DNA of 42,998 bases, taken from NCBI GenBank assembly GCA_000934665.2, contig KZ538878.1, positions 1-42,998 of the forward strand, in the 5' to 3' direction. The translations under genes were made by a program, and so were the position numbers. The DNA comes from Catajapyx aquilonaris (taxonomy: Eukaryota). The notes under the pieces were generated by a model, which worked only from the letters and a program-made list of their open reading frames with translations, was not told where the DNA came from and made no database searches. Of the stretch, positions 1 to 42,998 are shown piece by piece. The first letter of the stretch is position 1. Every line of letters starts with the position of its first letter.

Positions 1-414
1 CGTTTTCGCTCCCTCCCGCAAACCGCAGGTAACCCAGGTAACGTAAACACTTTGGCGGCTGCAACTTTCCAGGCGGGCGTTCATTTTGCAGCCCTTAATA
101 AATTGCACAACTAACATCAGTGTCAGGTAATGAAAAGGGGCACGTATGCAAATATGATTTTTTTGGGGGGTCATGTTTTGCATATCGATTGTGCCAAAAG
201 TGCAACAATCTTTATTTGCAACATATGGCATGCCCCCAAGGGGGCATATCTTTTGGTGGCATATCTTTTGGTGACACGATTTGCATTTAATTGCATTGCA
301 GTGTAAATCTTGAATTGTTAAAAAAATTCAATCTACTGCTGCTTACATCACTGTTATCAATACTGCACTAAAATGATATTGGTCCAATAAAAATAATACA
401 ATTCTTGCAAACTT

Positions 415-1023
415 GAGGCATTGACATGGAAAAGGGCATAACGTCACAATATTTTTTTTTTTGCAGAGGCTATAGGCTCAATAAACAACAGTTTTGTGAA
501 CACCGTTAAACCTATTTTATTACACAAAATCTTTCATATTTTTGGATGTTTTACGTACTACATAAAGTCATGAGAAGTCAAAAGAAATATAGAGAGCATA
601 TACTACGTAGCCTATAAGAGGCGCAAACATTCGATTTCCGCGGCTCTCCGTTTGGGGCCGTTGCCAAGGCTGGAGGCCATTTTGAAGTGTGGTCAACGCC
701 AACGTGGTATAAATAGAGTACAGGCAAAAAAAATAGGGTCCGCCATCTTTGATTCGCGCGTGTTCTGCCGTGTAGTTGCCATGGCCGCCAAAACCATCAA
801 AGATGGCGGACCCTATTTTTGCCTGTGCCCTATTTATACCTCGTTGGCGTTGCCCATACTTAAAAATGGCCGCCAGCCTTGGCAACGGCCCCAAACAGAG
901 AGACGCGATCATCAAAGGCGCCGACAGAAGTTTGCGCCTCTAATGTAGTATATGCTCCCTGATATGACTAACAGATTTTTTTAAATATTTGATACACATT
1001 TATCTTTTCCATGTCAATGCCTC
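415..1023. mobile_element. Non-autonomous TIR element hosting a nested MITE
   Basis: Perfect inverted repeat GAGGCATTGACATGGAAAAG (415-434) / CTTTTCCATGTCAATGCCTC (1004-1023), flanked by direct AACTT (410-414, 1024-1028). Confidence 0.7.
590..961. mobile_element. MITE family A, copy 1 (palindromic, ~370 bp)
   Basis: Ends GAGCATATACTAC...GAGGCGCAAAC / GTTTGCGCCTC...GTAGTATATGCTC; internally palindromic; second copy at 22549-22890. Confidence 0.85.
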
Positions 1024-1297
1024 AACTTAAAATTTTTTTCTTTGTAATCCGTACAGTCTGTGTGCTTATGCCGGATAAACACCCGGATAACACAGCACAA
1101 ACTATTATCAGCCTTGCTCCAAGAGCGTGTTAGTCACAAGTGATTAGTCACAAGTTGATAACAAAAAAACACGTTTCATCCGACAACCGACTCCATTGTT
1201 TTGAAACAATAATTCAAATATGTTTGGCGCATGCTTTGAGCATTATTAGGTCACATAATATTATGTAATGTTGGATCTCTCATTTCATGTTTGGAAG

Positions 1298-1908
1298 AAT
1301 GAGCTGGGAGGACATTTACGAGTACTTTTCTGGAAAGAGGAAATTCCATCCGCACCCTCGCGACCTCTGCTATTACGACTCTTACAACCAGGGCACCCTT
1401 CTTTACAACAACACCGGCAGTTTCACCGTGTGCATCGAGAGCATGAGGACACTCTTTCGATGCAATTACGACCATCACACCATCGATCCGGAAATGAGGG
1501 TTTAATTTTTTTTCTTCTTCTAAATATTTAACATTGCTATAACTTCAAATCATGCCCAAAAATTTTTCTAATCTGTTGAAAAAAAATGTCGATTGCGCAC
1601 CCACATTCGCGCAGCTCCAACAACGTTGCCAGAGTTACTCTCCAGTGCCCCCAGGAGGTTCGTTACAGGGCTGCGCGAATTGTGGTGCGCACTCGGCTGC
1701 GCTTGTATTTTTTTTTGTAGGCTAGTTTTTTTAAAAAAATATCTATATTTTTTTCTGTCGACAGGCGACTGGTTCAGGAGTGGACACAACCTTGGTCCAG
1801 TTCGATCACCCGCATTTCAAGAAGGTCAAGGTGTATGACCACTGCTTGCGCTACAGGGTCGAGTTCATCGAACCTGTGCCTACCGCCAGTGATTCTAAAC
1901 ATGTCTGA
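1298..1908 (+). CDS. CFAP299: CFAP299/C4orf22 (DUF4464)-like cilia/flagella protein, last two coding exons; 5' exons lie outside the window
   Basis: Exons 1298-1499 (AG|AATG...AGG|GT) and 1765-1908 (CAG|GCG...TGA) join in phase 0. The peptide EDIYEYFSGKRKFHPHPRDLCYYD...LFRCNYDHHTIDP / ATGSGVDTTLVQFDHPHFKKVKVYDHCLR resembles the CFAP299 C-terminus as I recall it (F..YF..KK.L.P.P.DL.FY...LLF...D.......DP....G.NTT.......Y..V..YDH..R). Divergent. Confidence 0.72.
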
Positions 1909-2025
1909 CTTGGGACATTTAAACGGAAAATGCATCCGGAACTTTAAAATTGTAAATAAGCAGTGACCAAATTAAATGGTATAGTGAGCATGTGTTGATT
2001 TTATTTTGCATATTTTCTGCAACTG

Positions 2026-2345
2026 CAGTAGGGGTAAGCTAACTTATGCATTTTGGGAGGTGGCTTGTGTCCTTGGCAACCATAATTAGCCTCGCCCCCT
2101 TCTGAGTTTTGTGCATGGATTAGTGGGGAAATATCNCCCCCCCCCCCCCCCCTTCCTGCTGGGTTACCAACTGCTGTTAGTGTAAGCAAACTCTTGTAAT
2201 ATATTCTTGAGGTTTTTAGAACATAACGCCCATCTCCTTTGAAATCGAATCCTGATTGGTCGACCAGTATAGGGGGTGGGGCTAATTATAGTTGCCAAGG
2301 ACACAAGCCACCTCCCAAAACGCATCAGTTAGCTTACCCCTACTG
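2026..2345. mobile_element. Tc1/mariner-like MITE
   Basis: ~65-bp inverted repeats CAGTAGGGGTAAGCTAAC...GCTTGTGTCCTTGGCAAC / GTTGCCAAGGACACAAGC...GTTAGCTTACCCCTACTG, followed by TA. Confidence 0.8.
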
Positions 2346-4603
2346 TAGTGTATGGCGCGGATGGCGGACCCATTTTGGCAACACTGCTTGTCCCCACCCC
2401 CCCAACTTGGACGTAGTACGATATGCCACTACCAGTTGGCGCATACAGACACACTATTATACTCCTATGCTTAGGAGGAAAGTACATGCACGTTGGTGAT
2501 GAGTCATCACACGGACAAAGCCCACCAGGGTGTGTTTCGCCTTCATCGAAGTGGGTCCCACCCTCTCTGACCGCTATGTCCTCTACGTGGAAAGTTGGTG
2601 GAAATATTAAAGGTTTTAATACATACTATATGAAGATAACTATATTAGGACCTAGGTGACGGACATATAAGCAGATGGAGAGAATAAGGGGATTAGTAGT
2701 ATGATTTTTTTTTTGTCGTGCCCCGAACGAATCCGGTTGGATTAAAAAAATTTTTAACAAAAAAAATATATTGTATATAGCTATAAGATAAGTCGATTTT
2801 TATGAGAAAAGGTTGTGATCTCTGGGCTTAGATCACTGGAATTCACCCCAAGCATGTGACATGGGTGAGACACCGCACTTTGCCCCACTCATTACCCGCG
2901 CGGCCCACACATGTGTGACTTTTATCTCCCTTGACAGTGATTCGGGGTCATGTTGGATGGGGGTCCCCCCCCCCCNNNNNNNNNNCCCCCCCCCCCCCTC
3001 CTCGTCTCTAATAATTTCCACCCAACCACCCACAACACACACACACTCATCCTGACAACTAGGTTATGGGATTTCAGATCATGTGCTGCTAGCAGATGAT
3101 GGACGTGTCATGTGCTCGTGTGATTGTGTTGTGTTGTGCACTACCTGCAATAAGTACAGGTAATTGCTTGCCGTCAGTGCAATAAACCCCATCAGTTTGC
3201 AAAATGTGCAACAATCAGTGATCTAGTCAGTGGCGAGGTTATGGTCACGAGACAGTTTTTTTTTTTTTTTGCGTAATGATCATGTGAAGGTCAGTTAATG
3301 TGTCTGAGAGCAATGTTGGCCTATTTTTAAGTTGCATATTTTTTTAAATATATTATCTGATTGCCCTTCACGTGATTTGGATTGGAGATTCCCCCCCCCC
3401 CCCAATTCGACCCGGCTTGCATGTATCTAGTTCAAATTCCGATTTCGCCGATTGTAGTACTGTGAGTATAAAGTTTGCATAGGACTGGTCATCTATCGGA
3501 CCTTTTTTTGTTGTTGTTGTTGTTGATAAGCATGATAACATAATGCTGGAAGTGTTAACAAGGCCTGTATGAATATGCGTTATATTTTTCTCTCTCTAAA
3601 GGATGAGTGATTTAACTACAAAAATATCATTTGTAAGTCACATATTTGCACATTTATTGCGCGAATTTCTGCGCACAATTTTCACAACATTGCCTACTCT
3701 ATATTATAATTATCAACATAAATTAACATAAAATTTGCAATCATTTTTTATGTAATTACGCATAATTGTGGCATGTATAAGTTATTCCGCTCCTTCCTAC
3801 AATCGCAAATCAATTCAGCAAAAATGATTTGCAATTTCAAAAGACTGTTATTATACGAAGCACCTCATCAACCTTGACACACAATAGTCCATCAAGTCCG
3901 CCTACATCTAAGTCACGTTTCTATGCATCACCTATTAGGAAACTTCCCCTAGCCCCCTCATAGTCACGAGGAATTCGCGACAGTTATTGCAACAACAGCC
4001 ACTTTTTGCGAAAGAATGCTCACTACGCTACTATAGTGTACATTCACAGCTGAGGACCTAAGTGTACAAATCTGCATGCCAAAGTCGTAATACTATGACG
4101 TGACGCATAGTTTACGCAAAAAAAATAACAAAAAAAACTTCCCGCCTGAAGCACGTGAGTTTTGGCAACGAAAATGCTGCCATCTGTTGGCTACATTGGA
4201 TCAGGGTGGTTAAACGCGATTTTGTGGGTGGGCTAGTATGGGCATGTAACGTTCAATTGTGCCAGGTATTGCCCTGTTGTTACAGTGTGCGTGTATGTAG
4301 GATTGTATTAAGCACAATATTATTATTTCAAATGCGTGTGATAACAATGGTGCTGTGGTGGCTAAACTGCTAGAGCGATTTTTTTTTAGTAGCCGCGATT
4401 CAGTCTCCACCCGGCGATGCGATTTGTGCCTTTCGCAGATATTCGCTGTTCTAATCAGAATTTGGCGAATATTTTTTTTCTCTCTCTCTCTTTTTGCGTT
4501 AATTAATTCGTCGTTTTGATGTTGTGGATCGGATGATACGACGTCCAAAATGCGTTTGGCAGATCCCCGTCGTCGTTGCTGATGAGGAGGAGGAGGAGAA
4601 GCC

Positions 4604-7600
4604 ATGGCCCTTAGGAACTGGCTGTTCGTCTCGAGGAAGAAGCAGCCGCTGCCCACCAAGCCTTCCAGCAACCAGCAGGAGACCAGCAAGAGCGAGTTCT
4701 ACTGGTGAGAATGGAGTTAATTACAATTAAACTATTGCAGCAATATGACACATGGACAGAGTACGTGGCATGTCGCTCGCTTTGGTTCACATCAAGTGCA
4801 TGCTTGCAATGCGTACATGTACGCATTGGAACGACATTTCACTTACATAGAACATGGGAATGGGTACGAAATTGGGTATAAAACCTGGACAAACACATGG
4901 ACAGACAATAAGTGGATAAACAACCAGACACATGGACAATCAGGCACACTAATGGACAAACACACAGACAGACAAATGGACATACGGACTGACACACAGA
5001 CATACAGACTGACACACAGACATACGGACAGACATACATATGGACAAGCAGGCAGACAAATGGACAAATGCACACGCAGACAAGTGGATAAACCGACAAA
5101 CAAAAGGACAAACAAGGAGACATACGAATGGACAAGCAAGCAAGAAGATCAATGGACAAACAGATAGACAGACAAAGGGACAAGCAAGCATACAGACCAA
5201 TGGACAAACAAACAAGCAGACGAATGAAGGATAAACAAGCAGACAGACAACTGGACAAACAGACAGACAAAATGGACAAACAAGCAGACGAATGAAGGGT
5301 AAGCAAGCAGACAGACCAATGGACAAGCAAACAAGCAGACGAACGGACAAGCAAACAAGCAGTCGAACGGACAAACAAACAAGCAGACAGACAGCTGAAC
5401 AGACAGACAGACAGACGAATGGACATACAAGCAGACGAATGCAGGATAAACAAGCAGACAGACAACTGGACAAACAGACAGACAGACGAATGGACATACA
5501 AGCCGACAAATGAAGGGTAGGCAAGCAGACAGACGAATAATGGGTAAACAAGCAAGCGGACAACTGGACAAACATACGGAGAGAGACAAATGGACAAACC
5601 CAGCACAGACAAGTGGATAAAGAGACGAACAAATGAATGGACGAACCGACAAACACACAAATGGACAAACATGGGGACAGACTTTGCCTTTTTTAAAACT
5701 ATTATGTGGCAGTGTTGGTTAGCGAGATGCAAGCTTGCGAATCGATGTGAAGTGGTCATGAAAAGTGGGTGTAAAACTTAATCTGGACGAACAAGCCAAC
5801 AGACAAACGAACGCACGAACAGTGCCTTCAGTTTATAATATAGAGATGCATGATGACAGTCAGTTTCCCAATCATATGTTTGTGAGTCTGCGGAGAACAT
5901 GGGTGGGTACGAACCTGGACAAACAAACAAAAACAATTGAACAAACAGACAGCCTTTTGTAATAATAAGATATGTCGCATGAATAGTTGGTTAGGGTACG
6001 TTGGGCTTGTAAAGTGTGTTTGGAATTAATGGTTCCTGTTTTCTCGCAGCAGCCACAACAGCTGGAGGCCGTTCGACCTGAGCGACAAGGAGTTTGTGCG
6101 TGTGTTGCTGTACCGCGAGTGCGATTCACGTGGCTGCAAGCTTCTGTATGACTCCAAGACCGTGCAGAAGGTGCCCCTCACGCCTGCGGAAGCCGTGGCG
6201 GCCAAGAGGGACTGCAAGGCCAATGGGAAGAAGAGCGGGACGGATCATTTCGTCGAGGTTAACAAGGATTTCGGGTACCAGGTGTGTACTTTTACGCAAA
6301 ATTGTACATCGCAATTAAACGATAGCTGTTTCGTGCAGCTGTAATGAATCATAGCTTGCTACATATGTAACTGATACATATTTTCTTCTTGTTGCTCCTC
6401 GACACATGAGTAAGTAACATATGTTGCCTGTGGCGGTTCTGCTTATTGCTTATGTTTTTAAAAAATCATTGCTTATCGCTCCTTACGTACGAAGAATTCG
6501 TGACAAACAATACCGCGCGAATGCCACAGATTGTAAGCTCACCAACTGTTTATTCTGTTTACATGTAAATACGTAATCCCAATCAATTTCAGTACTTGAA
6601 GGCGTCACAAGATGCGAAGATGATCAGCGAGCTTGTGTTCGGCTCTGTCGCCATGTCTTACAAGGGAACCACCTTGAAAGTACACACGTTGAAAAGTCCA
6701 CCGCAGGTCATGTGCAGCCGAATATTCCCAACGCCACGGACTGTTAAATGCGCACGGATCAGGTAAGAACATCGTAACATTTCCTAAACGTTCAGCTCAA
6801 TGTTGACACTGCAAAATAGGAAAAGTAATACCACACTTTTTTTCCCCCCATAATTAATAAGGAAACATGCATTTAATCACTCGTTTCTAATGTGTTCTTG
6901 GCCTAACGATATGTTTATAACAATCGCTATCTTATATTTCGCTCACAATATGTTATTAAGGAAACGCCAAGACAATGTTGTTGTTGTTGCAAAAATACCT
7001 CGTGTGTTATCCCATTGCGATAAGCTCTGCAGCTGTTTACTACACATTAGCATACAATTGAATGCGCAGTGTAATTACGTTTCTATTACAATCATAGCAT
7101 CACCTGAATCTGACTTTTTTTTTTCTCTCCCGCAGCGATCACAGTTTGGAAGACTCGATTGGAAGTTCTTTGAGCTCGATGAACGAGTACGAGATATCAA
7201 GAGTCAGCACTGCTGAGTCCGATATTGGTAAGTAGTTCGCTTGCAATTTTGCTTCATAAATTTAAAATTTATTATTTTGCAAATTTTTGGCCGCACATGA
7301 GCAATTCGCTCAGCGATAAAACTAATTGTTTGGTGGGACTTTTCACTCCCAAACAATTGGCTTCATTGATGGTTTAATGTTCGCGCTAACTTGACGTCTT
7401 CCTTTTTTTTAATTTTCCCCCCCCCTCAGCCCGCAGTTGTCCGATGGACGTTCCCGACCTTATGAGCAAGCAATCCCAACCGAACACTCGTTCAGAAGAG
7501 GACAGCGGATTCGGAGGGGACATCACCTCCCTTCCGTCGTGGATGTCGACCAGCAACAGCGGAAGCAGCATCGGGAGCTACTTCCAGAGTTTCGCCTCCT

Positions 7601-10600
7601 CAATTGGCAACTCCTCTTCCAATCCCGGTGAGTCGATCCAACTTATTCGGTCGTACAGCATATGTCGTTATTTTTATTCCCAGCTGTTCTCAATAGGTTA
7701 ATTCAAGAAGCAGGTGTCGTTACACCTCGTCACGGCTCTTATCTGTACTGTACTACTGCTGATATGAATTGTACTAAGAGAGCTACTTGAACTAAACAGT
7801 GTGCGTAACGGTCGATACTAATTTTACAATGTAATATACACTGCATTAAAAATAATCACGTGACAAATATTATGTTAAAATAATTCCATGCAACATATCG
7901 GAGGATTTCGTGAAAGTAAATCGTGAAAGACTTGTTTATGTGATTTACTTATGAGAACAATACAGTGCAAGTCGAGATACACAGCATCGTACATTTGCTG
8001 GTATGTGCCAGACGTTACATTTTATAATTAGATTTTGGTCTTAGCGCCAAGGTGAGCCGTGATGGGAATAATAATAATCTGTATGAGGAGCAGGTGTAAG
8101 CTACGATCCTGCATTTAATGTGTGCGTACTTATGTTGTTATCGGACTAGGTCGTCGTATGGGTATAATTAGAGAGGAGGGTGATGGGCGTTCGTTAAGTC
8201 TTAAATGTGTACGGCTAGTTCGTGAGTGTAAGTTTAGATAAGAAATTGCGTGCCCGGATAATGATAAGTTGCAATTAAAATCAAACAGATCTTTGAACTT
8301 CTTTTTCAAATTGAAACGCCATCAGAACTTGCCGCATTAAAGTCGTTACGTTTTACTTTTTGCATGACATTAAAAGTGGCTGGTTCTTGAGTGTATTTAT
8401 ATCAACAAATTGTGTCGGGATATGATACGTTGCGATTAACAACAATCGTTACAAACAGAAAATTTTGAACTGTTTCGCTTGAAATTAATTGATACTTTGC
8501 GATTAACAACAATCGTTACGTTGAGCGGATTATACTTTGAAAATGAAGCTGTCGGAACCTGCTGCATTATTTGCATGACTTTGCGTCGGTGACAGGGAGC
8601 TGTTGGGTAATTATTCTGATTGACATGTCACGTGCTTACCAAAATATATTCTTTTTCATTCCTGCTAATAATGTACCTGACAAGTCAGGTGGTCTGTTTT
8701 ATAATTAGACTAAATGGAAGGAAGGAAGGGGGAGGGAGGAAATGATGGCCGGGTGGGAGGGGTGGAATAGTTTTTAAGTCACATGAGTGTGTGTAGTCAC
8801 AAGGTTCACAGCTCATGTGCCTTTTGCAGCTGTGTTGCCAAGTTGGATCCCTGCCAAGACTAACTTTTTTTTTTCCCGTCAAAGGCCGGCCCCTGCAGTG
8901 TTATGTGCATGCGTTGCACCGTTGCCAACAAAACTTATCTCACAACTTTCTCCTTCACGGAAAGTCTGATGACTTGGCCATTAACTCGGGGGGAAATAAA
9001 TAAATTGTTACAGTTGCACTTGTTGTGCAATTTGACGTAAACATTGTTGAATTTCTGTAGTGTGCCCGAATTAAAAGACTTGACATGGGTAGGGTCAAAA
9101 GTAATGTGACATTTTAACGAGCGATGTTCACAGTTACGCAACATGACTTTTTGAATGTCAGGCGGATGATTGATACGTTTTATTTTCACTTCTACTCTGA
9201 GCTACACTTATTCTTCAAGTCTGCAGTTCAAATTTTTAATTAATTAATTAATTCATCATCATCACGGCGTTTCCCAAAAAAGCGGATATCGAGGAGGTCC
9301 TCAATATTATTTAACCAATAGTAAATAATCAAATTAATTTTAGTATTGATTAATTAAATAATTGTCAATTGAGTGTATGTAAATTCTGACATCAAATGGT
9401 CTGTAAATCACAACAAAGGATATTAGAAACATTTAATATGGTTTGCAATGTTCATAATTGCGATTTGAGCAAAGGCGGATATCAATCAATCAATCAATAA
9501 TCGTAAATGATTTAAAATAATTTTAGTCCTGCAAAAATCCGCAAAGTGCGATGAATTTATTAGTTATTATTTTGCAGATTTTAAATACTTTTTGGTGCTG
9601 CTTATTGCGACTCGATTAGTATTACGCTGCTTACGGGGTACATGTCGGGATTAATATGACTTCAATTTAAAATTTTACGCAACTTTTCGGTACAGTCCAC
9701 GCTATTACAACTAGTGTTTTATGCGTTGTTTGTATGACTTGAGTAATGCTAACACTTTGATTCGCCAGCTTCCAACTCAGGCAGCCTGAACAGCCTGCAA
9801 CGTCGATGGATCCGCAACAAGACCACGTCGTTTGACTTCACTCCCCGTCGTGACTCGCTCACGTCGTCGTTAGGCGAGAAGAGTTGCCAGCAGCAGGCGA
9901 GGTCCAAGCTTGGCGTGGCAGTCCTCATCGACACGGAGTTTCTCTCAGAGGCGGAGAGACGGGATTTCACCCAGTTCACCTTCACGCACATGGCCATCAT
10001 CGACTCTATTCTGGCTCGACTGCAGGAGAACATCGAGAGGGCGTACCTCCATAAGCAGAGCTTTGTCCACTCGGTCTCGGAAGCTGTGGACGATCTGACC
10101 AAGTCGCTTCTGGACCTATACTCGGCTCCGAGGCTTCTCAACCCGGTGTGGCTGTGCATGATCAGCAGAGGAAACAGAAATAACGGACTTGCGGCTCACT
10201 TTTTGTCCGAGTTTGTAGCCCTGGTGGAACAGTACGACACGAAAGGGACGAACTTGTAAGTTGTTCGCACTATTTTAACTTGGTTCAATTTTTAACTTAC
10301 TGACTGATCGACAGCTTCATGAGCACTCTACTGACTGCGGTGCTGACACATCATCTTGCGTGGGTACCGACTGTTACGCCCAGCGGTACGACAGAACCAG
10401 GAAGCAATAACGGATCATGCAGTCAGCGGCACACTGTCGAATCTGTAAGTACCACATTATCTACGCTGGGAAATGGCTCATTTTGATTTCCGCCAACAGT
10501 TAGACGACCTCCATCGCAACCATCCGTACAACCCGCTCTGGGCGCAATTAGGCGACCTCCTCGGAGCGTTGGGACACCCGCGGAAAGTCGCTCGCACCGT

Positions 10601-12287
10601 GATCACAGGAAGAGCGGCCAATCTGCTCGACCGTTTTCTGTGGGTTCTCAGCTACTTTGTGCGGTGCAATCAAGTGACGGACAATCCGGAAGAACGACAT
10701 GTGCCTAACGATGAGGATAAGAAGCAGCGGTTACGGGGAGTTAGTGCGAATCGCGGCGGATTGTACCCGAGTCTGGAAGGGCTGGACTTGAGCGATGAGG
10801 AGGATCCGTCGTCCCGGGTCGCAAGGCTCTGTCGGGTCACTCCCGAAGTGTTATCATACCACGTCAGCAATGAACACTGGCACAGCGGGCCAGCAAGCAA
10901 TAAAGACATGTTTAACAAGCACGAGCAGACCAAGGGAATGTACCCGTCGTTAGCAGATTTGGATACGGAAGAGGCGGCGACGGAACTGAAACGGGTTGTT
11001 TTTACATTAGGCGACGACGATAAGGAAGATGTGCCGCAGAATGATTGGTCTAATAAGAACGGGATAAGTCGGATTGGGATTGAAATACCGGAGCCGCAAG
11101 TGGAAAAGTGCAGGGCCGTTGGACGTTCGGTGGCTGCCAGCAACGTCGTAACGGTGAAGGCTTCGTACGTTGATCTCGAGCCGGTCGAGAGCATTAAAGA
11201 CACTAATTTGTACTTGCGGGATTACAACAGCGTGCGGTTTGGTAGCCCGTTAGCAAAAGTGTTGCCATCCGATGACAGCTGGAATCAAGGGCCACGTGAA
11301 GATGTGAGCCCTCGGAGCGTTAATGCTTCGAAATTGTTATTCGACGACTCCGAACATTGCACTGGATTGTTGTCTAAGTACATTCCGGTTCCTATGCCCA
11401 GATCTGTACCGGTTAGCGAATCACCAGCCCCAGCGAACCACGTCTCGTCGCTAACCAATGCCTGCCGATTGTTATCTGTTCCAAGCGGGTGCTTCAGAAC
11501 TTGTCTGGAATCAAGCGGGTCAAAGTGCAGCAGCTTCAGAGGTCAATCCGAATCCAAGGCTGAACCGAGCCGCAGTTCCTCTTCGGGCGACCTCAAGTAC
11601 AAGTATGGGTCCACTCACTTCGGAGCCACACTGGACCATTACAATTCAGACCTCATCCTCCATGGATTCATATCCAACGAGGACTCAACCTCAATATTCA
11701 ACTCATCGTGGGCCCAACGGCTTCAGCGGGATCTTGCATTGGCAACTCAGCAATCGGTTCTGGACGAGGATATCGACGGAGCTGTCTGCATAATCGCAAA
11801 AACCGACACCTGGTAATTCATATCCGTTAACGTTAACTTTCCCAAATTTAACCGCTCAATGTTACAGGGAGGTACAGCTGGTTTCGAGCCATGCGTTTGC
11901 AGTGGACAAGCCTGGGACATTGGGAATACAAGTCGGTATGTCCCATCTGGTCGCGAACATACTGGAGTCCGTACTCAACCTATGGAAATTGAGCGTTCCT
12001 CCCGATTTCGTAAGTACCCGATGCCGTTTAATTGTTTAAAAAAATAACGCAATTTGTCAAAAAAAAAATTCCAGTGCCTGGTGTATCTGGAGGACCGCCT
12101 GCAGGAGCTGTACTTGCGGAGTGAAGCTTTGGCGCAATATCTGCTTAATACGCCATCGCCACATTGTAATATGGACCAGGTGACTTCCACGTTTGGTATC
12201 GAAGTGAATGACGTCCCGCTTTTGATGGCGGTCGCATCGATACACACGCCGAAGGTCACCCAAATGTACGGACTCAGCTTCCGGTGA
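4604..12287 (+). CDS. FNIP: Folliculin-interacting protein (FNIP1/2 family), 10 coding exons, ~1025 aa
   Basis: Exons 4604-4704, 6050-6281, 6593-6762, 7136-7227, 7430-7627, 9769-10255, 10315-10444, 10500-11812, 11868-12009, 12075-12287; all GT-AG, phases consistent, total 3078 nt. Family motifs: VRVLLYRECDSRG..LLYDS, ELVFGSVAMSYKGTTLKVH, LLTAVLTHHLAWVPTV, HPYNPLWAQLGDL, LEDRLQELY. Confidence 0.93.
4885..5670. repeat. Degenerate GACA/GGACAAAC-rich satellite in FNIP intron 1
   Basis: ~800 bp of CAGA/GACA/CAAA/CAAG tetramer variants; produces spurious long C/L/S/V-rich ORFs on the minus strand. Confidence 0.9.
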
Positions 12288-12945
12288 ATCGCGGACAGAG
12301 GGTGCTACCGACTGGGTTTTTATAATAATTATAAATTGACAAGTGCAGCAATCGCAAGGAAAATAATGCAAAAAAAAGGATTTATGCAGGTCAGGTGATT
12401 TCAGTTTTTTTGATTCTAAGCTAATCGTGATATTACAACCGGTGCTTAACGGACATGAAAGCGAATGCCGCATTTTTTAAATGCCATAGGCAGCTTTCTT
12501 ATTGAACTTGCAAAAGTTCCACTTAAAATCATGAAAAAAAACGTACACAAGTCACGATTTCAAATGGCCAACAATTGCCTTTTTGTTTTTTGACCACTGA
12601 AACAAGTCTGTGATCTTATTGTTACATAGTTTATCATGTGTGTAAAATACGAGAGAGAGTCTTCAAAGAAGTCCATTTAGTGTTATTTTTTTTCTTCGGT
12701 GTGTGCGTCTTTTGAGAAACAACGAAAAAAACTAGCAATATTTTTATGTAACTTATTAATAAAACTTTTTGGAAAAAAAAAAGGCAAGTTTTTATTTTCA
12801 CAAAAAAAGTGTAAACGAACAAAAATCCTGACATTACAACAGTCCATGATCTGAACTTTTGACGTAACAATGGTCCGCTTAGAGTACGAAAGAAACGGCA
12901 GTAAATGTGTAACAATGGTTATAAAAATAGAAATCCTCATTACGG

Positions 12946-14813
12946 TTAATTCACAGCATACGAAACGGCAGTCTCGACACGATGCAGCGAAGTCGAGAAC
13001 GATCGGAACTTGACCTCTTGAGAATTCGCAATGAAGCAAGGCTCGTTTTCGCTCCATGCGTCAGGAAGCTCCAGATCTTTGTCCGTGTAAATGTGAAGGT
13101 CAAAGGAACCTAAATGAGAGTTTACATGATTAGTCGCTGCGTACATTAATTCTAATTAGGTTGGCAAATGAGGCGTTATTCTTACATGGGCAGTCCAGAA
13201 GCGGCAGGAAAGTAACACTGGCCGTAATCTGTCGAATTACATCTTGAATCTCCTTCTGGATCTCCTTTATGTCCTTCTTCCCTTTGCCCTCGCCTTCCCT
13301 GCGGAATATGTAAAGAACGTAATTACCTTGATTCCTCGAGAAAGGACGGCCGCATTACGTACTTTCCGTCTTCATCGCCCTCGCAGAAGATGTTGAAGTC
13401 CCACCGCTCCAGGTTCTCCCTGGTGTCCACGCTGCTTATGATCAGAGAAAGTTTCCTCACTTTCTTCATCATCAGCCAATCTGCAAAAGGTCGCAAGGAT
13501 AATTAGATAGGCTAGAAAAAGAAAAAAAAACAGTCAACATACCCTTGATCTGCTCAAGAACGCTTTTGAGAAAATCTTTGACCAAATTGTCAGTGCTGAT
13601 GAGAAGGGTCAGGCCGTACTTCTGAACCCTTGTGAACGATTCCGGTGGGTATATTCCTCTCTGGTACAGGATGCTGTTGATCCCATAGTCTGCAAGAGAA
13701 ACAACTCGCATTTGGTAAATGTTCCAGCATACAACGCCATCCCGCTACTTTTGGCCAGTCCCTTGAAGAGAGTTATATCGAGGTTTTACTGTACACCCTG
13801 CCACAAACGAAGGATAAATCACTTGTCAAGTCCGTTGTACAGTAAGGCGCCCAAGTCTGTTGTACGTCCAAATGATATACCCCTTGGCCACAATGCACAG
13901 CGAAAAGCTGCAATATGCTTATTGTTTTCAAATTGTTCACAAATTTTTTCTTCTTGCGACGGTAACTTTGAAACCAACGTTAATGCGAAACGGCGTAAAA
14001 CGAGGCGGAATAAAATGAGCACTTCCTATATTAACACTGTAAACATTCAAGATGTCGTAAGAGTGTTGCCCCTTGTCCGGGAGGGGACTTAATCCCCGTT
14101 TACATGTGAGCGAAGCCATCGCCTAGTGACATAACCAATATCCGCTCGCATGTAAACGCACCTTGAACCTCAACAAATCATGATATTAAATTACCTCTAT
14201 CGTGATTACAGTCTTATTGTGACGCAGTGTCCGACATTCCATGTTACACAAGATGGATATTTCCTTAGGATTTAATAATATAATAATATAATATCACATC
14301 TTACCCCGTTATCAGCCTTTTTTGACTCTTTAGGAGGGATTTTTGTTTTGTCTGGAACTCTTGCGTACATTTTTACTTTGCTTTTTTTTTGATAGGATAG
14401 GGAAGGAAGGAGGCGGCTGTGGCCTATTAATTTAGGAAACAACTCCGGAATTCTCCTGGAGGGACCGTGGGAAACAACAGAAAACCACGGTTAGAGTTGC
14501 CGGCCCCGGGGCTCGAACCCAGGACCTCCTGATTAGCAGTCGGACCCTATAGCCACTCCACCAAACTGCTTCGGTATTTCCTTAGGATTTCCAATATGGA
14601 CTTTTTCTCTTAGAATTTCCTTATAGGATTTCCAATATGGACTTTTTCTCTTAGAATTTTCCTTAGTATTTCCAAATGGTTTACCAATGGTACTTATTGT
14701 ACACAATGGTTTTTATATTATTACAAAATATACTGACCAAAGAACTCGCAGATGATCTGTGCTGATCCTTTGAGAGTGACGGCGCTCTTCTGGATGTTCT
14801 CCGTTCCAGACAT
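12946..14813 (-). CDS. MAD2: Mitotic spindle assembly checkpoint protein MAD2 (HORMA domain), 5 exons, 205 aa
   Basis: Exons 14813-14738, 13689-13543, 13480-13363, 13298-13186, 13109-12946 (618 nt). Motifs TLKGSAQIICEFF, GINSILYQRGIYPPESF, LERWDF, IRQITASVTFLPLL, FRSFSTSLH. Confidence 0.96.
14091..14164. mobile_element. Short MITE of a family with CGTTTACATG-GAGCG termini (related copies near 20961-21052 and 27392-27597)
   Basis: CGTTTACATGTGAGCG / CGCTCGCATGTAAACG inverted pair with TTA/TGA-like flanks; possibly PIF/Harbinger-derived. Confidence 0.55.
14274..14575 (-). mobile_element. tRNA-derived SINE in MAD2 intron 1
   Basis: Minus-strand head with A box TGGTGGAGTGG and B box GGTTCGAGCCC, TAT-repeat tail, and a 15-bp direct repeat ATTTCCTTAGGATTT at 14259-14273 and 14576-14590. 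Confidence 0.85.
14576..14675. repeat. ~40-bp tandem repeat, about 2.5 copies
   Basis: ATTTCCTT(AT)AGGATTTCCAATATGGACTTTTTCTCTTAGA repeated. Confidence 0.8.
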
Positions 14814-14966
14814 TCTCTTCTTCTTCTTCTTCTTCTTCGGTTCCAAAAAGTTCGATTCGAACAGACAGAGAGAGAGAGAGAGAGAACAGCAGCCTCCGCA
14901 ACGGTCCTTCTTTTTGTTGCCGTTCGATTGAAAATAATTGTCAGATTTTGTTTTGTTTTTTTTGTT

Positions 14967-15101
14967 TTTGAAAGTTAGTTTCGGATACGCCCGACAGGGA
15001 AGAGTTCACACACGACAGTCTCATCCACTGCGGACCAATAGGAACAAAGGAACAGACTGTCATCAACCAATAGGCACTCTGACCGTGAATGTGCGCATGC
15101 G
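14967..15101 (-). promoter_or_regulatory. Putative MAD2 promoter: tandem CCAAT boxes, NRF1-like site, CHR-like hexamer
   Basis: ACCAATAGG at CCAAT 15035 and 15067 (32-bp spacing), TGCGCATGCG at 15092-15101, TTTGAA at 14967-14972; 150-290 bp upstream of the ATG. Confidence 0.55.
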
Positions 15102-16106
15102 TCGTAACCTGCAGCTTGAACGTGCAAACTATTAACGGCGGACTGTGACCAGCTGGCAACACTGCATCAGCACACAATTATGAATAAAATTTAATTACAG
15201 TTGAAGAAAATGTGATGATGATGATGATCCTGATGATGATGATGATGACAGTTGAAGGCCCCACAGCTTCAAAGAGTTACGTTGGCACTCCTGATTGCAT
15301 TGCCAACAGCCCGGCAGCACGTGACAATCAGTGATGCCAACTGAATTAGAAGCATGATACTTCGAGTATTTATAAAAAGTAATTTTTATTCAAGTAAAAC
15401 AGGTACAAGTGGGGCATACAGGCGCAAACAGTACAAGCGTAAACGCAAGTACAAGAAAGTTTCCAGTACATTCTAAGTACCCAATAAGTCCAAAAGTACA
15501 ATAAAGTACCGGTGTACAATAATAAGTCATGCGCAAGTGTACTGTGGAATGTTGCTCGTCCATTTGACATATATTACAGCACAGTAATTCAAGTGCAAGT
15601 ACACAACATATGTACATACAATATAAGTATAAAAAAAGAAAGGAAAGTAAAGCGCGTACAATATAGCGATTGGACTTGTGCACCTCGTATTGTACTTCCA
15701 AGCAATAAGGTGCAAATGGTTACCATGGAACTGCGCATATGCCACTTGTTGGACAGCTACAAGCGCAGCACCGTAATAACCATTAGAAATGTACGAACGG
15801 GGGGGACGCCCACAATTTAATGTATATAAAAGTATAACAAAGTAATTCGCAACTAAAGTCGGGGCAACCTGATCGCTGAGCGGTCCGACTCAATAAAAGA
15901 GAACAATATATGCGGTGGACAAACATTGCTGAGAACATACTTTTTCTCTATTATAAAAACCGATATAAACTCAACAGAGAAAAGTACTTAAATTAAATGA
16001 CTCTTCAGTAACATTTGTCCACTTTCCCTGGTGATATATTTCCACTAAGTCGGCCTGCCCAGCGATTAGGTTATTGTGCCCCCGACTGTAGTACGGATGG
16101 TTTTTT

Positions 16107-17487
16107 TTACCAGGCGGGAGCTTCCCGTTCGTACATGAGAATGAGGTTTGGGCGCATGCCGGTCAGCCGCTCCTGGTCGACCTGGGTGAGAAAGAGGCCG
16201 ATCACGCTGAAGAGACGCAGCTCCAGCAGCCGCTTGCAGGCCGTGACCAGGGTGAAGATGCTGTCGCGTGAGGCGCGGGTGCAGGACAGGTCTAGGTACA
16301 GCAGGGACGGACAGTGGTCAGCGATGGCCTTGACGCAACGGGACTCCAGGTTGCGGGCGCCCATCAGGTCCAGCCGCTCCAGGCGCCGGGCGATCGGCTC
16401 GCCTGTTATGAACTTGATGAAGGAGTCGACCGTCAGCCGGATCATCCATCGCATGGCAAGGCAATCCAGTGTGGGCGCTGCGTTAATCCCAGTCAGCAAG
16501 CGCAAGTCGTTCGCTTTATTGCATCGCACCAGCAACCTCGTGTACTCCTGGTACTGCCCCCAGCCCAACAGGTGAACCCGCCTCGGCTGCCCGAAATCCC
16601 CCATGCAGTACGTACGCCTGTCCTCGTCAGTCAAGTACTGCAGAGTCACCTCCTTCAGACTTGTGCAGCTCTGGAGCGATGAGGGCGTGACGGGCCTTAC
16701 CTGGCTCTCCAGATGAAGGCTGATGGTCCTGAGCTTGGAGCAGACGGAGAAGATGTCCAGCGGGTGCCTGCATGTCCGTGGAAGTAACTGGATCTCCATT
16801 TTGAGCGACTTCAGGTTGCTGCAGTGGCGCGCAATCATGTCAAGGGTACGCTGGTACAGGGTGGTGATCGACCCAAGTTCCAGCACCTCCAGTTGGCTAC
16901 AGGTTTTGGCAACGGCAATCAGAACTTGGTCCGCACCTGCTGTCCACTTCGACATCTCCAGGCGCCTCAGCATGGGCATACCGGACACCATCACCACAGC
17001 CACATGAGCCGACATCTCTGTGCCATCAAGTTTCACCACCTTCCAGAGAGTGCAGTCACTGGCAAGCTTGCGCCATTCCTTGCACACAAACGGGAGGATG
17101 GACAGCTTATCTTTTTGGGACAGGTAGTCCAATACCTTCAGCTTCAGTTCGACTGGTAGCGAGGCCCAACACGGCACGGAGACTGCAACCTGAATCGAAC
17201 CGGATTAGCTTAAGAAGTGGACATGTACGGATGCGACTTGCCTCTCCGCTGGAGGTAGAATCTGACTGTCCGCTGGATGTAGAATCCGACAGTCCGCTGG
17301 AGGTAGAATCCATCTGTCCGCTGGATGTAGAATCCAACTGTCCACTGGAGGTAGAATCCAACAGTCCGCTGGAGTTAGAATCATCCGAATCTGTCCAGGC
17401 ATCAGAAATGTCATCATCGTCACACAATCCGGGTAAGTCAACGACAGGAGACGACAACTTCAGTTTCTTTGAAGGCACCTCCATCAT
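16107..17487 (-). CDS. F-box/leucine-rich-repeat protein (FBXL-like) with Ser/Asp-rich repetitive N-terminus, ~442 aa
   Basis: Exon 17487-17242 joins exon 17189-16107 in phase 0 across a 52-nt GC-AG intron. F-box motif WASLPVELKLKVLDYL...VCKEWRKLA..TLWKVV is followed by LRR-like units (CSQLEVLEL, CSNLKSLKM, CPSLLYLDLS, CKRLLELRL). Confidence 0.85.
17190..17241 (-). other. Non-canonical GC-AG intron, 52 nt
   Basis: Donor GAG|GCAAGT, branch-like GCTAAT, acceptor TTCAG|; removal fuses the two overlapping ORFs in frame. Confidence 0.75.
17242..17382 (-). repeat. Coding 24-bp tandem repeat, 6 units of DS(T/N)SSGxx
   Basis: DSNSSGLL DSTSSGQL DSTSSGQM DSTSSGLS DSTSSGQS DSTSSGE. Confidence 0.9.
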
Positions 17488-18507
17488 TTACGAAAGAATC
17501 TGAGAACATGATCTAGTTATTGCAACATATATAAATAATGTGTACGATCCACTTACATTAACTCTTTGCTCGTATCCTGTAATGGACAAGTGGTTTTGAC
17601 GAGCTAATTTTTTTTTTTGCTTTCGTTTTAGTGACAGCAAATATGTTGACAATTTAATGTATATGTCAAATCTATGACAACATAACATAACATTAAAGTG
17701 ATGTTTAGATTACACACACCAACATGTTGCATAATACCCATACATGTTGGTATGAATTTATCTGTAGCAATGCTGAATTAAAGTACAGTACATATTTATG
17801 TTGTGCTTGCTGACCCAAGATAATTATGTGAATTAAAAGTTTGATACAAAAATTACCACTGTTGCATGTCATCTCATGAAAACAAAATTTGAGCAAGCAA
17901 AAAGGATATTCTCTAACAACCGTGAACAGTGTTTATGTAATACTCGCAATTACGACCAGTAATAAAATTAAATATGAGCGAAATGTACCATAATTTTAGT
18001 AAAAATAAATATGTTGCAATACAAAATTATGACGTTAATATTTTCTTCAATTGATTTTTTTTTTTAATTATGCTTTTTTGTGTAATGCTGGCAATCGTTT
18101 GATCACCATATTAAATTCACCTTTTGCAATACCCGGTCGATCAATTGCTTTCACTCGACGCTGCATGTATTCATTAGTGCACTTGCATACTTTAAAAATG
18201 TACAGAACCAATCACTGCCTTGATTTAAAAAAAATTAAACCAAATTCAGAAAAACATAATTCAAACAGACCGCAAAAAAATGGGCCGCGTCCGAAAGTGC
18301 AGCTTTCCCAACACGTGACGTCACACTGGGCGCATCCGATTGCCATTCGATTTTCATTAAAATAGTGCTTATGAAGTTTACAACGGCCAATAAATTTTCA
18401 TTAATTAATTCAATGCAAATTTAATTTTAAAGCTATTGTTTATTAAAAATGATAATTATAACGCATCTGACACACTGTTCGTTAAAAAAAAAGAACTCTG
18501 CAATTTC

Positions 18508-18519
18508 CAAGATGGCGGC
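18508..18519 (+). promoter_or_regulatory. YY1/Pho-type motif near the METTL14 5' end
   Basis: CAAGATGGCGGC, a full match to the YY1 consensus, ~120-130 bp upstream of the ATG in AT-rich context. Confidence 0.55.
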
Positions 18520-18638
18520 GTCCTGTTGACTTTCAATTTTTTAATTAAATCGGCCTGTCCTTCTGGCCAGTAATTAAAAAAGTAATTAAACCGCCATTTA
18601 ATTAGGGGTACTCAGCAAATAATATACTTTTGCTAATC

Positions 18639-18951
18639 ATGAGCGAACTGCTGAAGGAGATCAGGGAACGCTCGCAGAAGCGGAAACTCCTTGTGGCTCA
18701 AACGGTAAGAATTAAATTATATTTAATTAGCAATAATTGGCTCTAATATTAATTAAAGATGCAAGGCAATTAACCTAACCACATGAGCATGTAACTATCA
18801 TTGAGCTATACTTTATGGTAATGACCTTGTAGTGTTTACATATTAGTGAATGTCCGCCTGTCATATTATGTTAAGTTTCTGTACATTTTTTTGCATTAAC
18901 TGCAGTTAAAGTTAATCCAACTTGATGCAACAGGCTGTGCACTAGAAGATG

Positions 18952-19016
<65 letters not shown>

Positions 19017-20784
19017 TTATTTGCAACCTCCCACAAGGCATATTACATCATAAGGGGGGGAGGGGTTGTATGTAGTAATAATAATAATAATTGTTTATTA
19101 TTATTACTACTACATACATACTAGGCAACATTTGCGAAAAGGCCATGATTGTATGTATTAATTACTATGTAATAATTATTAATAATAATCTGGTGTTTCC
19201 ATAGCTTGGTCTCGAGAGTGTCGAGCAACTGAAGGTGGCGATGGGAGCGAGAGATGCGGCTCCTCCGTCCGCACCAGTCCAGTTGTCCAGCCAGAGTAGT
19301 GCAGCCGCATCTCAGAAGCGGCCAAGGGAAGAAGACCCACCGCCGGCCGCCACCAACACACCTCCTACAACAGAGGCATTGCCGCAAAACGAGGACAACC
19401 CGGACGAAGAGGACACCGAAATGGTCTACACGGACTCATCCACCTTTCTGAAGGTATATCCTTTGCTTATTTTGATAAAAGCAAGTACTGATTCCGACTT
19501 GTACGCAGGGTACGCAATCGTCGAACCCACACAACGACTACTGCCAGCATTTCGTGGACACAGGCCAGCGTCCGCAGAACTTCATCCGGGACGTGGGCTT
19601 GGCAGACAGGTTTGAGGAGTATCCGAAGCTACGAGAGCTGATTCGGCTGAAGGACGACCTGATCCAGAAGACCGCGACGCCTCCCATGTACCTGAAGTGC
19701 GACCTCAGGTCATTCGACTTCAAGGAGATGAGGACAAAGTTCGACGTTATACTAGTCGAGCCGCCTTTAGAGGAATACCAGAGGAGCATGGGGGTCACCA
19801 ACGTCGACTTCTGGTCATGGGAACAGGTTCGTCCGCTAATAGTTCAGATGTTGTCTACAAGTTGAATCTAGTCAACACAAGGACAAAGTCACGCCTAGCC
19901 AACTCTATGATTTGTAGGGACAAAGTCACGCCAAGCCAATTCTACCTATGATAAAATTTGTTGTCATGTCCGTGGCACAAAAAACAATGATTGTTGTTCA
20001 TTCCCGCCACAATTATTTCATGAACGTGTGCGATTCCAGATAATGCAGCTGGACATTGCGGAAGTGGCTGCCCCCCGCAGCTTCCTTTTCCTGTGGTGCG
20101 GCTCGTCTGATGGGCTTGACCTGGGTCGCCAGTGCCTCCGGAAGTGGGGGTTCAGAAGATGCGAGGACATCTGCTGGATCCGCACCAATATCCGGAACCC
20201 GACGCACTCCAAGAATCTGGAGCCAAGAGCCGTGTTCCAGCGCACAAAAGAGCACTGCCTGATGGGGATTAAGGGAACAGTCCGACGATCCACCGACGGG
20301 GACTTCATACACGCAAACGTGGACATTGATCTCATAATCTCGGAGGATCCTGACTACGGATCGCTCGACAAACCCGTCGAGATATTCCACATCATCGAGC
20401 ACTTCTGCCTGGGACGAAGGAGGTATCGTTGAATTTGGAATTCCATATGCTTCAGTTGCCCTCACGTTCCTTTTCTCCAGACTCCATGTGTTTGGGCGTG
20501 ACAGTACGATCCGCCCTGGTTGGCTGACCATCGGCCCTGCGCTGACCAACTCCAACTTCAAGGTGGAGTCGTATGCTGCCAATTTCACTGGAGGCACGCA
20601 GCTGACCACAGGCTGCACGGAGCGGATCGAGGCTCTCCGGCCAAAGTCTCCCCCGCCCAAAGGAAAAGGTGGTGGCGGACGAGGCGGCGGAGGACGAGGT
20701 GGTGGTGGCGGAGCAGGCGGAGGTGGCGGCGGAGGGGCTTCCAGGGGTGGCTTCGCTAGGGGACGAGGCGGAAGAGGACGCTAA
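18639..20784 (+). CDS. METTL14: m6A methyltransferase non-catalytic subunit METTL14, 5 exons, ~439 aa
   Basis: Exons 18639-18704, 19205-19453, 19509-19826, 20040-20422, 20481-20784 (1320 nt). Motifs [40 protein letters not shown], pseudo-catalytic [33 protein letters not shown]-terminal RGG tail. Confidence 0.97.
18952..19016. repeat. (AAT)n microsatellite in METTL14 intron 1
   Basis: About 21 perfect AAT units. Confidence 0.95.
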
Positions 20785-22446
20785 ATTTTTTATACAAATG
20801 TTGAAATTAAAATTCAACAAATGCATGTTGTCAAAATAATTAGCAAATTTGTACGACTTGTAACGTTTATAAGACGCTTAGTTGTGTATCGTATTGAATT
20901 TACGTTGCATTTAATGGTAATTGTCGTAAGTATTGTATGACGCTGAAAGTAAACGCTCTCGGCCGTGTTTACACATTAAGCGATTTAATCAGCGATTGTT
21001 TGGGGCGAAATTGCGTTTCATTGCTGATCATATCGAGATGTAAAAGCGGCTTTAGAGCAAAGAAGATATGTTGAAAATAAAACTTAATTTTTGTCAGCAT
21101 TGCTAACAATGTATGCACTTTTTTCACTGTTTTTTTTTCATCCCTTATTACATATATTTAGAAAAAAAATCTGATGGGGTAACAAACAGTAGCAGGTACA
21201 GATTTACGGTACTTTTTTTTTCTTCTTCTCATCCTACAATAATTCCTACATAGAAAAAAAAAATGTACATCACATTTTTTATTTATACAACACTGCTTAG
21301 ATGTGAAAACGAATTAATTTAATTCACATGCAGTCACATCATGCAATCGAGTTTGTCTAACTAAAAAAAAAAAAAGACGTTCAAAATTCGCACCAAATTT
21401 TTTTGTGTGTGGAAAAGTCATGCAATTGCAAATGTTGCCTTGTTGAAATAATCGAATCATGCAATAATGTTATTTGCACAACATAACATGGATTCAGATA
21501 ATCAAATTGATTGTCTAGTATTATTTAATTAAAAACAAAAAAAAACAGACGATTGTACAAGCCAATGATTGTTTTAACTCGGAACAAAAGTTAAAAAAAA
21601 AAAAAACTACTGGCAGAGATAAACACTTGAAAAAAAAAAACAATTACTGAGACCATTTTAAAAAATACTGACGTGGCGCAAAAAATATATAACAATGCCC
21701 CTCACTACTTCCAAAATAGTTNGGACGGGGGGGGAACACTCACAACCTTGGACATCACTCACGTAACCACCAAAAAAAAATGTGAACAAAAATAATTTTC
21801 AAAATCCTTCAGCGGAGATCACTGGGTACACACTCGTTACGAAATATTAAATGCCACTATTTTCTCGTAAAAATGTTTTTGATAATGAAAAAAAATGGTC
21901 CAAAATCTCACCAAATTAATGATTGTAATAGGGGGTTAAACACCAACCATTTTTCATCATCCGTTGCGGATTATCCCAGCATATTTTTTTTGTGGAAAAA
22001 TAATTTTTTATTTTTGGATGGCAGGAGGGCAGAGCAGGCCAAGCATCGCAGGCAGGCAAATTTTTTTTGCAAATATATTTTTTTTGCAGGCAGTTGGAAA
22101 GGTTTTTTTTTTTTGCAGGTCACAATTTTTCTTTTTTTAAATGCGGAGGGAGGGAAGAGAAGAGGTCAACAGCCCAGGCTCACAAATAGGTGGACTCGCC
22201 TGCAAACAAACAAAAAATGGGAGGGAGAGCCGCATGTTAGTTTTTTCATTCAAAAAATTGTGCATCGGGAAAAAAAAAATGTTACCCAAAAAATATAAGC
22301 AAAAACATAGTAGGAAAGCAACATAAAAAAGAGAATATCATGCATCGCTTAAAAGCCTTGTTCTCGTAATGTTACGCTCAAATTGTCATTTTTAAAAAAA
22401 TTATTTTTCGAGTCGTCACGTTTGCGACAACAAGACTTCATGTTGA

Positions 22447-23216
22447 TGTACAAAGAGCCAATGATGTAATCACCCGCAGCGTTTCTTCGACAGTACGAAA
22501 TATGTAAAACCACATTTCGAGATGTGACGTAATTGTCCTAATTGCAACCAGGGAGCATATACTACATAAGAGGGGCAAACATTCGATTTCCTCGTCTCTC
22601 TGTTTGGGGGCGTTGCCAACGCTGGCGGCCATCTTGAAGTGTGGGGAACGCCAACGAGGTATAAATAGGGTACAGGCAAAAAATACGGTCGGCCATCTTT
22701 GATTCGCGCGTGTTCTTGCCATGGCCGCCAAAACCATCAAAGATGGCGGACACTATTTTTGCCTGTACCCTATTTATACCTCCTTGGCGTTCCCCACACT
22801 TCAACATGGCCGCCAGCCAACGGCCCCAAACAGAGAGACGCGACCATCAATGGCGCCGACAGAAGTTTGCCCCTCTTATGTTGCTCCCTGACGCTGCTAC
22901 TTATGAACATAAATCATTGTAGGTCATAAGTGGTTTTTAAAACAGATCATCGCTGTAAAGGTACGCTTCATTTTAAAGGCATATAAAATACGTGGTACCT
23001 GTAAAAATGAAGCCGGTTATTTACGCCTCCTGAAAAGTCAACATTTCACCACATCGCATATGTTGTACGGAGACGATCTGATTTAGAAAAAATATATGTG
23101 CCCTGCGTCACAAATAGCTTCAGCGATTAGGACAATTACGTCACATCAAAAAGTAGCACTGTGCGTTCTCATGATATCATCGCTGCAATTATATTCGTAG
23201 GTTGGATCTTTGTACA
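22447..23216. mobile_element. Older inverted-repeat element hosting MITE A copy 2
   Basis: GATGTGACGTAATTGTCCTAAT (22521-22542) / ATTAGGACAATTACGTCACATC (23126-23147), plus the outer pair TGTACAAAGAGCCAA / TTGGATCTTTGTACA. Confidence 0.55.
22549..22890. mobile_element. MITE family A, copy 2
   Basis: Termini CAGGGAGCA...TGCTCCCTG; highly similar to 590-961. Confidence 0.85.
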
Positions 23217-24013
23217 TACGTTATTTCGTTAAAAGATAGCTTTTGACAAAAGAGTCGTGTTCACATTAATAAAGTGAGGCAGAAACAACCACGCACACAG
23301 ACACGCACACATACGCAAAATTTGTTCAAGACAACAGCAGGCAAAGCGAACATTACACACAATTAATTTAAAAAAAAAGCACCGACCACACCCACCTTAT
23401 GCACATGATTGTTGTAATAAACAACACTCTCGATCAGGGAGTTTAAAAAATAAATAAAAATAAAGGTGGATTCACACAATAAAAATTCCAAAATGTCATG
23501 GGCATTGAAACTACAAATTTTTTACTTCACATTTTTTTGTTTTTTTTTGGATCTGTTTTCTTTTTCTTTTTTCTTTTTTTTTTCAAATATTCATCTGGAC
23601 AATGTCAACCTTCAGACTCTTTAGTTGTTGTTTTATACCACATTGAAAAAAAAAAAAACAACCACAATGCACTTGGACAGACTTATGCAACTACCTTGGA
23701 TCATCATCAAATACAATTGGGCATTTGAAAATAATTAAAAAAGGAAACAATTTCATCTTAAAAAGAAAAAAACACTTTTTTTTGCAAACTCGCAAAAATA
23801 ATAATCAGCAATGATCAACAATTATGTTTTGAGCTCACGTCACTTTTTTTTCGGTTGCAAAATAGGCTTCTTTTTTTATTATTATTTAAAGGACAGTATG
23901 ACTTTAGCTCAAAAAGTCTTCTTTGTAATTCGATTTTATTAAGTGGCACAAAAAAATGACAAATATTGTACAATAAGATAACAATTGGAGTTTCCCAGAT
24001 TAAAAACGGTATA

Positions 24014-24219
24014 CAGGGTGGTCCAAGTTCAAGTGTCGCTTTATAACGTCGATTAATAGAAGCGCTTAACGATCACGTAGCAGCGACACGTAAAATGTCC
24101 CACTTCGGCGCATCTTCGGCGCAATCGAAGTGGGCAATTTTACACGTCGCTGCTACGTGATCGTTAAGCGCTTCTATTAATCGCCGTTATAAAACGACAC
24201 TTGAACTTGGACCACCCTG
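24014..24219. mobile_element. Tc1/mariner-type hairpin MITE with TA target duplication
   Basis: TA|CAGGGTGGTCCAAGTTCAAGTGTCG...CGACACTTGAACTTGGACCACCCTG|TA; ~95-bp near-perfect arms. Confidence 0.9.
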
Positions 24220-26810
24220 TATTATGCAATTATGTTGTAATTATTTTTCAGTGTGGCTCGCAGCAACACGTGCCGAGTTGGCATAAATCACATCCCGCAG
24301 ATCCGTGAAATTTTTTATTTTTAATTCAGGAAATCTCAATTGTCAATATAATTTTTAACTCAACAAATACGGCTTCGGTAGGAAAAAAATTATTTTTTAA
24401 AAGTTATTTTTTTCTCTCCAGCACTTATTGTCACCTTGAATGGAAATGAGAAGCATAAATAAAAATTTAAGTTCTTTCTCTCTCTTGCTCAGCAGCATTG
24501 CATATATACATTCAGACACATGCAATCTCAACATGTGGTGGGTTGGGGGAGGGGCGGGGGGGGGGGGGGGGGGAGAGAGAGAGAGAGATTGNGGGGGATC
24601 TCAAAAAATAATTATTATAATTTAAAAAAAATTGCAATTTGCTCACTTGGCAAAAACACTCTTATTGTGTTAGGTTTTTAAATTGTGATATGGAAGGGGA
24701 AACGGAGAGGATTTGTGGGTGGGGGGGAAGGAAAAATTGTTCAGTTAATAATTACCTGTACTGTACATGACAAGAAATTGCGTCCGGGGACGCAGGAGAT
24801 CAGAAAATGGCGATTTATCTCATCTTAACAATATGTATACAAGGGTCATTAAAAAATTGGTTTTGCAATTATTTTTTTAAAATCATCTAACACTGATTTT
24901 TATACTGGAACCACCTTCGCCTATTTAGAAGTAGATTTTTTTTTTAAACTCGTTTACATTGCGTTGTCCAAGTCTACACCTATATTTTTTTTAAACATGA
25001 CACATTTAGTTTCTTAAATTTAAAAAAAAAGGAAAAACAAACAAAAAAAAAAAATAACTGAACATTTTGTCATTACAGGTGGATAAAACGCAGGTACAGT
25101 TTTCAGTCCAATCTACCTAAACGGTAGGTCATGCAAATTACGATTAAAATTTTTACAAAACATTTTTTTTTCAGCCAAACAATATTCTTCAAGGATTAAT
25201 TAATTCGTGTGGTGTTCTCTGGTTCGCAGTGTTTGCAAATTAGCCCCAGATTTTAATCACTAAATTTTTCCCGCAACGGCAAAAACTTGTCTCTCGCACT
25301 TTACCAACAACGTTCAAAACGAATATCCGGCGTAATACTGACAACCACACACACATCCATTATGCTCTATATTACTCTCCATATTTTGCACATCATTCAG
25401 ATGTTATATTGCAGATGAGATATTGCATTTTCTTTTTTTAATCTGTAAAAAAAAAATGCAGATTTCACTCCTTGATTGTACAAAAAATTCAATACTAAAT
25501 TGATCATTAGTTTGGGAGGGGTTTGGAATGGGTTTGGGGAAAAGGAAAGGTAAATGAATAAAAAGGGGCGGGGTTAACGAGGGTTTGGGAGAAATAAATT
25601 CAATTAATTAATTAATATGCGGGGAGGGAAAGGGGGATTTAACAAATATACAATGTCATGACTTACATGAGACTGGAAAACCTGTTTCCATTTTTTTTTT
25701 TACACAGCAAGTAATTATCACTTGAAATGTAAATAACACAATTAAAACAAAAGTTTAAAAAAAAAAAATGAAACTGCTCAGCAGCACAAAATGGACACAG
25801 AAGTAGGGCCAAAAAAAAAGGAAGTCAATTACATGAATTGATAAATGCTACTGACTTTACATAACTAGGCAGTAATTACAAAGTTCGATATTATTATTAT
25901 TATTATTATTAATTTTTTTTTAAATCCATGATAATTTTTTCTCTCATATTTTCCCACTTTTTTGGAGGATTTCCACACATCTAAACACACACAATAGCAA
26001 TGTAAACATCTGGTTGACTTCACAAATTTTTTCTCTTTTTTCTCTTTTTTTAAATCTCTCCCGTGCTCTCTTGTCGTCATTCTAAGAACATGCAAACATC
26101 CACCAAAAAAGAAAAGAAATAATGAAAAGAAGAAACCTGAACAATGATTTGTTTGTTGTACTATATGCATATACACCCAGCCAGAAAAACTCTTCGAGAA
26201 AAAAAAAACAACACTCATTCCGCTTTCCTCCTTTTCTCTTCGCAAATTCCGTCTCCTCGTTTCACTGTTTGTCACACTTTTTCTCCGTGCAACGCAGTTC
26301 CTTCCTGCACATATTTCCTTTTCCTTCACTCCGTTGCCTTCTTTCATTTGTATATAAGGAATATTTTTTGTGATTCGCTTCTTCATCTCACACTGGTTTT
26401 TTTTTCTTCTTGTTCACTGGCTCCTGTTTCTCATGTTGGTTTGTTGTACTCCACATTACAGCAAAAGTCTTGGTCGACACTCGTGTGTGCCTCAAAGCAG
26501 ACTGGACAAAAGTTGATTGGATTGAGGATGGGGGGTGAAGGATGTTAAAAAATATAAATAAGTATGTTTTTTTTTAATTTAAAAAAAGAGAAGAAAACAG
26601 CCTCTTTAGTAAATCGAAATAAAAACCGCATTTTTCCTTTCCTACTATATTCTTTCCGAAACACGTTTGACAAGCATGCGATTCAGAGGCTGTCACTATG
26701 ATGATAAGGTAAGGTAAATTTTGGATGGAGCGTCACAGATGTATGAGGATGAGGGTGAAAAAATATTTAAAAAAAGAGTGGGGGGCGGGTGCTGTCCCTT
26801 GCACACATTT

Positions 26811-26896
26811 TCACATCTGGAACACCTGACCTGCGTGTTTGATGTCCGAGTCCGACAAGAGGCGGTACCTTCCAACCCTTCGTTCCGCTGATTCAA
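26811..26896 (-). CDS. PTEN: Candidate distal alternative last coding exon of PTEN (VESAERRVGRYRLLSDSDIKHAGQVFQM*)
   Basis: A strong acceptor CTCTTCCCCCTTTCACCAG| matches the phase-1 donor TCAG|GTGAGT at 32108. About 5.5 kb of U-rich UTR-like sequence follows, with minus-strand AATAAA at 21278-21283. Confidence 0.55.
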
Positions 26897-27391
26897 CTGG
26901 TGAAAGGGGGAAGAGGAGGACAGGAATACACCAAAAATCAGTCACGTCTCTTTTCTCAATAGTGTGTAAATTTTGACTGGCACTTTTTTTTTTTCCACTC
27001 AATTTGAAAAAAACTTTCATACTTGCTAGCGCCCCCGTTCTAAGGTCTGCAAAATGAGGAATATGTCCCGCATGGCCACACAATAGCATCACTAGTGTCA
27101 CGGAAAAAAATGAGTATTTATAAAAACTCGGCCAGCGGAGAAAAATTTATTGGAGCTTTTAACAGGAAGTGGCATAACCCAATCGTTTTTTGGCGGCCAC
27201 CACAGTCAAAAAATTTCCAGCAAGTGTCTTACACACTCCAACAATGCCGTAAGTCGGATGTGATTTCAAATAATTTTGCCAAACTTTCAAATGTACGTAC
27301 ACGTGAGTGTATATGAAACTTTCATTATCGTTAGCATAGAGTGAAAAATGCCTTACATTCCTCCCAATTAAATTTTAGTGCTTACACCTTA

Positions 27392-27597
27392 AAGCCGCGT
27401 TTACCTGCGAGCGATTTGCAATAATGATTGATTGGGGTAAAAATATATATTGTTACCACCACTGGTACTTTCGCTGGGCAATGTACTTTTATCGCTCAAG
27501 AAGGTGACACTGAAACCAAATGAAAAAAATCGTTTCCATCATTTTGAGCGATACAGTACCGTACATCCCTGAAATCGCTCGCATGTACATGCTGCTT
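27392..27597. mobile_element. MITE related to 14091-14164
   Basis: AAGCCGCGTTTACCTGCGAGCGATTT / AAATCGCTCGCATGTACATGCTGCTT. Confidence 0.55.
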
Positions 27598-28590
27598 GAG
27601 GGCAGTATTCAGAGGACAAATGTCAAGTTTAATTTTTTTAAAATTGTTAATTAAAAACATGGCCAATATATGCAGTGCGATTAATGCTGAACAGAGGCAT
27701 GATTCCTGTTCTCACCTGACAAAAAGCACACGACACACACACACACACAAAAAAAAAAAAGTTCACAAACACGTGATCATCAAATACACAATAAGTGCTT
27801 GGGAAGTTTTCAAACAAAAAAAAAATCGGACAGAAAAGTGCTAGAATAGTACAGCCAACTTTTTTTTCTTTTTCTTCTTCTCATTTTTCAAGGAAGAACA
27901 CATCAGTGAAGCGGTTGGTTACACAACGCATGCCGTGTCAAAAAATGTGTAACAAGCAAAATTCACATAACGCTATCCTCGTATGTGAAGAGACTACATG
28001 CTAGGTTGCAGAACATGTCAAGGAAAACTGTTCGTGGTGGCAACTGGTTTCAAAAATATTTTACACCCCCTTCAAGACAACTCCCTCTTGAAGGATATTC
28101 ACATAAATAATACAAAAAACACAAATAAACAAACTTGCACAAAGGAAAAAAAAAAAGAGAGACAGCTGCCGTTGTACTGAACATAATGCCGTCGTCAACA
28201 ACACTGCTTTATTCCCAGCCAGACTTTTTAATGCCACTTAACATGGTTCACAACCACAATTTCTCAATCAAACGAACAACGAAAACGGCCACAATCACTC
28301 CTCAAACGCACTCCACACATGTGAAGGGACAGTTCATAGAAAAATCAGGTACACAACAGGTACAAATCACACTCAGCGGTAGGCATCAGTGCTGCGTTAT
28401 ATTTTTCACACTGTAACCGGGGGAGGGCGGTGAGTCCAGAAGCCGAGGTCAAAATTCTGGTTGCGACTATGGCTCTGTTGACAAGGAACAAGTTCTGAAG
28501 TCGGGAATACTTCCATATAGCTGAATCAGCACACCTAATGCGATGCCAATTAAAGGAACTCGAAGTCTCCAAACAACAGAACCAGTGCAA

Positions 28591-31351
28591 TGTACTATTG
28601 ACCGCAAAAGTAATGTCGCGACTGTTTATGTGCTTTTGTGTTTATGTGTTGGTAATCCTGGGCGCTGCCAGGTTACGGACATGTTTATTTGGCGATGTTC
28701 CGGAATCCACAACACTCTGCTCAACGGTCACGGCCGCGGTCCCTTGGGCGCACTGTCCCGCAAGTGGCCGCACTGTCCGGGTCGCTGTTTGAGAGCGCCG
28801 CTACTTATTCGTGCAACTTATTTCTAGTTGGGTAATTCCATGTGAGATTGTGAGATCATACAACTATGTTCACCAGACTTTTTTTTTTTAGAAAATCTCA
28901 ATTTGGCACTTCGGATCGTATTTTGTCAAGATCACAGGGACATATTTATAGGTCACGAGAAATGACGAGGTCAAAATGGGAACTTTTCTATTCTGATGTT
29001 TACAATATTATTTAAACCGATAATTTCTCTAATTATGCGTCCCACACACATGCAAAATGGGGCTTAATATTCTACAAGGTACCGGTAACGCCGAATCCGC
29101 AGATAACCTCCAAAAAATTCTACTATTAAAATAACGTGTCATTTTGGTAGTTCATATCTCTTCAGTGATGCAAGTTTCATTTTTGCCCTCGTATGAGGGT
29201 CCGAGATATAAAATACAGTAAATAAGGATGCGCCACTTCTGCCCTTTTGCTCGCAACATTGCGAAATTGCGTGACCCTTGACGTGACGACCCGCACAGAG
29301 TCGAATTTTACGAAGTTTTTGGGAGTAATCCGCTACTCATAACCTTTTAGTGGTATGCATTTTCCATTGTTGTGTTCGTTATAGGGTCCGAGACATAAAA
29401 TAAATAAGGTGGCCGACTGGGTCATTCTATGACAAGGTGGCCAAGTTGGTGGCTCGGCCATCTCAGAATGTATTGTTGTAACCTCATTCTATTATACGCA
29501 TATCAAATGAACAGCCGTGAAATGAGGAACATTTTGGAAGCAACCGTTTTAACCTAGAGCGTAAAATGGAAATACTAAAAAATTCCCAATCCTGAAATGT
29601 CCGTTTTTCCATCATTTGGTCATCCCCCCCCCCCCCTTATGTGACACTGGGCAAATTTTAAATTACACGTGTTAAAATAAGCGTCATGTCATGCTTGACC
29701 TTATTTATTTAAGAAAGGTTCAGTTCCCCTGAGCGCATCACCAGCAGAAAATCTCTTAAATTCAGCACCAAGATGACCAAATGATGGAAAAAATGACATT
29801 TCAGGATTTATTATTTCCAAGACTGCTAGACTTGTGATGTTGTCCTTCTCCAGGGGTAATGAGTAGATGACCTTGTACTCACCACATTAATTTCATACTC
29901 TCAGCATACGGGTAACAATTTCATTGGAAGACCTGAAATGTGCCCTTTTTGCACAACAATGGTTTTAGTATTTCCATTTTACGCTCTAGGTTAAAACGGT
30001 TGCTTACAAAATGTTCCAGCCTCATCTCACGCCCGTTCATTTGATATAACTTACGTATAATATAATGGGGTTACAACAATACATTCTGAGATGGTCGAGC
30101 CACCAACTTGGCCGCCTTGTTATAGGGAACGGATATCTTAGAGTGAACAGACACGCCCCCCTGGGCGAACCAATGGGATCGCCTGTATTAGAGTGAACAG
30201 ACACGCCCCCCCGGGCGAACCAATGGGATCGCCTGTATGACCGTGCGTCACAGTAAGGTTGCCAGGTGAAATACATAAATGTAATTGACGGTGTATTTTA
30301 AAAAGGAATTCGGCCGATATCAATTATTTGGTTCTGACATAATTTATGAACACTAAAGCATTATTTAGAATAGCGTTATTAGTTACTAACGCGAAAAATT
30401 AAAATCAGCAACCTTGCCACATGGGGACTACTTTCAAGGCGAGAGACAAAAGAGCATCGAGATCCGTGCCCGCGTAATTTCGAAGCATCGTTCGAATCCA
30501 AGGCAACGGTGTTCGAATATATTCTTTTCACTTCTTTTCGGCGCGCATAAGCACCATCGGAATAAGTTGTCCGCCTCTGGCGGAGAGATACATGTTGTCA
30601 TGGTGCCATAGTGGTGGGGGAGGGAGGAGAGAAGTTTGTTTGGGGGCGGGGCCATGGGCCCAGCAGTTCACTCTAAGAAATCCATTGCCTTTATCTAGAA
30701 TGACCCAGACGCACCTGGCCACCTAATTATTTACTGTATTTTATATCTCGGACCCTAATACGAAGGCAAAAATGAAACTTGCACCACTGAAGGGATATGA
30801 CCTGCCAAAATGACACGTAAATTTAATCGCAGAATTTTTTTGGAGGTTATCTGCCGGTTCGACGTTACCTTGTAGAATATTTAGCCCCATTTTGCATGTG
30901 TGTGGGACGCATAATTAGAGAAATTATCGGTTTAAATAATATTGTAAACATCAGAATAGAAAAGTTCCCATTTTGACCTCGTCATTTCTCGTGACCTATA
31001 AATATGTCCCTGTGATCTTGACAAAATACGATCCGAAGTGCCAAATTGAGATTTTCTAAAAAAAAAAAAAAGTCTGGTGAACATAGTTGTATGATCTCAC
31101 ATGGAATTACCCAACTAGAAATAAGTTGCACGAATAAGTAGCGGCGCTCTCAAACAGCGACCCGGACAGTGCGGCCACTTGCGGGACAGTGCGCCCAAGG
31201 GACCGCGGCCGTGACCGTTGAGCAGAGTGCTGTGGATTCCGGAACATCGCCAAATAAACATGTCCGTAACCTGGCAGCGCCCAGGATTACCAACACATAA
31301 ACACAAAAGCACATAAACAGTCGCGACATTACTTTTGCGGTCAATAGTACA
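28591..31351. mobile_element. 2.76-kb non-autonomous foldback element with ~630-bp terminal inverted repeats
   Basis: 28591-~29225 is the reverse complement of ~30727-31351 (outer ~470 bp almost identical). Termini TGTACTATTGACC / GGTCAATAGTACA flanked by CAA/CAA. Inner inverted pairs; no transposase ORF. Confidence 0.9.
30138..30238. repeat. 50-bp tandem duplication inside the foldback element
   Basis: TTAGAGTGAACAGACACGCCCCCC(T/C)GGGCGAACCAATGGGATCGCCTGTA x2. Confidence 0.9.
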
Positions 31352-32099
31352 CAAGAGCCAAATGTTGGGTCCACAACACACAATTAAAAATTTGGAAAGT
31401 TCCAAGCAGATCAAGTAAGGGGGTCAAACTGGCAAAATTCCTCGATGGAAATATATAAACACGAGGCTGAAAAATGCGGGTTAACTGCCACACAATTCTG
31501 CATTATTAACAAAAAATATATTCATTCGGGAGGGGACTTTAAATCTTCTTACTTTGCAGGTTCGGCATCAGGGTCGTCACAAGCGCTTTTAACATTCCGA
31601 TCTTTTGGCTTTTCTTCTAAGCTTCGTCAAGCGACAATTTGATCAATTTCGGTCACGTGGTCGATATATTTCATTCACGGCCGACTCAAAATCTTCCAAC
31701 GCATCTGAACTCCATGACTCATGGGCTGAATAAAATGCATTATTATTATCATCATCATCCTAATTATTGAATTATTACCATCATCGTCCTAATTATTGAA
31801 TTAATGAGTAGAAATTTTGCTACAACATTTCAAGGCAATTTAAGACTGTACAAGGCAGATTAAACGTAATTTCTCACATACTTGCACATTGAATCTCAGA
31901 ATTTTATAAAATAATATGCGAGAGCTGCAATTACGACACTTCGTATTTCTAACGATGCGACCCCTCCTAAAAAATAAAGAGTTGAAAAACATCACCTAGC
32001 ACCTAGGCCCACCTCTGCGTAGACAGACACACCCGCACACTCACACAATGGAAGGTTTCGGAAGATTTGAAGCTTGTGTCTGAAGCGAGTTTTAACTTG

Positions 32100-35261
<3,162 letters not shown>

Positions 35262-35984
35262 CCTCAGGCACTGCGCCACTGCTGGACCCTTCCCACCACT
35301 GCACACCCGCACCCTCCTATTCCCAACAGCCGCACCACCTTCCGCCGATGCCGCCTCTTCTCCACCACCCTGCAAACACAATAAAACTATGGTTACGTAC
35401 TCTCCCACAAACCCACCAACGCATGTACACTAATTGTTGTCGCCATGACACAAATGAATCGTTAACATTCAAGATGCCAATCCCATTACCTCCGTTTCTG
35501 CAGTAGACTTGCTTTTTTTTCCCCCAGGGGGAAGTACTGTGCGTACATACGCACGCAACCAATCTGTACGAAAATCAAGTTTCAAGTGTTGTTCAAAACT
35601 ATCCAGAGAGGTTATTTACTAAGGGTAGTCCGTGTAAGGTCCGTACACTGAGGTAGTCTGGGATAGTTCAAGGTTAGTCCAGGATAGTCCGAAGTAGTCT
35701 GGGATAGTCGAAGGGATAGTATGTGTAGTCCTTGTATAAGCAAAATTTGTAAGTGAATAACCCCTGGAACTCACCACCACTTCTTCAGCCTCGTTGTTGT
35801 TGTTGCAGTGGTTGTAGCTGAGGACTCTCGGCCATGGATGTCCCCTACCACTGCTTCCTCCGCCACTCCCGCCGCAGCCACCACCTCGCTCCTCCTCATC
35901 TGCCAGGTTGCCTGACTTGCCCGCCACCGGGTTGCTTCCAATGTCTGACACTGAATTGTTGTGGCACGAAAACCATGCGCCCAT
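35262..35984 (-). CDS. PTEN: Putative 106-aa in-frame N-terminal extension of PTEN (coding 35984-35775 plus 35369-35262), starting MGAWFSC
   Basis: The ORF from ATG 35984 runs 70 codons to a GTG|GTGAGT donor (phase 0). The TTTGCAG| acceptor at 35369 opens 36 stop-free codons in frame with ATG 35261. Confidence 0.7.
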
Positions 35985-37360
35985 AAAACGCTGTCAGGCC
36001 TGCGACCTCCAAGTGTTGGCCTCGCCACCACTGGCCGGCGAGACCGGCGGGGGAGGTGACCCCCCTTTTGTCTTTCTTGGGTGGTGGTGGTTGGCTTGTG
36101 GCACAGTGCGCGTAATGAAAGGGAGGCACAGAATCAAGGAGGTCGATGCCTCCTCTTCCTCCATCATCCAGGACCAGCAAGCTGTGGTTGGCAGGGTTTG
36201 AGTCACTTCAGGAGACGGGGGGGAGGTTGGGGGGGAATGACTTAGCTAATGCAAAGAGTTACGTACGAGTTATTCACACTCAGTCACTGGGTGAGGTCAT
36301 GGAGCCGCTGTCCTGGAAAATCAAAGCGACTCTAAGTACATGTAGCACTATTTACTTTTGCAACTTAATTTTAAAATAATTAAAATCACGCTGGAATACC
36401 GCCTCAATAATGTACTTCCAATTATCCGTGAGTCACCAAAACAAAGAAAAATAAATGCAAGTCCCAAAAAAATGTTAAATATGGCTTGCAAACAAAGAAA
36501 TATAACAGACTTTTGCCGGAAGACAAATTAAAAAATGCGTGGGAAGTTTCATTTTTTAAAATTAAACCTTATTTACAGTGGTGTACAAAACGTGCAATAG
36601 TTCATTAAAAACCTCCACTTTTACAGCATCCAGAACCATTTTTTGATTAAATCCATGTTTTCCGATTAGCCGGCAACACCTGCGTATTCATTAGCCTGAA
36701 TAATCAAGAGTACAGTGTACTTCAATATGCATAATTACACAAACAATGAGAGCAAATATTAAGCAAACACATTACTAACACTTCCACCAATCTTGTAATC
36801 ACCATTTGAACTTCAAAGGGGATTGAGAGCCCTCAAACTACTATTAAAACACTTAACACCCATGTAATTGGTGTTAAACACACTTCAAAAGTGATATGCC
36901 ACACAGTTGGTGGACGTATGCCAAGAGAAAAATTGAAGTCCCAAGATTATGTCAAAATCTCTCGATTACATAATATTCCGCTGGTTGTCATGCATGTTTC
37001 TCTCCCTCCCAGACATTGATAAGGTGCGGCTTAATAAACTTGATAATCACGCAACATTTCAGTTTCCCTCGAGATAATTTTTTTCAGCCGCCAAAGGTTT
37101 CGTGTTATTAATCAAAATAGCTCGTTCGCATTTAATTACCTCTTCTCTGAAGTGTCAATAAGAAATAACAGACAATAAAAAAATGAGGAGATGAGAATAA
37201 AAATAACGCTCTTCTAATTATTGCCCTCTGCAATTATTATGCAGCCTTACAAAATATCACTATTCTATACTCAGGGTTACATAGCAAACTGATAAGTAAT
37301 TAACATTTCCATCAGGATAATGTATCATTTTGTACAAACATTCTCCTCGTGTTTCACTGC

Positions 37361-37859
37361 CTACTATCCGATTTTTTAATATTGACCATTGTGTTTGACT
37401 CTTAAATAACTCCCAAGAAAATGGTCCAAAAAAATAGCATTATACACCCTCCCGACGCAGGTGAAAGGAAAGTTCCCCAGGCGGGGAACGAACCTGGGGC
37501 CTTTCACTCAGCAAGCCGAGACGTTACCATCTCGGCCACCACACCTCCCCTTTACAATATATCATTAGATTGACAAAGATTTGCACTATCCAGGGTTCAC
37601 AGGGGTAATATTTTGGCCTCCGAGAAGTGTCATAAAAAATTCATTTTGTGGCGTAACATCGGCAACTAGTCAAAAAATGACATCTTTCCGTGTTCTTCTA
37701 GCGATAAAAATTACACAATGAAAATAGGTAAACAACTTGCATATGTGTAGATTTAAACCAGCTTTCTCATGATGCAAAACGTTATTTTTTTTGGACCATT
37801 TTCCTGGGAGTTATGTAGAGTCAAACATAGGGGCCAATATTTAAAAATTGGATAGTAAG
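37361..37859. mobile_element. Diverged TIR element (~80-bp arms) with an internal tRNA-like segment
   Basis: TACTATCCGATTTTTTAATATTG...TGTTTGACTCT...ATAACTCCCAAGAAAATGGTCCAAAAAAATA is inverted at ~37780-37857. Confidence 0.75.
37470..37550 (-). mobile_element. tRNA-derived SINE head or tRNA-like fragment
   Basis: A box TGGCCGAGATGG and B box GGTTCGTTCCC on the minus strand; stems do not pair as a functional tRNA. Confidence 0.6.
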
Positions 37860-39301
37860 ACCCTAAGTACTACAACTAGCTCAAGTTTCCCAAAAATTTG
37901 AAGTGTGCTTTAACTTTTGCACAATGCTTGTTATAAATTTATTATCAATTGAAAGTATCGTTTGTTTCCAAGCCAAATCAAGAACGATAATTACCTTTCA
38001 TTAGTTACGATACAATTTTGATTTCTTCAAGCCTTATAATGGAGACTTTGTACTGCAAACAATATTTATTTTAAACAATGGCCGTTGTAATTAATTACAA
38101 CAAAACCTCGGTTCATCGCTTTTGTCGGGACTGCTGAAGAAAAAAGGTGGATTTGATAAAACCAGAAAACAATGTAAAAAAATATGGTAATTAATATTCC
38201 CATGTGGCTTCACATTACTGAAAAACTCTATTTCAATTATTACATGTGCTGTAATATTTTTGAGTAATCATACAAACTACTCCATGAATATAACAACTGG
38301 CCTGTAACTCGAGCACGGGTCTATCAACCTCCCTCAAACCACCACCAAAAATAACTCTAGATATCTGCAGTGCATCTGCACAGAAAGGAAACCTGTCGGA
38401 ATGGTCTCTAGGTTTACCACTACGATACAACCTTATCACAATCACCACACACCAAACCCACAAGAATCTGCAAAATTTGGTTACTGTTTAGTTATAACGT
38501 GAACTGCTCATGGCAATCATGACTCTTCATGCAGTGTCGAGTCTCATCTGTAAATACTTTGTGTTAAGTGTGTCTAATACACGTTTGTATGTACACTGTA
38601 CGCCCAATTATCTGTGCTAATGAATGCACGGATATGCCTGGACAATCAGAAAACATGGATAATTAAAAAAGGTGATAGACACCATAAAAATGAGCTATTC
38701 ACATCATTTTAATGAGCCACTGTATACATACTGCACACTGCTTTAAATAAAATTCATTGAAATTAATAAAACCACAGATTTTTAGTTCGACTTGGAACAA
38801 AAAGGCTGCTATATGTTTGTGAGACATTATTTCAAAATTGGTATTTCTAATTTTTTGGGGCAATGCATGGATAATCCGCACCCAATAATCAGCACTGTGT
38901 CAACTGCTTATGACTCTCCACGCACTGTTGAGCCTTATCCACGTAAAGTATGTGTATTATGTAAGCACATATTATCGGCACAGAATTGGGTACGGATACG
39001 ATTGTCAATGGTCAGCCTACACCCAGTGTCTGGACAATTTCCATGCCGATACTGGGTCTGTATGTATTGTACTTGTTCGTAGCACATGGCTCTCCGCACG
39101 ACCTTGATCCTAATTTTGCCAATACAGTAAAACCCCGATTATCCGTCACCCTCGGATAACCAAAAAGGTCGGATAATCCGAGGAGCGAAGAAAGCTTGAA
39201 TGAAACACAATTATATGTATAAAAACATGAAATAATGTACAATATCATGGTTTTCTAAGAAATAGTCAAATATGTGTCTTTTACATGCACACACTGCTGT
39301 A

Positions 39302-39642
39302 GAGTGCTGGACAAATTAGCAGTCGCTGAATGTTTTATTTCGGCGGCGACGGCGGCGGCATTATTTGGCAACCCCGTCCGGCGGGCCAATTCAAACATCA
39401 GTCCATGGAGAGCGCTTCCATTGTTGCCACTGTTTACAAATCGAGTGAGTGAGTGCGCAGTCAGAAGAGACCCGTTGCTGGGTCGTCCGCGTCACTCGTT
39501 TGATTTGTAAACAGTGGCAACAATGGAAGCGCTCTCCATGGACTGATGTTTGAATTGGCCCGCCAGACGGGGTTACCAGGTAACGCCGCAGCCGCCTCTG
39601 CCGGAAAAAAACATTCAGCGACGGCTATTATGTCCAGCACTG
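39302..39642. mobile_element. Tc1-like hairpin MITE
   Basis: TA|(G)AGTGCTGGACA...TGTCCAGCACTG|TA; ~145-bp arms with a perfect core of more than 50 bp (GGCGGGCCAATTCAAACATCAGTCCATGGAGAGCGCTTCCATTGTTGCCACTGTTTACAAATC). Confidence 0.85.
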
Positions 39643-39809
39643 TATGTACTACTGGCACAGAATATGGTACAGACACTTGAACGATCAGTCTACCCCCCAA
39701 CTGTCCAAACCACTTCCATTCCAATAGTACATGTGTAACTATTGTACTTGTCAGGACATGGATCTTCGTACGACCTTGAACCAAATTTTGCAAATACTAA
39801 TATACGAGA

Positions 39810-40113
39810 TGTGATTATGTATGCAGTATGTGTATGAAAATGTGTATGTACTGTGTATGAGCGTATGTGTATGACTGTACTGCATATGTATGTATGACTA
39901 TGTACTGTGCATATGTGTACATATGGGTGTACTGTATATGTATGTATGACTGTATGTACTGTGCTTGAGTATATGTGTACGTACGACTATGTACTGTGTG
40001 TGAGTATATGTGTATGTGTGACTACTGTATATGTATGACTGTACTGTGTATGTATGTATGACTGTATGTACAGTGCTTGTATGACTGTACTGTGTGTGTG
40101 TGTGTGTGTGTGT
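39810..40113. repeat. Degenerate TATG/ACTG/TG low-complexity repeat
   Basis: Runs of GTAT, ACTGT and (TG)n. Confidence 0.85.
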
Positions 40114-40463
40114 AATGGAAAAGACTTACATGCCAGTAATGGTGCAACTACTTTTCCAACAGAGAACCTTTTCCACACTGCCCCTCAACACATTTCGAAC
40201 GTGAGTCACCCCCTTCGCGAGTCCCACATATCCTGTTTCTCTCACAGAGTATGACACGTTCCACCCTCGTCCAGAAAACCCCTTTTTGCCCACACACACA
40301 CACACACAGCCACATTACGTCACACTCTCCATTAATATGTGCATTAAAAAAAAAAAGGAACGAAAAGAGAAGAGAGAGGGAGGCCAGGCCTAGAGAGAGA
40401 TTGTCGTTCTTTTTTCTTATTCTGTCATTTCTTTTCCCCTCCGTGTGTGTCACTCTGGCTCAC

Positions 40464-40916
40464 CTTTTTCGAGGGTAGTCAGGAATAGTGGCCTGTCCCT
40501 CCTTCCAGTTGTAGTGGAGGTCCGGTCATGGCCGCCGGACGGATCTGGCAAGGGGATGGGGGGAGGGGGGGAGGGGAGGGCAGCCCCCGGTGCCGATGGT
40601 GGTGGTGGTCCACCAAGGGGCAAAGGGTTTGGGGGTTGGGAGGAGAAAAAAAAGGAGGAATTGAGGGAAGGGGGACAGGGGGCAAGAGAGAGAGAGACTT
40701 CGCGAATTGAAGTCTGGGGGGGGTCTGGATTCACGTTGCCATTTTCTCCTTCTCCATTCTTTTCTGCGCGGCTGGCAGGACGAGTCTACGCCCCTTCTTT
40801 CCAGAGAGGGGGGGACTCGCATCCAGGCTTCGTGTGCTGGCTGGGGGAGGGGGGAGGGGGGAAGGGGAATGGTGGGCGCGTTCGGATCTCTCAAGAGGTC
40901 CAGAGGTGTGACGTCA
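40464..40916 (-). promoter_or_regulatory. Putative PTEN non-coding first exon and promoter
   Basis: GC-rich, pyrimidine-rich (minus-strand) island ending in the donor AAAAAG|GTGAGC at 40464; full CRE palindrome TGACGTCA at 40909-40916; next acceptor TTTTCCAG| at 36312. Confidence 0.45.
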
Positions 40917-41078
40917 TTTGCGGGGAGGCTGGATTGATTGCTGCCATTAATAATGTCAGTAGATTTAAATGGCAAATTCCTTTCAATGTCCATTACATAC
41001 CAATAATTCAAATAAAAAAGAAAAGAAAGTCTAAAAATAAAAACAAAAATTTAGAAGTACTGTACTTTGTAGAATGAA

Positions 41079-41542
41079 AGGGTGTCTCAACTTTTTTTTG
41101 TCCGAACAGTTATCGGAAAAAGCCTATGTATCTTCTATACAGAGGTGGGCACAGCTAACTTTCGATAACAGCTAACTTGCTCAGAAAAACCATGGACATC
41201 ACCAAATCGTTAATTCTTAACAGCTAGAAAGGTTAGTGGAAACCCTCCTAATCATTCTTCTAGCTGTTTATCATTAGCAATTTAGCGCCGCCCATGGATT
41301 ACTAACCGAATTAGCTGTTAGCGGAAGTTAGCTGAGCTGAAATTTCGGTTAGCTTGCCCAGCTCTGCTTCTATAGGCTAGCTATGTAGCCAGAATATGCC
41401 CTGACATTCCTGGCACATCCCTCAACTGGTAAAGCCAGGGAAGCATCACTGGTTGCAATAAGTCACTGCTTTAAAAAAAAAATTAGTCAGCTTATTGCAA
41501 TATTTCCGATAATTGTTCGGACAAAAAAGTTGAGACACTCTG
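41079..41542. mobile_element. mariner-like MITE hosting a nested hAT-like MITE
   Basis: AGGGTGTCTCAACTTTTTTTTGTCCGAACAGTTATCGGAAA / TTTCCGATAATTGTTCGGACAAAAAAGTTGAGACACTCTG|TA. Confidence 0.8.
41140..41366. mobile_element. hAT-like MITE with 8-bp target-site duplication
   Basis: TIR CAGAGGTGGGCA / TGCCCAGCTCTG; direct repeat CTTCTATA at 41132-41139 and 41367-41374; subterminal AGCTAAC repeats. Confidence 0.85.
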
Positions 41543-41548
41543 TATATG

Positions 41549-41665
41549 AAAATCTATAATATTAAAATGCTTGCGTTGCACGGCCGAGCCCTCTGATTGG
41601 TCCGCCCCGTATTGTTGCCGCCACCTTCTCCCATTGGCCCCCCGTCCATTGTTGCTGCGTCGTAT
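41549..41665. repeat. Promoter-like module duplicated at 42867-42998
   Basis: AAAATCTATAATATTAAAATGCTTGCGTTGCA...GCCCTCTGATTGGTCCGCCCC...GTCCATTGTTGCTGCGTCGTAT recurs ~1.32 kb downstream, running off the window end. Confidence 0.85.
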
Positions 41666-42071
41666 CCATGGCGCATTGTTACCACGACGCCTCCGATTGG
41701 CCCCCGTTCCGAGCATGCGCAGTGGGGGTGGAACACGTCCAGTTGCCTACTGGCCTCCTTGGGAGAAGGTCGCTTTTTTTCGTCTCTCCCGCCTCGGTCG
41801 TCGTCCCCCTGCCGGACCTTTACCCCTTCCCCACCTACGCTACCTGTCCCCCCTTCGCCACGGGTCACTGATGGTTATTGAAAAATGGCCGTAGGCACTG
41901 GCGGAGACGGGTGGAGAATAATGTAAGTTCGAAATTCGAGCATTTTGGCGGCTTACAGGGCTCAAAATCCATGCAAAATTTTCATTCACACAAATGTAAT
42001 AGCCTACCATGGCTGATCGGGCTGCTTAGGAACTGCGCGCGTAGGCCTACCCATGCGCGGTGATTTCACAG

Positions 42072-42400
42072 ATGGGAAGTTCAGTACACTGTCTTCGAGG
42101 CACTTCTTTCAGTGTATAGTGTCGGATTGTCGGAAACTGACTGCCGTCGAATGCGTAGAATCGAACGTAAGAAGGCGGGTTGCAGCAAATCTCACGCGTT
42201 CGAATTATTAGCCTGGAACGTACTATATTGTTGGATTTCCAGACAGCCAACTGGCAGGTTGTTTATAGAGTCAGTGAAGGTCATTGAGTTGGCACAACTG
42301 GCAACCAACAATAGAATCCAATTACACTGTACTCCCGATTATCAGGGTGCGGATAATGCGTGATGCATCGCCATAATATAACTCCGGATCCGACTCACCA
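42072..42400 (+). pseudogene. Possible decayed RNase H domain of a non-LTR retrotransposon
   Basis: Ordered remnants across frames: YTVFEA (cf. TVFQAE), PDSQLA (cf. SDSQAA), LATNNRIQLHCTPDYQG.DNA (cf. LA..N.V.L.WVPGH.G..GNE); frameshifts and stops present. Confidence 0.45.
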
Positions 42401-42998
42401 ACGAAAAAAATATATACCATACTTACTCTAGAAGGCAAAGTAAAAAATAATCTATGGTAAGTTTTATTTTTTGGATTAACCAAGCAAGCAGCATGCTCTT
42501 TGTACAGTAGTACATCAACAACCTGTGAATAGCTCCCTTTCCAGGATCATTCTCCGATTGTCCGTGTTTCCCAATTATCTTGCAACACCCGTTCAGTCAT
42601 TAGCTTGGATAATAATCGGGAGTACAGTGTACCTATGTGTACAGACTGTAGGGTCGCCCAGCTGTATTGTTGCATAAACACTGGGTAAGCTCTGTTCGCC
42701 ACCTTGAATCACAGCCATCATTGGAACCACAGATGGAAACCGTATTTTCAAATTGCGCACCCTTAACCCTTTCACAAGTTTTTGGCAGGTTTTTGGGCCG
42801 TCTCTTTCCTTCTTTTTGTTCAAAATTCGATGTAGGAGTGATATTAATGAATAACAACTTTGCGCCAAAATCTATAATATTAAAATGCTTGCGTTGCATG
42901 CATCTTGGTTGCATGTATAAGCCCTCTGATTGGTCCGCCCCCGCATTGTCGCCGCCACCTCTTCCCATTGGCCCCCGTCCATTGTTGCTGCGTCGTAT

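Follow-up and report, generated by a model that had tools for sequence, protein, structure and literature searches.

We found that a gene on the minus strand of Catajapyx aquilonaris contig KZ538878.1 (assembly GCA_000934665.2) is PTEN, and that it probably encodes, beside a PTEN of 469 residues, an AUG-initiated long isoform of 575 residues with a conserved head of the myristoyl/palmitoyl type, putatively tethered to membranes. The whole stretch of DNA analysed, positions 1 to 42,998 of the forward strand, is referred to below as the window.

The identity of the gene, given as PTEN in the first-pass annotation, is borne out by the matches of its catalytic exon and by matches to solved structures. 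Among the 506 candidates scored, 505 match the catalytic exon at E <= 1e-10 and those that carry a name are PTEN; the best identities to PTEN candidates are 79-81%. The exon, queried as 34573-34746, aligns end to end with the solved PTEN structures 1d5r and 7juk (E = 2e-25), and after PTEN its closest matches of known structure are TPTE2/TPIP and voltage-sensing phosphatases, at E = 7e-12 to 4e-7; in this solved-structure search VSP, TPTE2 and auxilin all score far below PTEN for the catalytic exon. The Pfam scans were carried out on single exons, each of them short for domain detection, and as one such short query the exon that follows 34573-34747 gave a sub-threshold match to DSPc (18.3 bits against a cut-off of 33.5).

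The canonical start exon (35156-35261, minus strand; MANTISS...DGFDLDLT) is linked to the rest of the gene by the joint 34951/35156 in RNA contigs. The other eight coding exons span 32100-34951 on the same strand and are defined by seven further RNA joints with CT..AC ends; they lie at 34822-34951, 34573-34747, 34034-34141, 33309-33450, 33051-33214, 32713-32957, 32436-32556 and 32100-32318, the last including the stop. With exons joined at the boundaries of the RNA contigs, the spliced translation has 575 residues, or 469 from the canonical start, and contains the P-loop signature HCKAGKGR (as HCKAGKGRTG; context VHCKAGKGRTGVM). Identity of the PTEN core to the other PTENs compared is 56-63%. 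In a maximum-likelihood tree of 18 rows, built on a full-length alignment that spans the region downstream of the phosphatase domain, this PTEN branches as the sister of the 13 insect-type rows as a whole (support 92/87), and the arthropod PTEN clade that includes it is split from the snail and fish rows at 100/99. We read the host PTEN as that of an arthropod branching outside the sampled insects. At the other end of the gene, a GTGAGT donor overlapping the short form's stop at 32100 would lead to a probable alternative last coding exon at 26811-26896 (minus strand; V-ESAERRVGRYRLLSDSDIKHAGQVFQM-stop), which lies outside the RNA-mapped stretch and is proposed from sequence only; C-termini like that of this candidate exon are present in the insect isoforms P0201 and P0002.

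The frame of the N-terminal extension opens at an ATG at 35984-35982 on the minus strand, with the motif MGAWFSC (35964-35984; Gly2, Ser6, Cys7) and the start context CGTTTT/ATGG. An in-frame TGA stands four codons upstream, at 35996-35994, and there is thus no earlier Met in this frame. The first part of the extension comprises 70 codons rich in Gly, Ser, Asn and Glu (35775-35984; MGAWFSCHNNS...EAEEVV), and the second comprises 36 codons (35262-35369; GGGEEAAS...AQCLR) in frame with the canonical start; together they place about 106 residues in frame upstream of the MANTISS... start at ATG 35261. Each of the other two frames of the 108-base second part contains a stop. All the features described earlier for this region, namely the ATG, the upstream TGA, the 70 codons, the GTGAGT, the acceptor and the 36 codons running into the PTEN start, are present. 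No Pfam family matched the first part, and a search of the ESM Atlas with this 70-residue exon gave no usable match. The exon at 35157-35369, used as a query for homologues among longer proteins, found none, and a first metagenome scan with this gene's exon found no relative.

The RNA evidence comes from one public run (X1) that is not labelled as RNA in its record; eight PTEN coding introns and one leader intron, all with GT..AG ends, are missing from its contigs, so that it behaves as RNA. Cover extends upstream to about 36530, with a depth of 1.83 in 36248-36531 and 0.39 in 36532-36815, and from this depth we recognise an upstream non-coding leader exon at 36267-36560 (minus strand; 5' end approximate) that holds three short AUG frames (36552, 36341 and 36300). 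The 85-base leader intron that follows (36182-36266, minus strand; GTACGT...CACAG) is defined by the joint 36181/36267 with CT..AC ends, seen in one contig of depth 2.5 whose shorter side is 30 bases. A 192-base contig covers 35808-35999 without mismatch and includes ATG 35984, so that the exon bearing this ATG is transcribed.

Between the two parts of the extension we propose an intron of 405 bases (35370-35774, minus strand; GTGAGT...TTTGCAG), on sequence and site scores, with its donor GTGAGT at 35774-35769 and an acceptor, TTGTGTTTGCAG, that ends at 35370, the next exon beginning at 35369. GTGAGT agrees with the general donor consensus at every position. Depth in run X1 is 0 in 35396-35679; no contig lies over 35297-35807 and none joins 35775 to 35369, and, by calculation from record lengths and bin depth, the contig of the coding exons runs some 35 bases into the extension and stops near 35296. 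We scored the sites with a matrix built from the nine confirmed introns of the PTEN locus, which is small and noisy. The acceptor at 35370 has the top score in the scanned range (7.9; confirmed sites 5.4-12.0), and the donor at 35774 scores 4.3 (confirmed sites 3.9-7.4) and ranks fourth among the candidates; the three donors that score higher sit in 35466-35546, beyond the stop of the frame and where RNA depth is zero. We infer from the sequence that the 35775>35369 junction is formed in this species and that AUG 35984 is used.

The reality of an upstream AUG frame, as claimed in the first-pass annotation, stands, whereas use of its AUG is less certain than was assumed there, given that AUG 35984 has a U at -3 and that five AUGs precede it in the transcribed leader. 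One of these opens an upstream reading frame of 57 codons (35994-36167, minus strand; 56 codons from its second AUG, 36164, in a context with A at -3 and G at +4), which shares the frame of the extension and terminates at the TGA 35996-35994, 9 bases before ATG 35984. With five leader AUGs, one of them strong and followed by a 56-codon frame, plain scanning disfavours the use of AUG 35984. The canonical start has the context GAGG/ATGG, with A at -3 and G at +4, and three out-of-frame AUGs lie between 35984 and 35261. Leaky scanning through the extension to the canonical AUG was considered and found no support, as there are out-of-frame AUGs inside the extension both here (three) and in insect loci (two to three). 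With these leader and internal AUGs, the service of both starts is accounted for neither by scanning to the first AUG nor by a simple leaky mode; the hymenopteran isoforms suggest that the choice may be made by alternative first exons or sites of transcription start.

Long PTEN isoforms of this kind are found in predicted insect proteins. P0007, P0008 and P0009, which are among the closest PTEN matches, are longer at the N-terminus by about 90 residues, with MGICFSC opening this stretch or lying close to its beginning. An extension profile, built with this gene's exon as its first row, found 42 proteins among the 8000 best-ranked candidates; 36 of these have a Pfam record, in every case of PTEN-type domains, and the other six are short Logan fragments without a Pfam record. 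Among the 39 proteins that were new, 28 carry MG..FSC, two carry MGICLSC or MGICCSC, and nine have other first exons joined onto the same downstream extension. The species names visible for the profile matches are all hymenopteran (ants, bees, and vespid, chalcid, braconid and ampulicid wasps), and Vespula, Polistes and the sawfly Neodiprion are further carriers of the extension. P0189 begins directly at MGLCFSC and falls outside the Hymenoptera clade (99/98) in the maximum-likelihood tree; all four isoform models of its cluster and species start in this way. A HMMER search against 1.84 billion cluster representatives gave 13 matches, 10 of them at E <= 1e-10, which include the unnamed P0189-type fragments P0195 and P0196 and the more divergent P0200. 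The predicted long isoforms of Hymenoptera and other insects are automatic RefSeq models (for example, P0008 is XP_015174985.1 and P0189 is XP_066994326.2).

Over 46 distinct extensions, the first seven residues are M in 46, G in 46, I, L or V in 38, 5 and 3 respectively, C in 45, F in 44, S in 46 and C in 45. A block further along, SASVTPLHVC.EEQRGPELG, is conserved between Hymenoptera and P0189. In a census of 186 long PTEN-like proteins, which is biased by the search route and is not to be read as a frequency, five start at the motif, 49 have it after a few residues, 109 have the canonical form only and 23 have other extensions. In most hymenopteran models the protein begins five residues ahead of MG (49 of the 54 motif-bearing proteins); if that first hymenopteran AUG were used, the Gly would not be N-terminal and Gly2 chemistry would be impossible there. 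The invariance of M-G suggests that the second hymenopteran AUG matters. Two fragments with a retained intron, P0154 and P0168, place a hymenopteran intron upstream of the canonical Met at a distance of about 35-38 codons, the distance in Catajapyx being 36. In the sawfly models P0172 and P0216 the tail of the extension contains long runs of Gly, as here.

The insect extension is evolving as coding sequence in one lineage. A second metagenome scan yielded 11 loci of the P0208 type, of which the ten that span the whole first coding exon (L001-L010) represent six distinct DNA versions with an identical protein. Across these six versions, the 53 extension codons have four variable sites and the 35 canonical codons three, all at third codon positions and with no indels; substitutions number 48 in the 500 upstream bases, with 8 gap columns, and 81 in the intron, with 176 gap columns. 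Variation at third positions only, without indels, indicates purifying selection on the protein in the P0208-type extension. In L001-L010 a single exon carries both the extension and the canonical start, with no intron between them. The surroundings of the two starts are alike in the insect loci and in Catajapyx: in the insect loci an in-frame TGA precedes the ATG by three codons (four here) and the ATG has the context TTTTTT/ATGGGG, as compared with CGTTTT/ATGGGC here, and the canonical start is AGG/ATGGC in both.

The likeness of the Catajapyx extension to those of insects is concentrated in its head. MGAWFSC is identical to the insect M-G-[ILV]-C-F-S-C at five of seven positions and differs at positions 3 and 4; at the latter it has Trp, where 45 of 46 insect sequences have Cys, which leaves a single candidate palmitoylation site here. 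Outside the head no similarity was detected. When an insect-extension profile made without this gene was compared with 1436 frames of the window, the extension frame ranked 13th with E = 5.2, which is not significant; BLASTP of both parts of the extension against the hymenopteran P0007 and P0008 gave nothing at the extension; and once the seven head residues were removed, 1151 of 2000 shuffles scored at least as high as the real extension, so that no signal is seen beyond the motif. The conserved insect block is not recognisable in this gene's extension. A BLASTP likeness between the second part of the extension and P0007 (GGGEE...GGAA) was rejected as shared low-complexity composition. Homology therefore rests on five identical residues and their position. 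On these, common descent of the head, or strong convergence upon it, is much more likely than accident, and the tail of the extension appears to be a fast-evolving, low-complexity tether. The first-pass annotation had pointed to a conserved MGxxxSC start in other arthropod PTENs as a check on its reading; such a start is indeed carried by predicted isoforms from many Hymenoptera and from at least one insect lineage beyond that order. The feature is not peculiar to this locus; as it is shared with insects, it is no isolated novelty. The window most likely widens its range to an arthropod beyond the insects sampled, the motif being the evidence for this.

In the mechanism that we propose, translation of the long isoform would begin at AUG 35984 in the upstream exon, which a phase-0 splice (35775>35369) would join to the exon of the canonical start. 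The initiator Met would be removed, Gly2 would be N-myristoylated during translation by N-myristoyltransferase, and Cys7 would then be S-palmitoylated by a palmitoyl transferase, as in SH4 heads. The phosphatase/C2 module would thus be held at the membrane on a disordered tether of roughly 100 residues, and its residence there would be independent of the reversible electrostatic binding of ordinary PTEN. Gly2 and Ser6 are the two residues that N-myristoyltransferase needs. The PROSITE pattern PS00008 reads G-{EDRKHPFYW}-x(2)-[STAGCN]-{P}, and MGAWFSC fits it at G2, A3, S6 and C7 (no Pro at 7). Myristoylation, palmitoylation and the 'constitutive' membrane anchoring of the long isoform are what we infer from this head.

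Other readings of these data need to be weighed against the one given above. The frame could be an accident of a G-rich 5' leader, either non-functional or a purely regulatory upstream frame that happens to lead into the PTEN start, with MGAWFSC resembling the insect motif by chance. The many AUGs of the leader, including that of the 57-codon frame, would fit such an accident, as would the poor context of AUG 35984, the lack of similarity to the insect extensions beyond the motif, and the fact that the G-rich 36-codon part taken alone stays open in 27% of shuffles. Both segments, however, are open together in only 1.6% of 20,000 base shuffles, a figure that does not yet require the right frame; among all six frames of the window MG..FSC has a single occurrence, precisely at the start of the extension, where 0.003 (blockwise shuffles) to 0.014 (residue frequencies) occurrences are expected; and the chance of finding G2, F5, S6 and C7 after one given AUG is 4e-6 to 9e-6. 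As the motif is moreover placed exactly as in insect PTEN genes, in one lineage of which the extension is under coding-type evolution, we consider an accident very unlikely. It is somewhat less improbable, though still unlikely, that the exon is transcribed and its AUG perhaps used but that splicing takes another course, by a different donor, by retention of the intron (which would give a separate product of 121 residues with its stop at 35619-35621) or within a non-PTEN transcript, the canonical PTEN being made from another first exon. RNA cover does stop at 35808, 33 bases short of the donor, with no contig to bridge the gap, three donors outscore 35774 in the local matrix, and hymenopteran genes use alternative first exons. 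Yet those three donors are past the frame's stop in sequence of zero RNA depth, whereas the GTGAGT at 35774 has the full consensus and the acceptor at 35370 outscores all others in its range; RNA cover of the coding exons enters the extension by some 35 bases upstream of ATG 35261, and the hymenopteran intron indicated by P0154 and P0168 occupies nearly the same place.

A further alternative accepts the long isoform and questions the function of its head, which might be no lipid anchor at the plasma membrane but a Cys-rich targeting or regulatory signal directed to another compartment, a site of palmitoylation only, or a signal for binding or degradation. Two of the residues invariant in insects are Cys, the long forms of mammalian PTEN go to mitochondria, nucleoli or outside the cell, and the five residues before MG in most hymenopteran models would block N-myristoylation if the first AUG were used. 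On the other hand, Gly directly after Met and Ser6 are invariant in all 46 distinct sequences, and P0189, P0008 and the present gene start at MG itself, with a stop just upstream both here and in the insect loci. We give this alternative a low probability, similar to that of a different splice, and retain as the better-supported reading a long PTEN whose head would carry a lipid anchor.

Compared with the predicted long PTENs of insects, that of Catajapyx has the same in-frame extension before MANTIS..., the same MG-x-x-FSC head and a likewise variable acidic or Gly-rich tail; it differs in sharing five of seven head residues and nothing else detectable, in having Trp for Cys4 and in the absence of the conserved block. 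Exon structure differs as well: here the head and the next 63 codons are in one exon, whereas in Hymenoptera, judging from the isoforms, the head has a small exon of its own, and in L001-L010 the extension is free of introns. The head also resembles the SH4-type heads of Src-family kinases and G-alpha subunits, with Met-Gly, a small residue at position 3, Ser6 and a nearby Cys, a pattern that stands for N-myristoylation followed by S-palmitoylation. SH4-type heads, however, usually have a Cys at position 3, while the sole Cys is here at 7 and the insects have Cys at 4 and 7. TPTE/TPIP and the voltage-sensing phosphatases (Ci-VSP) are also PTEN-like catalytic modules held permanently at the membrane, but they are separate genes anchored by a transmembrane voltage sensor, in contrast to a putative lipid anchor on an alternative isoform of PTEN.

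The mammalian forms PTEN-L/alpha, beta and epsilon likewise gain extra N-terminal residues in frame from the 5' leader, and these isoforms differ in localisation; they start at non-AUG codons, whereas the form proposed here has an AUG, an acylation-type motif and an intron within the extension. The mammalian extensions are not known to have a lipidation motif, and they are unrelated in sequence. According to PMC5376652, the extended mammalian forms are CUG- and AUU-initiated, and the localisations mentioned above are drawn in part from this article and from PMC8126949. Engineered Myr-PTEN and other membrane-targeted PTEN constructs join PTEN to a myristoylation signal that forces membrane residence; they are artificial, whereas the head described here is putatively natural and is conserved. 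Full-text searches of part of PubMed Central returned no description of a natural acylated PTEN isoform. For the honey bee, the passages searched of the PTEN cloning paper report three splice variants with the catalytic motif at residues 132-137, and contain 'myristoyl' and 'N-terminal' zero times each (PMC3136494). The long PTEN headed by MG[ILV]CFSC is already to be found in public automatic insect models and is undescribed in the literature searched.

PTEN works only at membranes, and its residence time there is a main control point of PI3K/insulin signalling; in vertebrates this residence is transient and regulated. As a broader and more tentative proposal, which is possible but which we would not yet call likely, lipid-anchored PTEN would be an old and general feature of insects and their crustacean-grade relatives, in which a weak head start (UUUU-AUG-GG) and a strong canonical start (AGG-AUG-GC), both of a context conserved between lineages, would together with alternative first exons set the ratio of tethered to soluble enzyme, and with it the basal level at which insulin/PI3K signalling is restrained. 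The tethered form may even predominate in certain lineages, as the four models of the P0189 species that all start at MGLCFSC would suggest. If the long isoform is as proposed, a natural PTEN fixed by lipid would be a different solution to the problem of membrane residence, and, being conserved between Hymenoptera and an arthropod beyond the insects sampled, it would belong to the basic toolkit of growth, moulting and caste determination.

The short form of PTEN, whose last coding segment lies in the exon at 32100-32318 on the minus strand, has a C-terminus reading WESGE-stop in the window because its frame continues into the GTGAGT at 32100-32105 (-), a perfect splice donor that overlaps the end of this form. 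Splicing of this donor to an acceptor at 26897 would replace that ending with the predicted C-terminus WES-V-ESAERRVGRYRLLSDSDIKHAGQVFQM; a C-terminus of this type is common to the window and some insect PTEN isoforms (P0201 and P0002). From the sequence, the segment at 26811-26896 (-), about 5.2 kb downstream, looks like an alternative last PTEN exon.

Other genes in the window include a folliculin-interacting protein gene at 10449-11816 on the plus strand (FNIP_M, 1.8e-22; FNIP_C, 1.2e-12), an F-box protein gene at 16107-17204 (-) (F-box, 1.4e-9) and an exon of the MT-A70 methyltransferase family at 19911-20432 (+) (MT-A70, 5.9e-41), which is followed by a Gly/Arg-rich tail. At 4839-5777 there is a long simple repeat coding Cys, Leu, Ser and Val, with several frames open on both strands; it is likely a microsatellite-like array, and the overlapping interval 5001-6000 has an AT skew of 0.54. 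Upstream of PTEN, the summed depth of contigs from the public sequencing run X1 is very high (315) at 37384-37667, with many loose ends, which probably marks an element that is repeated or mobile.

The PTEN leader contains an upstream frame of 57 codons (MMEEEEASTS...) at 35994-36167 (-), in a phase identical to that of the N-terminal extension. The context of its second AUG is strong, and its stop lies 9 bases before the extension start, ATG 35984. This frame may govern ribosome access to either PTEN start. Within the extension head, a further, out-of-frame ATG occurs 8 bases past the extension ATG in the window (35976, minus strand) and in the insect loci alike (2509 in L001, one of the metagenome-derived loci). 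It is made by codons 3-4, GCA TGG in the window and TTA TGC in the insect loci. Its sharing may be coincidental, a by-product of having Cys or Trp encoded at position 4.

In the insect-type fragment P0196 and its cluster, gene calls on metagenome contigs give Trp for an in-frame TGA before MGLCFSC (...TVQWFFMG...). The longer upstream frame that these calls imply is false, as the DNA of the insect loci L001-L010 has a stop at this TGA. In a second insect-type fragment, P0200, the alignment shows that the MGVCFSC head and the open frame are kept, and the MANTIS start region is lost, with a His run in its place (...HHHHHHCQGYKKMSNPIKG...). A full PTEN N-terminus may thus be attainable in the P0200 lineage solely from the upstream AUG.
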